A stretch of 64,000 nucleotides of DNA, from positions 1 through 64,000 of IMG/VR virus record IMGVR_UViG_3300033067_002132; one strand, given 5' to 3'. The DNA comes from a virus (taxonomy: Duplodnaviria; Caudoviricetes). Position 1 is the first letter of the stretch. Every line of letters starts with the position of its first letter. The position numbers and the translations under genes were made by a program. Below, one piece after another: positions 1-64,000 of this stretch. The notes beneath the pieces are model-generated. The model did not search any database and was not told the DNA's origin. It worked only from the letters and a program-made list of their open reading frames with translations.

Positions 1-2
1 GT

Positions 3-1262
3 ATTTCACTTTTAGCTAAGTGGATTCCTTCTATTAATACTTCTAGTCGAGAAAGTGTTTCTCAAGCATATAAGATTGCCAATTATTTTAATTGGAACGC
101 AAAGAAATATCGAAAGACTATTTCAGGATTACGCAAATATCTTGATGTAGTAGAACGAAGAATGTGTTCCAAAGAATGGGAGGGTATTGATTTTAATATT
201 GTTCCTTCTAACGCTACCTTATTATATAAGGACGCATTTAAGAAACACGATCCTACTCGCTATGCTAAATGGCAAGCAGACGTTAAAAAGGGTAAGAACG
301 GCGCAAAAATTAATGCGTCTACCTTATATCCTTATGATATTGTAAGAGATATCCTAAGTTATTCAGGAAATAGCGAAACTTGCAATTTGCAATGGGCCGC
401 ATTACCAAATTATTTAAAGAATAATCCAGATGAAGGTTTAGTATTATGTGATACTTCCTCTTCTATGGAAAGTTCGTTTAATGGAAACGCAATTCCTATT
501 CATGTTTCTGTTTCTTTAGCTTTATATATTGCAGAAAGAATGAAGGGACCATTCAAAAATCAATTCATTACTTTTGCTGAAAAGCCTCAATTAATTACTA
601 TTTCAGGAAAGACGATTACTGAAAAAGTTAAAAATATTGCAAAGGCACCTTGGGGTGGAAATACTAATTTAATGGCTGTATTTAAGTTAATTCTTAATTC
701 TGCTATGACTTGGAATGTTCCTCAAGAAGAAATGCCAAAGATATTATATATTGTATCTGATATGGAATTCGATTCCGCTTGTAAGAGTAATTCATTAACT
801 AATTTCGAGGAAGCAAAGAGATTATTTAAGAATTCAGGATACGAATTACCAAAGGTTGTCTTTTGGCGCGTAAACGTTATCAAAGAACAACAACCTGTAA
901 CTTTAGCAGAAAAGAATACTGTTTTAGTATCTGGATGTTCACCATCCGTATTACAAACCGTTCTATCTAATAGAGTTGTAACGCCGTTCTCTATTATGTT
1001 AGAGAAGTTAAATTCAGAACGTTATAATCGAGTAACAACACTTGGTAGTTGGAAAAATGTAAATTTTCCTGTTACTGTAGAAGGTAATATCGAAAATGTA
1101 TTAGAAGATACTTTTAGTTGTTTTCGCGAACAAGCAAAAGAAAAGAAACAAAAAAAAGTACAAAGTGTTGCTAAGGAATCTTTTCCAAAAAATCTAAAGG
1201 TTAGAGATCTAAATGGTCGATATACTAAATTAGAAAAAGGAAAGATAGTTAAAATAGCTTAA
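3..1262 (+). CDS. Ro60/TROVE-like vWA protein (DUF2828/DUF7788-like), 5'-truncated by window edge
   Basis: Frame is open from position 3 (ISLLAKWIPS...). MIDAS-like DTSSSM, WGGNTN, SDMEFD, VFWRV and VSGCSPS motifs are typical of this family. Confidence 0.8.
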   Translation: MSLLAKWIPSINTSSRESVSQAYKIANYFNWNAKKYRKTISGLRKYLDVVERRMCSKEWEGIDFNIVPSNATLLYKDAFKKHDPTRYAKWQADVKKGKNGAKINASTLYPYDIVRDILSYSGNSETCNLQWAALPNYLKNNPDEGLVLCDTSSSMESSFNGNAIPIHVSVSLALYIAERMKGPFKNQFITFAEKPQLITISGKTITEKVKNIAKAPWGGNTNLMAVFKLILNSAMTWNVPQEEMPKILYIVSDMEFDSACKSNSLTNFEEAKRLFKNSGYELPKVVFWRVNVIKEQQPVTLAEKNTVLVSGCSPSVLQTVLSNRVVTPFSIMLEKLNSERYNRVTTLGSWKNVNFPVTVEGNIENVLEDTFSCFREQAKEKKQKKVQSVAKESFPKNLKVRDLNGRYTKLEKGKIVKIA

Positions 1263-1268
1263 AACAAT

Positions 1269-1298
1269 GTCCGCTCATTAATTTGGGCGGACTCTTTT
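1269..1298 (+). terminator. Intrinsic terminator
   Basis: GTCCGCTCA/TGGGCGGAC hairpin followed by a T-rich tract. Confidence 0.6.
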
Positions 1299-1308
1299 AT
1301 TTAAAATT

Positions 1309-1992
1309 ATGAAACCAAATTATGTAAGTATTAAAGTCTTATTAGATCGTTCCGGGTCAATGTCTACCTGTAAATCCGATATGGAGGGTGGATTTAATGA
1401 ATTTATTAAGAAACAAAAACAATCTAAAGTCGGCGAATTAGATGTTACATTAGTTAAATTTGATACAGAATATGAACTCGTCTATAGAAATTTAAAAATT
1501 GATGATGTTCCTGCTCTCGTATTAGAACCAAGAGGTAGTACCGATCTATATGGATCTTTAGGTAAACTTATTGATGATACTGGTATTGAACTTTTCGTAA
1601 AAGAAGAATATCAAAGACCGTCTAAGGTAATTTTTGTAATTATTACTGATGGAGAGCATAATACTAATCAAACGCATTATACTCCTGAAGTTATTAAAAA
1701 TAAAATAAAAGAACAGCGCGAAAAATATAATTGGGATTTTATCTTTTTGGGCGCAAATATTGATATTTGGGGAGTTGGCAAAGCTTTAGGTATTGATGCT
1801 AGTCAATCTTCTTCTTATGTTAGTAGAGGAAGAAATACGCAAAAATCAGTTGGTACTCTTTGGACAGGATTTTGTGATAAATTATATTCTGTTAGAAGTT
1901 TTGTGTCTGAAGGTGATTTAGATAAAGCAAAAATTGTTTATACTAAAACAGAACAAGAAGAACAAGAAAAATTAGCAGAATCTAGTAATTAG
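1309..1992 (+). CDS. vWA domain protein
   Basis: LLDRSGSM MIDAS, IITDGEHN, FIFLGAN. Confidence 0.85.
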   Translation: MKPNYVSIKVLLDRSGSMSTCKSDMEGGFNEFIKKQKQSKVGELDVTLVKFDTEYELVYRNLKIDDVPALVLEPRGSTDLYGSLGKLIDDTGIELFVKEEYQRPSKVIFVIITDGEHNTNQTHYTPEVIKNKIKEQREKYNWDFIFLGANIDIWGVGKALGIDASQSSSYVSRGRNTQKSVGTLWTGFCDKLYSVRSFVSEGDLDKAKIVYTKTEQEEQEKLAESSN

Positions 1993-2005
1993 TGTAATTA
2001 AGGGT

Positions 2006-2416
2006 GTGCAAACAAAATTTACACACCCTTTAATTTTAGAAGATAATGAAGATGAAACTTTTACTGTTGTAGAAGGGTTTACTTATGATATTGGTTATTT
2101 TGGCAGTAATTTAACGATAACGGTTCCCCCTGGAACAAGAACAGATTTTGCATCTATTCCTAAATTAGTGACCCCTATTTTTCCTAGATATGGAAAACAT
2201 ACAAAAGCAGCGGTTTTGCACGATTATTTATATAGTCTTTGTAGAGAAAAAGGATTTCCTCGCCGTTTAGCTGATTATTTTTTTCTTGAATCTATGGAAG
2301 TTTTAAATGTTCCTTGGATTAAAAGATATATATTCTATTTTTGTGTTAGAATTTTTGGATGGTTGGCTGTTAGAAAAAAAATAAACAAAGAATTAAAAAA
2401 ATTTGACAAAGACTAA
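2006..2416 (+). CDS. DUF1353 family protein
   Basis: VPPGTRTDFASIP, AAVLHDYLY, AD.FF.E.M motifs. Confidence 0.8.
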   Translation: MQTKFTHPLILEDNEDETFTVVEGFTYDIGYFGSNLTITVPPGTRTDFASIPKLVTPIFPRYGKHTKAAVLHDYLYSLCREKGFPRRLADYFFLESMEVLNVPWIKRYIFYFCVRIFGWLAVRKKINKELKKFDKD

Positions 2417-2447
2417 AATTGAGTGTAATATCTTACGAAGATTGATA

Positions 2448-2546
2448 ATGAATATGACTTATAAAACTGAACAATGGGCGCTCGCGGATAGTAATATTCG
2501 CCCGCACGGGTTTATATCATTATCTAATACAGGAGAAAAAGAGTAG
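2448..2546 (+). CDS. Putative 32-aa leader peptide (MNMTYKTEQWALADSNIRPHGFISLSNTGEKE)
   Basis: Short ORF downstream of TTGACA (2403). Its stop codon lies inside a 15-nt repeat that can compete with the terminator. Confidence 0.5.
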   Translation: MNMTYKTEQWALADSNIRPHGFISLSNTGEKE

Positions 2547-2571
2547 GGGAATTATTGTATTGTTCATATGT

Positions 2572-2608
2572 AACCCCCTAGCTCCCGAAAAAGAGTAGGG
2601 GGTTTTTT
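2572..2608 (+). terminator. Conditional terminator (attenuator)
   Basis: AACCCCCTAGCTC / GAGTAGGGGGTT hairpin + T tract; the 3' arm is duplicated upstream at 2535-2549. Confidence 0.7.
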
Positions 2609-2619
2609 ATTAAAAAATT

Positions 2620-2960
2620 TTTGAAAAGCGGCAAGCGGTGTTCTTTAAATGTACTAGAAATAGTAAACCGATAATAGAACAGAGTAGAGATATAGCGAAA
2701 TGGTTCGCAGAATCGGTAAATAGGGTTGGCCGAGCGGTAAGTAAAGTCCCTAGTTATCACCAACTCAGGTCATTTTGATGGCATTAGTTTTCCTATATAT
2801 AGGAGAACTATTTTTATATAAGATTTAAAATTAATTTCATTTAGATAAAGGCATAAGGTGTGGATCTTCATTTTCCACTAACTAATTGAAACAGATAGAC
2901 TATTAATCGAGATTACTCTTAATAGGAGGTTCCCTCAAACCGAAATCCTGAAAATCCATT
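2620..2960 (+). ncRNA. Unassigned, probably structured non-coding region
   Basis: No + strand ORF; several hairpins (TACTA-GAAA-TAGTA, GCGAA/TTCGC, TAGTTTTCCTA/TAGGAGAACTA, CTATTAA/TTAATAG); lies between the attenuator and the first tRNA. Confidence 0.35.
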
Positions 2961-2965
2961 TTTTT

Positions 2966-3042
2966 GCGTCAATCACCTAGTAGTCATGGTATCTCATTGC
3001 CAATGAGAAATAACGAGAGTGCAAACCTCTCTTGGCGCACCA
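2966..3042 (+). tRNA. tRNA-Gly(GCC)
   Basis: Cloverleaf; TCTCA-TTGCCAA-TGAGA; CCA encoded. Confidence 0.9.
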
Positions 3043-3049
3043 GATTTAT

Positions 3050-3140
3050 TGCCACCTACTCTAATTGGTAAGAGACAACGCTTTGAACGTTGTGTATGCA
3101 AGAAATTGTTATGAAGGTTCGAATCCTTCGGTGGCCGCCA
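3050..3140 (+). tRNA. tRNA-Gln(TTG) with long variable arm
   Basis: CAACG-CTTTGAA-CGTTG; 20-nt variable region; GAAGG-TTCGAAT-CCTTC; CCA. Confidence 0.8.
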
Positions 3141-3173
3141 ATTTGTTAACCAAGTACACTTATATATACTTTA

Positions 3174-3180
3174 AGTGTAA
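3174..3180 (+). promoter_or_regulatory. GTGTA late-promoter-like motif (representative copy)
   Basis: Recurs 5-15 nt upstream of start codons at about 15 loci. Confidence 0.6.
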
Positions 3181-3189
3181 TATGGTTAT

Positions 3190-3915
3190 ATGAGAAGATC
3201 AAAAATATATACTGTTTCAGACGAAGATTTTATTTTTTTAGTTAAAAATTCCAAGTCAATGTCTGAATTACTTTCTAAACTTATATTAGAAAATAAAGGT
3301 GGAAATTATTTAACAGTTAAAAGAAGGATTAAACAATTAAATATTAGTACCGAACATTTTTTATCTAGAACAAACGCTAGTCTTGCTGTAAATAAAATGA
3401 CGTTAGAAAAATTTTTAGAATTAATTAAAGGTAATTCAAAAATAAAAAGACATTCATTAAAAATATATTTATTACGTTTCAATTTAAAAGAATATAAATG
3501 TTTTATTTGTGAAAATGATGGATATTGGAATAATCAAAAATTAAGTTTACAATTAGATCATATTAATGGAAATAGTAATGATCATCGTTTAGATAATATA
3601 AGATTTTTATGTCCAAACTGTCATAGTCAAACAGATAATTTTGCGGGTAAAAAACGTAAAATTAGTAGAGAACCTTATAAATGTAAAAATTGTAATAAAA
3701 TTAAATTAAATAAAAGTCCGTTATGTATGGATTGTTTTATAATGGGAAAACATAATATTTTAAATATATCTGTAGATAATCTTTTAGAAAAAATTAAATT
3801 AAATTCTATGAGAGAGGTTTCAAGATTATTAAATATTCCTTATACAAGTTTAACAAGATTTTGTATTAAAAATAATATAGATTATAAAAATTTATGTCCA
3901 TCATTTCATGATTAA
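3190..3915 (+). CDS. HNH homing endonuclease
   Basis: LQLDHINGNSNDHRLDNIRFLCPNCHSQT. Confidence 0.9.
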   Translation: MRRSKIYTVSDEDFIFLVKNSKSMSELLSKLILENKGGNYLTVKRRIKQLNISTEHFLSRTNASLAVNKMTLEKFLELIKGNSKIKRHSLKIYLLRFNLKEYKCFICENDGYWNNQKLSLQLDHINGNSNDHRLDNIRFLCPNCHSQTDNFAGKKRKISREPYKCKNCNKIKLNKSPLCMDCFIMGKHNILNISVDNLLEKIKLNSMREVSRLLNIPYTSLTRFCIKNNIDYKNLCPSFHD

Positions 3916-3921
3916 AAAAGT

Positions 3922-3949
3922 TTGACAAAGAAGAAAAGAAATGTAAGAT
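3922..3949 (+). promoter_or_regulatory. Sigma70-like early promoter (representative copy)
   Basis: TTGACA-N16-TAAGAT; similar elements at 2403, 5352, 7340, 15747, 23027, 61074 and many others. Confidence 0.7.
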
Positions 3950-3957
3950 TCATATAT

Positions 3958-4046
3958 GCGCTTGTGGCGGAATAACAATACGCGACAGTCTTAGAAACTG
4001 TAGATAGAAATATCACCTGTAGGTGGAAATCCTACCAAGCGCACCA
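3958..4046 (+). tRNA. tRNA-Leu(TAG)
   Basis: ACAGT-CTTAGAA-ACTGT, long variable arm, CCA. Confidence 0.9.
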
Positions 4047-4058
4047 ATTTTCAATAAT

Positions 4059-4134
4059 GGGCGTGTAGACCAAAAGCAGAGTTAACAGACTTAAAATCTG
4101 TCAAGTGTCGGTGCAAGACCGGCCACGCCTACCA
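4059..4134 (+). tRNA. tRNA-Leu(TAA), short variable loop
   Basis: ACAGA-CTTAAAA-TCTGT, 5-nt variable loop, CCA. Confidence 0.85.
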
Positions 4135-4200
4135 AATTTAGTTTAGATAAAAAAGAGTTTGACGAAAAGACAAACCTTTGATAGTATAGATGAAGATTTA

Positions 4201-4310
4201 AAGATACGTACAGCAACAATACATTTAATGTATAGCTCAATTAGCTGAGCATTTGCCTATCAAGCAAACGATGTGGGTGCGATTCCCGCTACAATAAAAA
4301 ACGTATCTTG
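4201..4310 (+). ncRNA. ACAGCAA-stem RNA copy 1, carrying a tRNA body
   Basis: AAGATACGT(4201-4209)/ACGTATCTT(4301-4309) + ACAGCAA enclosing D arm, anticodon arm (loop CTATCAA) and T arm; no CCA. Confidence 0.75.
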
Positions 4311-4322
4311 TTATTTCACAAT

Positions 4323-4417
4323 TTGCGAGTGTTTGAAAGACCGCTTATAAACGTCAATCTTTCAAATTTGGGCGCAAGTGCCGCGAGCGTAATTCAGCGA
4401 ATAAGCACTACTCGCAA
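4323..4417 (+). ncRNA. Unknown three-way-junction RNA
   Basis: TTGCGAGT/ACTCGCAA closing stem with TTTGAAAGA/TCTTTCAAA and AGTGC/GCACT arms. Confidence 0.5.
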
Positions 4418-4427
4418 TTTAATTTAA

Positions 4428-4503
4428 GCCGTCGTGCCTCGACTAGTAAGGGGCTTGTTTTGTAAACAAGTTTATATAGGAGCATAACCTATCGGCGGCT
4501 CCA
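4428..4503 (+). tRNA. tRNA-Thr(TGT)
   Basis: CTTGT-TTTGTAA-ACAAG, CCA. Confidence 0.85.
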
Positions 4504-4508
4504 GTTTT

Positions 4509-4640
4509 TAGATCCGTACAGCAACGTTAATCCTTAATGGAAAAGCAATTAGCCTTGAAAGCTAAGTATCCTAGTTCAAATCTAGGTCTGGGGACCAATT
4601 TTATTTTCCCCCAGATATGCAAAATAAAAAACGGATCTAG
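4509..4640 (+). ncRNA. ACAGCAA-stem RNA copy 2, carrying a circularly permuted tRNA
   Basis: TAGATCCGT/ACGGATCTA + ACAGCAA; inside, a 3' tRNA part ending TCTGGGG-ACCA precedes its 5' acceptor strand CCCCAGA-TA-TGC. Confidence 0.75.
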
Positions 4641-5308
4641 TTCAATTTAGAATTAATAATATTAGTAATAATATCTAAAAAGTATTTAGCTTTTTCGATC
4701 TTAAAATAAGTAAATTTTGAAGAATCAATAATACATAATTCTATATTATTTTCTAGACATGCTTGAAATTTTCTAGAATCATTATTTTTGATTTGATCCA
4801 ATTTTTCTTTTCCAAAAATAGGTTCATAATGAAAAATACCATTTAGCTCAAAAGCAAGTTTTAAAGATGGAATATGAATATCTAATTCAGAATTTATAGC
4901 GTCTTTTTTATTAAAATGAAATTCTAAATGTGGGTATAACTTAATAAGTTCAGATTGTAAATATTTCTCTAATTTAGAGATACGAGTTCCTGTAGTTTTG
5001 TGAGTATTATGATAAGTAGCAGAACAAGATTGTGAGCAAAAAGATTTATTTGATTTAATTTGAGAAATAATACGACTAAATTCTGTTTGACAAACTTCAC
5101 ATTTTAAAGATCGAACATTTCTTTGACTATCTGTTAAACATTTTCTAGAACAATATTTCATAAAATATCTATTAGATTTATTATTTAAAGATCTTTTAAT
5201 ATATTTTTGCATTCTAAAAAATTTATTTTTACAAAATTCGCATTCTAAAGGCAATAACTCATTATACTTAAAATTATTTAAAGTATTTATATCAAATAGA
5301 GGTTTCAT
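4637..5308 (-). CDS. Zn-finger + PD-(D/E)XK (Vsr/DUF559-like) homing-type endonuclease
   Basis: CxxC/YCS repeats; ELDIHIP...AFELNGIFHY. Confidence 0.75.
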   Translation of the reverse strand: MKPLFDINTLNNFKYNELLPLECEFCKNKFFRMQKYIKRSLNNKSNRYFMKYCSRKCLTDSQRNVRSLKCEVCQTEFSRIISQIKSNKSFCSQSCSATYHNTHKTTGTRISKLEKYLQSELIKLYPHLEFHFNKKDAINSELDIHIPSLKLAFELNGIFHYEPIFGKEKLDQIKNNDSRKFQACLENNIELCIIDSSKFTYFKIEKAKYFLDIITNIINSKLN

Positions 5309-5386
5309 TAGTGGTATTTACACTTGTTTTCGAAAATAAGAATTTAAAAACTTGACAAAAATTAAAAAAGGATTAATATATAAACA

Positions 5387-5875
5387 ATGAACGCATACGA
5401 ACACGGTTATAAAGTACATGAAATTCTTAATACTGAAGTTTTTCCTTTATTAACACAAAGATTACCGCCCTTATTAGCGATTAATTTTTCTAATTATTTA
5501 GATGCATTTTTAGGTTATCCAAAATGTACAAATATTGCGGAACAAATATATTTTACTAATTCTACTCCGTTAATTTCTTTTGAATTCTTAAAGAGATTTA
5601 AAGATAAATGTATTGGATACTGCGGGAGTAATCCGGCCGATGTCGCGGCGATTGGACAAGTTAGAGCAATCTATCAATTAAGTCCGGATCTTCATATTCA
5701 AGTAGGAATAGGAATTTTTACGCATCCTGAAGGAATTCAAAAATTTTTAGTATATAATCTTTTCGCGATGACAAATTATGATTTGTATCATCAGTTTATG
5801 AAAGATAATAATGATTTAATAATTAAATCTGATCCTGTTGTAAAAACAAAAGCGGGCGTTGGATTTAATGGATAA
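5387..5875 (+). CDS. Hypothetical protein
   Basis: ORF directly after the TTGACA promoter at 5352. Confidence 0.6.
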   Translation: MNAYEHGYKVHEILNTEVFPLLTQRLPPLLAINFSNYLDAFLGYPKCTNIAEQIYFTNSTPLISFEFLKRFKDKCIGYCGSNPADVAAIGQVRAIYQLSPDLHIQVGIGIFTHPEGIQKFLVYNLFAMTNYDLYHQFMKDNNDLIIKSDPVVKTKAGVGFNG

Positions 5876-5885
5876 AAAGTTTTAC

Positions 5886-5964
5886 GGGGAATGGGACTGC
5901 TAGGAGTGGTCACTGAGCTTGCACCTCAGATTTCAGAAGAGTTCAAATCTCTTATTCTCCACCA
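5886..5964 (+). tRNA. tRNA-Ala(TGC)
   Basis: G3:U70, CTGAG-CTTGCAC-CTCAG, CCA. Confidence 0.9.
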
Positions 5965-6159
5965 ATTTTAAAATGTTATCACAAAAAGAATTCAACGACT
6001 TGACGCCATACCAAAGAGGGTATACAGTTTATCTATACGGCGCGAATCCCGAAGAACCGAATGTTCCTGATGAACAGAATCCTTATCCTAAAGATTCAAA
6101 TGAACATTTTGAATATCTTTGTGGCGCGGCCAAAGCGGTTTTAGAAGTTTTAGATATGG

Positions 6160-6690
6160 TTGAATAAAAATATGAATAATTTATCTTTAAAAGATCATAT
6201 TGATGAACCAATATTAAAATGTGTTGTTGGTTTAAATCTATTAGGAATTAAAACGGGAATGTCATGTTGTGGATTTGATTATGAGAATCCAAAAGTTCCT
6301 AAATCTCATTTAAAACCTTATATTTATATTATTAAAGAATCTTTAAATAATCCGCAAAAATGTCAAGATTTATTAGAAATAATGCATAAATCTTGTTGGT
6401 CGTTAAATGGTAATGTTGGACCTATTTTTTTTGATTTAATGTGTGATTCTTGGGATGAAAGACATCCTTGGTCTAAAAGAGATTCTATTCATAATTATGA
6501 AGTTCCAATAATAAAAATTCAATTTTTAGAAAATTCAATTAATGAAAAGGTTGTTTCTAAAGATTTTAATGAAGATTATTCAGTTTTAATAGAAGATGGT
6601 AATAAGTTATATTTAAAGCAATTTAGAAAATGGGTTTATAAACCCGCTTTAGATTGGAAAGTAACTTATGCAGAATATAAGAATTTATAG
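6160..6690 (+). CDS. Hypothetical protein
   Basis: IDEPI...LN..GIKT.MSCCG motif, common in phage proteins. Confidence 0.6.
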   Translation: MNKNMNNLSLKDHIDEPILKCVVGLNLLGIKTGMSCCGFDYENPKVPKSHLKPYIYIIKESLNNPQKCQDLLEIMHKSCWSLNGNVGPIFFDLMCDSWDERHPWSKRDSIHNYEVPIIKIQFLENSINEKVVSKDFNEDYSVLIEDGNKLYLKQFRKWVYKPALDWKVTYAEYKNL

Positions 6691-6694
6691 TTTT

Positions 6695-6820
6695 CGATTC
6701 CTCTATGAAGCAGGTCGTTTAGTAAAAGAAATAGCAGGATTTATTGCGACGACGGTAATAAACTGAAAATGCCAGAAGCTAACTATTGTGGAATCGCCCA
6801 TATGGTTCGAACCGTATGGG
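6695..6820 (+). ncRNA. Unknown structured RNA
   Basis: CGATTCC/GGAATCG long-range stem, internal TTTATTGC/GTAATAAA hairpin, then CCCATATGG-TTCGAA-CCGTATGGG. Confidence 0.5.
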
Positions 6821-6831
6821 GTTAATTTAAA

Positions 6832-6897
6832 AAGATCCGCACAGCAACAATAAAAATTATCACTCCATCATTACTGTGATAAGTAAAACGGATCTTG
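6832..6897 (+). ncRNA. ACAGCAA-stem RNA copy 3
   Basis: AAGATCCG/CGGATCTT + ACAGCAA enclosing a TTATCAC/GTGATAA hairpin. Confidence 0.7.
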
Positions 6898-6901
6898 TTT
6901 T

Positions 6902-6977
6902 CTCTACTAAGCTAATCTAGTGAAAGCGTTTCCCTGAAGAGGAAGAGAGTTTGGAGCGTAACCAAAAGTAGAGGCCA
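6902..6977 (+). tRNA. tRNA-Phe(GAA)
   Basis: CTCTACT/AGTAGAG, loop CTGAAGA, CCA. Confidence 0.8.
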
Positions 6978-6984
6978 ATTTAAT

Positions 6985-7060
6985 TCCAGAGTAGCACAAT
7001 TGGTAGTGCGCTCGGCTGTTAACCGAAAGGTTGTAGGATCGTACCCTACCTCTGGAGCCA
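6985..7060 (+). tRNA. tRNA-Asn(GTT)
   Basis: Cloverleaf, loop CTGTTAA, CCA. Confidence 0.9.
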
Positions 7061-7066
7061 ATTTAT

Positions 7067-7360
7067 ATGATTAAATATACATTAGAAAATCGACCAAATT
7101 TCGCATATGGTGATCAAGTTTTTGTAGATTGTAGATGCTTTGGAGACGATCTTTTATCAAGAGCTAAAAAGGGTAAAATTGTTGGTTTATCTACAAAAGG
7201 ATTAATTGATATATGGATGGTTGATTTTGGAGAAAAATTTTCTGAAGCATATCCATATAATGTAGTTGCCGTTCAACATACTTTTATTTGGAATAATGAA
7301 GAACGAAAATTAATAGAAAAAGAGAATTTAGAAAAGTATTTGACAGAAAGTAAAGTGTAA
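7067..7360 (+). CDS. Hypothetical protein
   Basis: ORF track; starts immediately after the tRNA. Confidence 0.55.
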   Translation: MIKYTLENRPNFAYGDQVFVDCRCFGDDLLSRAKKGKIVGLSTKGLIDIWMVDFGEKFSEAYPYNVVAVQHTFIWNNEERKLIEKENLEKYLTESKV

Positions 7361-7383
7361 GATAGTATAGAAGAAGATTTAAT

Positions 7384-7454
7384 GCGATAAGGCTGGGAAT
7401 GGTTTTCCGGAAACTTTCATAAGGTTTTGTAATCTGTTCGATTCAGATCTCGCT
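7384..7454 (+). pseudogene. tRNA-Met(CAT)-like, 3' acceptor strand damaged
   Basis: AAACT-TTCATAA-GGTTT and ATCTG-TTCGATT-CAGAT intact; 3' strand shortened, no CCA, overlapped by the end of the opposite-strand endonuclease gene. Confidence 0.65.
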
Positions 7455-8075
7455 TTTATCTTCTAATAAATCAATAATATATTTATTAAAATATTCTGTA
7501 AGAAATTTTTCAGTTAGTTTCTTAGATGTAAGATGACTTATATTTATAATTAATAAATTTATATTTTTTTGTTGTATTTCTAATTGTTTTAATAAGTCGT
7601 TATTTTGACATCTTTTTAATTTTTCTTGTCCATATATTGGAAAATAATGTACAGGACCATTTAATTCTATAGCAATCTTTTTAGAAGGAATATAAATGTC
7701 AAATTCTAAACTATTAGGTAAAGTATTTCTATCGTTTTCAATAATATGTAAAGAAGGAAAATCATTTTTTATTATATTTACTAATATTTTTTCAGCGCGA
7801 CTTTTGTTAATTCCAAATCTAGAAGATTTATTCCAGGTTCTATTTGCATAAGAAGCTTGACAAGATCTATTACAAAATTTTAAATTAGATTTACGCAAAG
7901 TTTTAGAAATATATTTTAAAGATTTTTTTGAGCAATTTGCACAAATAATCTCTGTTTTATTTATTGAATTATAATATTTAGTACAACATTGTTTGGAACA
8001 ATATTTAGTATGTTTTTGCAAAATTTTATTGCAAAATAAACAATTATATTTTTTTGTAATAATTATATTCTTCAT
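7443..8075 (-). CDS. Zn-finger + PD-(D/E)XK homing-type endonuclease
   Basis: LEFDIYIP...AIELNGPVHY; paralog of 4637-5308. Confidence 0.75.
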   Translation of the reverse strand: MKNIIITKKYNCLFCNKILQKHTKYCSKQCCTKYYNSINKTEIICANCSKKSLKYISKTLRKSNLKFCNRSCQASYANRTWNKSSRFGINKSRAEKILVNIIKNDFPSLHIIENDRNTLPNSLEFDIYIPSKKIAIELNGPVHYFPIYGQEKLKRCQNNDLLKQLEIQQKNINLLIINISHLTSKKLTEKFLTEYFNKYIIDLLEDKSEI

Positions 8076-8105
8076 ATAAAAGTATTTACACTAATTTATA
8101 AAAAT

Positions 8106-8194
8106 GGGATATAAGGCGAAGTGTCGAGCCACAACCCTGTCACGGTTGCATTTAGTAAAATAAATAGTGGGTGCGAGCCCCATATATCCCGCCA
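8106..8194 (+). tRNA. tRNA-Asp(GTC) with long variable region
   Basis: CAACC-CTGTCAC-GGTTG; ~18-nt variable region; CCA. Confidence 0.8.
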
Positions 8195-8199
8195 ATTTT

Positions 8200-8544
8200 A
8201 TGCTTGAAGAAGAATATCTATTTAAACAGAAATACAATATAAAATATTGTGAATTGTGCGGCGTATATAGAATTTTATGCCCACATTGTTTAAATACAAG
8301 TTGTAGTTGTGGCGGTTGTGATAAATGTGATAAAGATGTTCAAGATTTTAATAAATTAAATATAGATCCAAAATTCTATCTTACGAAAGAAGAAGAAGAT
8401 ATAATAGAGAAGTATAAATTTATTAAAAAACATTTACCTATTTTTCTTGAAAGAGGTAAAGATTTTAATTACGAGATTCTTAAAAAAGAAGGACATACAA
8501 GTAAATATATAGAAAAGATTTTTGAAAAACATACGGAAAGTTAA
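8200..8544 (+). CDS. Cys-rich hypothetical protein
   Basis: Start moved to the ATG after tRNA-Asp; multiple CxxC. Confidence 0.55.
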   Translation: MLEEEYLFKQKYNIKYCELCGVYRILCPHCLNTSCSCGGCDKCDKDVQDFNKLNIDPKFYLTKEEEDIIEKYKFIKKHLPIFLERGKDFNYEILKKEGHTSKYIEKIFEKHTES

Positions 8545-8623
8545 CCGGACAAGCGTGCCGGAACGCACTTGAAATGCGATTGATCTCAAAAGGGTTAGGG
8601 GGCAGGACCTTAGCTTTCCGCCA
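8535..8623 (+). tRNA. tRNA-Ser(TGA), non-canonical 8/4 or 9/3 fold
   Basis: GGAAAGTT(A)/(T)AGCTTTCC acceptor, 3-4 bp T stem, long variable arm, G73, CCA. Confidence 0.7.
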
Positions 8624-8630
8624 ATTTTAT

Positions 8631-8707
8631 GCGGTGTTCGCCTAACTGGCATGGCACCTTCCTTCCAAGTAGGAATAATATCAGTTCGAACCTGATACAC
8701 CGCACCA
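8631..8707 (+). tRNA. tRNA-Gly(TCC)
   Basis: Cloverleaf, loop CTTCCAA, CCA. Confidence 0.9.
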
Positions 8708-8717
8708 ATTTTATAAT

Positions 8718-8792
8718 GGCCCTATAGTGTAACAGTTAGCACGAGACTCTTTGAAAGTCTTTGTATAGGTGCGAATCCTTTTGGGGCTGCCA
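8718..8792 (+). tRNA. tRNA-Gln(TTG)
   Basis: AGACT-CTTTGAA-AGTCT, CCA. Confidence 0.85.
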
Positions 8793-8832
8793 TTTTTTAG
8801 AACAATTAAATACGAATCGTACTATAGATACT

Positions 8833-9885
8833 ATGACAATGACGAGTTCACAAAAATTACAAAATTTACAAAGAAATAAATTAAAGATCAGAAATTTTCT
8901 ACGTAAATTTGGAATGCCGAAATTATGTTTCGCCGAATCGGGCGACAGATCTTCTAGAATGATTAATAATGTAGATTTAGATAATTTATGTTTTCAAAAT
9001 TCACACGGTAAAGATGCTTATTTTTACGTAAATTCTGGCGGAACAAAAGCAGAAGAAGTTACGCAAATTAATGCGGCTTATGTAGATTTAGATGTAGGAA
9101 AAGACGAGAATAAACAATATTTTACCGCCGCAATTGTAAATAAGAAGAAAAAGATTATTCTTGATAAGATTAATTCTTTTCCAGTAAAACCAAGTTTTGT
9201 AGTAGAAACGAGAAATGGATACCATGTTTATTGGTTAATCAAAAATCTTAAATTAGGTAATGTCGTTACTAAAAGAAACGAATTAGTTAATCGGTGGAAA
9301 CAATTAGAGTATAAATTACTCAATTATTTTAAAGATGTCGGCGCGGATAAATGGGTTATTAGATTAAATCAAATTTTGCGCGTTCCTTATTCATATTGGT
9401 ATAAGGATTGGTCAAATGTAAAAGATTTACATCAAACTGCGATTGTTCGTGCAGGTTCAGAAGTATATACGTTGAATCAATTAGAAAATTTATTCAGTAA
9501 ATATACTCTCGGCGCAATGAGTTATGGAGATCGAACGAATTTTAATCAAAATAATAGTTCTTTACCTTGGGCGCAATTCCATCAAGCGGTAAAAAATGGA
9601 ACTAGCGAAGAGGCGGCATTTAAAGAAATTATTGCTAGTAAACCTAAAAGTTTAGTACCAAATATAAATACTGAGAAAGAGGGTGTATATCTTGTGCATG
9701 ATGTTTGTATGGCAACTCTTAAAGAAGAATTAAAAGCGGCGAAAAAGCAAAGAAAGAAACCGCTCAAAACCGAATTACTTGATCTTTTAAATTTTCTTAA
9801 AAATGATTACTTTGATGATCCGATTTATAAGAAAACAAATGAATATATAGAAAGTATTAGACAAAGAGTAGAAAGTGAGTTATAG
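8833..9885 (+). CDS. RepB-type AEP primase-like protein
   Basis: YVDLD, PSFVVETRNGYHVYW, ILRVPYS; start moved to the ATG after tRNA-Gln. Confidence 0.75.
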   Translation: MTMTSSQKLQNLQRNKLKIRNFLRKFGMPKLCFAESGDRSSRMINNVDLDNLCFQNSHGKDAYFYVNSGGTKAEEVTQINAAYVDLDVGKDENKQYFTAAIVNKKKKIILDKINSFPVKPSFVVETRNGYHVYWLIKNLKLGNVVTKRNELVNRWKQLEYKLLNYFKDVGADKWVIRLNQILRVPYSYWYKDWSNVKDLHQTAIVRAGSEVYTLNQLENLFSKYTLGAMSYGDRTNFNQNNSSLPWAQFHQAVKNGTSEEAAFKEIIASKPKSLVPNINTEKEGVYLVHDVCMATLKEELKAAKKQRKKPLKTELLDLLNFLKNDYFDDPIYKKTNEYIESIRQRVESEL

Positions 9886-9957
9886 TTCTTGTGTGTGACG
9901 GTAGCACGTTTCTCTCTGAAAGAAATGGATCGCGTTCGACTCGCGAAAGAACTACCA
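9884..9957 (+). tRNA. tRNA-Gln(CTG)
   Basis: TTTCT-CTCTGAA-AGAAA, CCA. Confidence 0.85.
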
Positions 9958-9965
9958 AAATTTAT

Positions 9966-10042
9966 GGCTCGCAAGCATTGATAGTTTGATGCATTCGCCT
10001 TTTAAGCGACAGAGTTCGGCGCAAGTCCGAAGCGAGCTACCA
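9966..10042 (+). tRNA. tRNA-Lys(TTT)
   Basis: Loop CTTTTAA, CCA. Confidence 0.9.
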
Positions 10043-10190
10043 TTTTATCTAATGAAAGTTAGATTAAGTTGAATAATTAAAAATTATTTCCGGTAGAAAT
10101 CCGGCGTCTGGGCAACGAAACAGTCCGCCAATTTTTTAAAAATATAATAATTTTATTGAAGTGAATAATATATAGTGTAATTAACTATAT

Positions 10191-10952
10191 ATGAGCATTA
10201 GATCAGAACATGTAAAAATCTGGAGAGATAGAATTAAACAAAGAATTATTGATGCATTTAATGGTAAATGTGGAATTTGTGGTTATAATAAATGTAACGC
10301 GGCATTAGAATTACATCATATAAATCCAAGTGAAAAAGATTTTAGTTTTGGTAGAATAAGAGCGAATCCAAAAAATTGGGAATCTTTAGTTAGAGAATTA
10401 AGAAAATGTGTTTTATTATGTTCTAATTGTCATAGAGAAATTCATAATAACGTTTCTGAATTACCCAAAGATATAATTCGTTTTGATGAAGATTTTGCAG
10501 ATTACAAGAAAATAGAACTTTCGTTTAAAACAGAAACAATTATAAATAATTGTCCTATTTGTGGAAAAACTAAATATGTATGGAATAAAACATGTTCTTA
10601 TAATTGTGCTAATAAATTAATTGGTGTTTATAAATGGGAAGAATATAATTTAGAAGATTTATTTTTAAATAAAAAATATAAAATAGAAGATATTGCTGAT
10701 TTAATAGGTTGTTCTAATCAGGCAGTAATTAAACAATTAATTAAACAGAATTTATATAAACAAAAGAAAAAACATTTAATAAAATGGCCAAGTAAAGATA
10801 TTTTAGAAAAAGAAGTAAAAGAAAAATCTTTAAAAACGATATGTCAAGAAATAGGATGTTCTCATACTGGTCTAAGAAGACATTTAAAGACAATAGATAT
10901 AAAATGGTATGGACCTGGATTTTGGCAAAAAAAGAAATTTAATAAGTTTTAA
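10191..10952 (+). CDS. HNH homing endonuclease with C-terminal HTH repeats
   Basis: CGICG...LELHHINP...CVLLCSNCHREIH. Confidence 0.9.
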   Translation: MSIRSEHVKIWRDRIKQRIIDAFNGKCGICGYNKCNAALELHHINPSEKDFSFGRIRANPKNWESLVRELRKCVLLCSNCHREIHNNVSELPKDIIRFDEDFADYKKIELSFKTETIINNCPICGKTKYVWNKTCSYNCANKLIGVYKWEEYNLEDLFLNKKYKIEDIADLIGCSNQAVIKQLIKQNLYKQKKKHLIKWPSKDILEKEVKEKSLKTICQEIGCSHTGLRRHLKTIDIKWYGPGFWQKKKFNKF

Positions 10953-10953
10953 T

Positions 10954-11047
10954 TGTAGGGTACGCTAATTGGTAAGCGGCGATTCTGTTAAAGTCGTGCA
11001 ATCCTTTTTAATAAGGTATGAAGGTTCAAGTCCTTCCCCTACAGCCA
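10954..11047 (+). tRNA. tRNA-Asn(GTT) with long variable arm
   Basis: CGATT-CTGTTAA-AGTCG; 23-nt variable region; CCA. Confidence 0.8.
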
Positions 11048-11239
11048 TTTTTTAAAAAAAAACATATGAACGGAAAAGGAGATAAACCGCGAAATAATTA
11101 TAGTAAAGATTTTCGAGACAACTATGATAATATCAATTGGAAAGATAAAAATAAGTGTAAATTTGTCGATTCAATAGATGGTTGTCCTGCGTGCGGCGCG
11201 GAAAAAGAAGAAGATTGCGCCGACTTAAAAAGTTTTAAT

Positions 11240-11326
11240 GGGAAAGATGCCGAATGAGATCAGGCGCCAGACTGTAAATCTGGTAATCCGCATGGATAGA
11301 AGAGGCAGATTCTTCCTTTCCCACCA
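11240..11326 (+). tRNA. tRNA-Tyr(GTA)
   Basis: CCAGA-CTGTAAA-TCTGG, variable arm, CCA. Confidence 0.9.
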
Positions 11327-11331
11327 TTCTA

Positions 11332-11407
11332 CACCTGTTCGCCTAACTTGGCTATGGCATCGCGTTTGGGTCGCGAAATAATAAAAGTTCAAATCTTTTA
11401 CAGGTGA
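11332..11407 (+). tRNA. tRNA-Pro(TGG), CCA not encoded
   Basis: CACCTGT/ACAGGTG, TCGCG-TTTGGGT-CGCGA. Confidence 0.85.
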
Positions 11408-11457
11408 GGCTTTAGTTCGATATTTCTCCAATAGACCATTATTGTGTAAGTATTATT

Positions 11458-12435
11458 GTGAGAAAATTAATAGATAAAGAGAAGTTAGGATTAGCGATTC
11501 AAAAAAGTTATTGCTATGAAGATATTTGTTTCTATTTAAATAGAAAAAGAAATACGCATTTTACTGATAAAATTAAATATTGTATTCAATACTATAATTT
11601 TGATATTAGTCATTTTAATAGAAATATTAAAAGATTTAAAAATAAAAGAATTAATAAAAAATGCCCTATTTGCAATAAAGAATTTGAAATAATATTAAAT
11701 AATAGAAAAGAAAGAAAATATTGTTCTCGTTATTGCGCTAATAGACCCTCTGTAGGAGATAGATATAATAAAATTAATAATGAAAAAAGATATAATACAT
11801 ATAAAACATATCTTCTAAAAAAGAAAGAAGAAAAAAGATTAATAGAAGAAGAAGAAAAAAGATTAGAACAAAAGTTAAAAATACCTTTATCAGCCTCTTT
11901 TCATTTTAAAAATAGAATTTTGAAAAATAAAATTCGTTATACCCATAATGGTAAACATTTTAAAATTTTTTGTAAAAATTGTGGAAAAGAACATATTACA
12001 AATAGATCTATTACAAAATTTTGTTCTGCTAAATGTGTTTCTAATTTTCATATAAAAAATAAAACACACAAAGGTTGGAAATCTAGAAATATAATATCTT
12101 ATCCAGAGCAATTCTTTATTAAAGTTTTAAATAAAAACGGTTTTGAAGGCAAATATAAAATTAATTATCCAATAACTAAAAAATCTTTAGGAATCAATTG
12201 TTCTTCTTGTTATTTTTTAGATTTTTATTTTCCTGATTTAAATTTAGATTTAGAAATAGATGGAAAACAACATAATTATCAAGAAAGATTAGAATCTGAT
12301 AATAAAAGAGACTTGACTTTAAAAGAAAACGGTTATAAGATTTATAGAATCAAATGGAAAAATATTAATAGAGAAGAAGGTAAGAAATATATTTCCGAAG
12401 AAATTATAAAACTTTTAGATTTACTAAACAAATAA
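11458..12435 (+). CDS. Zn-finger + DUF559/Vsr-like endonuclease
   Basis: YFLDFYF...LEIDGKQH...D..RD..L...GYKIYRI. Confidence 0.85.
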   Translation: MRKLIDKEKLGLAIQKSYCYEDICFYLNRKRNTHFTDKIKYCIQYYNFDISHFNRNIKRFKNKRINKKCPICNKEFEIILNNRKERKYCSRYCANRPSVGDRYNKINNEKRYNTYKTYLLKKKEEKRLIEEEEKRLEQKLKIPLSASFHFKNRILKNKIRYTHNGKHFKIFCKNCGKEHITNRSITKFCSAKCVSNFHIKNKTHKGWKSRNIISYPEQFFIKVLNKNGFEGKYKINYPITKKSLGINCSSCYFLDFYFPDLNLDLEIDGKQHNYQERLESDNKRDLTLKENGYKIYRIKWKNINREEGKKYISEEIIKLLDLLNK

Positions 12436-12440
12436 ATTTT

Positions 12441-12507
12441 TAGATCCATACAGCAATAAAAAATACTACTTGCCTGTTAAGCAAACAAAGTAAAAAACTG
12501 GATCTAG
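12441..12507 (+). ncRNA. ACAGCAA-stem RNA copy 4, carrying an anticodon stem-loop
   Basis: TAGATCCA/TGGATCTA + ACAGCAA enclosing TTGC-CTGTTAA-GCAA (loop identical to both tRNA-Asn loops). Confidence 0.75.
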
Positions 12508-12824
12508 TCTTTTTAAAATATGAATTTAGTTAAAAGTATTACTGGAGATATTTTTGTAAAAGAGAAATTTCTTTCAATATCATATTCATATAATATGAAT
12601 AATAATTTGATTGAAATTAAAGTAGAATTAACAGATGCTAAAGGATTTAGCCGATTTGTAAATAGTAAATCAAAAGCTTTAGCATATATAGATGATATAG
12701 AATCGCAATTATATAATAAACCAAGAAAATTTAATAATTGTCAATGTTTATATTGTAATTCTAAATATAATTTTCATGATGGTAATTGTCCTAATTGTGG
12801 AGCAAATAAATATAAAAATATTGA

Positions 12825-13811
12825 ATGAAACCAATAATAGTAATTGGTGCGTGGATTAATACTTTTGAAAAAGAAAAAGAACTAATAGATCTTTGCGCCC
12901 GATTAAAATCTAAATTTGATATTTGCGTAAGCAGTCATTATCCGATTCCTCAATCGGTACAAAATGAATGCCGATTTACTGTTTATGATAGTAATAATGA
13001 ATTAATTAGTAAATCTCTTTTACCAAAGGGAGAATTTTCCGCTTGGATAGATAATCCAAACATTTTTTGTAGATTTCGCGCCGAAGCAATTTATAGTCTT
13101 TATACCTACGCCGTTCTTCTTTTAATTAAAAATCCATTACAATTAGCAAGTTTATATGGATATGATACTTTTATTTATTTAGAGGCAGATTTTATTATTC
13201 ATGATAAGGATATATGGGTAATAGATAAATATTTAACTAATATGTTCGCCGCTAATAAATTATGCTATTTTAATAATTTTAATGAGGATTTTGTAAGTAC
13301 AGGATTTTTTATTTCTAATATAGATTATTTTTTAAATAGTATTAGTCATTTTAGTACAGGAGACGAATACGCAAAAGAATGTTTAAAAATACAAGATTCA
13401 ATATTATTAGAAAACTATTTTTATAGAATTTTCATGAATAATTCTGCTCTAATTACTAAAATTAAAAATACCCAAGATATATTTCCTAATAGTATTATTG
13501 ATAAATATACAAATAATTCGGCGGATAAAAATCCTATAATGTTTGATATTGTTAATGATATTAAAAATACAGAAAGTTTATTTTTTGTAGCTTTTAATCT
13601 TTATCATGAAAAAGATCAAAATTATTTTGCTAGAATAACCTCCGATGTAGAAACAATAGATTTTCCGTTATCTAGTTATTTTGTTTGGCGTTCCGTTTCT
13701 GGTAAAATCTTTAATATAGAAATTTTACATAAAGAGAAAAATTTTTATAAACAAAAGTGTCTTAAATTAGAAGATATAAAAAGTAGTCATTATTATGTTG
13801 ACTTTAAGTAA
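12825..13811 (+). CDS. Glycosyltransferase-like hypothetical protein
   Basis: SHYPIP...YD..N and YLEAD; paralog of 53444-54430. Confidence 0.45.
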   Translation: MKPIIVIGAWINTFEKEKELIDLCARLKSKFDICVSSHYPIPQSVQNECRFTVYDSNNELISKSLLPKGEFSAWIDNPNIFCRFRAEAIYSLYTYAVLLLIKNPLQLASLYGYDTFIYLEADFIIHDKDIWVIDKYLTNMFAANKLCYFNNFNEDFVSTGFFISNIDYFLNSISHFSTGDEYAKECLKIQDSILLENYFYRIFMNNSALITKIKNTQDIFPNSIIDKYTNNSADKNPIMFDIVNDIKNTESLFFVAFNLYHEKDQNYFARITSDVETIDFPLSSYFVWRSVSGKIFNIEILHKEKNFYKQKCLKLEDIKSSHYYVDFK

Positions 13812-14143
13812 AATATGCTAGAAGATTATATTTCGAATATTTTTGAATGCGATTGTTGCCATGATGAATTTCCTATGTTACAGTTAGAATGGTCATGGTT
13901 TGGTCAACTTTTATGTATTAAATGTAGAAAGAAATAATATGCATGGTTTTTTTGAATGTCCTAAATGCGGATATGAAAATTCTGTTCAAGTAGAAAGTTA
14001 TAAATTTGCAGATATTCCGCCAGAATGCGATCAATGTGGTTATATATTTAAAAAACGGGAAATTGAAGATCGATATTTAGATGTTCTTTCTGATGCGGTG
14101 GCTAGCGCGGCGGATTATGCCGAAAGAGATTAATTTTAATAAA

Positions 14144-14218
14144 GTTCCGCGACGGAGCAAGTGTACCGATTCGTCTGCAAAACGATAGGGCTAGGCGCGA
14201 TACCTAGGCGGAACTCCA
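14144..14218 (+). tRNA. tRNA-Cys(GCA)
   Basis: Loop CTGCAAA, U73, CCA. Confidence 0.9.
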
Positions 14219-15156
14219 ATATAAGATGACACAAATAAAAGCTAAATATCCTATTAAAATTGGTAAAAATTTAATAGATAAGGGTGAACTCGGAAGGGTT
14301 GCAAGTTTAGAAGAGGCAAAAGTACAATTTCCTCTTATAGAATATAATTTAAATTCGTCGTTTGTATCGGTTATTTTTAGAGATTATAGTCCATGTATTG
14401 TTAATAAATCACAAATAGAATTTATATGAAAATATTTTTATCCGATTCTGGATTTCAAAATATTCAAAATTTAAATAATGTTGTTGGGGTTACATTGTTA
14501 GATAACAATAATACGAATATAGTTACATTTACTAATGATAAAATACATAGTATAGATTTATATATAGTAATTTTATTTATATTATTGGGATCTATTTTAG
14601 CGTTAATAGTAAATCGCCCCTATAAGCAAAAAAGATAATATGAAATATTGTATAAATATATTGACCCTTATAATTACATTAATTTTAACAAGTTCATGTA
14701 CAAATCATTCGAATTCTATTCCAGTAGAGAATCCTTATTTTAGTAATGCAGAGTTTTCCGGGTTATCATCTCAAATAAATTCCAATTTAGTAGAAAAAGG
14801 ATTCACAACAGCCGGTACATATAATTGGAACAATTATACAATAGAGATATATGCAAAGGAAAATGTTTCCGGTAAAATGTATAAATTTTCCTTCTATAAG
14901 AATTTACAATTAAACTGGGTAAAACCAATAAATTAATGAAATTTAAAATCGGAGACATTACAACCCAAGTTTGGGCGGGTGATTTAGTTCATGATTGTGT
15001 ATTTTTAGCTTATTTAGATAATGGAGGAATGCTATTTTATGATTTGGCTTCTGAAGTTTTTCGTTATGCATTTTGGCAAGCAGAAGAAAATGGAAAATTT
15101 ACATTAAATGGGTGGAAATATAATAAGAATCCCGCGAAATTAATAAATAACTAAAT

Positions 15157-15549
15157 ATGAGAGAATTAAAATTTAGATATTATGATGCTATAAGTAAACG
15201 GTTTGTATATAGCGACGAATTTAATTACGTATCAATGTTTGATATATTGCCTTTATTTTTTACAAAAGGAAAACTTTATGCTAGTAGAAATATAGTCCAA
15301 CAATATACGAACTTAACAGATTCTACAGGAAAAGAAATCTATGAAGGAGATTATATTCAATTAACCGAAGAAAACGAAATTAATTTAAAAATAGGAGTAG
15401 TTGAATATGAAAAGGATTGTGGGAGATATATCATTAAAGGGCTTCTCTATTCTAAAAATCAAAACTATATAGATTTAACCTGCGATTCTATTTTTAACGC
15501 AAAGATTATAGGAAATATTTTTGAGGGTAGTGATGTTTTTAATTTATAA
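15157..15549 (+). CDS. YopX family protein
   Basis: MRELKFR...QQYT.L.D..GKEIYEGD...IIGNIFE. Confidence 0.85.
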   Translation: MRELKFRYYDAISKRFVYSDEFNYVSMFDILPLFFTKGKLYASRNIVQQYTNLTDSTGKEIYEGDYIQLTEENEINLKIGVVEYEKDCGRYIIKGLLYSKNQNYIDLTCDSIFNAKIIGNIFEGSDVFNL

Positions 15550-15786
15550 ATAATTATGTCTGATTTAAGAGAAGATGAAAAAAAGTTTGCGCCGAAAGAA
15601 AAACCCGATAAGCTTAAGGAAGAAATTAACCAATGTACTTGCGGCGGCAAATTAGTAGCAGGAATTGTTTGGGATGAAAAAAGAGAAGCGGAAAAAGTTT
15701 ATTATTGTTGGAAATGTAAGAAATATGCTGATATTTCAAAGAAAGTTTGACAAAGAAGAAAAAGAGTGTAAGATATTTGAAGATAA

Positions 15787-16052
15787 GGATTGGGAACGTC
15801 GGGCACTGAAACATATCCCAACCTATTACTAGCAGATAATAATAAAATAGAGCTATCTGTGCGTACTCTAATAATAAAATATCAGATATTCCTGTGGAAT
15901 AACACTAGGTGGAAGTCCTAGATTTTCAATAAGAATTAATATTAATGAAAAATAGTATTAATACGCGGGTGAGAAGTCAGAAATTTGTAGGTGTCAAACT
16001 CACACAAATCAAAGTCGAAACCTTCTCAGTTAGTAAAAATTTTTATTGAAAA
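15787..16052 (+). ncRNA. Unknown structured RNA(s)
   Basis: Hairpin, pseudoknot, T-loop-like hairpin and a long bubbled hairpin, downstream of the TTGACA promoter at 15747. Confidence 0.45.
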
Positions 16053-16057
16053 TTAAT

Positions 16058-16140
16058 CCGAGGGTAGTAATTATATATTAGTAAAACATCTCTTATTCCG
16101 GTGAGAGAAGTAGCTAGCGCAAATCTAGCCCCGAGGGCCA
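16058..16140 (+). tRNA. Atypical tRNA-Arg(CCG)-like
   Basis: T arm GCTAG-CGCAAAT-CTAGC and CCA present; two acceptor mismatches and an extended anticodon stem. Confidence 0.45.
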
Positions 16141-16146
16141 ATTTTT

Positions 16147-16554
16147 GGGCGTGAAAGGATTCGACTTAATGATAAGTTGTATGAGCGCATGTCAAGGAAC
16201 TTAGTTGGCCTTGTAAAAAAACTAAGAAAAAGTTAAATGCTAATAATGACATTAGTGAAATGCTTGGTGAAATCTCTGCTAATCCGGATGCGGTTTTAGC
16301 TGAATTTGCTAGCGAAAATGTGTTAGTCTAATTAAAGATTAATCCGTTATAATAGATAACTCCGATAGTTTAATATAACGTAATTTTCGGAATTAATATT
16401 AAAGTTTTCTTTGCTTTATTATTTCTTATTAAAAAGAATATTGATTATGTCTTTTGTTTATTAAGATATAATACAGAATTAAAAATAAACTAAACATGTA
16501 GTGCAAATAAGCAAAATTATTAAGGACTTGGCTTCGATGCCAACACGTCCACCA
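16147..16554 (+). ncRNA. ssrA: tmRNA
   Basis: 5' GGGCGTGAAAGGATTCGAC, G3:U70 acceptor, pk1-like element, tag ORF, 3' T arm + CACGTCC-ACCA. Confidence 0.9.
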
Positions 16555-16564
16555 ATTTTAAATT

Positions 16565-16807
16565 ATGGCAAATATCAATTTTACTATTCCAGATGCGCAA
16601 ATTAATAGAGTTATTAATGCCTTGTGTATAAAATATGGATATCAAGATCAAATTTTAATTTCGACAGATCCACCAGTATTTGATGTAAATCCAGAAAGTA
16701 AAGCACAATTTTCAAAAAGAATGATAGGAGAAGTAATTAAAGGGTTAGTTTTAGATGTAGAAAAACAAGCGGCGATAGATGCGGTTCCTAAAGTAGATGT
16801 AACATAA
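16565..16807 (+). CDS. Hypothetical protein
   Basis: ORF track. Confidence 0.55.
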   Translation: MANINFTIPDAQINRVINALCIKYGYQDQILISTDPPVFDVNPESKAQFSKRMIGEVIKGLVLDVEKQAAIDAVPKVDVT

Positions 16808-16808
16808 A

Positions 16809-17153
16809 ATGAATAAAATAGCTGTCATAGGTTCAAGAAGTTTCAATAATTATCAATTAATGAAGGAAACTTTAGATTTAATTGCAAAACCAGGAGATAT
16901 AATTATTTCTGGTGGTGCGGCTGGTGCTGATTCTTTAGCAGAAGATTACGCGGAAGAAAAAGGATTACAGAAATTAATTATTTATCCCGCGTGGAGAATT
17001 TATGGAAAACGCGCCGGATTAATTCGTAATGAACAAATGGTTAATAAATGCGATCAAGTTGTGGCTTTTTGGAATGGAAATTCTAATGGAACGCGGCATA
17101 GTATTAATTTCGCTAAAATTCAAAATAAACCTGTAACTATTGTAAGATTTTAA
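16809..17153 (+). CDS. SLOG family (DUF2493/YspA-like) protein
   Basis: IAVIGSR, ISGGAAGADSLA, AGLIRN, AFWNGNSNGT. Confidence 0.85.
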   Translation: MNKIAVIGSRSFNNYQLMKETLDLIAKPGDIIISGGAAGADSLAEDYAEEKGLQKLIIYPAWRIYGKRAGLIRNEQMVNKCDQVVAFWNGNSNGTRHSINFAKIQNKPVTIVRF

Positions 17154-17154
17154 T

Positions 17155-17247
17155 GGTCCCTTAGCGTAACGGTTAACGCGACACCCTTATAAGGTGGAAG
17201 CTCTAGATTTGAGCAAGATGTAGGTTCGAATCCTACAGGGACTACCA
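17155..17247 (+). tRNA. tRNA-Ile(TAT) with long variable arm
   Basis: Loop CTTATAA; GCTC-TAGATTT-GAGC variable arm; CCA. Confidence 0.8.
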
Positions 17248-17256
17248 ATTTATTAA

Positions 17257-17736
17257 ATGAAAAAAATAATCTCATTACTATTCTGTTTGATTAATATAAA
17301 TTGTTTTAGCGCGGAAATAGAAGACGCAAAACTTTTTGGAGATGTTAAAAAAGAAACAGTTAATTCTATTACCTATTTAACGTCTACGACATCTAATACA
17401 AATAATTATATTATTTATAAACTATTTATTCCCGAAAATGGGAATTATATGTTTTGGTTTAATTTACAATCTACAAATGAAGCAACTTTAAGTTTTTCAG
17501 TTGACAAAGGAAAAAAAGATTTGTATGATATTCCCGCTAGTACAAATTGGATTTGGTGGCCATTAAATGGTCGAAATGGATTAGATTCAACTAATAAATT
17601 TCAAATTAATCCAATTTTTGTATTTTTTAGCGCCGGAAATCACGAATTTAGAATGGATTTTTTAACTCCTAATGTAAAGATTAATAAGTTTTTGTTAACA
17701 GGAAATCTTTGGTATCTTCCATTACAAAAACCATAA
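17257..17736 (+). CDS. Secreted beta-sandwich-like protein
   Basis: Signal peptide; GNY.FW...SVD...AGNHEF pattern. Confidence 0.5.
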   Translation: MKKIISLLFCLININCFSAEIEDAKLFGDVKKETVNSITYLTSTTSNTNNYIIYKLFIPENGNYMFWFNLQSTNEATLSFSVDKGKKDLYDIPASTNWIWWPLNGRNGLDSTNKFQINPIFVFFSAGNHEFRMDFLTPNVKINKFLLTGNLWYLPLQKP

Positions 17737-17739
17737 TAT

Positions 17740-17809
17740 GGCTCTTAATCTAGGATTAGTTTGCTCTCATAAGGCGAATAGACAGGCGCAAAACCTGTAA
17801 GAGCTACCA
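17740..17809 (+). tRNA. tRNA(CAT) (Met or Ile2) with miniature D arm
   Basis: GGCTCTT/AAGAGCT, loop CTCATAA, 70 nt, CCA. Confidence 0.7.
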
Positions 17810-17811
17810 AA

Positions 17812-17887
17812 GGTCGGATAGTGAAATTAGATATCACGAAACCCTGCGAAGGTTTAATTTTGAGCGCGAATCTCAATCCGACCACCA
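17812..17887 (+). tRNA. tRNA-Arg(GCG)
   Basis: AAACC-CTGCGAA-GGTTT, CCA. Confidence 0.85.
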
Positions 17888-18257
17888 ATTTTAAATGAAA
17901 TTAAAAAGATATGATATTAAAAAAATCTTTTCAGATCCTATTAAAAGAAGATTAATAATAGCAAGATCTACTGTAGTGACCCAAGCAAGAGAAGATATAA
18001 TTATTACTTTAGAAGAAGCTTTAGAAAGTTATGATAGAGTAATGAAAGAAAAAAATGAAATTATATAAAGTAATAGGAAAAGATTCTCTAAGTAAAGAAT
18101 ATACATTATATGTAATTGCTGATGATGCAGGTCAAGCAGAAAGTTTTGCAAAACAAACTTGGATAAAATGGGAATATTTGTATAGACCTTATAAAATAGA
18201 ATTAATCGCGGAAACAGAACAATATACTTCTAATCCAAATGTTTCAACTTTAGTTTT

Positions 18258-18333
18258 GCCGGTTAAGCATTAATAGCAGATGCATCTGTTTCGTAAACAG
18301 AAGATATGGGCGCAAATCCCATAACTGGCTCCA
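18258..18333 (+). tRNA. tRNA-Thr(CGT)
   Basis: TCTGT-TTCGTAA-ACAGA, CCA. Confidence 0.9.
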
Positions 18334-18336
18334 AAT

Positions 18337-18411
18337 GGCCCTATCGAATATTAAAGAATTCGCGGTTCTCTCTAAACCGAAAAGGCGGTGAAAATCCGGC
18401 TAGGGCTTCCA
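18337..18411 (+). tRNA. tRNA-Glu(CTC), U37
   Basis: CGGTT-CTCTCTA-AACCG, CCA. Confidence 0.7.
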
Positions 18412-18419
18412 AATTTAAT

Positions 18420-18495
18420 GGGGTATATCCTCTATGTAATAAGAGCGCGGCCTGTGAAGCTGCCAAAACGAGTGTAAGTCTCGTTATACCCCCCA
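18420..18495 (+). tRNA. tRNA-His(GTG)
   Basis: G-1:C73, GCGGC-CTGTGAA-GCTGC, CCA. Confidence 0.9.
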
Positions 18496-18508
18496 ATTTT
18501 TAAGATAT

Positions 18509-18946
18509 ATGAATGACGATTATTTAATAATTAAATGTTTAAATATAGATAAATTATCTAGAAATATTGCTGAGTTCTTTGAAACAGAAATTTTAAATGA
18601 TCTTCATCAAGATAGTAGTTTTGGTTTAAAATTAAAATTTACCGATCTTATTTTAGATTCTTTTGTTAAAAAGAATTTTTATATTAATATTAATGAATTT
18701 ATTAGATACTATGTTCAAAGAACAATTGATGATAAATCCTATGTCTTTGAAGGTTATACAGATAAATTTTTAAATTTTCGTAAACTTTATATAGAATATA
18801 AAAAACTAAATCCAGAAACATATAATACCATTAAAGACTATTATATTAATTATTTTAAAGAGTGCGAAGAAAAAGAATTCAAAAAAGAATTTAAAGATTT
18901 AAAAAGAAAACTTAAAAAATATAATTTCAAAGTTATTCCGAAATGA
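18509..18946 (+). CDS. Hypothetical protein
   Basis: ORF track. Confidence 0.55.
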   Translation: MNDDYLIIKCLNIDKLSRNIAEFFETEILNDLHQDSSFGLKLKFTDLILDSFVKKNFYININEFIRYYVQRTIDDKSYVFEGYTDKFLNFRKLYIEYKKLNPETYNTIKDYYINYFKECEEKEFKKEFKDLKRKLKKYNFKVIPK

Positions 18947-18949
18947 TTT

Positions 18950-19103
18950 GTTAGTTTCGTGTAAACTAACTGGTGGTAGGCACCGTAAATCGGTAGCCCC
19001 AGCTTTGAACGTTGTGCTTTAACAATGTACCTCTCGCCGAAATGGCGATGGGGGAGATCCAATCTAGGGAAGAAATTCTCGGAGATCATGGTTTCCCCCG
19101 CTA
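18950..19103 (+). ncRNA. Unknown multi-hairpin RNA
   Basis: GC-enriched; GTTAGTTT/AAACTAAC, ACCG/CGGT, ACGTTGT/ACAATGT, TCGCC/GGCGA, GGGGGAGA/TTTCCCCC. Confidence 0.5.
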
Positions 19104-19112
19104 ATTTTTTAT

Positions 19113-19200
19113 GGAAGATTGACAGAGTAGTAATGTATCGGTTTGCTAAACCGGAGTCTCGGTAAAACGGGCATAGGTGCGATCCCTATATCTTCCGCCA
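19113..19200 (+). tRNA. tRNA-Ser(GCT)
   Basis: Loop TTGCTAA, long variable arm, G73, CCA. Confidence 0.9.
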
Positions 19201-19205
19201 ATTTT

Positions 19206-20597
19206 ATGAAATTTGTATTAATCTGTTTATTAAATTTAATTTTATCTTTCTATAGTTTATCCGCTACTTATTATGTAGCTATTAATGGAAATGACACTAA
19301 TTCAGGAACACAATTAAAACCTTGGAAAACAATTTCTAATGCTTCTAGTAAAGCAATAGCTGGAGATAATATTTTTGTTAATGCCGGTACATATCAAGAT
19401 AATATTAATTTTACAATTTCAGGAAAATCTAATGAAAGAATTAGTTATTTTACAATTGGAAAAGTAATACAGACCGGACAATTTACTATTATAGCTTCGA
19501 ATATTACTGTTTCGGGATTTGATTTTCCCGGTCCAAGAGATTTATGGACTTCTGTAATTAGAGTACGACCGACTGCAAATCAAACATGGATATTAGATAA
19601 TACTTTTCACGATTTTCAACAAGCGTATCCTATTGGAATGGAAACAGTTTCAGGAATTAGAGATCCAAGCGGTGGACCACAAAAATGTATTATTCGTGGA
19701 AATAAATTTAATCATATAGGATATATTCATTTAAGTATATATGGCGATAGTCATTATATAGCAGAAAATTATTTTGCTAATTCTTTTGGTGAAGGCGATG
19801 TTATACGACCTTGGGGAGCTAATCATATTTTTACATTAAATATAATGACGAATATCGGTGGCGGCGATCCGGGACTATTAACAGGAGGTCATCCTGATTT
19901 GTTACAAGTATTTGGAGATTATGGATTTGCTAGTTATAATTTAAAATGGGAAAAAAATTATGCTATAAATAATAAATGTCAAATTACTCAGTTAGAACAA
20001 AAAGGCGTAGTTGATATAAGAGATTGGGATATTCAAAATAATGTATTTATTAATCAAGATTTAGGTGCTTCAAGTTCTTTCCCAGGTTTAAGATGGAAAA
20101 ATAATCTTTTTTATAAAGTTAGTAAAACAGCCGGACATGTAATTTTTATGTCTGATAATACAAGTGGAAGAGGGTTATCAGAAAGAAACGAAATATACAA
20201 TAATATTTTTTATATGTGCGGTTCTAATCCCACAAATAATACTTATGGATGGTATTCGTGGCCAACAAATTTAGTAGATTTTAAAGCAGACTATAATTTT
20301 GTATGTGGTCCAAATTTTGCACCAAAAAGAACAGATTTAAAAAGAACAACTTGGCGTTTTGTTGAAACTCATGGTATTAATGGCGGCGATCCAGGATTTA
20401 TCAATGATATTTTATTAAATTTTCAATTAAAACCAAATAGTATTTTAATAAATAAAGGTTTAACTATTAATACTTTTAATGATGATTTTTTTGGAATTTC
20501 GCGCCCACAAGGAATATCATGGGATATAGGTCCATATGAATTTGTAAATTCAACAATTATTGATCCTCCTCAAAATTTTAAATTAATTTTTCCGTAA
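19206..20597 (+). CDS. Secreted right-handed beta-helix (pectin lyase-like, DUF1565) protein
   Basis: Signal peptide, YYVAINGND.NSGT..KPWKTI, C-terminal D.FG..RPQG..WDIGPYE; start moved past the tRNA. Confidence 0.8.
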   Translation: MKFVLICLLNLILSFYSLSATYYVAINGNDTNSGTQLKPWKTISNASSKAIAGDNIFVNAGTYQDNINFTISGKSNERISYFTIGKVIQTGQFTIIASNITVSGFDFPGPRDLWTSVIRVRPTANQTWILDNTFHDFQQAYPIGMETVSGIRDPSGGPQKCIIRGNKFNHIGYIHLSIYGDSHYIAENYFANSFGEGDVIRPWGANHIFTLNIMTNIGGGDPGLLTGGHPDLLQVFGDYGFASYNLKWEKNYAINNKCQITQLEQKGVVDIRDWDIQNNVFINQDLGASSSFPGLRWKNNLFYKVSKTAGHVIFMSDNTSGRGLSERNEIYNNIFYMCGSNPTNNTYGWYSWPTNLVDFKADYNFVCGPNFAPKRTDLKRTTWRFVETHGINGGDPGFINDILLNFQLKPNSILINKGLTINTFNDDFFGISRPQGISWDIGPYEFVNSTIIDPPQNFKLIFP

Positions 20598-21298
20598 TGC
20601 ATACTTTTTATACTTTATCGATTAATCCTCTTACTTTTGATATTAATAAATTAAAAGATCCTAATCTAAATGGACCCGAAGTAGTTGCTAAATATGGTTG
20701 GGAAGCGTTTATTTATTGGCATACTTTTATTAGAGGAATGGAAAATGACGGTAATGGAACAGTTAAAATTAATCCTGGAGACATTGTTTTAGATCTTGGC
20801 GCGAACATAGGCATGACCGCCCGATTTTTTGAAGAAAATGGAGCATCAAAAATTTATTGTGTAGAACCTGATCCTTTACTATTTAAAGTATTAAAGAAAA
20901 ATAAATCAGATAAATGGATATTAATTAATAATTCAGTTGGTACTGCTAATGGTGAAATTATATTAAATCATTGGGAACCTTTTGAAGATTTACAATATAA
21001 AAGTTATTGTTTAACGTTAAAACATTTATTTTTTACTTATAATATCGATAAAGTTGATTTTTTAAAAATAGATATAGAAGGCGCGGAAAGAGATTTATTA
21101 TATTCTTGTGATATTCGTGATTTTTCTAAAATCAAAAAAATATACATGGAATGGCATAGAAAACCTTGTGAATCGAATGAATTATATAAAGAAAGTTTAG
21201 ATAAAATATTAGAATTTTTAAACAGGAACGGCTACAATACTTGTCTATCTTTTGAAAATATTATTTCAAGTATAGCAGCAATTAATATAAATATATGA
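20597..21298 (+). CDS. FkbM family methyltransferase
   Basis: VLDLGANIG, VEPD, FLKIDIEGAE. Confidence 0.9.
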   Translation: MHTFYTLSINPLTFDINKLKDPNLNGPEVVAKYGWEAFIYWHTFIRGMENDGNGTVKINPGDIVLDLGANIGMTARFFEENGASKIYCVEPDPLLFKVLKKNKSDKWILINNSVGTANGEIILNHWEPFEDLQYKSYCLTLKHLFFTYNIDKVDFLKIDIEGAERDLLYSCDIRDFSKIKKIYMEWHRKPCESNELYKESLDKILEFLNRNGYNTCLSFENIISSIAAININI

Positions 21299-21500
21299 GT
21301 GTATTACTTTCTCTTTTAGGACTGATTCTTTTATTATTCGGTTTTGTAACTCTAACTATTAGAGTTGTTCAATTTTTATTTTTTAGAGGCGGCGAGTCAT
21401 TTAAAGATGAACTATATAATGGATTTAAAGAAGATTTTGATGAAGAAAAAATTGGTGGACAAGTGGTAAAAAATGAAGTAGATTCTACTCAAGAAATAGT

Positions 21501-22505
21501 ATGAAACACATAATTAATCATATCGCTTTTGTTATTGATGAATCTGGATCAATGGGTCAATTTTCCAAAAATGTTGTAAGTGTTTTTGACGATCAAATTA
21601 AATTTTTATCTGAAAAATCCCAAGAATTAGATCAAGAAACTAGAGTATCTGTCTATTTATTTGGTGGGACCGAAGTTAAATGTATTATTTATGATCGAGA
21701 TGTAATGCGTTTACCATCGTTGAAAAATTTATATAAACCCGCTGGTGGAACGCCATTATTTGATGCATTAGATATTGCTGCGCAAGATTTATTCATGATT
21801 CCTGAAATTCACGCGGATCATGCTTTTCTAGTTTATGTTGTTACTGATGGAGGAGAAAATGCTAGCAGTCGATTAGATTCTTTATTATTTAAAGATTTAG
21901 TAAATAAAATTAATAATAAAGAGAATTATACGTTGGCCGTATTTGTTCCTTCAAAAATCGAATTTGAAATTAATAAACAACTTGGATTTTTAGAGGAAAA
22001 TATTTGTATTTGGGATACTTCTAATCATAAATCATTTAATGATGTAGGTACAACGATTCGTACAAGTACCACACAATTCTTTAAAAATCGAAGCACTGGA
22101 ATTCGTAAAAGTACAAATCTATTTAAAGTAGATGTAAATTTTACTAAAACAGAATTAAAAGAAAATTTGACCGAATTATCTAAGAGTTCATATAAATTAT
22201 TTAATATCAGCCGTGAAGCTACTATTAAACCTTTTGTTGAAAAAGAAACTCAAAAACCATATGTAAAGGGTAATTCTTTTTATCAATTAGTTAAGCCAGA
22301 AGTAATTCAAAATTATAAAGATATTATTATTCTTGACAAAAACAGTGGAAGAGTTTATGGTGGATTAGATGCGCGAAATCTTTTAGGATTACCGAACTTT
22401 GATATTAAAGTTTCGCCTGGAGATTTCGATAAGTATGATATCTTTGTACAATCTACGTCTGTTAATAGAAAATTATTAGCAGGTACAAAACTAGTGGTTC
22501 TATAG
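21501..22505 (+). CDS. vWA domain protein with C-terminal extension
   Basis: VIDESGSM, GGTPLFDA, VTDGGENAS, FVQSTSVNRKL. Confidence 0.85.
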   Translation: MKHIINHIAFVIDESGSMGQFSKNVVSVFDDQIKFLSEKSQELDQETRVSVYLFGGTEVKCIIYDRDVMRLPSLKNLYKPAGGTPLFDALDIAAQDLFMIPEIHADHAFLVYVVTDGGENASSRLDSLLFKDLVNKINNKENYTLAVFVPSKIEFEINKQLGFLEENICIWDTSNHKSFNDVGTTIRTSTTQFFKNRSTGIRKSTNLFKVDVNFTKTELKENLTELSKSSYKLFNISREATIKPFVEKETQKPYVKGNSFYQLVKPEVIQNYKDIIILDKNSGRVYGGLDARNLLGLPNFDIKVSPGDFDKYDIFVQSTSVNRKLLAGTKLVVL

Positions 22506-22571
22506 TGAAATCGTATATCACGCGAATTTCCTAAATTTGAATTTTCGGTTAGATTCCGAATAGAACCGCCA
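22496..22571 (+). tRNA. tRNA-Arg(CCT)
   Basis: Loop TTCCTAA, CCA; overlaps the end of the vWA gene. Confidence 0.85.
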
Positions 22572-23065
22572 ATTTATGAAAGGAAAATCTTTATCTGAGT
22601 TTTTTAAGATTAAACCTGGAGTTTTTACAAAATTCCTCAAGGAAGAGGATAAAGCAATAAGAAAAGCCAATAAAAAGTTAGCTAGACGAATTGCGAGAAA
22701 GACGCAATGAAAGCAAAATATAGAAAAATAATATCAGGGACGAAAAAGAATATTTTAAAATTTCATAGACATTATTTAATTATTGTAATGATTATATGGA
22801 TATCGATAATTTCTTGTATTCTATTAGAAGTTAATAATAATTTAAATAGAGAAGCGGTTGTTCCTGCTTTTAAAAATAAAGAGTTTGTAACTTTTAAATC
22901 AGGTTTATCAGGCTATGTAGAAGGTTTTACTTATGTAAATGGCGAATACGTATATAACGTCATTTACCATACGAATCACAATATTAAAGTAAAAAATATC
23001 GTTATTTCAGAAAGTAAACTTCTTGTTGACAGAGATTAAAAAGGCGGTAAGATAGATAGATATTC

Positions 23066-23142
23066 GGGTTGCGGGTGTTAATAGACAACATGACTAGCTC
23101 TTAACTAGATCGATAGGGGTGCGATTCCCCTGCGACCCACCA
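23066..23142 (+). tRNA. tRNA-Lys(CTT)
   Basis: Loop CTCTTAA, CCA. Confidence 0.9.
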
Positions 23143-23178
23143 AATTTTTTGTGTAATCCTTTTTTGAAAGGAGATTTT

Positions 23179-23217
23179 ATGAAAAAGAAATCAGGGGGAA
23201 AAAAGAAAGGATGTTAA
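23179..23217 (+). CDS. Putative 12-aa basic micropeptide MKKKSGGKKKGC
   Basis: GAAAGGAG Shine-Dalgarno and TGTGTAA motif upstream. Confidence 0.4.
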   Translation: MKKKSGGKKKGC

Positions 23218-23277
23218 TTTTATGGATAAAAAATTAGATAAAATAACAGGTGCCGATAAATTAGGATAATTTAATAT

Positions 23278-23354
23278 GCTCTCGTGGCTCGAAAAGATTA
23301 GGCAACAGCCTTCTAAGCTGATTTACGTGGGTGCAAATCCTACCGGGAGCGCCA
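23278..23354 (+). tRNA. tRNA-Arg(TCT)
   Basis: Loop CTTCTAA, CCA. Confidence 0.9.
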
Positions 23355-23726
23355 ATTTATATGAAATGGTTATATCAAAATATTAAGGTTTCAGGGACAT
23401 AAGTAAATACTTATGTCCTATGAATAAATATCTTAAAAATAAAAAATATAAACAAAAAGCTTTTAACAAAGCAAAAATTCTAATTAAGAAAACCGGATGG
23501 TACAAAGAATCTCATTTTCAAAGATTTTTCTACGGTTTTCAAAAAGGATTTAATAAATTTGATCGTCAATTTTTACATGATAATAAAAGTGGTTTCTCAA
23601 AAATCACTAGATCTCATAAAAAATACAATCAAAAGATTTTAAAGAAATGTTATCTTGATGAATTTCAAGATGAAAAATTTGAATACAAATATAAATATTG
23701 CCAATTATATTATTGGTAATTCTAAT

Positions 23727-23800
23727 AGGGGTTTATTTTAAAAGTAGAATATCTCTCTTACAAAGAGGAGACGTTGGAGCGTTACCAACAACCCCTACCA
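23727..23800 (+). tRNA. tRNA-Val(TAC)
   Basis: Loop CTTACAA, CCA. Confidence 0.85.
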
Positions 23801-23806
23801 TTTTTC

Positions 23807-23880
23807 GCCGGTATAGTTTAAAAGTAAAACATAATCTTGGTAAGATTGAGACAGGGGCGCAATACCCCTTACTGGCTCCA
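23807..23880 (+). tRNA. tRNA-Thr(GGT)
   Basis: TAATC-TTGGTAA-GATTG, CCA. Confidence 0.9.
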
Positions 23881-23884
23881 TAAC

Positions 23885-23958
23885 GGTCTCATAATTTAAT
23901 ATTAGAATGCGCTCCTGATTAGAGCGTTGTGTTCGTGGAATTCGAACTGAGACTACCA
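23885..23958 (+). tRNA. tRNA-Ile(GAT), U37
   Basis: CGCTC-CTGATTA-GAGCG, CCA. Confidence 0.8.
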
Positions 23959-23973
23959 ATTTAAATAAAACAT

Positions 23974-24432
23974 ATGAAAATATCCCTATCACAAGCTCTT
24001 AAGTTAAAAAATCGTATTGCAGGACAATTAGTTAAGGCGCAAGAAATTTTTTCTCGCGAAAATTCTCGCCGATCTGATAATCCTTCTCAAGTAGATCGTA
24101 AAGAAGCTTTAGAAAAGATTTTTAAACTCTCCGATCTATTAGGCGATTTAAAAAGTCGAATCGCTACCGCGAATGTTCCAATTTATTCTGATATTGAAAG
24201 ATTAAACGAGACGAAATCATTAATTACGTATATTATCGGTTTAAATAAAACAGAAGGTCCCGATATAGTAGGTACAGTATATAATCAACCACCTAAAGAA
24301 TATACTTGGGACGCTCATTTAAATCAACAAAGCGCCGATAATTTAATTGAAAAGCTTCAACAAAAAATTAATGCGCATCAAGATAAAATCGATGCTTTTA
24401 ATGCAACGACAATTATTGATTTGCCGGATTGA
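23974..24432 (+). CDS. Coiled-coil protein, DIP1984/DUF6847-like
   Basis: LSQALKLKNR N-terminus; LQ.KI...QDKID.FN.TT.I C-terminus. Confidence 0.55.
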   Translation: MKISLSQALKLKNRIAGQLVKAQEIFSRENSRRSDNPSQVDRKEALEKIFKLSDLLGDLKSRIATANVPIYSDIERLNETKSLITYIIGLNKTEGPDIVGTVYNQPPKEYTWDAHLNQQSADNLIEKLQQKINAHQDKIDAFNATTIIDLPD

Positions 24433-24438
24433 TAATTT

Positions 24439-24628
24439 AGGAGAGTAGAAGATTATTGCGAAAATATTCGATTAAATTTTTCCCTTCAAAGGAAATAACA
24501 TTATTTAAAGATATCGAGAAAGAATTCAAAACTAAAAATTTCTGGTATCAAAAGTTAAGATTTAAAGTTCAAAAGTTAAAAATCTTTTGTTTAATCTTAA
24601 TGTTTTCAAAATGATTTTTTACTCTCTT
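24439..24628 (+). ncRNA. Long-stem RNA with A-rich repeat loop
   Basis: 19-bp stem with G-U pairs (24439-24457/24610-24628) plus two further helices, enclosing T(T/C)AAA repeats. Confidence 0.6.
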
Positions 24629-24817
24629 TTATGAAATTAGGTTGTCGCCGACATAAAAAATTTAATAATACATGTAAATATTGTATAGATAATCAACGAT
24701 TTTCTAATCTTTATATAGCACCAGAATACAAATTATATGCGGCGATTTTTAAAATTTCTTTAAATAAAGCACTTAGAGAAAGTAAATCGAAAAAGTTTTA
24801 ATAGAAGTGTAAAATAC

Positions 24818-25090
24818 ATGGTGAGCAGAAAACATAAAAAAAATAAATTGCCCAAAATCATGTATGAGAAACTTGGGCGCCATAAAGCAATTGGTTTATG
24901 TTATAAAGATCCGGCCCATCCCTGGATATTTTTAGATCCAAGAATTAGAGGAAAACAGCATTTAGAAGTATTAATACATGAATTACTTCATGCGGAATTT
25001 CCCGAGTTATCTGAAACGATGGTAACTAGAAAAGCTTATAGATTAAGAGATATGTTGTGGTCTGAAAAATATAGAAGAATTGATGAATAA
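24818..25090 (+). CDS. Small HExxH (minimal zincin-like) protein
   Basis: LEVLIHELLHA. Confidence 0.6.
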   Translation: MVSRKHKKNKLPKIMYEKLGRHKAIGLCYKDPAHPWIFLDPRIRGKQHLEVLIHELLHAEFPELSETMVTRKAYRLRDMLWSEKYRRIDE

Positions 25091-25091
25091 A

Positions 25092-25166
25092 GGTCATATA
25101 ACTCAATAGTAGAGTAAAGTCTTGATAAGGCTTAAGTTGTAGGTGCAAGTCCTATTATGACCACCA
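25092..25166 (+). tRNA. tRNA-Ile(GAT)
   Basis: AAGTC-TTGATAA-GGCTT, CCA. Confidence 0.9.
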
Positions 25167-25180
25167 TTTTTTAAGTTAAT

Positions 25181-25209
25181 AACCGTCACAATTTTGTGAC
25201 GGTTTTTTT
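25181..25209 (+). terminator. Intrinsic terminator closing the tRNA array
   Basis: AACCGTCACAA/TTGTGACGGTT + T tract. Confidence 0.8.
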
Positions 25210-25259
25210 ATTTTTAAATAAGACAAAATTTATATTAATAGGTGTAAATATAATTACAT

Positions 25260-26339
25260 ATGAAAAAAGTCTTATTTATTTGTAAACAAAGAGGTAACGG
25301 ATATGGAATTAGCTATGGACTGGTTAATTCGTGCAAGTTTTTAGTAAACTTATTTAATCAAAGTGGAATCGAATCAAAAGTCGTTTCTGTAGTTGATAAT
25401 AACTCTATTGATAGAGAAGTTCATAATTATAAACCAACACATGTATTTATTGAAGCTTTATGGGTTGTACCTGATAAATTTCATACTTTATTAACAAAAT
25501 ATAAAGATATTAAATGGTCTGTTCGATTACATAGTCAAATTCCCTTTATCGCACATGAAGGAATAGCTTTCGAATGGCTAAATAGATACAATGAATTAGC
25601 ACAAAGATATACTAATTTTTGTCTTTCGGCAAATAATATTAATATGGTTAATCATTTAAATGCCATTTTTAAAGATAAGCATATTTCTTCTTTTGGAACG
25701 GCAGGTACTAGTGGTAGCGGAAAGGGAAAAAGTTTAGTTCATTATTTACCTAACGTTTATTTTCCTGATGAATATGATATGGGTGAAGGAAAACAATGGA
25801 AACCTGAAAAAACGGTAAATATTGGTTGTTTCGGATCTATCCGCCCACTTAAAAATCATTTATATCAAGCGGTGGCTTCTATCATTTTTGCGAATTCTTT
25901 AGATAAGAAATTAAAGTTTCATATAAACGGAGATAGAGTAGAACAATCAGGAGAATCTATTCTTAAAAATTTAAATTATTTATTTAAAAATTCTCCACAT
26001 GAACTTGTATGTCATCCTTGGTCAAATCATTATGATTTTATTAAAGTAGTCCGCGAAATGGATATTTGCCTACAATTAAGTTTTAGTGAAACATTTAATA
26101 TAGTCGCCGCAGACGCCGTTTGGAATCGTATTCCTGTTGTTGGTAGTAAAGATATTGATTGGCTAGATGAAATTTTTAAATCTGAACCAACGGACGATTT
26201 ATCTGTATTAGCTAAAATGAAAATAGCTTATTTTGGGCGCGAAATTAATTTACAAGATAAAAATAAGAAAAGTTTAATATCTTATAATAAAGTTTCTTAT
26301 GACGTTTGGGCAAAATTCTTAAATTTAGTGTATATCTAA
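25260..26339 (+). CDS. GT-B (family 4-like) glycosyltransferase
   Basis: GCFGSIRPLKNH, SFSETFNIVAADA, IPVVGS. Confidence 0.75.
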   Translation: MKKVLFICKQRGNGYGISYGLVNSCKFLVNLFNQSGIESKVVSVVDNNSIDREVHNYKPTHVFIEALWVVPDKFHTLLTKYKDIKWSVRLHSQIPFIAHEGIAFEWLNRYNELAQRYTNFCLSANNINMVNHLNAIFKDKHISSFGTAGTSGSGKGKSLVHYLPNVYFPDEYDMGEGKQWKPEKTVNIGCFGSIRPLKNHLYQAVASIIFANSLDKKLKFHINGDRVEQSGESILKNLNYLFKNSPHELVCHPWSNHYDFIKVVREMDICLQLSFSETFNIVAADAVWNRIPVVGSKDIDWLDEIFKSEPTDDLSVLAKMKIAYFGREINLQDKNKKSLISYNKVSYDVWAKFLNLVYI

Positions 26340-26344
26340 TAGAT

Positions 26345-26830
26345 ATGAAAAATTTTATTATTGCAAGTTTATTAACGTTATCTTTAATTTTATCTCAAGG
26401 TTGCGCTACCCGCCCTCCTGTATCTTCAGATCCAGCCGAAGTAGCTTTAGCTAAACAAGAAAAAATAGAGCGTACAAGTCTTTTATTACAAAATGTAACT
26501 TATTCTGCTTTATTAATTGTTGTTGAAAAAAACCCAAATGAGAGAACAAATATAGTAAATTATACTCGCACAGGAATCGTTGCTGTTAGATTATTAATTG
26601 ATAATGGTAATGTAACTCCTACAGATTTACAAAACGCATTACAAGCAATTCCTGTAAAAGAATTTAAAACAATTGAAGCAAAATTAATTGTACCAACCGT
26701 TGTTTCTGCTTATCAAATTTGGTATGGAGATTTAGTAACGGGATGGTCTAGTTCTGATAAAATGTTGACAGCGAAAACTTTATTAAAAGGTATATTAACA
26801 GGCGCAGAAAACGCTATTAAAAATCTATAA
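26345..26830 (+). CDS. Lipoprotein
   Basis: MKNFII...SQGC lipobox; start reassigned. Confidence 0.65.
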   Translation: MKNFIIASLLTLSLILSQGCATRPPVSSDPAEVALAKQEKIERTSLLLQNVTYSALLIVVEKNPNERTNIVNYTRTGIVAVRLLIDNGNVTPTDLQNALQAIPVKEFKTIEAKLIVPTVVSAYQIWYGDLVTGWSSSDKMLTAKTLLKGILTGAENAIKNL

Positions 26831-26864
26831 TTTGAAAAAACAGATCTAGAAAAGTAACATAGTT

Positions 26865-27353
26865 ATGTTGAAAACATTCTTTACAATTCTCTTATTATTA
26901 ACAATAAGTTTTAAAGGTTTTAGTCAAACCATAACTAATTCTTATACTTTTTCTAGTAATATAGAAGTTTTAACAACTGTTGGTGCTAATTTAGCTCAAG
27001 TTGTTAGTAGTTTACCACCCGCATATACGAATGTTCCTGTATGGATAGGAGATTATGTTAAATCTCAAATTTATACAAATGGAATAACTACTAATAATTT
27101 AAAATCTACTTATGTTTTATGGGGAGAACCGACACCACAACCAAAAGGAGTATTTCAAGGAAATGCTCCTATTTGGAATGGTAAATTTTATATTTCATTA
27201 ACAAATGCTATAAATAGAGTTCGACCCGGCGATAAAATGCATTTATTACTTTTTGGAATAGATACAAGCACGAATACATTATCATCAAACACTGTCACAT
27301 TTAATCAATGGATGAATTATTTAATTGTGTCTATTCCAACTAACGCTCCTTAA
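26865..27353 (+). CDS. Secreted hypothetical protein
   Basis: Signal peptide. Confidence 0.55.
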   Translation: MLKTFFTILLLLTISFKGFSQTITNSYTFSSNIEVLTTVGANLAQVVSSLPPAYTNVPVWIGDYVKSQIYTNGITTNNLKSTYVLWGEPTPQPKGVFQGNAPIWNGKFYISLTNAINRVRPGDKMHLLLFGIDTSTNTLSSNTVTFNQWMNYLIVSIPTNAP

Positions 27354-27374
27354 TTATATTAAAACAATAATTTT

Positions 27375-27761
27375 GTGAGTTTAACTTCTCGCTCAAAAGC
27401 TCAAATAGCTGAACTACAAGTACAGCTTGCGGCAAATAATAAAAATTATTTTGTCAGTAAGCCATTGTCTAATGATTTACGCTATGATCTAATTATAGAT
27501 ACGGGTAAAAAAATCTTTAGAACACAAATAAAATACGTTAATCGTAAAAAGGGTGATAATTTAGAATTACTTATTGAAAGAAAACACAATAATTGTCTTT
27601 GTTATACAGATACGGAAATAGATTTAATACTAATTTATTGCCCGATTATAGATGAAATATTAGCGTTTTATCCTGATAAATTTCATGATAAAAAGCGAAT
27701 TTTTATTAATCTAAACAATCCTAAATCAAAAAAACATTATAGACATTATTTGTGGAATTAG
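27375..27761 (+). CDS. PD-(D/E)XK endonuclease (group I intron-associated type)
   Basis: SKPL...RYDLIID...RTQIK...Y...EIDLI. Confidence 0.75.
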   Translation: MSLTSRSKAQIAELQVQLAANNKNYFVSKPLSNDLRYDLIIDTGKKIFRTQIKYVNRKKGDNLELLIERKHNNCLCYTDTEIDLILIYCPIIDEILAFYPDKFHDKKRIFINLNNPKSKKHYRHYLWN

Positions 27762-28075
27762 TTTTGTTGAAATACGGTTACGTAAGCTCTCCCTGTTACT
27801 CCGTCAACAATTGCAGTAATATTAGGTAATGGTAATCCTGTTAAATTAATATGTGCGTTAGTATTTGTTGTAAAATTACCTGAATAAACTAAAACATATC
27901 CCGTACCAATTGAAGGATTAGTATAACCTAATTTTACATTAATATTTCCTGAAACGTTACTTGTTAATATATGCGCCGACATTACTCTAGCTTGTGCGGC
28001 GAGAACAGAATCGCCAGTAAATGGAGCAGTTTGACCAGTTAACAAATTGTGTGTTCTAAATAAAAATTGGTTCAT
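27758..28075 (-). CDS. Hypothetical beta-rich protein
   Basis: ORF with upstream AGTGTAA motif. Confidence 0.6.
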   Translation of the reverse strand: MNQFLFRTHNLLTGQTAPFTGDSVLAAQARVMSAHILTSNVSGNINVKLGYTNPSIGTGYVLVYSGNFTTNTNAHINLTGLPLPNITAIVDGVTGRAYVTVFQQN

Positions 28076-28432
28076 ATTAAATAATATTACACTTGACTTA
28101 CTAAAAGTCGGTGATAAAATATGAATTAAATGAGTACCTCTTTTTCTAATAGTTATTTAATAAAAAGTTCATATAGATGCCATAAATGCGTTTATTGTCA
28201 TGAACTTATCAGTAGACGGTCTTCATACAAAAAATTAGTTGGTTTTGATTCTACAGAAGGTAATTTTTATTCTGTTTGTGTTCATTTAGAATGCGAACGT
28301 CCCCTATATAATAACATGAAAGAAAATGAATTTTATTTTCCTGAAGAAAAAATGCCTCGCGGAAGAAATGAAAATGATATAAAAGATTCTTTGACACTCG
28401 CCGCATATTCATGTAATCTTGTCTAACTATAA

Positions 28433-30712
28433 ATGAAATCTACTCTTTTTGATACAAACGACGAAATTTTAACGTCTAATGTTGGCCAATCTGGAACGTT
28501 TGGAATTACCCAAACAGGATTAAAAGTTGTTTCAGAAATTTTAAGAAATCGACTTTATCATAATAAGATTGCGGCACCGATCCGCGAATATATTTCTAAT
28601 GCTTATGACGCGCAAGTAATGTCAGGTAAAAAGCATAAGCCATTAGTTATTTCTTTACCTACTTTAAACGCGCCGACCTTCGCTGTTAGAGATTTTGGTG
28701 ATGGTTTAACAGAAGATGAAGTTGCTGATTTATATACCAAATATGGCGAAAGTACCAAACGAAATACTAATAAAACCATTGGTTCTTTTGGTATCGGTTG
28801 TAAATCTGCTTTTTGTATTTCAAATAACTTTTTAGTTACGACTTATAAAAATGGTCGTAAAAGTATTTATAATTGTTATTTGGAAGATGGTGATGGTAAA
28901 TATGCAAAAATGCATGATGAAGAAACTACAGATGAAAATGGAGTAGAAATTTCTATTCCTGTTAATTCACATCAAATTCATGAATGGCTTCAAGAATATT
29001 TAAAATTTTCTAAACATATTGATCCGCAACCGAAACTTTTAGGAGTTGATTATAACTATTTGGTTTCTAAATATGGAGGTGTACTTTCTTCAAATGAAAT
29101 CTTTTTAGAAGGAAATAAATGGAAAATTAATGTAGATAATAATTCTATTAATCCAAAAAATCAAGTGGTAATGGGAATTGTCGCATATCCTTTTGATTAT
29201 AATCAGGTTAATAAAGGAGTTACTTCGGGAATCGTTAGTATTTTAAATAAAGGTATTACGTTTTTCGCTCCTATTGGCGCGGTAGATCCTACCGCTAATC
29301 GAGAAGGATTAGAATATACAGAAAAAACGATTAAATATATTAGAAATCGTTTGTTAGAAGCTGAAAAAGAAATTAAAGATATTTATCAAAAAGAATTTGA
29401 TAAGTGCGCAAATTTATTTGAAGCAAAATGTTATCTTATAGAGAAAAATTCAGATCGATTTTTTAATGAATTATTTCGTCCACCTTATAAATGGCAAAAT
29501 CAAATCGTTGCTGATCGATATATTGAATTTAGAAATATTTTAGTACAAGATAGATACGGATATCATAAAGATAATACTAAACCGATTTTAAAAGTTCTTA
29601 AATATTGCTACGATTCGTATGCGGATAAACTTTGTAAAGAAAAATATTATATTGATAATACAGGTTTTATTCCTACAAAAAAAGATGTTTATATCATTAA
29701 TGATTTAAATTTAGAAGGAAGATTACTAAATAATCGTATTGGTAAAATTTGTGCCGATCTTAGAGATGATTATCATGCAAGAGTTTTTGTATTTAATTTA
29801 GAAAATGGATTATCATTAGATGATTTATTAAAAACGGAATTTAATATATTACCATTAAAAAAGCTTTCTGATATTCCTGAAAATGAATATTGGAGAATTA
29901 AAACTCCTTCTACTAATACTAATTTAGTAAAAGCGCCAACATCGAAAATTTTAGTTTTTGATCAATCAATGTCTGGTCGTGGAGGATTAGAAAGTAGATA
30001 TTGGAAAGCTCATACTTTATCTGATTCTGATAAAGGTTATTATGTTGAATTAGATCGATTTCAACCGGTTCTTAATGAAGAAGAAAATCTTACATCAGGA
30101 AAATTATCGGCAATTATTGAATTCTTATCATTATATTTTGGAATTAATGACCCTATTTATGGATTTAAAATTGGTTATTTAACCGATGAAAAGAAAAAAT
30201 CATTAAGTAATTTAAAACCACTATTTGAATCTTTAGATAATCTTATTTTAGATTATTTAAAAAAGAATAATATTGAGGAAAATTATAAGATTTATAAAGC
30301 ACTCGATAATTCATCTTTTAATAGTAAATTTAATAAAATTACATATTTCTTTAAAAAATTACCTATTGATCATGCATTAAATAAAGGAGTTGTAGATTTA
30401 GAAGTATTAATTAAAGAATCAAAAGAAAATATTAATAAACATAATGCTTTTATTCAAAGTTTAAACAGAATAAAAAATAAGGAATATTTTTCTAATGATA
30501 AAAGTATTGATCCATATACAGAAATTTCATTAATTAAAAATCTTTTTGACCTTTTAAGAACAAAATATCCTTACTTTTTAAAAATATATAATGAAATGGG
30601 GTATTATTCATTAGAAAAATTTTTAACGCCCGAAGATCTTAAATATTTTATTTGTATGGATAAATTTTATCTTGACATCGAAACACAAAAACAGCAGAAT
30701 ACTACAGTATGA
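28433..30712 (+). CDS. rIIA: rIIA-like protein (GHKL ATPase N-terminus)
   Basis: IREYISNAYDA, VRDFGDGL, YGESTK, GSFGIGCKS; followed by rIIB. Confidence 0.85.
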   Translation: MKSTLFDTNDEILTSNVGQSGTFGITQTGLKVVSEILRNRLYHNKIAAPIREYISNAYDAQVMSGKKHKPLVISLPTLNAPTFAVRDFGDGLTEDEVADLYTKYGESTKRNTNKTIGSFGIGCKSAFCISNNFLVTTYKNGRKSIYNCYLEDGDGKYAKMHDEETTDENGVEISIPVNSHQIHEWLQEYLKFSKHIDPQPKLLGVDYNYLVSKYGGVLSSNEIFLEGNKWKINVDNNSINPKNQVVMGIVAYPFDYNQVNKGVTSGIVSILNKGITFFAPIGAVDPTANREGLEYTEKTIKYIRNRLLEAEKEIKDIYQKEFDKCANLFEAKCYLIEKNSDRFFNELFRPPYKWQNQIVADRYIEFRNILVQDRYGYHKDNTKPILKVLKYCYDSYADKLCKEKYYIDNTGFIPTKKDVYIINDLNLEGRLLNNRIGKICADLRDDYHARVFVFNLENGLSLDDLLKTEFNILPLKKLSDIPENEYWRIKTPSTNTNLVKAPTSKILVFDQSMSGRGGLESRYWKAHTLSDSDKGYYVELDRFQPVLNEEENLTSGKLSAIIEFLSLYFGINDPIYGFKIGYLTDEKKKSLSNLKPLFESLDNLILDYLKKNNIEENYKIYKALDNSSFNSKFNKITYFFKKLPIDHALNKGVVDLEVLIKESKENINKHNAFIQSLNRIKNKEYFSNDKSIDPYTEISLIKNLFDLLRTKYPYFLKIYNEMGYYSLEKFLTPEDLKYFICMDKFYLDIETQKQQNTTV

Positions 30713-31524
30713 AAATTAAGTCATCATTTATTATTACACCATCGTCTATTACATTAGTATATAATGGTAAACCATATACAATGTTAAATAGTAATGCGTC
30801 TTTTAAAGTCGTTTACGGATTATTGAAAAAAGGAAAAGAATCGGATGCGGTTAACTATTTCGATATTCCTGGCGCTATTAAAAATTATATCAAAACTGGC
30901 GTTGAAATTAAAAACGGCGTTATTTTTTACAACGGAGAAGAACTTAAAAATTCTCTTACCGAACGAATTATTGGATTTATGCGTGATGGGCTGAACGCTA
31001 AACCTTTAATTAAATTTTTGGAGAAATTATATAAGAATATGGAACCGTTGGTTCGTGAACGTTTATTTAATTTTCTTGAAAATAAACATATTCCAATTAC
31101 TCAGGATGGAAACTTTATCGGATATAAATCAGTGACCGCCGATTATTTAGATTGGCATACTAAAACGGTTCCTAATCATGTAGGAACGACAAATACTATT
31201 CCGCCAGAAAAAGTTAATCAAGATCCTCACGCGGCATGCGCGAGTAATTCATATCACGTAGGAAACTACGCTTATGCGAAACGATTTAACGATTCAGTTG
31301 GGCGACGAATTGTTCTTTGTGAAGTAAATCCCGAAAAAGTTTTATGCGTTCCCGATTATGATCATGATAAAATTCGTGTTTCTCAATATACCGTTGTTGA
31401 TGAAATGATTGATCAAAATACACCGTTAAGTGCAAATAAATATTCCGTTCAAAAAGATAAAAAAGGATTAGTAAATTATCATAATAAGCGCGGACCGGGC
31501 GGAAGATTTATTAAACGAAAATAA
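30709..31524 (+). CDS. rIIB: rIIB-like protein
   Basis: ITQDGNFIGYKSV, C....HVG...YA, VNPEKVLCVP.Y...KIRVSQY. Confidence 0.85.
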   Translation: MKIKSSFIITPSSITLVYNGKPYTMLNSNASFKVVYGLLKKGKESDAVNYFDIPGAIKNYIKTGVEIKNGVIFYNGEELKNSLTERIIGFMRDGLNAKPLIKFLEKLYKNMEPLVRERLFNFLENKHIPITQDGNFIGYKSVTADYLDWHTKTVPNHVGTTNTIPPEKVNQDPHAACASNSYHVGNYAYAKRFNDSVGRRIVLCEVNPEKVLCVPDYDHDKIRVSQYTVVDEMIDQNTPLSANKYSVQKDKKGLVNYHNKRGPGGRFIKRK

Positions 31525-31541
31525 TAGATAGTTTTTACTAC

Positions 31542-31570
31542 AGGGGGATTAATTTAATCCCCCTTTTTTT
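31542..31570 (+). terminator. Intrinsic terminator
   Basis: AGGGGGATTAA/TTAATCCCCCT + T tract. Confidence 0.75.
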
Positions 31571-32693
31571 ATGATTATTGTAATTACCTATTTAGATAGA
31601 AAAACAGGAAAACGAATCGTCGATTATGGAATAAATATAGAAACTGATGAAAAAATAGTTTTACCTAATGTTCCAATTGACTATTTTCCAAATCTGTCAT
31701 ATGATGGAGAAGTTGGCGAATTTCTATTAAAGAATTAAATATATGGGATCATTTTCTATACCTTGCGCAATTTCTGGATTACCAATTTCTTATGAAAAAG
31801 ATTTGGTCGGTTTTGAATTGGTCGTTGATAGATATAATAAAAATAAATATGTACCTGCATCTTTTCCTGTTTTTGGAAAATATGATACTTATGGAAGAAT
31901 TAAAGATTCAAATTTAGATTTTGAAAATGCCGCAATTATTCATTTAGATATTTGGAATAATGCTGAACTTTATTTTCATAAAGAAAATAGACAAGATCCT
32001 TTTTCATTATATAAATTGTTACCTGAAGTTTTAAAAGATGCAAAAAAAGAATTTAATAGTCCATATTTAGATAAGGGTTGGACCTATAAAGACTATTTAT
32101 ATTATCATTTAGACAAACAATTGCATAAAACTGATTATGGAATATATTTAAAGGGATTTAGTTTTCATGCACGCGCAATAACTCATAAAGAAAATTTTTC
32201 TTTTTTAGATAGATCTAAATTAATGGAAATTATTCTAGATAAAATAGAAAATGAAACTTATTCGCCCGAAGATGATAAAATTCTTATTAAAATAATTTCT
32301 CTATTTTCGGGGCAAATGCTTTTAGGGCGAAATATTATGCCTAGTGGAACTACCGATATCGAACAGTGTCCTGAATATGGACAAAGAATTAAATTAATGA
32401 ATTTACATTTAAAATTGGCGCGAAAATTAAAAAAAGAACAAAATTCATATAAGGATTAAAAATATGAAATTAATTAAAAGAGGCGATAAAGATAATCCTA
32501 ATCGAAAATTTCGTGGTGAATGTCGAGGTTGTGGATCTATATTTGAAGGAGAAAGATCCGAATTCAAACAAATAAATTATGATTTTAAAAATCAAATAAA
32601 TTATGTTGGTAGTACATGTTTAATCTGTGGAGATATTTTTATTTTATTTCCTTATGATTATAAAGTAGAAGAATTAAGTGTAGGAGAACAAAT

Positions 32694-33101
32694 TTGATTA
32701 TGAATAATCGTTTTAAATTTCGCGTTTGGGATATTATAAATAAAAATTATCTTAATATCGATGAAGATAATCAATTTTATTTTTTTAGTTTAGGAACTCC
32801 TTATCATTTATCGGAAATTTTATCTTCTGATAAGCATCATCGTTTTGTTGTACAGCAGTTTACTGGATTAAAAGATACGGAAGGTAACGAAATTTACGAA
32901 GGAGATATTCTTTGTGAAAAAAGAGAGAGTCCAGAGTATGCAGGAGACAACAATATAGGAAGAGTTTATTTTGCTTCGGGAACATTTTTTATTGATGGCG
33001 ATGGACCATTATTTCATCATATTTTTTCTGTTACTCCGGATATTTTAGAAGATTATTTAGTTATTGGTAATATTTTTGAAACGCCAGATTTACTTTCATG
33101 A
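32694..33101 (+). CDS. YopX family protein
   Basis: FKFRVWD...QQFTGLKD..GNEIYEGDIL...VIGNIFE. Confidence 0.85.
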   Translation: MIMNNRFKFRVWDIINKNYLNIDEDNQFYFFSLGTPYHLSEILSSDKHHRFVVQQFTGLKDTEGNEIYEGDILCEKRESPEYAGDNNIGRVYFASGTFFIDGDGPLFHHIFSVTPDILEDYLVIGNIFETPDLLS

Positions 33102-33892
33102 ATCTAGAAACGTTAAATGAACTAGCAAAGAATGAGGAATTACAAAATAAATTACTTATACAAAATCCTCATAGATATATTTATAATTTGCGCGATTTAA
33201 TGAAGGTTCGTAAAACTCGCCCAAATGAATATCGTATGATCGCCACAAAAGGTCGTCATAAATTATTTGATTATGATACGGGATTATTATCTGTTTATGC
33301 AGCGGTTTTTGATGATTACGAAAATAAAGATCATTATGTTGTTCAATTACATATTGGATGTTGTGATGATGGAGAATGGGAAGCTTGGTCGAAACCATAT
33401 GCAGATAAAGATAAAGCTTGCCAAATAGTAGAAAAACTCGCTAAATTAATGGAAGAATGGACGGTTCTTCCTTCGGGCGATGAAATTAATGAACAAATAC
33501 GAGATTTAGGATTATATGGAGAATAAGATTAAAAATACTGATCCTTTTGAATTATTAATAGAAAACTCAAAATGGATCTTTGATAAAAAATATCATGATA
33601 TAGATGAAGAAATATATACGTCTTATGAAGTTTGGGAAAAAGCAATTCGTATTTTAAGAGAATTAAAAAATAAATATGAATCTAAAAATTTTCCATTACC
33701 TAACATTTGTGTAGGACCAAATAATTCTATTGATATTTTATGGGATTCTAAAAAAGCCGGAATATTTATTAATATAAATAATGAATCGTGTGATTTCTTT
33801 CTTGAAAGAAAAGATATAGAATCTAGTATTTCTGGTTTTTGCTCTAATGATAATTTTTCATATTTAGAAATTATTTCTTTTTTAAATTTATT

Positions 33893-34876
33893 ATGATAAA
33901 TGAATTAACCAAAGAAACTCTTCAAAGAATAAAGAATAATGCGCCAAATAATCGAATTCTTACTGTAGGCGATATTATTTTAGATAGATATATTTTTGGT
34001 GAAGTAAATAGAATTTCGCCCGAAGCACCTGTACCTATTGTTGAATTTACTAAAGAAACTTATGTCCCGGGTGGCGCGGCAAATGTTGCGGCAAATATTA
34101 AAGGTTTAGGGACTTCTTCTTATTTAATTGGATTCATTGGAAATAATAAAACCGATCAAGAATCTAATGAACTTTTAAGTTCCTCGTTATATGAAAGAAA
34201 TATAGTTAATTATTTAATTAAATCCGCGCAAAAAAGAACTATACAAAAAACTCGTATAATTGGCGGACATCAACAAATAGTAAGAATCGATAAAGAAGAT
34301 AAATCTTATTATTCAGAAGAAGATTATAAATATTTAAGAGATCAACTTTTAGAGGGAGATTTTTATAGAGGATTTAATGCGGTCATTTTATCTGATTATA
34401 ATAAAAAGACTATAACCCAAAAAACATTACATGATTTAAGTAGTAAATGCGAAGCTTATAATGTATATTTAGCAATTGGCGCAAAACCCGCATCTGGATT
34501 ATATATTAAACGCCCTAATCTTTTATCATTAAATAAAAAGGAAGCTTTTGAGTTAACGGGCGAAAAAAATATAATTACAGCTATAGATATTATTAAAGAA
34601 AGAATTAATCCTTATGTATTAATTATTACATTAGGAGCGGAAGGAATGGTTTTGTATGATAAATCGTTAAATAGAATTACGAATATTCCAACTTTCGCGC
34701 AAAAAGTATTTGATGTTTCTGGCGCGGGTGATACAGTATTAGCCGCTTTTGTTGTCGCTCAAGCTTGTGGCGTAGATTCGCTACAATCGGCCCTATTCGC
34801 CACTAAGGCAGCAGGGATAGTAGTGGGGAGAGTGGGAACAGCGGCAATCGATAAAGAAGTGTTTGACGAACACTAA
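33893..34876 (+). CDS. HldE/RfaE-like heptose-7-phosphate kinase domain (PfkB)
   Basis: GDIILDRY..G.VNRISPEAPVP, GGAANVAAN, SDYNK, DVSGAGDTV. Confidence 0.9.
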   Translation: MINELTKETLQRIKNNAPNNRILTVGDIILDRYIFGEVNRISPEAPVPIVEFTKETYVPGGAANVAANIKGLGTSSYLIGFIGNNKTDQESNELLSSSLYERNIVNYLIKSAQKRTIQKTRIIGGHQQIVRIDKEDKSYYSEEDYKYLRDQLLEGDFYRGFNAVILSDYNKKTITQKTLHDLSSKCEAYNVYLAIGAKPASGLYIKRPNLLSLNKKEAFELTGEKNIITAIDIIKERINPYVLIITLGAEGMVLYDKSLNRITNIPTFAQKVFDVSGAGDTVLAAFVVAQACGVDSLQSALFATKAAGIVVGRVGTAAIDKEVFDEH

Positions 34877-34897
34877 AAACTGATATAGGCTTATTAC

Positions 34898-35752
34898 ATG
34901 TTTAACATTAAAATTTATTTAGAGAGAGCGGAACAAAGCCCGATTTTAATTGATACTAAAAATTGGCTTTTTCCTGGTGGAGAGGTTGGTATTAAACTTT
35001 TAGATAATAATCTTCAATTTAAATACGCCGAATTTGATTTCGTTACTATTGATGCTCGTGTTCGTAATAGTAATGATTTATTCGCTATTGCTTTAGTGCA
35101 AAATGCGATTCAAGAATTAACCGATAAACCAATTAATCTATTTCTTCCTTATCTTCCTTATGCGCGGCAAGATCGGATTTGTGATAATGGAGAGAGCTTT
35201 AGCCTTAAAGTCGTCATTAACTATCTAAATTCGCTGAAATTCAATAGAATTACTGTTGTAGATCCTCATAGTGATGTTACTCCTGCGCTCATCGATAACG
35301 TTAAAGTAGTGACTCAATTAGAAATTATTCATAACAATAATGCTTTAAAAAATCGAATTCTTGAGTTAAAACCTATTTTAATTAGTCCAGACGCCGGGGC
35401 TAATAAGAAAACGGCAAAAATTGCCGGGTATTTCGGTCATCGTGAATTCGTCCGCGCCGATAAATTACGAAATTTAACAAATGGTGATATTTTAGAAACC
35501 ATTGTTTATAAGGATGATTTTAATGGTTTAAATGTTGCAGTTTTTGACGACATTTGCGAAAAAGGCGGTACGTTTATAGCTTTAGCGAAAATATTAAAAC
35601 AAAAAAATGTAGGAAAAATCTTATTGTTTGTTACTCATGGATTATTTTCGGGAGATATGAATTTACTATATAATTCTGGAATCGATGAGATTTGGACTAC
35701 AAATAGTTATAGAGATGATTTAGATAGTAGAATTAATATTATTAAAATTTAA
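34898..35752 (+). CDS. PRS-like pyrophosphokinase (candidate NARP1 Adps)
   Basis: FPGGEV, PYLPYARQDR, DPHS, SPDAGA, DDICEKGGTF, VTHG. Confidence 0.85.
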   Translation: MFNIKIYLERAEQSPILIDTKNWLFPGGEVGIKLLDNNLQFKYAEFDFVTIDARVRNSNDLFAIALVQNAIQELTDKPINLFLPYLPYARQDRICDNGESFSLKVVINYLNSLKFNRITVVDPHSDVTPALIDNVKVVTQLEIIHNNNALKNRILELKPILISPDAGANKKTAKIAGYFGHREFVRADKLRNLTNGDILETIVYKDDFNGLNVAVFDDICEKGGTFIALAKILKQKNVGKILLFVTHGLFSGDMNLLYNSGIDEIWTTNSYRDDLDSRINIIKI

Positions 35753-36601
35753 TTGTAAATCTTTATTTATTTTACAACTATGATGGGTTAAATTTTCTTT
35801 TTCATTAACTAGGTTCCATTTTCTTTCTAGAATAGGTAGGTTATTATTTAATGCAAAGTTCTTAAGTGCAATAAAATTTTGTTTTCTACAAATTCTTAAA
35901 TAAACATAACCACGTTTAGTAAAATTGACACTAATACCATCAAAACCAATAGAATTTAATTTTTCTTTAATTTGTATTAAATAATCATGCCAGTTTTTAT
36001 GTACTTCTATTCTTATAAAAGTTACATTATTTTTTCTTTTAGAAAATGTCCCATCACCATCAATAATACCTAAAAGAAAACTTAAAAAGAAAATATCATT
36101 ATTAATATTTAATTTAATAGGTGGATTATATGTTTTCGGTAAATTTAAATCTAAACCTAATTTATTATAAATAATTTTTGAATTATAAATATCCGCACAA
36201 TTTAGAATACAAATTGATGTTTGGATATTATTTATTATTACAATTTTTGTTTTTACTTTTATATTTAATATTTTTCCTAATTTTTCTAAATGATTTTTAT
36301 CTCTATTATTTAATGTAATTTTTAATTCACCTCTGTTTTGACCAATATATCCATCAGCAAGAATAAAACCTAACCAATAATAAGAAAGAGAAGATTCTTT
36401 TGTTAAAAACTCTAATTTATAGTGATTAATATCTTTTAAAGATTTTATTTTAAATCTAGAAGCGGCGGCTTTTAATGTTTTATCTTTAATATTTAATTTT
36501 TTAGCTAATTCTTTTTTATTACCTAAAGGATATTCTTTTTTTAATAATTCTATTTTTTCTTCCGTCCATTCTATTTGAGGTTTAATATAATGTTTTATCA
36601 T
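35720..36601 (-). CDS. LAGLIDADG homing endonuclease
   Basis: YWLGFILADG and FLLGIIDGDG motifs. Confidence 0.9.
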   Translation of the reverse strand: MIKHYIKPQIEWTEEKIELLKKEYPLGNKKELAKKLNIKDKTLKAAASRFKIKSLKDINHYKLEFLTKESSLSYYWLGFILADGYIGQNRGELKITLNNRDKNHLEKLGKILNIKVKTKIVIINNIQTSICILNCADIYNSKIIYNKLGLDLNLPKTYNPPIKLNINNDIFFLSFLLGIIDGDGTFSKRKNNVTFIRIEVHKNWHDYLIQIKEKLNSIGFDGISVNFTKRGYVYLRICRKQNFIALKNFALNNNLPILERKWNLVNEKENLTHHSCKINKDLQLNFNNINSTI

Positions 36602-36701
36602 AGTCTCTATATTTATCTACACATAAAATTACATTTAAAAAGATTATATGAGAATAAATTTATATTGAAGTCCCGATAAATCTGTGATACTCTTATTAAG
36701 A

Positions 36702-36776
36702 ATGAACGTTGATGAAATTTGGACAACCGATAGTTTTCGTAATGATTTAACAAATGTAAACTTAATTAATCTATAA
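36702..36776 (+). pseudogene. Displaced duplicate of the PRS-like C-terminus
   Basis: MNVDEIWTTDSFRNDLTNVNLINL* vs IDEIWTTNSYRDDLDSRINIIKI*. Confidence 0.75.
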
Positions 36777-36781
36777 TTAAT

Positions 36782-37000
36782 ATGGAACTTAACACTATTA
36801 TTCATAAACAAAATAATCAGGCGAGTATCGTTATTCCGCCCGAAGTAATTAAAATGATCGGCGGATCTCGACGAAAAAATTTGAAAATTACCGTAAATGA
36901 AAAAGATAAAACTATCTTAATTCATAATGGTAAAAAAGTAGAAGATTTTGTTGTTCCTGTTATTCCTTACGATATTTCTAAATTTATTCCACAGAATTAA
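36782..37000 (+). CDS. AbrB/MazE-like small DNA-binding protein
   Basis: SIVIPPEVIKMIG...LKITV pattern. Confidence 0.45.
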   Translation: MELNTIIHKQNNQASIVIPPEVIKMIGGSRRKNLKITVNEKDKTILIHNGKKVEDFVVPVIPYDISKFIPQN

Positions 37001-37003
37001 TTT

Positions 37004-37855
37004 ATGCCTATTTTCTACGATTTTTTATTAGGGGCCGATCCTGAGTTCTATATGAGAACGAATGATGGGATTTTAGCTTCCGCAGATATTTATGAAGAAC
37101 ATGGAACAGATTTTAATGGTCGTTTAGGTCGTGATGGTGGCGGTGTTTTATTTGAAATCCGTCCTACACCTTCGGTCGATCCATTTGATTTAGTAAAAGA
37201 AATTCGATTAATTTTATCAAAAATTAAAAAATCACGAAATAGTTATTTTACTAATATTAAATCTCTTCATGCTGATACTATTGTAAAATTTGATAGATAT
37301 AACAATACCGTTGGCGGACATATTCATTTTGGATATGGAAATCTTATAGATAATGAAAATTTTCCATACTCTTTGAATGAAAATTCTATTGTTGAAAAAT
37401 TAGGTAATTATCTTGGAATTCTTCTTTATGCTATTGAATATCGATCAGAAAAACACGCTAGACGAAGAGGAGAATACGGTGGAATGTTTGATTATAGATC
37501 TAAACATTATGGAATGGAATACCGGGCGCCATCTTCTTGGTTAATTTCTCCATTAATGACGACTGTTTCATTATGTTTGGCGAAAACAGTCTTTTTTCAA
37601 ATTTTAAATCAAAATAATTTTAGTTTTATTAGAGAGTGTCCAAAAGTTAATGTTTATGATTCAGGTGCATATTATAAACAATATGATTTATATTTAAGAG
37701 ATAATTTTGATAAGATTTTTGAAAGTCTTTCTAAAATGACGTTATATCCCATGTATAAATCGTATTTAGATATTATCCCTGTATTATATAAAAATGATCG
37801 TTCTTGGTATACCGAAAAAAACGTAGATCTTTACAAATCTTGGTCAATTCTATAA
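37004..37855 (+). CDS. Phage COOH-NH2 ligase (phiEco32-like amidoligase)
   Basis: LGADPEF, EIRP, GGHIHFG, R.K.YGMEYR.PSSW. Confidence 0.85.
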   Translation: MPIFYDFLLGADPEFYMRTNDGILASADIYEEHGTDFNGRLGRDGGGVLFEIRPTPSVDPFDLVKEIRLILSKIKKSRNSYFTNIKSLHADTIVKFDRYNNTVGGHIHFGYGNLIDNENFPYSLNENSIVEKLGNYLGILLYAIEYRSEKHARRRGEYGGMFDYRSKHYGMEYRAPSSWLISPLMTTVSLCLAKTVFFQILNQNNFSFIRECPKVNVYDSGAYYKQYDLYLRDNFDKIFESLSKMTLYPMYKSYLDIIPVLYKNDRSWYTEKNVDLYKSWSIL

Positions 37856-37858
37856 ATT

Positions 37859-38650
37859 ATGTGCCGACTTGCTGCTTTTCCCCCTAATTTTCCACGAGAC
37901 GAAGCTATCGAAATCTTAAAAGATTTTGAAAAATGTAATACCGATGGAACAGGATATGTTTATTTAGATGACGGCGATTTTAAAGTTTATAAATGGCCGA
38001 ATTCATTAACTGAAGTTTTAGAGGCTATTCCCGATAAGTTTTTAGGGCATATGCCTTATAGTAATGGGTGGACGCTTGTTCACTTACGCGCAGCTTCTCA
38101 TGGCGAGGTTGCATATCGAAACACGCATCCTTTTGTAATTAATAATTTAGCTTTTATTCATAATGGCATGTGGCATGAATATGATATTGCTAGAGTTTTA
38201 TTGCAAAAAATGGGTGTTAAATTAAAAGGCGAAACAGATTCAGAAGTCGCCGGTCAATTATTTGATCTTATTGGACCTAAAAAATTTACTGAAACTATTC
38301 AAGGTTCCGGTGTTTTTATGGGTTTAAAAAGAAATGGTAAATTATGGGTTTCTAAAACTAGTGGCGAATTAGAATTTAAAAAATTCGAAGGAAATCATAA
38401 ATACGTTTTAGCATCTGAATTCCCTGTTTTATCTAAATCTCGACGTGTTGTAAATGGCTGGTATTGTTTTGATAAAAATGGTGAATTAATTAAAAAATAT
38501 CAAGATCCTCTAGACAAAGCGGTAAAAACGAGTTCTACTCATGGGTGGTTAAGTTCACCCCAACGAACTTATCCATATTTTAACTATAAACCTTCTAATA
38601 AAATAGAAAATATGAGTTTAGAAGAATTTCACGCTCATTTTAGAGATTAA
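37859..38650 (+). CDS. Class II (Ntn) glutamine amidotransferase
   Basis: MCRL, HLRAASHG, NTHPF, HNG, ETDSE. Confidence 0.85.
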   Translation: MCRLAAFPPNFPRDEAIEILKDFEKCNTDGTGYVYLDDGDFKVYKWPNSLTEVLEAIPDKFLGHMPYSNGWTLVHLRAASHGEVAYRNTHPFVINNLAFIHNGMWHEYDIARVLLQKMGVKLKGETDSEVAGQLFDLIGPKKFTETIQGSGVFMGLKRNGKLWVSKTSGELEFKKFEGNHKYVLASEFPVLSKSRRVVNGWYCFDKNGELIKKYQDPLDKAVKTSSTHGWLSSPQRTYPYFNYKPSNKIENMSLEEFHAHFRD

Positions 38651-38655
38651 ATGTT

Positions 38656-39360
38656 ATGCCTATTCAAATTTTAACAATTGATTCCGAATTAAGATCTGCG
38701 GAAAGTATGGGTTATAAAACCTATCTTTATCCTGAAGATGTAAATTATAAATTCCCTGTCATTCGATGGGGAAATTCAATGGAATATATCGGGTCTAATT
38801 GTACATATAATTATGAATTTGAAAAGGTTTATAATCCTAGAAAAGCAATTCGATTAAATTGTGATAAATTGCAATCTAAAAAAAGCATTTCTGAATGCGT
38901 AAAAATTCCTAAACTTTATACTAAAGAAGTCCCGCTCAATGTATTATGCGTAATTAGAGAGATTAATCATAGTTGTGGAGATAATTTTCATGTTAAATTG
39001 GGTCCTGTTAAATTAACCAGAGATCAATATGCGGCAGAATTTTTACAAACAGATACAGAGTTGAGAGTTTGGTTTGCTTTAGGTAAAACTCTGGGCGCTT
39101 ATAGAGTTCCTCTTAGAAGTAATAAAATTACTAAATATCCATGCCGTAGCGGTTGGGGATATTCATATACTTCTATTTCTAAAGAATTATCTAATTCTGT
39201 AATTAAAGCAGCAAAGATTATCGGATTAGATTTTGGCGCGGCGGATATTTTAAAATATCAAGACGAATATTATTTTCTTGAATTAAATTCCGCTCCAAGC
39301 GTAGATCATCCCGTCGTTCGCGAATTTTTTCAAAAACAAATTAATACTATTAAAGCATGA
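38656..39360 (+). CDS. ATP-grasp ligase
   Basis: IRWG, GLDFGAADI, LELNSAP. Confidence 0.8.
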   Translation: MPIQILTIDSELRSAESMGYKTYLYPEDVNYKFPVIRWGNSMEYIGSNCTYNYEFEKVYNPRKAIRLNCDKLQSKKSISECVKIPKLYTKEVPLNVLCVIREINHSCGDNFHVKLGPVKLTRDQYAAEFLQTDTELRVWFALGKTLGAYRVPLRSNKITKYPCRSGWGYSYTSISKELSNSVIKAAKIIGLDFGAADILKYQDEYYFLELNSAPSVDHPVVREFFQKQINTIKA

Positions 39361-39839
39361 AAATTACCGATACTCATATTTATTTTTTCGGTGCAGAAGA
39401 TTTTCTTTCTAATTTCTACCCATACGAAACTAAAGAAGGAAGAATTACCACTTCTGAAAAAACCTTTATGGTTTTAAAAGCTTTATTTTTTGAAGATCCA
39501 GAAACCGCCGATTTAATAGAAAAAAGTCAAAGTCCCGCCGAAGCTAAAAAACTTGGTCGCCAAATTAAGAATTTTAATAAAGAGGCTTGGGATAATTTTT
39601 CGAGACTAGTAATGAAAGGTTGTTTATTGGTTAAATTTCAAAATAAAGAATTAGAAAAGAAATTATTAGATACGGGGAATCGAATTCTTGTAGAAGCGGC
39701 GCCAAATGATTTAATTTGGGGTGTCGGATTAGATCAAAATGATCCGCTTATTTTAGATGAAAAGAATTGGCGCGGAACGAATTATTTAGGATCTTTATTA
39801 ATGATGGTTAGGGAAGAAATTAAAAAAGAATTATCCTAA
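39357..39839 (+). CDS. NADAR (YbiA-like) protein
   Basis: LSNFY, K.LGR, KFQN, LVEA.P.D.IWGVG, G.NYLG.LLM.VRE. Confidence 0.9.
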   Translation: MKITDTHIYFFGAEDFLSNFYPYETKEGRITTSEKTFMVLKALFFEDPETADLIEKSQSPAEAKKLGRQIKNFNKEAWDNFSRLVMKGCLLVKFQNKELEKKLLDTGNRILVEAAPNDLIWGVGLDQNDPLILDEKNWRGTNYLGSLLMMVREEIKKELS

Positions 39840-40120
39840 ATAAAAGTTCTATAATATGAAAGTCATAGTAAAAAGAGGAAAAGATAAATATAAAATTATT
39901 GATGAAAAGAAATTAATAATTAATAGAAATACGCCTGTTGGGGAAGACGCAGACTTTTATGAGAAAAAACCATATGGCGGGAAAAAAATGATAGATCCAT
40001 TAGTTATAATAGGAGAATATGGTATAGAACACACAAAATATAAAGTTTTTGATTACGAAAAGAATAAATGGGTTATTTCAGAAAGATGTCCAAAATCTTT
40101 AATCGAATTTATTAAAAATA

Positions 40121-40378
40121 ATGAAAACCAAAAATAATAAAGCTTTTACTTTAATTGAATTATTAATGGTAATAATTATTATTGCTATTTTATTTTCTTT
40201 AATTTTTCCCGTTTTAATGAAGTTTTTCACTGGATCGCACGCTTTATTAAATGGAATTTATTTATCTCATAATGATAGAATCGCCTATTTGGCGGAAAAT
40301 ATAGGAAAAGATAATCCTTTTTATTTTGATTATTCGATTACAAATGATTTTAGAAAAGTGTGGTCAACGTATGAATAA
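40121..40378 (+). CDS. Prepilin-type N-terminal cleavage/methylation protein
   Basis: KAFTLIELLMVIIIIAILFSLIFP. Confidence 0.8.
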   Translation: MKTKNNKAFTLIELLMVIIIIAILFSLIFPVLMKFFTGSHALLNGIYLSHNDRIAYLAENIGKDNPFYFDYSITNDFRKVWSTYE

Positions 40379-40492
40379 TGAAGATATAAATTTAGTACCT
40401 TTAAGAGTAGATTTATATTTAATTATGTTTTTTTTAGCGATTGTAATAATTGCGTTGAAATTATATATTTATTTATAAATAATATTAGAATT

Positions 40493-40894
40493 ATGAATGA
40501 TCCATATACGAATACAGATTTTTGCGTCCAAAGATTAATTAAATATTATAAAGAACACGGTAATCTTATTGTAGCTTTTGATTGGGACGATACTTGCCAT
40601 GATTGGCACAATAAAAGTTTTAGATATCCCCGAGTTATCGAATTACTTAAACGTTGTAATAAGCATAATTTCAGATTAATTCCTTATACTGCCGCGACAC
40701 TTGACAGATACGAAAAAATCCGTCAAGATATAGCTTCTATTGGCATATACGCCGAAGAAATTAATAAAAACCCTGTAGAATTGGTTGGAAATAACGGAAA
40801 AATTTATTATAATATTCTTTTAGATGACCGTGCGGGACTTGGACAAGCGGTAGAGATTTTAGAAACAACTTTAGATATTATTGAGAAGAGTTAA
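40493..40894 (+). CDS. HAD-like protein
   Basis: VAFDWDDT, KIYYNILLDDRAGL. Confidence 0.7.
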   Translation: MNDPYTNTDFCVQRLIKYYKEHGNLIVAFDWDDTCHDWHNKSFRYPRVIELLKRCNKHNFRLIPYTAATLDRYEKIRQDIASIGIYAEEINKNPVELVGNNGKIYYNILLDDRAGLGQAVEILETTLDIIEKS

Positions 40895-41510
40895 TTAAAT
40901 TAGATTTAGTAATTCTACAATTTATACCATTAAATATATAACTCTTTTTAAGATTATCTTTTTGCCATAATGGCTGCATATTCTTGTAATGAAAACATAT
41001 TCTTTGATTTTCTTCTTTAGATAAATCAAAATCACAACAAGGGCGAATATGATCAATATGCCATTTATTTTCGCCTACACCATAATTATCCCATGACATT
41101 CCTTCAATAAATAAAGATTCTAAATATTTTTTAAATTCTATAAATGAACATCCTAATAAATTTTGTGTATGATCAGATTTATAACCATCAATAATTACAT
41201 GATTTATTCTACGTCGTAAATTTCGTTTAATTTTAAAAATAGGATTATTTTTATTTTTAATTTCCCAATTGCGTTTATGATTTTTAATTTTTTCTTTATT
41301 CGTCTTTCTATATTTTAAATCATATTCTGCTTTCTTTTCTTTATTTTTTATTGTATATTCTCTATTTTTTATAGAAATTTTTTCTTTATTTTTATCTCGA
41401 TATTCTTTTCTACATGTAAAGCACATTAAATTCATTTTATCTTTTTGTTTATTATCTAATCCAAACTCAGACAATTCTTTATTCTTTTTACATCGACAAC
41501 AAATTTTCAT
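40878..41510 (-). CDS. HNH-like homing endonuclease
   Basis: LGCS...MSWDNYG..WHIDHIRPC..FDL...CFHYKNMQPLW..DN..K. Confidence 0.85.
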   Translation of the reverse strand: MKICCRCKKNKELSEFGLDNKQKDKMNLMCFTCRKEYRDKNKEKISIKNREYTIKNKEKKAEYDLKYRKTNKEKIKNHKRNWEIKNKNNPIFKIKRNLRRRINHVIIDGYKSDHTQNLLGCSFIEFKKYLESLFIEGMSWDNYGVGENKWHIDHIRPCCDFDLSKEENQRICFHYKNMQPLWQKDNLKKSYIFNGINCRITKSNLINSSQ

Positions 41511-41590
41511 AAACTATATTACACTATGATCCGTACTATAGGGACCTAAAAACTTGACAAATCATTTTTCTCTGATATCATATACAAATC

Positions 41591-43078
41591 ATGAAACCGA
41601 ATCCGATTACCACAATTGACCTTTATAAAACGAATCATATTAATTTTTATGACGAAAAATTAAGTATGATTTATCAGAATTTTACTCCCAGATCTACAAA
41701 GTATCTTCCTAAAGTAGATAAAACTGACGATAAAGTTGTATTGGTTGGTTTACAATATTATTTAAAATATTGGTTAAATGAAGTTTGGAATAATGAATTT
41801 TTCAATAAACCGAAATCGGTTGTTATTGATAAATATAAACGCCGAATGAATGGATGTTTAGGCGAAGGAAATTATCCTTTTTATCATTTAGAAAATCTTC
41901 ATGATTTAGGATATTTACCGTTAAGTATTAAAGCGTTACCTGAAGGATCAGTAGTAAATGCAGGAATTCCATTTTTTACTATTAAAAATACCCATGATGA
42001 TTTTAGTTGGGTTCCTGGATTTTTAGAAGATACAATTTCTGATTTAATTTGGCGGACAGCTACTAGTGCAACTATTTCACGTAAATACAAGCAAGTCGCA
42101 ATGTATTATGCTAAAGAAACCACCGATGATTATACTTATGTTGATTATTTTTATCATGATTTTCAACTTCGCGGAACAGGCGGTGTCCAAGATGCTATGA
42201 TGTCGGGAGCCGGCCATTTATTTAATTTTTATGGTTCTGATAATGTTCCTGCAATGGATTTTCTTGAAGATTATTATAATGCAGATCCTACAAAAGAAAT
42301 TATTGGAGTAGGAGTTGTTGCAAACGAACATTCTTGCGTTTGTTCAGGCGGAAAAGAAAACGAATTTAAGAATTATCAAAAATGGATTACAAAAACATTT
42401 CCTAAAGGAATCCTTTCGCTTGTAAGTGATACTTGGTCTCTTTGGAATGTTATTACAAATTATCTTCCGAAATTAAAAGAAGAAATTATTAAAAGAGATG
42501 GAAAAGTCGTAATTCGTCCTGACAGTTCTCCTAAAACTCCTTTAGAAATTATTTGTGGTGATCCAGAGGCACCAATTGGTAGTCCTGAATATAAAGGGGC
42601 AATACAATTATTATGGGAAATTTTTGGCGGAAAAACGAATAAAAAAGGATATAAAGAATTAAGTGAAAAAATTTCTTTGATCTATGGGGAAGCTATCTCT
42701 GTACAATTAGCCGATAAAATCTATAAAAAATTAAAAGAACAAGGGTTTGCTGCAAACAATGTTGTTTTTGGTATCGGTAGTGGATCATTTCTTTATGGTA
42801 TTACTAGGGACACTTGTTCCTGGGCTTGTAAAGCTACCCATTGTATTATTGATGGAGAATCTAGAGAGATTTTTAAAGATCCTATTACTGATACAGGTAT
42901 GAAAAAATCCGCAAAAGGTCTCCTTCGCGTTGATAAAATTAACGGTGAATTCGTCCTAAAAGATTGTTGTACGCCAGAAGAAGAGGCGGGCGGCGAATTA
43001 AAAGAAGTTTATCGTGATGGAAAGCTTTTGGTCGATCAAACGTTGCAAGAAATTCGTGAACGTGTGAAAAATAGTTAA
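41591..43078 (+). CDS. Nicotinamide phosphoribosyltransferase-like (candidate NARP1 Namat)
   Basis: DLYKTNH, HDFQLRG, ANEHS, LVSDTW, VIRPDS, KKSAKG. Confidence 0.9.
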   Translation: MKPNPITTIDLYKTNHINFYDEKLSMIYQNFTPRSTKYLPKVDKTDDKVVLVGLQYYLKYWLNEVWNNEFFNKPKSVVIDKYKRRMNGCLGEGNYPFYHLENLHDLGYLPLSIKALPEGSVVNAGIPFFTIKNTHDDFSWVPGFLEDTISDLIWRTATSATISRKYKQVAMYYAKETTDDYTYVDYFYHDFQLRGTGGVQDAMMSGAGHLFNFYGSDNVPAMDFLEDYYNADPTKEIIGVGVVANEHSCVCSGGKENEFKNYQKWITKTFPKGILSLVSDTWSLWNVITNYLPKLKEEIIKRDGKVVIRPDSSPKTPLEIICGDPEAPIGSPEYKGAIQLLWEIFGGKTNKKGYKELSEKISLIYGEAISVQLADKIYKKLKEQGFAANNVVFGIGSGSFLYGITRDTCSWACKATHCIIDGESREIFKDPITDTGMKKSAKGLLRVDKINGEFVLKDCCTPEEEAGGELKEVYRDGKLLVDQTLQEIRERVKNS

Positions 43079-43119
43079 TTCTTGACAAAACATATAAAAA
43101 GATTATAATATCAAAAAAT

Positions 43120-43671
43120 ATGAATAAAACTCTTACTACTTTAATCGCAATTGCAGGTGTCGGTTTAATCACCGTGGCAATTTTTGCATTCTCTTTAATT
43201 GGTTTTCATAATAAAGAGGTAAAATTACGTAATTTAATTACAAATAAACAAACTGATAATAAAAATGAAATGGATCGAATGTGGAAAATTATCAGTCAAA
43301 ACGCTCAAGTTACCGATATGCAAAAATCGGCGCTAATGGATATTTTTAATTCTTATGCGACGGCGCGAGCGGGAAGTGGCGGCGGTTCTTTAGCTAATTG
43401 GATTAAGGAAGCGGTCCCGAACGTGGATCAAAAGACATTTCTTAATTTACAAAATACTATTTCCGCCGAACGTGCAGGATTCGCCAATCGACAAAAAGAA
43501 ATTCTTGATTTCAAGCGAGAACACGATAATGTAATTACGACTTTTCCTAATAATATGTATGCGGCGATTTTAAATAGACAAAAAATCGATGTAGTTATTG
43601 TAACCTCTACCCGTACAGAAGACGCATTCAAAAGTGGAAAAGACGACGACATTAATCTAATTAAAAAGTAA
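43120..43671 (+). CDS. LemA-like membrane-anchored protein
   Basis: N-terminal TM helix; I...R..F...Q....D..R......TFP pattern. Confidence 0.55.
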   Translation: MNKTLTTLIAIAGVGLITVAIFAFSLIGFHNKEVKLRNLITNKQTDNKNEMDRMWKIISQNAQVTDMQKSALMDIFNSYATARAGSGGGSLANWIKEAVPNVDQKTFLNLQNTISAERAGFANRQKEILDFKREHDNVITTFPNNMYAAILNRQKIDVVIVTSTRTEDAFKSGKDDDINLIKK

Positions 43672-43674
43672 AAT

Positions 43675-44889
43675 ATGTACCTATTTTGGCTATTAGCCTT
43701 AATTCCAATTATTATTGGCGCGGTAATTTTTGTAAAAAGTAAAGAAATTAATCTATTAGAATTTGGAATTGGTACGGGCGTTTGTTTACTTCTCGCCCTT
43801 ATTTTTCAAGTTATCTCTATTTTTACAGAAACAGGAGATTATGAAACTATTAGTGGTCAAATAATTAGAGTAGAGCACCATCCTAGATGGGTAGAACGAT
43901 ACACACTACACCATTCAGAAACTTATACAACTGGATCAGGTAAAAATCAAAGAACTCATACGCGGCATTGGACGACAACCGAATATGATACGCATTCTGA
44001 ACATTGGAAAGGTTGTGCGGATTTTGGCGAATTCGGCGAAATTTGTGAAAATATTTCAGAAGAAAATTATTCTTCAATTGGATTAGAATTTGGAAATAAA
44101 TCTTTTACTTATGGAAAACAATCCGCCGATCATTTTGGCGGAACTAAATCTTCTGGTGATAATAATATTTACGCAATTAATAATGAAACATTAGTAACCG
44201 TTCCGGCTATTAGTTCTAAATTTTTTAGAAACTATATTAAAGCAAGTCCCTCATTATTTAGTTTTAGTCAAGTACCTACAAATATTAATATTTATCCATA
44301 TCCTGAAAACAATTCTTTTCTTGTTTCAGAAAGATTAATTGGAACGGCGCAAAATTTAATTAATGCGCGAAAATTCGATGAAATTAATGCGCGTCTTGGA
44401 CCAAAGAAATTAGTAAATGTAATTCTCGTAGGATTTAATGAGAAAAATCAGGATTTGGGTCAATACCAACAGGCCGCTTGGGTTGGTGGGAAAAAGAATG
44501 ATTTAGTTCTGTGCTTCGGCGGTGCAAATCGTTCTCATGGAGCAACCTGGGCATATGTTTTCGGTTGGACAGAAAAAGAGATTGTCAAAAAGAATTTAGA
44601 GACTATACTTCTTGAGTCTCCTATGAACGAGGAGATTTTACCTAAAATTGAACAAGAAATTGTAAGAAATTATCAAATTAAAGATTGGTCCAAATTTAGC
44701 TATATTAGCGTAGAACCGCCGACTTGGATGTATATTGTTTATTTTGTAGTAATGATTGGAACGCAGGCTGGATTATACATTCATTTTCATAATAACGAAT
44801 ATAGTAAAGATGGTATTTCTTATTTTAAATCAAATTATGCAAGCATGGCCACTTATCCAAAGAATCGATTCAACAGATTCAAACGTTAG
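43675..44889 (+). CDS. Membrane protein with large extracytoplasmic domain
   Basis: 2 N-terminal + 1 C-terminal TM; W.GGKKND motif. Confidence 0.65.
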   Translation: MYLFWLLALIPIIIGAVIFVKSKEINLLEFGIGTGVCLLLALIFQVISIFTETGDYETISGQIIRVEHHPRWVERYTLHHSETYTTGSGKNQRTHTRHWTTTEYDTHSEHWKGCADFGEFGEICENISEENYSSIGLEFGNKSFTYGKQSADHFGGTKSSGDNNIYAINNETLVTVPAISSKFFRNYIKASPSLFSFSQVPTNINIYPYPENNSFLVSERLIGTAQNLINARKFDEINARLGPKKLVNVILVGFNEKNQDLGQYQQAAWVGGKKNDLVLCFGGANRSHGATWAYVFGWTEKEIVKKNLETILLESPMNEEILPKIEQEIVRNYQIKDWSKFSYISVEPPTWMYIVYFVVMIGTQAGLYIHFHNNEYSKDGISYFKSNYASMATYPKNRFNRFKR

Positions 44890-45775
44890 TAAATTTGTTT
44901 TTACAAAATCTAATGCTGTTGTAGAATCTGTATTATATAAATATCCTACGTATGAAGAACGAACTGTTATTTGTTGTTCAACAGAGTCAGGATGTCGCCA
45001 AGGTTGCCGTTTTTGTGGAACGGGAGATTATTTTGTTAGATCTTTAACCGCGCAAGAGATTGTAGAACAACCAGAATATTTATTATCACAGATAGGAATC
45101 GATCCATCGAAAATTAATAAACTTCAAATTATGTTTATGTCGATGGGTGAACCAATGATGAATTGGCAAAATTTAAAAGAAGCATTAAAAACGTTATATT
45201 TTAAATATCCGCACGCAAAACTGTTAATTAGTACCTCTGCTCCTATTCGACCCGAAGCATTTAAAGAATTAAATGACTTATCAGTAGAAATTCCTACTAT
45301 TGGTCTTCAATTTTCTGTACATGAGAGTACAAATGAAAAACGTAAACAATTAATTCCTGGCGGTACTTTAACTTTAGAAGAAATTTCAAAAACCGGAATT
45401 GAATGGTTTAATAAAACAGGAAGAAATCCATTTTTTAATTATTGTGTTCATCCAAAAAACAATTCTGATCTTGATATAGAAAATATTTTAAAATTTTTCG
45501 ATCCAACCGTTTGGCAAGCAACGCTTTCTGTTATTTGTGAGCGTGAAGAAAATGTTGCAGCGGCGAACGAACGTCAAAGACAATTAGCTTTAGATTTTTC
45601 TGATAAATTGTTAAATAAAGGATATTCTGTAAGAGTTTTTAATCCTGCTGGGCAAGATGATATTTCAGCGGGATGCGGCCAATTATGGTTCGTACAAAAA
45701 TGGATTAGAGAAAATCCACAATTTGCAAAAAGAAGTGCAGGATTTAATTTACCTAAAGTACATACCCCAAGATAA
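44837..45775 (+). CDS. RlmN/Cfr-like radical SAM RNA methyltransferase
   Basis: GCRQGCRFCGTG, MSMGEP, C-terminal DISAGCGQL. Confidence 0.85.
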   Translation: MQAWPLIQRIDSTDSNVSKFVFTKSNAVVESVLYKYPTYEERTVICCSTESGCRQGCRFCGTGDYFVRSLTAQEIVEQPEYLLSQIGIDPSKINKLQIMFMSMGEPMMNWQNLKEALKTLYFKYPHAKLLISTSAPIRPEAFKELNDLSVEIPTIGLQFSVHESTNEKRKQLIPGGTLTLEEISKTGIEWFNKTGRNPFFNYCVHPKNNSDLDIENILKFFDPTVWQATLSVICEREENVAAANERQRQLALDFSDKLLNKGYSVRVFNPAGQDDISAGCGQLWFVQKWIRENPQFAKRSAGFNLPKVHTPR

Positions 45776-45853
45776 ATAATTAGTGACGAAATGATTCATA
45801 CGCTACAATAAATATCATTTGACTAAAATCGAAATTCGATATAATCTTATTCC

Positions 45854-46492
45854 ATGTCATTCTTAAACAAAGAAATCGTATTAGTATTAAATTCACTGTG
45901 GATGCCAATAGGCAAGACTACCGTGCGCCAAGCTATTAAAAAGCTTTATAAAACAAGCGATGGCACCAATATGTCTGGGCGCGGAGTTGCTCTTGATTAT
46001 AATTTAGATGAAAATGGAAATCCAGATTGGGCTAATCCTATTAGTTATGTTGATGTAGAAATCGACGAATGGATTAATTTAGAAGTTCGCCCGTTTGATC
46101 CTTGGATTGACGGTGCCCGAATGAAAGTTCGCGCCCCAACGATTATTATTGCAAAAAACTACTCTGATATTCCTATGCGTGAGCTTAAGCCTACACCGAC
46201 GAATATCTTTAAACGGGATAATTATACCTGTCAATATTCAGGAAGAAAACTTCCTCGTAATAAGCTTAATTTGGATCATGTAACGCCAAAATCCCGTGGA
46301 GGAAAAAATAGTTGGAATAATCTTGTTACTTGTGCTAAAGATCTTAACTTTAAAAAAGGTGATAAAACCCCGCACGAAGCTGGATTAAGATTATTAAGTA
46401 CGCCACGCGCACCAAAAGAAAAGCCCGCGCCCTTTCTTATTACCGAAGCAGAACATCCTAGCTGGATTCCGTTTATTATTGTTAAAAAATAA
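45854..46492 (+). CDS. HNH endonuclease (McrA-like)
   Basis: VLVLN, RDNYTCQYSG, DHVTPKSRGGKNSWNNLV. Confidence 0.85.
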   Translation: MSFLNKEIVLVLNSLWMPIGKTTVRQAIKKLYKTSDGTNMSGRGVALDYNLDENGNPDWANPISYVDVEIDEWINLEVRPFDPWIDGARMKVRAPTIIIAKNYSDIPMRELKPTPTNIFKRDNYTCQYSGRKLPRNKLNLDHVTPKSRGGKNSWNNLVTCAKDLNFKKGDKTPHEAGLRLLSTPRAPKEKPAPFLITEAEHPSWIPFIIVKK

Positions 46493-47017
46493 AAGATTAT
46501 GAAAAAAATTCTTATTGGAGATATTATTGTACCATGCTTTTTTATTGTATTACTAATAATAATTATTACAGTAATTTTAACGACAAAACCAAAAGAAAAG
46601 GAAATTGTAATAACAGAATCGACGAGTTTTGAAATTGTGGAAAAAGGAAAATTAAATTACGATCTTTATTATATCTTTAAAGATAAAGAAACGGGGAAAA
46701 AATACATGAAATTAGGTGGTCATCAAAGTCCGCCGATTGAATTAAAATGAAAACAAAAAATCTTACTTTTGCAGATTATTTATGTCTTATTTTTTCGACT
46801 AGTATTATCATTTGTTTTGTATATCTTTTATGTTTATTTTTATCTAAAGTGGAAAATAAAATGAACGTAGAAAAAGTAGAAAAAATACCCGAACGTTTCG
46901 AAATAGTAGAAAAAGGATCAATAAATTATAATAATTATTTTATCTTTAAAGATAAGAAAACAGAAAAAGAATATTTAAAATTTGGTTATAATACCTTTGT
47001 TATTGAATTAAAATAAT

Positions 47018-47548
47018 ATGTCAAAAAATATTCCAATTGTAATTGATGTTGAAAGCGATGGTCCTTGCCCCGGAATGTATTCGATGGTATGCTTTGGAGC
47101 AGTAATCGTAGAGCCGGGACTTAATAGAACCTTTTATGCAAAAACTCGTCCAGTTAATAATTTATTTGTACCTGAAGCTTTGGCGATTAGTGGATTTTCT
47201 CGCGAGGATCATGTAACTTTTGATGATCCTTTAAAAGTAATGAATGAATTTTATCGATGGTTAATGAATAATAAAAATGATCCGGAAGATAGTTATTCTT
47301 TATGGTCCGACAACCCTGTTTATGATGGTCAATTCATGAATTGGTATTTCTTTACCTATTTGGGCCACAATCCTTTAGGATGGTCGGGCCGAAGAATCGC
47401 CGATTTATACGCGGGATATAAACGATATGCCTTCGCTAAATGGAAACATTTACGAAAAACTCCCCATACTCATAACCCTGTAGATGATGCGAAAGGAAAT
47501 GCCGAAGTATTACTTTTACTTTCTAAAGATATTAAAGGACTAGTATGA
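47018..47548 (+). CDS. DEDDh 3'-5' exonuclease
   Basis: IDVESDGP, SDNP.YD, HNPVDDAKG. Confidence 0.85.
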   Translation: MSKNIPIVIDVESDGPCPGMYSMVCFGAVIVEPGLNRTFYAKTRPVNNLFVPEALAISGFSREDHVTFDDPLKVMNEFYRWLMNNKNDPEDSYSLWSDNPVYDGQFMNWYFFTYLGHNPLGWSGRRIADLYAGYKRYAFAKWKHLRKTPHTHNPVDDAKGNAEVLLLLSKDIKGLV

Positions 47549-48254
47549 GAAAAATTAATAAAAAAAAGCGTAAGAAAATTGATAAAGTTCCGCCGTTACC
47601 GTACAGTTTTGCTTATGGGCAAAATTTACCTAGTTATCCAAATGATGTTCCCTCTTGGTATTACGCAGGAGCAAATAAATGTCTAAATTAAATACAGATT
47701 TTTCTGATTTAGATTTACAATATAAAATGATTAATGAATCGGTGACGTTTCTTGAACAAGAAATTAATAAAACTTATAAAGAAATAGAAATCGCCGAATC
47801 TAATTTTGATACGGAAGAATTAAAAGTTTTATATCACCGTTTATATTTCAATATCATTAAATTAAATCTTGAATTAAAAAATCTTGAAAGATGGAAGAAA
47901 GAAAGTATCATTCTATGTCAAAATCAAAAAAGCGAAAGTCTCCTAAAGGATATGAAGTAATTTCTGTCGATAAAAAATATCGATATGGGGTTTTTGACTA
48001 TAGTCCTGTAGGAAAACAAAAAGCTAAAGATTATATTATTCTTTTAAAGAAAAAAATTATTAATAATAAAGAAAAATTTAAAATACATATTGTATGAGTT
48101 TTCCTATAAAACAAAAATTAGCTTATAAATATCAATATTGGCGGCGAAAGTTTTTACTTTTTTTTGGAATCTGTCCAAAATGTGGGACTAAAGTGAATTA
48201 TACAACAATGGGTCGGCCGATTTGTCCTGAATGTTCTCGGTAAAATAAAAAACT

Positions 48255-48812
48255 ATGAAAAAACTACTATTATCTATCTCACTATTATTAACATCATTAT
48301 CATTAATTGCAGGAGATGTTACCGCTGCAAGTTATCGATACGGATATGGAATGCAATTTGTTCCTAATACTGGACGTACATGGTTCTGGAATCCTTCACG
48401 AAATCCTTCTTTTTATTGTCTTTATAAAGTAACTAGAAATGGAAATAATACAAATATAATTGTAACACCAATTACTCCTGTTGCTGGAAATTTAGAAATT
48501 GGTAAATTATATATTTTTCGTCTTATTTTTGATACAGGATATGATTTAAATATGAATAATTCATTTCCACAATCTCCATTGTGTTTAGAATATAATAATG
48601 GAATTTGGAATAGTATTTTACTTCCATGCCCACCTATGCCATTTTTTGATGATCGCATTCATTATACGTATGGAACGGATTATAAAATACAAATGTTAAC
48701 AAATGGACCCGTTGCATTTTTAATAAAAAATTACGTTGTTCGTGCAATTGATGCTCATACAAACCAAGATATTATTAATGGATTAGGTCCTGTTACGCAA
48801 TATTTACCTTAA
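48255..48812 (+). CDS. Secreted hypothetical protein
   Basis: Signal peptide; paralog of 49361. Confidence 0.6.
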   Translation: MKKLLLSISLLLTSLSLIAGDVTAASYRYGYGMQFVPNTGRTWFWNPSRNPSFYCLYKVTRNGNNTNIIVTPITPVAGNLEIGKLYIFRLIFDTGYDLNMNNSFPQSPLCLEYNNGIWNSILLPCPPMPFFDDRIHYTYGTDYKIQMLTNGPVAFLIKNYVVRAIDAHTNQDIINGLGPVTQYLP

Positions 48813-48818
48813 TTATAT

Positions 48819-49310
48819 ATGTTAAAAATTAATACTAACTCTATCGTTTCATGGGGAAAAGCTAAAAAAACTGCGAAAATTTTAGCAAAAAAGATCAAAG
48901 AATTATTTCCTGATTCTGCCGTTCATTCTGTTATCAAAATTAAAACTTTAGAAGGAGATCAGTCTATTTTATCTGCGGAAGATTATTTATGTTGTGGACC
49001 TTCGGGAGAATTTTGGCAACAAAAAGAAAAAAATATCGTAAAAGGATATAATTTATTAAAAGATCAAGGTATTTTATTTGGATGGAGTGTTTTTGAACCA
49101 AAACCCGACAAAGAAATTAATTATACCAAAATTTATTGTGACGAAAAGGGATTTTATATTCTTGGTCAATGGGGCGAAAAAACCGATGAAGGATTAGTCC
49201 AAAAGGGTGTTTCCGGGGATTATATTGCACAACGTCCCGATGATCCAAGTGACGTTTGGATTATTAAAGAAGGAATTTTTAATAATACTTATCAGATTCT
49301 TTCAAACTAA
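48819..49310 (+). CDS. PGDYG-like protein
   Basis: IKTLEG...DYLC.G..GE.W and G..GDYIA repeats. Confidence 0.55.
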   Translation: MLKINTNSIVSWGKAKKTAKILAKKIKELFPDSAVHSVIKIKTLEGDQSILSAEDYLCCGPSGEFWQQKEKNIVKGYNLLKDQGILFGWSVFEPKPDKEINYTKIYCDEKGFYILGQWGEKTDEGLVQKGVSGDYIAQRPDDPSDVWIIKEGIFNNTYQILSN

Positions 49311-49360
49311 TTGACTAAATCACAAAAAACTGTAAGATTGTTGGTGACGGAGAACAAAAT

Positions 49361-49987
49361 ATGAATAAAATTAAAAATACACTAATGGCGATCATGGCTT
49401 TATTTCTTTCCATGATTTTTTCACCTACCTTCGCTGAAACCTATGGAGCATTTGAATATGGAAAGTATTTTAATACTTCGGGGGTCAATTCGACCCATTG
49501 GTATTGGGTTCCTGCTTATGATCCGGTAATTAAAGTTTATAAAATTACTGGGACCGGAGCAAATAGGAAAGCAGAATTTCAACCGGGCGGAATGAATACT
49601 CAATTCGACTCTGGATTTACCTATGTTGTCCGATTCTTATTTAATAAAGGATATGCGGTCCCGATTATGTATGATGGTAGCCCAAATTATCAACCACAAG
49701 CAGCATTTAATGTAAAGGCTTATATTTCGGGAAAATGGATTACTCAATTACAACCAACTCCTACTGGTCCCTGGGGCGGAATTACAGGTGGAAAGTATAA
49801 AACTTTCGGCCAGGATTATAAGGTCGGAATTATTAATGGATATTTATATGCCGCAATGGTAACTAAATATGAAACGGAAGCTAGATCCTTAACTTATGAA
49901 CAAATTGAGGCGGGATTTGAATCTATTCTATCGATAGAAAGAATATTAATATTAGTGAAATCTAATTCAAAAGGAATTTTAGTATAG
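49361..49987 (+). CDS. Secreted hypothetical protein, C-terminus possibly chimeric
   Basis: Signal peptide; paralog of 48255; overlaps the convergent endonuclease gene by 94 nt. Confidence 0.55.
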   Translation: MNKIKNTLMAIMALFLSMIFSPTFAETYGAFEYGKYFNTSGVNSTHWYWVPAYDPVIKVYKITGTGANRKAEFQPGGMNTQFDSGFTYVVRFLFNKGYAVPIMYDGSPNYQPQAAFNVKAYISGKWITQLQPTPTGPWGGITGGKYKTFGQDYKVGIINGYLYAAMVTKYETEARSLTYEQIEAGFESILSIERILILVKSNSKGILV

Positions 49988-50712
49988 TAACATTTACCAT
50001 CTTGGTTTAAATATAAATTATATAAGTCTTCAATTTTTAAATCAAAGTTTATACCTCTTTTTTTAGCTGCCTCTTTTGTTTTTTTAAATTTATATTGAAT
50101 AATATTATTTATTTCGGGCGATATTTTATATTTGTAACTGTACAAAATCCTTTCATTATTTCTTGTACATTCTTTACAGACCCTACCATAAAAGAACTTT
50201 AATTCTAATATTTGTCGGCAATTAGAACAGAAACGTTTATTATCTTTTAATAAAGATTTATTTAGAATTCTAATTCTAGTAATTGATGGAATAATTCCTG
50301 CTTTTTCAATAATTTCTCCAATTGATGTATCACATCTACCTGTTATTTTTTCAATTTTATTAAAAGTAAATCCCCTTTTATATAAATCAATAATATTATT
50401 TTTTTCTTCTTCGGTAATAATTGTTTTATTTTTTGAATGCCAATTAAATTTTTGCGCGACTGTTAAAACATTATAATCTGGTTGATTAAAGATTTCTCCT
50501 ATTTCTTTATATGTCTTTCCTTCGTCTAGTAGATTTTTAATTTCTTTTTCTTTGCCATCAAACCATAATTTTTCTTTGTTAATCTTAAGGTTATATTTTT
50601 TCAAAATATGAAAAACTTTCATATATTTAACTTTTTCTGGCAAAAGATTAATTATTTCTTTAATACTTAATCCTTTATTATGTAATTCTAGAATAGAATT
50701 TTCTATAGTCAT
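49894..50712 (-). pseudogene. HTH + HNH-like endonuclease, apparently truncated
   Basis: QDGKCYYT...SIDRIDSN then an abrupt end; the usual GY..N...N.MK half of the motif is missing. Confidence 0.6.
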
Positions 50713-51380
50713 TTGTATATAATTACACATAAAAATCCCAAATGACTAAAAATATTTCTATTTGACTTTTCGTAAAATACGTTTATAATTATCTTTGACG
50801 CTAGAAAATGTAATAGAACCTTTAATGATAAATTAATGAGCGAAATTTGTTTGAGCGTTTATAAAAATGCTATTGACGAATTCTCTAAAAAGAGTTATCT
50901 TGAATAATATGAAATCAATGCTTTCTACTTCAAATTCTTTAGATAATTTAATTTATAAATGTATTCGTCATCGAGTTCATACTGTAGATCCTAATAGATT
51001 TTCTAATGCGGATGGATATCATCTATATGGAATTCCTACCTTTTATTCTGATCTACTTGTTTATGTTGATCCGTTTTTATTTGATTTACATGCACATGAT
51101 ACCGGGCGTATTCTACGATTATATATTTTAAATAAAGAGACAAAGACGCATTTAACGGTAATTAATATGCCGTTTTGGTATAGTAGTAAATATTGTTTTA
51201 ATGAAGGTACTTGGCTAGAAGGAAAATGGGACGCCGAATTAGGAAAAGTAGTTAATATGTTAACTCGCGCCGTTATTGATAAAGAATTAGAAATCGAGGC
51301 TCAAGATCGAGAGAGAGCGCGAAAAGCTCAAGAATTAGAAAAGATGAAAATTGCCGAATTTGAGAAATTATTTGTATGAA

Positions 51381-52028
51381 TTAAATTTGATAATCTATAA
51401 TAATTTTATTTCCTTTTTTTATATTTTCTTTTCCCCATAAAGGTTGTAAATTAGTATAATGAAAACATTTTCTTTGATTTTCTTCTTGTGTTAAATCAAA
51501 AGAACTACAGGGTAAAATATGGTCTATATGCCATTCTCCATAATTATCCCAATTCATATTTGGCAGCCAAAGACTTTCTAAATATTTAACTAAAAATTCA
51601 AAAGAACAACCAATTAATGTTTCTGTTGTAAATAATTTATCTCTATTTTTTAAAGCATATCTTAATCTTCCCCTTAATGAACAAGCAATTCTATTTTGTG
51701 GTAACAAGCGCCAATTATTTCTTTGAATTCTTATTTTTATTTTTACCGATTCTAAACGTCTTCGTTCATTATTTTTTGGACCTCTTATATGTTTATTTTT
51801 TTGCCAATATCTTTTTCGATCTTCTTTTGCTTGTTCTGTTTTAGAATATTCTTTTCCTTTTAATAATTCTGTTTCTCTATTCTTTAAATACCAATTTCTT
51901 CTGACAATTTTTTGACAAGATCTACAATGATTGTGAAATCCATAAAGCCCCGTTATACATTTATTGAAGTCTTTAAATTCTTTAAAATTGTGACAAAAAT
52001 AACATTCTTTTGTTTTGACATCTTCCAT
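51381..52028 (-). CDS. HNH-like homing endonuclease
   Basis: MNWDNYGEWHIDHILPC..FDL...CFHYTNLQPLW; paralog of 40878. Confidence 0.85.
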   Translation of the reverse strand: MEDVKTKECYFCHNFKEFKDFNKCITGLYGFHNHCRSCQKIVRRNWYLKNRETELLKGKEYSKTEQAKEDRKRYWQKNKHIRGPKNNERRRLESVKIKIRIQRNNWRLLPQNRIACSLRGRLRYALKNRDKLFTTETLIGCSFEFLVKYLESLWLPNMNWDNYGEWHIDHILPCSSFDLTQEENQRKCFHYTNLQPLWGKENIKKGNKIIIDYQI

Positions 52029-52071
52029 AATATGGATTACACTAAGAAAGTGACATTATAGAAGATTATTT

Positions 52072-52647
52072 ATGAATAATACGAATTTAAGAGAAAAAGC
52101 TATTACTTTTTTTAGACAAGCCTATGATTCTGTAAATTTGAAAAGAAAATATACAGGAGTTAATTATTGGACACATACGGAAAATGTCGCGAATTTAGTA
52201 TCAAAAATCTTTAAAGATAATGATAATATGTATATTGCGGCTTTAGCTCACGATTATGAAGAGGAAGTTTCTATTAAAAATAAAGATTATTCTAGACAAA
52301 AGGTTACGGAAAACTTTGGTAAAAGGGTTACATATTTAATGGTAGAATTAACCGACGTATATACTCACGAAGCTTTTCCGATGTTTAATCGAGAGCAACG
52401 TAAGAAATTAGAAGCGGCGCGAATTTCTTGCATTAGTAATGATGCGAAAAATATCAAACTTTGTGATATTATCGATAATACGAAGGATATTGTAGAAAAT
52501 GATAAAGATTTCGCCGTCGTTTATTTAACTGAAAAATGGCAATTACTTAAAGCTTTATTTCGTGGATCAAATAAAAGACTGTGGTGTTTAGCGGTTATTA
52601 CTTTTATTAAAGCAAAATTAGAATTATTACAAGAAAATTATGAGTAA
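52072..52647 (+). CDS. HD-domain (SpoT/Mesh1-like) hydrolase
   Basis: RKYTG..Y.TH, AALAHDYEE, LTD, IKLCDIIDN. Confidence 0.8.
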   Translation: MNNTNLREKAITFFRQAYDSVNLKRKYTGVNYWTHTENVANLVSKIFKDNDNMYIAALAHDYEEEVSIKNKDYSRQKVTENFGKRVTYLMVELTDVYTHEAFPMFNREQRKKLEAARISCISNDAKNIKLCDIIDNTKDIVENDKDFAVVYLTEKWQLLKALFRGSNKRLWCLAVITFIKAKLELLQENYE

Positions 52648-53108
52648 TCCAGTAAAATTACAAATTAATAGTTTAGAGGCGTTAGAGCGTTTAATTGGCG
52701 GCGACAGTCAATTAGAAGTTGAATTACGTAATTCTGTTGTACAGGAATTTACTAATAGACATTTAAAAGGCGTTGCTAATCAAATTAATACGAGTCAAAT
52801 TATTAAAAATATAGAAGAATCAATTAAACAATATATTACCGCACATTTCGGAACATTAGATAAAGATATTTATGGACGGTATATTAATTCAGTTACTTTA
52901 AATGGAGTAGTAAAAGAAGCAATTACTAAACATATTCAAGAAGTTTTTCCTGTAATTATTAAAGATGCAGTACAAAACGCCGTTAAATCTTTTCTAGAAA
53001 AGAATAATATCGAAGGTTTAATTCGCGTTCAATTTTCGATGTTAACTAAAGAATTTATTAAAAAAGCCGTTACAGATAAATTTCAAGAAATTACGAAGGA
53101 ATTAAATA

Positions 53109-53444
53109 ATGAGTAAATCTTTAACATTTAAAAAGTTTAGCGCGGCTGTCCGTATTCGCGGAAAGATTTTTGAAGAAAAAATTTTTAAAACTGGTCCTTG
53201 GACAGAATCAGATTACGGTTGCGCTTTAGGTGGTGAAGTTGGCGAATTACAAAACTTTATCAAAAAGCGCCGCCGAATTAATTATAAAGGTAATAAGTAT
53301 AAAAAAGAATGTAAGCATGAAATCGCCGATGTTCTTATTTATTTAGATACCGTTGCAAATAGTTTAGGTTTTACCTTAGAAGAATGCGTTATCGAAAAAT
53401 TTAATTTGACTTCTAAGAAAAATAAAATTAATATCTTTCTATAA
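53109..53444 (+). CDS. MazG-like nucleotide pyrophosphohydrolase
   Basis: GEVGEL...K...EIADVLIY...KFN. Confidence 0.8.
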   Translation: MSKSLTFKKFSAAVRIRGKIFEEKIFKTGPWTESDYGCALGGEVGELQNFIKKRRRINYKGNKYKKECKHEIADVLIYLDTVANSLGFTLEECVIEKFNLTSKKNKINIFL

Positions 53445-54430
53445 TGCGCAAGAATATAGTAATTATTTCTGTCTGGCTGGATACTCAAGAAAAAATTCTT
53501 GATGCTATCCAGCTAGTTTCTACTATAAAGAAACATTTTCCTGTTTGTCTTTATTCTCATTATCCTATTCCTGATATCGTTCAAAAAATGGCGGATTTTT
53601 CTATTTACGATAAGGAAAACGTTATCAGTAAAGAAAGCGATTTTGATGATATCGATCCCGGATTAATACCGTATTATTACGCTATTTATCCTGGATATAA
53701 GTATATTAATTCTTCTGCTAGCGGCCCTATAGTTGCTTGTTTAGCACAGACTATGCGCCCGCTTCCTATTTTAAAAATATCTGGATATACTCATTTTTTC
53801 TTTTTAGAAGGAGATCATTTGATTTCAGAAAAAGATATGAGTGTCTTTTATGATTTTATTAATCGCGGTAAAAAAGGAACTTTTATTAAATACAGCCCGA
53901 TTATGATTTCGGAGCCATTTTATTATTGTGAAATAGATTTCTTTTTAAATAACGTACCGATAATTAATACAATAGAAGAATTTAAAGACATAGTAAAAAG
54001 ACAACAAACTTTCTTGCTTGGATCTATTATTTTACATGGATTAGAAAAAGGCGGGCTAAATAATATCAATTTTATTGATTGTCACGATAACCATGATATA
54101 TTTCCTAACAGTATTTTAAATAAGTATCTTAGATCGCGCCCATATAATTATATTTTTGATGTTGTTCGCGACCACGATTCTTCTGATATTTATTTTTGTG
54201 TTGATGTAAATGATCAAAGTGGAATAGGAATTAAGTTTAAAATCGCCAGTGATTTATATAATGAAGAAATAATCACGAAAGAGAATAAATTTCTTTTTAA
54301 AAAGATTCCTTGCGATTCTTTTGTTTTTATTGAAATTTTTAATCAAAAAAATGAGAAAATAGAAGAAAAATTATATAGAAAACAAGAAGTGTTAAATACT
54401 CAAAGAAAATATATACAAATTCTGTCTTGA
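53444..54430 (+). CDS. Glycosyltransferase-like hypothetical protein
   Basis: SHYPIP, FLEGD; paralog of 12825. Confidence 0.45.
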   Translation: MRKNIVIISVWLDTQEKILDAIQLVSTIKKHFPVCLYSHYPIPDIVQKMADFSIYDKENVISKESDFDDIDPGLIPYYYAIYPGYKYINSSASGPIVACLAQTMRPLPILKISGYTHFFFLEGDHLISEKDMSVFYDFINRGKKGTFIKYSPIMISEPFYYCEIDFFLNNVPIINTIEEFKDIVKRQQTFLLGSIILHGLEKGGLNNINFIDCHDNHDIFPNSILNKYLRSRPYNYIFDVVRDHDSSDIYFCVDVNDQSGIGIKFKIASDLYNEEIITKENKFLFKKIPCDSFVFIEIFNQKNEKIEEKLYRKQEVLNTQRKYIQILS

Positions 54431-54463
54431 CGAAAAATCCGTTAGATGGTAAGGTTTTAACGA

Positions 54464-55432
54464 ATGAGCAATTATTTTCCTAATATCATTGGTCAAGAGC
54501 CCGCCGTTGGACAATTGACATTTTTTCTAAATAATTATCAAAAGCACCATATTTTTCCTAATCTTTTAATCACGGGAAGTCGTGGTTATGGAAAAACCGC
54601 GATGGTACGAACTATTTCTCAAAACTTATGGAATCAAGAGGATACAGCGCATAAAAAATATGTAGAAATTACAGGCGCTGATTTTCAAAAAGGAAAAGCT
54701 CTTGAATCATTTATTGAAAACGTAATCGAACCTTATACGGTCGGAAATCAAGAATGTACTTTATTTTTTGATGAAATTCATTTGGCCGATCCAACTGTAT
54801 TAAATTGGCTATTGCACGTTTGCGAAATTAATTCTGATAATACAACTCGTAATACCTATAAGGATCGCGAATTTAATTTTGATTTTAGATATTTTACCTT
54901 TCTTTCTGCGACCACGAATCCAGAAAAACTATCTAAACCGTTAATTTCACGTTTGGAACGTATTGATTTGCAGCCATATAGTTTACAAAATTTGGCGGAC
55001 ATTTTAGTTAAACATACTAAAGATAAATTAGTATATAAAGAAAATGTTGCGACCGATATTGTTAAATCAATGCGCGGCAATCCGCGATATGTTGTGAGTT
55101 TTCTTTCTCGAAAACTATTACCCTACGTTGCAGATAAAAAAGAATTTACTCCTAACGATTGGACTGATTTAAAGAAACAGTTATCTATTCATCCTCTTGG
55201 GTTGCATAGTAACGAAATTCAATTACTTAAGTTTTTACATAAACGCCAATCTGCCACGCTTACCGAAATCGCATGTTTTCTAGGATTAGATTCTGGAACA
55301 GTGCGGCGTGACTGTGAAAGCTTTCTCCTTTCGAATTATTTAATTAGAATTGACGGAAAAAGATATATTACTGGCAAGGGTACAGAATTAATCGAAGCTC
55401 TTGACAAAACGGAAAAAGCACCTACTATTTAA
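54464..55432 (+). CDS. RuvB-like AAA+ ATPase
   Basis: IIGQ, GSRGYGKT, FFDEIH, ATT, RGNPR, C-terminal wHTH. Confidence 0.8.
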   Translation: MSNYFPNIIGQEPAVGQLTFFLNNYQKHHIFPNLLITGSRGYGKTAMVRTISQNLWNQEDTAHKKYVEITGADFQKGKALESFIENVIEPYTVGNQECTLFFDEIHLADPTVLNWLLHVCEINSDNTTRNTYKDREFNFDFRYFTFLSATTNPEKLSKPLISRLERIDLQPYSLQNLADILVKHTKDKLVYKENVATDIVKSMRGNPRYVVSFLSRKLLPYVADKKEFTPNDWTDLKKQLSIHPLGLHSNEIQLLKFLHKRQSATLTEIACFLGLDSGTVRRDCESFLLSNYLIRIDGKRYITGKGTELIEALDKTEKAPTI

Positions 55433-55934
55433 TTTATGGCATCACATCAACCTAAATTTATTACCGTTAAATTGTCCGATTTAACGAAGATGTTTAATGG
55501 AGATATGGTTATTCCTGTTGGTCGTAAATTTGCAGAAAATATGTTTTTACGCGAAAGTCAACCTGTACATATTTCGCAAACAGAACTAAAAAATACAAAT
55601 GCGCCCGCGCCAAAACCGACGATTAGAGTTATTGAAAATTTAGAAGACGCAAACGACGAATAAAATGAGAAAAATTGAATTAAAGTTTATCTGGTTAGAA
55701 GAAGGTGAAGAACAAAGCGATTTAGATTATATTATTTCTTTGATCGGGAATAGATTTACTGTACTTAATTCGTTTCCGGATGTTTTTCATAATGGATACA
55801 TCTATATCAAAAGCAATGAATCATTAGAAGAAATTAATAATTTTTTTAATGGTGATAAACGTTTTAGTAATTTTGCCGGATCGAAAGTTCTTAATAAACT
55901 CTAGAAAAACGAGCAGAAAAGTGTATAATATTGC

Positions 55935-56282
55935 ATGAGAAAATTCTTTTTATCGTTATCTTTTTGTGCGCTTTCTGCTTTAATTCTTATTAAGGCTTTG
56001 GCGATTCCATATCAACCATTGAGATTTAGTTGGGATAAATCAGTAGGTGCCGTAGCATATAGATTATATTACGGAACTAATTCAGGTCAATATAGTAATA
56101 GTATTAGTGTCGGCGATACTAATATCGCTGACGTTCCTAATCCAATAGGCGGAACTACTAATTATTTTGTTGTAACCGCTCTTAATCCTGCGGGTATCGA
56201 AAGCGGTCCATCTGTAGAATTAGCCGTTTCTTTAGATTGGCCTATTCCTCCTGCCCCTGTTAACTTTCGTCGCATTCCCTAA
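55935..56282 (+). CDS. Secreted fibronectin type III protein
   Basis: WD....YRLYYGTNSGQY...VG...YFVVTA.N..GIES..S. Confidence 0.8.
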   Translation: MRKFFLSLSFCALSALILIKALAIPYQPLRFSWDKSVGAVAYRLYYGTNSGQYSNSISVGDTNIADVPNPIGGTTNYFVVTALNPAGIESGPSVELAVSLDWPIPPAPVNFRRIP

Positions 56283-56629
56283 TGAAAAAAATACTATTTA
56301 GTTTTTTAGGTTCTATTGCTATCTTCGGGGCTTTATCCCAAATTTGGGTAGCCCCTGTAGATTTAAATAAAAATGGTCTTTATATTCATTTTAATGCTAC
56401 GAATGGTTATTATTCCTTTGAATATTCAAAGGATTTGACAAATTGGCAAAAAATAGGATACACTTTTATCTCAGTCGGCGAAACAAACGGTTTTAACTTT
56501 ATTAACACAGATTTCTCTAAAAATTCTAGTGCTTTTTATAAATTAAAATCAATTACCAAAGATGAATATATCTCTGTTTGGACAAACATTTGGAAATTAA
56601 ATTGGTCAACTAATAACTTTTTAAATTAA
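56282..56629 (+). CDS. Secreted small beta protein
   Basis: Signal peptide; Y.FEYS.DLTNW...FY motif. Confidence 0.55.
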   Translation: MKKILFSFLGSIAIFGALSQIWVAPVDLNKNGLYIHFNATNGYYSFEYSKDLTNWQKIGYTFISVGETNGFNFINTDFSKNSSAFYKLKSITKDEYISVWTNIWKLNWSTNNFLN

Positions 56630-56633
56630 AAAT

Positions 56634-57050
56634 ATGAATACATTCTATATTCAAGTAAATCGAAATCCTAATGCGCTCGCCTCTCTTAAGGCGATTTTTA
56701 ATCAATATGGCGTTATTTATACTGATCGCCAATTAACCCCGCCTAAATATATTTATGTTAGTTATACGGGTAATGGGAGTTATTATGCACGAAATCAAAA
56801 TCTTGTGTCGGGAGTTTTTGTTTATGATGCTCTGCAAGATCTCGGGTCAATCGTAGATATTTTTGCGAATAAAATTGCAAAGAATATTAAATTCGATCTT
56901 ACTTATCGTAAATCGGATGGTACGGTTGATGATTATCAAATTCTTGATATTCAAGAGTCGGATAGTGAGCGCATTATTGCGAATGTTTTTAATCGAGGAA
57001 TTCGTCATTTTAAATGGTCTGGAATTCGTTCTTTAACCGCAGTAAAGTAA
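56634..57050 (+). CDS. Hypothetical protein with WYL-like C-terminus
   Basis: LTYRKSDG...RGIRHFKWSGI. Confidence 0.4.
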   Translation: MNTFYIQVNRNPNALASLKAIFNQYGVIYTDRQLTPPKYIYVSYTGNGSYYARNQNLVSGVFVYDALQDLGSIVDIFANKIAKNIKFDLTYRKSDGTVDDYQILDIQESDSERIIANVFNRGIRHFKWSGIRSLTAVK

Positions 57051-57080
57051 AGTCTTGACTACGATAAGTCTTTGATAGAG

Positions 57081-57115
57081 AATGGTTAACGTAGAAAGGC
57101 GTTAACCATTTTTTA
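57081..57115 (+). terminator. Intrinsic terminator
   Basis: AATGGTTAACG/CGTTAACCATT + T tract. Confidence 0.7.
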
Positions 57116-57229
57116 TGATGTTAATAATTACATTGATTGTTGGTGTTTTAATAGGGATATTTAAAATCAGTAAAAGAAAAATTGACAAGAACGCAAAATC
57201 GGATTAAGGTTATCTCAAGTAAATAACAT

Positions 57230-57631
57230 ATGAACAAAAATACTAAGCAACGTTTCAAGGCGGCACAAAAAGAGGGTCAAAGCGTCAATATGACGATTCG
57301 AAAGACCTATAAGGGCGCGAGTAAAGGACAGTATCGCGAGGTTCCGGTAACTATCCATATCGCCAAGCCTGACGGAAGTGGAGTAATTTCCGAAAATTCT
57401 AAGCGAAATATGCGGATGCGAGTTCTGCATAATAAGGGCGCGGGTAAGGATGGTAATGGATCGCTCACGGTTCACGAACCGATTCACAAGGATCTTCCTT
57501 GCAATCCTCTAAAGCACAAGAATTATGGAAAGAATCGCGCCGAACTGATGCAAGAAGCGGCGGAAGGTGGCGGTGATGGCGGCGGAACATTTGTTAAAAT
57601 TCCGCGAAAACCTACCGTGAAGACCGTTTGA
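57230..57631 (+). CDS. Basic hypothetical protein
   Basis: Has its own promoter and terminator. Confidence 0.6.
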   Translation: MNKNTKQRFKAAQKEGQSVNMTIRKTYKGASKGQYREVPVTIHIAKPDGSGVISENSKRNMRMRVLHNKGAGKDGNGSLTVHEPIHKDLPCNPLKHKNYGKNRAELMQEAAEGGGDGGGTFVKIPRKPTVKTV

Positions 57632-57658
57632 TAAACACAATGGCCTCCGGTCATTTGA

Positions 57659-57689
57659 GGGGAGGCGAAAGCCTCCCCATTTTTCTTTT
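57659..57689 (+). terminator. Intrinsic terminator
   Basis: GGGGAGGC-GAAA-GCCTCCCC + T tract. Confidence 0.8.
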
Positions 57690-60037
57690 ATGAAACTTAC
57701 ATTTATTTATGCGGTGTTTATTACTCTCGTTCTTCTTTATACTTTTATTGGATGTTCTGATCCTAAATCCGCAATTAAAACTTTAGAAAGTAGCGGATAT
57801 ACTAATATCGTAATTACCGGATCTCGTCCATTCGCTAAAGGAAGTGATGATTTTTATTCCACTGGATTTAAAGCAAATTCTATTAATGGTACTTCTGTTT
57901 CCGGTTCCGTTACTAAAGGATTCTTTAAAGGATCAACAATTCGATTAGATTAATGTATGGAAGAACAAATTTCACTTGCTCTAAAACGTTTTCATCTAGA
58001 AATAGAAGTAAATAGTAATGTTATTACATTGTTAGATAAACAAAAAGAAATTACTTTAGGATTTTTTAAAAACAACGAGGAATTATTTTCATTTCTTTGT
58101 GGATATGAAAAAGGATTTTCCGCGGGGCAATGGGATATGTTTAATCGTTAATTATGAATATTGAAACTTTAAAGCGAGCCACACAATTAACTAAAGAATT
58201 AAAAGAAATTACTGAAAATGAAGAATTAAAAGACAAGTTATCTTTATTTTCAATGGATTACCATTCGGCTTTAAGTAATATTTCAGAAGTTAATATTTCA
58301 GATAATTCTATTTCTTTTCTTGCTTCAGGATATGCGAGAGGTTATTTTGAAAATGAATTTACAGTAACTTGGGATTTCTTAGATAATCCAAATAAATATA
58401 TCCAAAAAAAGAGACTAGAAGCTTTAGAAAAAGCAGAAAAAGAAGAGGAAGAACGCAAGAAAAAGTTAGAAGAACGAGAGCGCCAAAAACTTAAAGAATT
58501 AAAAGAAAAATATGAATCCACCCAATTGTTACGAATGTAAATATATTAAATCTATTCCTGGCGACGCGCACGTTTCTTGCATTCATCCTAAAATTGGCGG
58601 AGATAATATTTCCGCATTATTTCTTGCTCTTTTATTTCCCGATAAGTTCACGAAAAGATTAAATGTTACGGGAAATGAACATGGAATTAGAAAAGGATGG
58701 TTTGCGTGGCCTGTTAATTTCGATCCGGTCTGGTTAGAAACCTGCGATGGGTTTGAAAAGAAAGGAGAATAAATAAAAATATGCTTGTATTAAACTCAAG
58801 CCTTGGTTATAATTCTGTCGTTAGTCTTGCGGTAAGTATTGCAATCAGTCTGTCATAAATCGGCGCACGTCCAATTATTAAGGTATAACCCCAAAAATTA
58901 TCGGAGCCGTAAAAGAGCAATTAGTCAATCAGTTAGTCAAGCGGTAATTCGGAAAAATAACCTAAATTAACGAGAGAAGAATTAAGGTTCTTCTCTCACT
59001 TATAATATATGGAATATAAAGATTTAGCAAATAAAGAAATTAAAGTCGGCGATTTCATCATTTATTCTGCTCTATGTTGTCGATCATCGGTACTTAAATA
59101 TGGGCGAGTTGTAGAATTAGGAATACGAAAAGATACATATGATGAAAAAAATTTGGGTTGGCCAACTTTAAAAGTAATTAGCGCAGATAGAATGAATTAT
59201 TGGAATCGCGAAAAAGAAGAAGATGAATCGAAATGGGAAATCCAAGCTAATGGCCGAATTATTACTTTAGGTTTTGTTAATCGTTGTTTAGTTATTCCTA
59301 TTGAATGCGTTCCTGTAGAAGTTCAAAATCTTTTAAAATGAAACCGTTGTTAAATTACTTTTGTAAAAATGGAATTCCTATTGATTTAGAATTCAAAATT
59401 GGACTATTAAAATTTGTCCAAAAAGGTACATTACAATTAGAAAAAGAAAATCATTTTAAATTTACTAATTCTAACGGTGATAATAAGGTTTCTTTTAATT
59501 TAGCACAAGTAATTTCTATTGCAGAAGATCGCCCCCATATTATCGTTAAAACATGAAAATTTTTCATTGTATTCTTTTAGGTTTTTTTATTATTTTAACG
59601 ACAATTACTTTTGCATTAGGAAGTTTATTCTTTTTTATCGACGGATTTTATTTTATTTCTATTGTTTTTTACTTAATAACTATAGGATTAGGATTTAATG
59701 TACATAAATTTTTTAGAAAATTAATTGACTAATGAAAATTACTAATATTTTAGCAAAAGACGGGTCATATCAAATTTTTAAAGGCGGGCAAATAACCATT
59801 TCTTATCCAACAAATAGTAATGGAGCTAGAGTTAATTTATCTAATGGGCAAGAATTAGAAGAATTATTAATTTTAAATCCTATGTTTAATTTTCTTAATG
59901 ATTCAATTGATCCTAAAACTATTCAAATTCATGGATTTGTTTATGATCAATGTCAAGGAAATTTTCATTCGGTTAGAATTTGGTGCCGATATGATTAAAT
60001 CCTTGCCAATTAGTAAAATCTTTGTTAGGCTAGAGAA

Positions 60038-60451
60038 ATGAATCAGCGAACACTTAATCGATGCATCGAAATCGCTAAGGCAATGGCTCCGCAGAATTTG
60101 GAGCATCGCTGTAGTCATGTAACCTTTTTGATCGGTAAGGGTGGGCGAATTTGTTATATTGGTACTAATGGAAGTAAAACTCACCCTAAGATGCTTGAAT
60201 ACGATTATGATAATTATAATGATCGTAAGTGTCGTATTCATAGTGAATTTCGGACAATTTTGAAGGCATCTGTAAAAGAAAAGACAGAAGATTTGTCTCA
60301 TTTTTCTATTATGAATTTGCGTGTGGATAGAAAAGATACTCTTAACATGGGTCGCCCGTGTTCTGGTTGTATGTCTATTATTCGTCAAATGGGAATTCGT
60401 GACGTTTTCTATTCTAATCGCGAAGGCGGAATTAGTTATGAACGTGTATAA
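60038..60451 (+). CDS. Zn-dependent (cytidine/dCMP-like) deaminase
   Basis: HSE...RPCSGC. Confidence 0.75.
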   Translation: MNQRTLNRCIEIAKAMAPQNLEHRCSHVTFLIGKGGRICYIGTNGSKTHPKMLEYDYDNYNDRKCRIHSEFRTILKASVKEKTEDLSHFSIMNLRVDRKDTLNMGRPCSGCMSIIRQMGIRDVFYSNREGGISYERV

Positions 60452-61107
60452 TTTACCAATAAAAAATTATGAAAGTAACAATTGATAACGAAGATTACGA
60501 ATTAGATATCGAAAAAGCTAAAGAATTAGGTCTTCTGAAAAAGAAGATTATTCTTAAATCAGGACAGGTTTATTCTAATGGATCTGTTAAGGTTCTATTA
60601 ATTGCTGATGATAATGAGGATAGTTTTATTTTAACAGGGCGTAATGGGAATATTTGCACATGTTTTTATGATAGTCCTAAAGATATCGATATTATTTTTA
60701 ATTTAATAGAGACTAAACAATGGAAATATGTTGGCGAATTAGGAAAAGATGTATCTTTGGATTATTTTAAGACTTAATTTATGAAAATTACAATTGATAA
60801 GAAAGATTACGAATTAAACGTGGAAAAAGCAAAAGAATTAGGTGTTTTAAATGAATATCGAGAATTAACACCAGGAGATATTTATAAAACTCCTAATGTA
60901 ACGGTGATTTTAGGATATAGTCATTACGATAGAAAATTTTATTTATTTGGTGCGACACAAAATCCGTTTCTTGGTTTCGGTGACAGACCTTTAAGTGCAG
61001 AAGATATGAAAAAATATTTAAATGAAATCGATTTTAAATTTGTTAAAAACGTTTCCTTAAATATAAATGATATTTGACAAAACGGCAAATTGGATCTAAT
61101 ATGTCTT

Positions 61108-61293
61108 TGGTCCGCGGGGACCAGATAAAACCGCGCCAAGAGTCTCAATGAGGCACAAGATTCTTGGCTAATAAATGGGCCTCCATCCTGCGGGTGATGG
61201 TACAATGAGACCCGCAATTATTGTAAGTAAAGAGTTAATTAGTATTAATTCTTGCCGGGGGTAAGCGTGACTTTGAATCCGCCGCGCCCCCGG
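61108..61293 (+). ncRNA. Triple-pseudoknot RNA
   Basis: Own promoter (TTGACA 61074, TAATAT 61097); three tandem H-type pseudoknots and a 3' CCGGGGG/CCCCCGG stem. Confidence 0.6.
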
Positions 61294-61900
61294 ATTTTAA
61301 TTTCCAGAAATTATGAACGAAAATCCTAGAACCGATGTCGATATACTAAATTATTTTCATAGTTTAAATACGTTCGCACACAGATTAGGATACGGGGGCA
61401 TTACTCTAACTAAAAAATATTTTAGCCTTACTAAAAATAAAACTGAATACCGTTTTGATAAATTAGATGAACTTTCGGTATTTCTTTGTGAAAAAAAGTT
61501 TGAATAAACAAAAACATGAATATTCGCGCATTCCTTAAAAATTGTAATCCTTTTGGTAAAAAGAATTGGCCCAATAAATACGTGATTTATAAGTTTAATC
61601 CGCCGGTATATGATGGGCCATTTTCCGATGAAAAAGCTTCTGAGGTTGCCTGTGAAAGTAGATGTTTAGCGCCGCAAATGGCGAATCAAATTTATATTTC
61701 AGATAAAATTCCTAGTAACGCCGAACATATTGATGGAAAACATCTATAATATGAATTCTTTTGATAAATATAAATATTATTGTATCTTTGTAGATTGTCA
61801 GCAAGAACAAAAAGAATTAAAAGATTGTCTGGATTTCGCGGTATCCAATGGTTATAATTTAGCAGCGGATAAAATTAAAAATCTGATTCTTTAGATTAAT

Positions 61901-61987
61901 GGCGTCATGGCGGAATCGAAGACGCATTTGCCTCAAAAGCAAACGGTTTAAAAAACCATAAGGGTTCAAGTCCCTTTGACGCTACCA
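61901..61987 (+). tRNA. tRNA-Leu(CAA)
   Basis: TTTGC-CTCAAAA-GCAAA, variable arm, CCA. Confidence 0.9.
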
Positions 61988-62199
61988 TTTTATGAATAAA
62001 ATCTTTCTCCTTAATGAAAACGGAAGAATCTATGTATATAAAAATGGAATTAGTAAAGACGAGTGTCTTAATTTAGTTCTTCATTCGCCACCTAGTATTT
62101 TACATACAGATGTACAAAAATGGGTAAATAAAGCGAAACATAATTCTAGTTTTTCCTTAAATTATAAAGATAGGTTAATTTGCATCGATTTAAATCAAT

Positions 62200-62664
62200 A
62201 TGAATAATCCTAATTGGTCCGCTATTGCCGCGATGACAGATTTGCGAGTTATTGGAAATGGGCCAAAAATTCCTTGGCATATTTCTGAAGATTTTAAGCA
62301 TTTTAAGCGGACGACAATGGGAAAAACTATTGTGGTCGGCCGAAGAACTTTTGAAACGCTTCCACCATTACCCGGGCGCGATATAATTGTATTAAGTAAT
62401 AATACAACGACACTAATTAATGGCCGATTACCAATATCTATCGATACATTAAAAGAAAAGTATTGGGATAAAGAATTAATTATTTGTGGCGGCGGCGAAA
62501 TTTATAAACTTTTACTCCCATTTGTTAATCAATTGATTCTTACCAAGGTTCATTTAAACTATGAGGGTAACGTTTTCTTTCCTAAATTTGAGTCAAAATT
62601 TAATTTAACTGAAACAATTTGCCAAACTCCCATTTACAGCATCGAAATTTGGAAAAAAAAGTAA
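62200..62664 (+). CDS. folA: Dihydrofolate reductase
   Basis: VIG....IPWHISEDFKHFK..T.G..IVVGRRTFE.LP.LPGR, ICGGGEIY. Confidence 0.95.
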   Translation: MNNPNWSAIAAMTDLRVIGNGPKIPWHISEDFKHFKRTTMGKTIVVGRRTFETLPPLPGRDIIVLSNNTTTLINGRLPISIDTLKEKYWDKELIICGGGEIYKLLLPFVNQLILTKVHLNYEGNVFFPKFESKFNLTETICQTPIYSIEIWKKK

Positions 62665-62751
62665 GATATATTAATAGTTTAGTTGGAATACTGTCTATTT
62701 CAATTATTGCTTATTACATTATTAAGATATATCTATCAACAAAATAAAAAT

Positions 62752-62937
62752 ATGGAAAAAGAATTTGAATTAAATGTTTTTCAGGAACATCCTACTCATC
62801 CGCCGCACCCGAACATTCCCGAACCTAGCGTGATTGCAATTTGCATTGTCGGCGTTGCATTATTCTTTCTTTTTCGCTGGCGTAAACAATTTAGTCCGCG
62901 CAACGTTCCTATTAAATTTCATGATTTGCTCAAGTGA
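62752..62937 (+). CDS. Minimal PEP-CTERM peptide
   Basis: IPEPSVIAICIVGVALFFLFRWRK. Confidence 0.65.
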   Translation: MEKEFELNVFQEHPTHPPHPNIPEPSVIAICIVGVALFFLFRWRKQFSPRNVPIKFHDLLK

Positions 62938-63500
62938 AAATTTCTATAAGTAATCATAAGTGCCCAAATTGTCAAAATTTTCTTTATTTTAAAGAAATCG
63001 AAGAGAATCGAGTACAAATTTGGTGCGGGCAACCTGATAATATTTGTAATAATCAGGGCGCAAATGATGGAGCGGTAGCTAAAAATGAAGATTCCGCATT
63101 TACTATTTTAATGCAAAAGCTTGGATATGAATAATTTATGAAATTAGTTAAAAATTCCGAAAAAAGAGCCTTTGAAATACAAACGACCGTACCTTTCTTT
63201 TTAGATCTTCAAGCACTAAATAAAAAGTATTTCGGTGCTATTCTGGATGAAAAAAAGTTTTTTATTACACAAGAAAAATATCGTAAAGGAAATTTTAAAC
63301 TTCTTTGTTTAGAAGAATTAACTGTTGGCAATGGTATTTTTGGTTTTGAAAGTCCTGATTTCTTAGTCTTATTAAATCGTATTTATACTTCTCAATTAGA
63401 ACTTTTTGTTTTTGATAACCATAAAGATCTTCTTCGTTGGTTATTAGAATAAACAAAAAAGTATTTGACGAAAAGACAATATCAGAATAATATTACCACT

Positions 63501-63842
63501 ATGGAAAATAAAGCATATACCCTACCATCGGAAGCGCAATTTGCTGTTGAAGACGTTGCGCGATTAAACAGTATCCACAAAGCCACCGCCGCAGCCTTTG
63601 TTAAGGATCAATTCACTAAGAATCTTGTAACTAAATCAGGTAAGCGAGAAACCGGCAAGAAGGGCAAGCCTGCGACCCTTTATAGCCGAGTTACCGTCAA
63701 CGCTGCCGTTGCCGAAGTTGTTACTCAAACTCCGTCTCCGACCGTTGAGAGCGCGGGAACGCCTATTGCAGACGTTGTTAATGGAACAGCGCCCACTGTT
63801 GCCGTTGACGCTTCTATTACCGCAGAACCCGTAACCGCTTAA
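63501..63842 (+). CDS. Putative wHTH protein with Ala/Thr-rich tail
   Basis: GKKGKPATLY wing-like motif; start after a TTGACG promoter. Confidence 0.45.
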   Translation: MENKAYTLPSEAQFAVEDVARLNSIHKATAAAFVKDQFTKNLVTKSGKRETGKKGKPATLYSRVTVNAAVAEVVTQTPSPTVESAGTPIADVVNGTAPTVAVDASITAEPVTA

Positions 63843-63870
63843 TTTAAATTAAAAAGGAGATAAAAAAGAT

Positions 63871-63896
63871 GGGGGCGAACAATCGCCCCCTTTTTT
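63871..63896 (+). terminator. Intrinsic terminator
   Basis: GGGGGCGA/TCGCCCCC + T tract. Confidence 0.8.
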
Positions 63897-64000
63897 ATTT
63901 ATTTTATGGATATCGATGCCTCTTTTATTGAAAAATATAAGTTTCTAATTCATTATAACATTAGAAAGTTTTCTAACTATTATGGAAGTTTAAATCGTTA

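What the first reader, a model, noticed from the sequence alone, without database searches (positions are those of the whole stretch)
23974..24628. Coiled-coil (DIP1984-like) gene followed by a long-stem RNA displaying A-rich repeats
Seen: 6 nt after the stop codon, AGGAGAGTAGAAGATTATT pairs with AATGATTTTTTACTCTCTT (19 bp, four G-U pairs, which suggests RNA-level selection). The helix continues with GAAAATATT/AATGTTTTC and GATTAAAT/GTTTAATC. It encloses about 110 nt rich in short units (TTCAAAG, TTTAAAG, TTCAAAAC, ATCAAAAG, TTAAG, TTTAAAG, TTCAAAAG, TTAAAAA). Inference: an oligomeric protein binding one repeat per subunit, i.e. a second uncharacterised protein-RNA module inside the tRNA array.
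Basis: partly seen in the sequence, partly recalled or inferred. Interest (0 to 1): 0.72.

Follow-up and report, generated by a model that had tools for sequence, protein, structure and literature searches.

The report
Phage protein with heptad-repeat partner RNA
Right behind a small helical protein gene of unknown function, this 194-kb phage encodes a conserved, folded RNA of about 190 bases carrying a row of evenly spaced 7-base units; the same gene-plus-RNA pair recurs in over a hundred phage and bacterial loci and matches no catalogued RNA family, so it is probably an undescribed protein-RNA particle.

Summary
A 19-bp stem with four G-U pairs starts 6 nt after the stop codon, continues through two more helices, and encloses an A-rich core. 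The fold is strand-specific (z -6.0 on +, -0.9 on -).

The RNA is a conserved element. Every relative of the 152-aa gene with enough downstream sequence has a 150-250-nt closed RNA behind it, at 22-66% GC. The closing helix covaries at all 12 pairs. Six whole virus records each hold exactly one RNA, always just after the gene.

The "short units" are 8-9 heptads, U-Y-A-A-a-a-n (lag-7 autocorrelation z = 13). The 52-aa ORF overlapping the RNA is not conserved. No Rfam family matches.

The protein has the DIP1984 fold (3KDQ, Z 12.6) but does not reach Pfam DUF6847.

New here: a small zinc-knuckle-like gene starts 2 nt after the RNA, here and in 10 further loci. In other clades RtcB, Rnl-type ligases or WGR-PARP flank the pair.

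Protein-RNA binding and oligomerisation remain untested.

This scan had already noted the same module in at least 19 other genomes. I found no publication on it.

The parts
23974..24432 (+). Gene for a 152-aa DIP1984-fold protein: three long helices plus a small beta sheet. Conserved motifs are LSQALKxKNR, RENSRRSD, ANVxIY and QDxIDxFNATT.
   Evidence: ORF. 29 close homologues. 1,683 clusters at E<=1e-3 among the 50%-identity representatives. AF2 pLDDT 94. 3kdq: TM 0.71, and Z 12.6 with rmsd 3.0 over 142 aa. No Pfam or NCBIfam hit for this sequence.
24436..24630 (+). The structured ncRNA as a whole (covariance-model match).
   Evidence: R1, built without the window: 30.4 bits, E 0.005, full length. 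R2: 77 bits. It is the only significant hit in the 193.7-kb genome; the next scores 19.7 bits, E 0.58. No Rfam match.
24439..24457 (+). P1, 5' arm of the closing helix (19 bp, four G-U pairs).
   Evidence: The family-wide P1 covaries at 12 of 12 pairs and at 13 of 14 pairs in an alignment not fitted to a model.
24610..24628 (+). P1, 3' arm.
24460..24476 (+). P2 (24460-24468) and P3 (24470-24476), 5' strands. They pair with 24599-24607 and 24590-24596.
   Evidence: RNAfold MFE equals the centroid. Equivalent helices appear in the individual folds of relatives.
24590..24607 (+). P3 and P2, 3' strands.
24479..24495 (+). P4 hairpin, UUUCC / GGAAA, with the 7-nt loop CUUCAAA.
   Evidence: The same loop sequence occurs in L010 and L003.
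24510..24549 (+). P6. GAUAUC-G-AGAAA pairs with UUUCU-G-GUAUC and encloses the first two heptads. The P5 hairpin of most relatives is missing here.
   Evidence: The CM alignment shows the deletion of model positions 93-109. GAYA..GAG / CUC..RUC pairing is kept in relatives, with a GAG-to-GGG and CUC-to-CCC change in L016.
24526..24589 (+). Heptad tract: UCAAAAC UAAAAAU [P6 3' strand] UCAAAAG UUAAGAU UUAAAGU UCAAAAG UUAAAAA UCUUUUG.
   Evidence: Sequence. Family-wide 7-nt periodicity: lag 7 r = 0.32, z 13.4; lag 14 z 10.6. Position frequencies: U .91, Y .93, A 1.00, A .93, A .66, A .60, N.
24631..24801 (+). Small basic protein gene (56 aa) with the motif C-x2-H-x(6-12)-C-x2-C ... PExxLxxxIF. 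Its ATG lies 2 nt after P1. It is a frequent third component in this clade.
   Evidence: ORF. Homologues sit directly after the RNA in L002, L005, L009, L010, L011, L039, L045, L047, L052 and L076. Three Cys are invariant and His is nearly invariant. No Pfam, NCBIfam or PADLOC hit.
24456..24614 (+). 52-aa TTG-start ORF overlapping the RNA. It is spurious.
   Evidence: It is listed mechanically. The RNAs of relatives carry stops in all three frames, with longest open stretches of 14-73 aa and no shared frame. It has no family hit.
25181..25214 (+). First terminator-like site downstream, after tRNA-Ile (25092-25166). It is the probable end of the transcription unit that carries the tRNAs, the gene, the RNA and the small ORFs.
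   Evidence: No above-chance promoter lies between the gene and the RNA.

Best explanation
The 152-aa DIP1984-fold protein and the ~190-nt RNA encoded directly behind it are two halves of one conserved ribonucleoprotein module.

The RNA is made as the 3' part of the gene's transcript. Here that transcript also carries tRNAs.

A long closing stem (P1-P3) clamps the RNA's two ends together. The stem presents an internal domain whose main feature is a single-stranded tract of 8-9 heptads, U-Y-A-A-a-a-n. This tract is most likely a periodic landing pad on which several copies of a protein sit at 7-nt intervals. The most probable protein is the neighbouring one.

Shown here:
- The RNA exists as a conserved, covarying, strand-specific structure.
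- Its core has a 7-nt periodicity.
- It is coupled 1:1 to the gene across phages and bacteria.

Inferred:
- The protein binds the RNA.
- Binding is one unit per heptad.
- The particle acts on RNA, in damage or repair, or in tRNA biology. This is suggested only by the neighbours RtcB, Rnl-type ligase, WGR-PARP and Tpt1 in other loci, and by the tRNA array here.
For: (1) Structure in the window: z -5.96 on the + strand and -0.93 on the - strand.

(2) Conservation:
- In all 5 first homologue loci, no gene was called in the 225-561 nt directly after the homologue. Each of these stretches holds a long stem of unrelated sequence around a similar A-rich core.
- Model R1, built from 8 relatives and without the window, hits 23 of 30 loci, including the window. 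Every hit is on the + strand just after the gene.
- Model R2 gives 47 hits at E<0.05 in 98 loci.
- Most loci the models miss still have a closing stem that starts 1-25 nt after the stop and spans 189-221 nt. This includes MAGs at 60-66% GC.

(3) Covariation:
- 13 of 14 P1 pairs show compensatory changes in a plain MAFFT alignment.
- On the CM alignment, 83% of cells are paired against 39-43% when the partners are slid. All 12 P1 pairs have double changes. 0 of 500 shuffles reach the observed score.
- Frequent G-U pairs fix the strand as that of the gene.

(4) Periodicity.

(5) Coupling: six whole virus records of 81-369 kb each hold exactly one RNA. It is always adjacent to the gene.

(6) Not coding. 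Not in Rfam.

(7) The protein family is large and old: 1,683 representative clusters. It has invariant basic and polar residues (K10, K12, R14, R28, N30, K60, K81).

(8) Context:
- RtcB directly follows the RNA in 14 loci.
- An Rnl-type ligase lies directly upstream in 4-5 loci.
- WGR-PARP lies downstream in 11 listed loci.
- Tpt1 is present in L002.
Against: - There is no direct evidence of binding, of oligomerisation, or even of transcription. No RNA-seq holder was listed, and the complex predictor was unavailable.
- Neighbouring genes are heterogeneous overall. This phage itself has no detectable RtcB, Rnl, TROVE or PARP gene, so the repair link does not hold for every genome.
- In some loci a small ORF sits between the gene and the RNA (L012, L048, L052, L053), so strict adjacency is not required.
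- A 3' position is unusual for a protein's own binding site.
- The window's copy lacks the P5 hairpin and the GGAA/GGAA internal loop of most close relatives.
Confidence: 0.6

Rival explanations
1. The RNA is an independent decoy or sponge. The heptad tract titrates a host factor: an A-rich-RNA binder of the Hfq/Crc or S1 type, a ribonuclease toxin, or tRNA anticodon loops. The neighbouring protein only chaperones the RNA, stabilises it, or is functionally separate.
For: - Repeated short single-stranded motifs held in a stable scaffold are the design of known sponges such as CsrB and CrcZ (established knowledge).
- The tract stays A-rich even at 60-66% GC.
- The module sits in a phage tRNA and tmRNA island.
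- Ligase neighbours occur in other loci.
Against: - The module also occurs in bacterial MAGs of Verrucomicrobiota and in a deltaproteobacterial MAG, where a phage-versus-host decoy makes less sense.
- The gene-RNA coupling is 1:1 and holds down to ~30% protein identity. That argues the protein is an obligate partner.
- The heptad core UYAA matches no known binder's motif.
Confidence: 0.17
2. The element is a cis-acting 3' UTR. It could be a protective stem against 3' exonucleases, an RNase III processing site that separates the mRNA from neighbouring tRNAs and ORFs, or an autoregulatory site. It would have no trans-acting role.
For: - It is co-transcribed with the gene, and no promoter lies between them.
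- The window's nearly continuous helix of ~36 bp looks like an RNase III substrate.
- In L018- and L025-type loci an intrinsic terminator follows the RNA immediately.
Against: - A protective or processing stem needs no conserved core of ~110 nt with eight phased heptads and internal helices P4-P6.
- The RNA keeps its architecture when it is separated from the gene by an inserted ORF (L012).
- The terminator in those loci is a separate hairpin after the element.
Confidence: 0.12
3. The RNA is a 5' leader (riboregulator) of the gene that follows it. In this clade that gene is the small Cys-His protein, whose ATG lies 2-10 nt after P1.
For: - The spacing to the next start codon is tight in many loci.
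- The small protein family is conserved behind the RNA, here and in 10 further loci.
Against: - The downstream gene differs completely in other clades: RtcB, a signal-peptide protein, a deoxyribosyltransferase-like protein, or a terminator and nothing.
- The upstream gene is constant.
Confidence: 0.05
4. It is not an RNA feature. Either the 52-aa ORF 24456-24614 is a real gene, or the inverted repeat and the short repeats act at the DNA level as iterons, an origin, or a mobile-element end.
For: - An open frame with a TTG start and an upstream AGGAG exists in the window.
- Inverted repeats flanking direct repeats resemble origins.
Against: - No frame is conserved.
- The stem tolerates G-U but not A-C, so only the + strand folds.
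- A 7-bp period is out of phase with the DNA helix.
- There is a single copy per genome.
- The stem sequence differs completely between loci while pairing is kept.
Confidence: 0.02

Closest known systems
DIP1984 family / Pfam PF20935 (DUF6847), crystal structure 3KDQ of Corynebacterium diphtheriae; often annotated 'septicolysin'
   Same: - Same length, about 150 aa.
- Same fold: 3kdq_A at Z 12.6, rmsd 3.0 over 142 residues, with the next unrelated hit at Z 8.4; TM 0.71.
- 7 of 54 family representatives touch PF20935 at E<=0.01.
- Atlas neighbour clusters carry PF20935.
   Different: - The window protein gives no PF20935 or NCBIfam hit even at E<=1.
- It shares 11-13% identity with 3KDQ.
- The family has no known function. 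The papers found use 'septicolysin' only as an annotation label.
- No RNA partner has been described for it in the library searched.
Ro60 (Rsr) with Y RNAs (Yrn1, YrlA), including rsr-yrl-rtcBA operons
   Same: - A protein gene has an adjacent ncRNA whose 5' and 3' ends form a long closing stem around a functional module.
- It is genomically associated with RtcB and other RNA-repair genes in some lineages.
- It occurs in bacteria and phages.
   Different: - There is no TROVE domain here. The protein is a helical bundle, not a HEAT ring plus vWA.
- No Y_RNA or other Rfam match.
- The internal module is a heptad tract, not a tRNA-like domain.
TRAP with the trp leader (11 (G/U)AG repeats wrapped round an 11-mer ring)
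   Same: A row of evenly spaced short single-stranded motifs implies one binding pocket per repeat on a multimeric protein.
   Different: - The motif is UYAA at a 7-nt period, not (G/U)AG at 5-6 nt.
- The protein is all-alpha with a small sheet, not a beta-sandwich ring.
- The RNA is a closed stand-alone domain 3' of the gene, not an attenuator leader.
- Oligomerisation was not tested.
T4 gene 32 translational operator: a pseudoknot plus an unstructured A/U-rich tract with UUAAA/UAAA motifs, bound cooperatively by gp32 with a ~7-nt site size (from my own knowledge, not checked here)
   Same: A structured nucleation element sits next to an unstructured A-rich tract of UUAAA-like units. The site size of 7 nt per protomer is the same.
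   Different: - gp32 is an OB-fold single-strand binder that regulates its own 5' leader.
- Here the tract is enclosed by a long stem, lies 3' of the gene, and is conserved in register.
Protein-titrating sponge RNAs (CsrB/RsmZ for CsrA; CrcZ for Hfq/Crc)
   Same: Multiple copies of a short motif are displayed on one stable ncRNA.
   Different: - Those motifs are GGA in hairpin loops, or AANAANAA, without strict phasing.
- Those genes are not coupled to the gene of the bound protein.
Type III toxin-antitoxin systems (ToxIN, CptIN, TenpIN)
   Same: A protein gene is obligately coupled to a repeat-bearing RNA, and the pair occurs in phages and bacteria.
   Different: - Antitoxin repeats are 34-36 nt, lie upstream of the toxin, and are cut into units.
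- The toxin has an endoribonuclease fold.
- No PADLOC model matches here.

Membership tests
Pfam PF20935 DUF6847 / NCBIfam DIP1984 family | The sequence matches the family HMM at the curated threshold. | tested here: not met
   The window protein has no hit at E<=1 in Pfam or NCBIfam. The genome search with PF20935 at E<=10 was empty. Only 7 of 54 relatives hit at E<=0.01, best 2.5e-5.
Pfam PF20935 DUF6847 / NCBIfam DIP1984 family | DIP1984 fold: three long helices plus a small beta sheet, about 150 aa, as in 3KDQ. | tested here: met
   AF2 pLDDT 94. Foldseek: 3kdq_C, TM 0.71, probability 1.0. VIA-align: 3kdq_A, Z 12.6, 142 aa, well clear of the next row at 8.4.
Any Rfam 15 RNA family (including Y_RNA, tRNA-like, riboswitch, ribozyme and sRNA families) | Covariance-model match at or near the gathering score. 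| tested here: not met
   No match over 24436-24630 at E<=1 apart from a chance mir-723 hit on the opposite strand (24.9 bits against a gathering score of 63). No match over the RNA in 7 further loci.
Ro60-Y RNA ribonucleoprotein | A TROVE-domain protein is encoded with the RNA. | tested here: not met
   PF05731 gives no match at E<=0.01 in the whole 193.7-kb genome, while the control genomes ring. The nearby 334-aa protein is vWA only.
TRAP-type repeat binding | (G/U)AG triplets separated by 2-3 nt, and a beta-sandwich ring protein. | tested here: not met
   The repeat is UYAA at a 7-nt period. The protein is helical.
Periodic multimer-on-RNA mechanism (works like TRAP, or like cooperative gp32 binding) | The protein oligomerises and binds one unit per repeat. 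| not testable with these tools
Only the RNA periodicity is shown.
Type III toxin-antitoxin | Tandem 34-36-nt RNA repeats upstream of an endoribonuclease toxin. | tested here: not met
   The repeats are 7 nt, lie downstream and are enclosed by a stem. No PADLOC hit.
Intrinsic terminator | A short G+C-rich hairpin followed by a U run. | tested here: not met
   The scan lists no terminator at 24439-24630. The first + strand site after the RNA's downstream ORFs and tRNA-Ile is 25181-25214. In L018- and L025-type loci a separate terminator follows the element.
Protein-coding small ORF | An open frame conserved among homologous loci. | tested here: not met
   Stops occur in all frames in relatives.

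The most novel reading that the evidence does not exclude
The particle may be an RNA-damage or tRNA-handling device. Each heptad presents U-Y-A-A(-A). This 4-5-nt unit is complementary to the stacked 3' side of a tRNA anticodon loop: positions 34-37 of UUG (Gln), or positions 34-38 of UUU (Lys). Equivalently, it is a row of out-of-frame CAA, UAA or AAA 'codons'.

Held open by the DIP1984-fold protein, the tract would capture several tRNAs or tRNA halves, or other cleaved RNAs. It would then either shield them from anticodon nucleases or hand them to the ligases that flank the module in other lineages (RtcB, Rnl).

The long stem that joins the RNA's own ends would also make it a natural substrate for circularisation by those ligases.
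Probability: 0.1. Interest if true: 0.9.

Novelty: categorically new. Interest (0 to 1): 0.78.

Why it matters
A protein family with more than 1,600 representative clusters at 50% identity has been known only as a structural-genomics orphan (3KDQ) and is often mislabelled 'septicolysin'. It turns out to travel with an obligate, uncatalogued structured RNA.

The RNA's design has no described counterpart: a clamp stem plus a phased row of 7-nt units. The phasing makes a concrete, testable prediction of periodic protein loading.

The module recurs next to three unrelated RNA- or DNA-end enzymes (RtcB, Rnl-type ligases, WGR-PARP), and here it lies inside a phage tRNA and tmRNA island. Together these point to an unexplored branch of RNA-damage or tRNA biology in phage-host conflict.

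The module is small: 152 aa plus ~190 nt, with an optional 56-aa zinc-knuckle-like protein. That makes it directly tractable by EMSA, cryo-EM and genetics.

Tried and rejected
- **Complex prediction.** It yields no evidence either way.
- **RNA-seq.** The look-up of sequencing runs listed no RNA holder.
- **Sequence searches that found nothing.** blastn of the region against phage records gave no match. The single-protein scan of viral contigs found nothing; the alignment-based scan did. Sequence search of the PDB with the protein or its profile gave only chance coiled-coil hits.
- **A5 for a metagenome scan.** The alignment was too divergent, so A1 was used instead.
- **Extra helices or pseudoknots.** A crude all-against-all column scan found no covarying series beyond P1 and the 2-bp extension. 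The idea that the distal CUCUU box pairs with AAAGAG was not supported.
- **Neighbour tally.** Among 150 flanking ORFs no single dominant family emerged.
- **Own genome.** It has no PF09414, PF01139, PF05731 or PF00644 hit. For PARP the controls did not ring, so that blank is uninformative.
- **Literature.** Searches for DIP1984, septicolysin, DUF6847, 3KDQ, heptanucleotide/A-rich phage ncRNA, and RtcB with structured RNA found nothing describing this module.
- **BFVD fold search.** It returned only uncharacterised phage proteins.
- **Readings rejected.** The 52-aa ORF, a repeated or mobile element (single copy), and an intrinsic terminator.
Full report
**Observation.** The window is the first 64 kb of a 193,745-bp virus record. 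The ORF 23974-24432 (+) encodes 152 aa. Its TGA is followed by TAATTT, and then AGGAGAGTAGAAGATTATT (24439-24457) pairs with AATGATTTTTTACTCTCTT (24610-24628). That is 19 bp. All four non-Watson-Crick positions are G-U on the + strand. It adds a hairpin, P4 (24479-24495), and an internal helix, P6 (24510-24521 with 24539-24549). The MFE is -46.8 kcal/mol against -28.2 +/- 3.1 for shuffles (z -5.96, none of 200 as good). The opposite strand gives z -0.93.

**It is a conserved RNA.** The protein has 29 close homologues at ~50% identity. In the first five homologue loci with DNA, no gene was called in the 225-561 nt directly behind the homologue. In each, a long stem of unrelated sequence encloses a similar A-rich core. 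Alignment-based scans added 30 viral loci, 5 MAG loci and 80 metagenome loci.

- *Covariation without model fitting.* On a plain MAFFT alignment of eight RNAs, RNAalifold predicts the closing helix, and 13 of 14 pairs carry compensatory double changes.
- *Model R1.* This covariance model was built from those eight RNAs, without the window. It finds the element in 23 of 30 loci, always on the + strand just after the gene. It finds the window's copy full-length at 30.4 bits, E 0.005.
- *Covariation on the CM alignment.* 83% of cells pair, against 39-43% when partners are slid by 1-3 columns. All 12 P1 pairs show double changes. No shuffle of 500 reaches the observed covariation.
- *Model R2.* This broader model gives 47 hits at E<0.05 in 98 loci.
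- *Loci the models miss.* Most still show a stem starting 1-25 nt after the stop codon, with a strikingly constant span of 189-221 nt. This includes Verrucomicrobiota-type MAG contigs at 60-66% GC, where the core is still A-rich.
- *Coupling.* In six whole virus records of 81-369 kb there is exactly one RNA each, always adjacent to the protein gene. One record has two tandem gene paralogues.
- *Not catalogued.* Rfam 15 has no family for it, either in the window or in seven other loci.

**Anatomy.** In close relatives such as L010 the order is as follows:

- P1, about 13 bp.
- A symmetric purine loop, UGGAAG / CGGAAG. I read it as tandem G-A pairs.
- A 2-bp step, then P2 and P3.
- A variable hairpin, P4.
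- The purine box GAYAAAGAGAAAGA.
- A G+C-rich hairpin, P5.
- The heptad tract, followed by the 3' strands of P3, P2 and P1.

P6 pairs GAYA..GAG with CUC..RUC and so encloses the first heptads. L016 shows the linked change GAG to GGG with CUC to CCC.

The window's copy is a trimmed variant. P1-P3 are almost continuous, the purine loop is replaced by A-U and G-U pairs, and P5 is deleted (model positions 93-109 are absent).

**The repeats are heptads.** In the window it reads UCAAAAC UAAAAAU [P6 3' strand] UCAAAAG UUAAGAU UUAAAGU UCAAAAG UUAAAAA UCUUUUG (24526-24589). Over 23 RNAs the autocorrelation of A peaks at lag 7 (0.32, z 13.4) and at lag 14 (0.24, z 10.6). Pooled over five aligned heptads in 43 RNAs, the positions are U 0.91, Y 0.93 (C 0.51, U 0.42), A 1.00, A 0.93, A 0.66, A 0.60 and N. 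A 7-nt period is not a multiple of three, and it is out of phase with duplex DNA. It therefore fits neither a coding reading nor a dsDNA reading.

**Not coding.** The window has a 52-aa TTG-start ORF (24456-24614) inside the element. The homologous RNAs carry stops in all frames with no shared frame. The ORF has no family match.

**The protein.**

- *Model.* AlphaFold2 with the 29-sequence alignment gives pLDDT 94: three long helices plus a small sheet formed by the termini and a hairpin.
- *Fold match.* The best solved match is 3KDQ, the C. diphtheriae protein of unknown function. Foldseek gives TM 0.71 and probability 1.0. VIA-align gives Z 12.6 and rmsd 3.0 over 142 residues, well above the next row at 8.4.
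- *Family membership.* The sequence itself gives no PF20935 or NCBIfam hit. Seven of 54 family representatives touch PF20935, and Atlas neighbour clusters carry it. The protein is therefore a remote, phage-rich branch with the DIP1984 fold, not a threshold member of DUF6847.
- *Family size.* The family is large: 1,683 representative clusters at E<=1e-3 and 1,326 at E<=1e-10.
- *Conserved residues.* These include K10, K12, R14, R28, N30, K60, K81 and the C-terminal QD..D..N motif.
- *Defence systems.* No PADLOC model matches.

**Surroundings.** In the window the gene starts 14 nt after a tRNA-like element that ends in CCA. Two tRNAs that ARAGORN missed lie at 23727-23797 and 23807-23877. No above-chance promoter separates the gene from the RNA. 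The first terminator-like site is at 25181-25214, after tRNA-Ile. The RNA is therefore most likely co-transcribed with the tRNAs, the gene and the small ORFs.

Two nucleotides after P1 starts a 56-aa ORF (24631-24801). Its homologues follow the RNA in ten further loci. They share C-x2-H-x(6-12)-C-x2-C and a PEExLLxxIF motif, so the protein looks like a zinc knuckle. This appears to be a clade-specific third component.

Other clades have different neighbours:

- RtcB directly follows the RNA in 14 GC-rich loci.
- An Rnl-type RNA ligase lies directly upstream in L017, L090, L115 and L119, and another lies downstream in L014.
- An ATP-dependent ligase lies upstream in L022.
- WGR-PARP lies downstream in L005-7, L009-12, L044-46 and L053.
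- Tpt1 is present in L002.

A tally of 150 flanking ORFs shows no single dominant neighbour. This phage itself has no detectable Rnl, RtcB or TROVE gene. The only constant partner of the RNA is the DIP1984-fold gene.

**Mechanism.** What is shown: a covarying, strand-specific RNA, its phased core, and its 1:1 coupling to the gene over deep divergence. The best reading is an RNP. The stem clamps the ends and the heptad tract acts as a periodic platform for protein copies at 7-nt spacing, most likely the neighbouring protein. This works like TRAP on (G/U)AG repeats, or like cooperative gp32 loading on its A/U-rich operator. It is a member of neither family. The RNA-repair flavour of many neighbourhoods, and the tRNA island here, suggest that the particle deals with RNA damage or with tRNAs. 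That step is inference.

The rivals are less well supported, for the reasons given under each: a host-factor sponge, a pure 3' UTR stabiliser or RNase III site, a leader of the downstream ORF, and a coding or DNA-level feature.

**Relation to earlier notes of this scan.** After I had derived the conservation and the heptads, a look-up showed that the scan had already recorded the same gene-plus-heptad-RNA module in at least 19 other genomes: phages, gut bacteria, Verrucomicrobiota-type bacteria and Asgard archaea. My results agree with those notes, and I re-confirmed the RtcB adjacency independently. The claims of an abundant transcript in gut bacteria and of bulge-helix-bulge processing in Asgard archaea were not tested here.

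Literature searches found no description of the module.

**Not done.** No RNA-seq run holding the region was listed.

Noticed in passing
window 23727-23797, 23807-23877, 23882-23960: Rfam finds two tRNAs (47.8 and 53.3 bits) that ARAGORN did not call. A third tRNA-like stretch ends in CCA 14 nt before the gene's ATG. The gene therefore seems to be transcribed as part of the tRNA array.
   Followed up: partly
window 24631-24801; L002 3657-3896; L010 3175-3363; L011 3172-3351; L039 2459-2656; L045 2206-2484; L047 2212-2379; L052 1737-1892; L076 519-713: A family of small basic proteins sits directly behind the RNA. Three Cys are invariant and one His is nearly invariant (C-x2-H-x(6-12)-C-x2-C), and there is a PEExLLxxIF motif. 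No database family matches. It may be a zinc-knuckle third component of the module.
   Followed up: partly
L014 3264-3345: About 60 nt after the complete RNA lies a partial duplicate of its 5' part: P1 5' arm, P2 and the first hairpin. It sits directly in front of an RNA-ligase gene (PF09414).
   Followed up: no
L013 (record G002: 99675-100115 and 100203-100640, minus strand): Two tandem paralogues of the DIP1984-fold gene share a single RNA.
   Followed up: no
L040-L043, L069-L072, L077, L078, L080, L081, L092, L105: In GC-rich, Verrucomicrobiota-type contigs (Akkermansia, Opitutia, Lacunisphaera MAGs and related) the order is sigma factor - DIP1984-fold gene - RNA - RtcB.
   Followed up: partly
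L039 1478-1553 and 2741-3925; 965-1104 (-): In a deltaproteobacterial MAG contig a SAM_alpha riboswitch hit (43.6 bits) lies upstream of the module and a SAM synthetase gene lies downstream. A group II intron D1-D4 piece is nearby.
   Followed up: no
window 25260-26339: A 359-aa protein with no Pfam or PADLOC hit. Its homologues (44-48% identity) lie next to the module, on the opposite strand, in L008, L009, L011, L013 and L014. This may be lineage synteny or a further partner.
   Followed up: partly
window 24818-25090: A 90-aa ORF with a HELLH motif and weak Peptidase_M78 / DUF6782 similarity (E about 1e-3). It lies between the small Cys protein gene and tRNA-Ile.
   Followed up: no
L012 2948-3160; also L048, L052, L053: In these loci about 210-270 nt separate the gene from an otherwise intact RNA. 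In L012 this stretch begins with an ATG-initiated reading frame. The RNA therefore does not depend on abutting the stop codon.
   Followed up: no
window 24484-24490; L010; L003: The P4 hairpin loop has the same 7-nt sequence, CUUCAAA, in the window and in two otherwise divergent relatives. In other relatives the loop varies.
   Followed up: no
window 21501-22505: The 334-aa neighbour is a vWA-domain protein only.
   Followed up: partly
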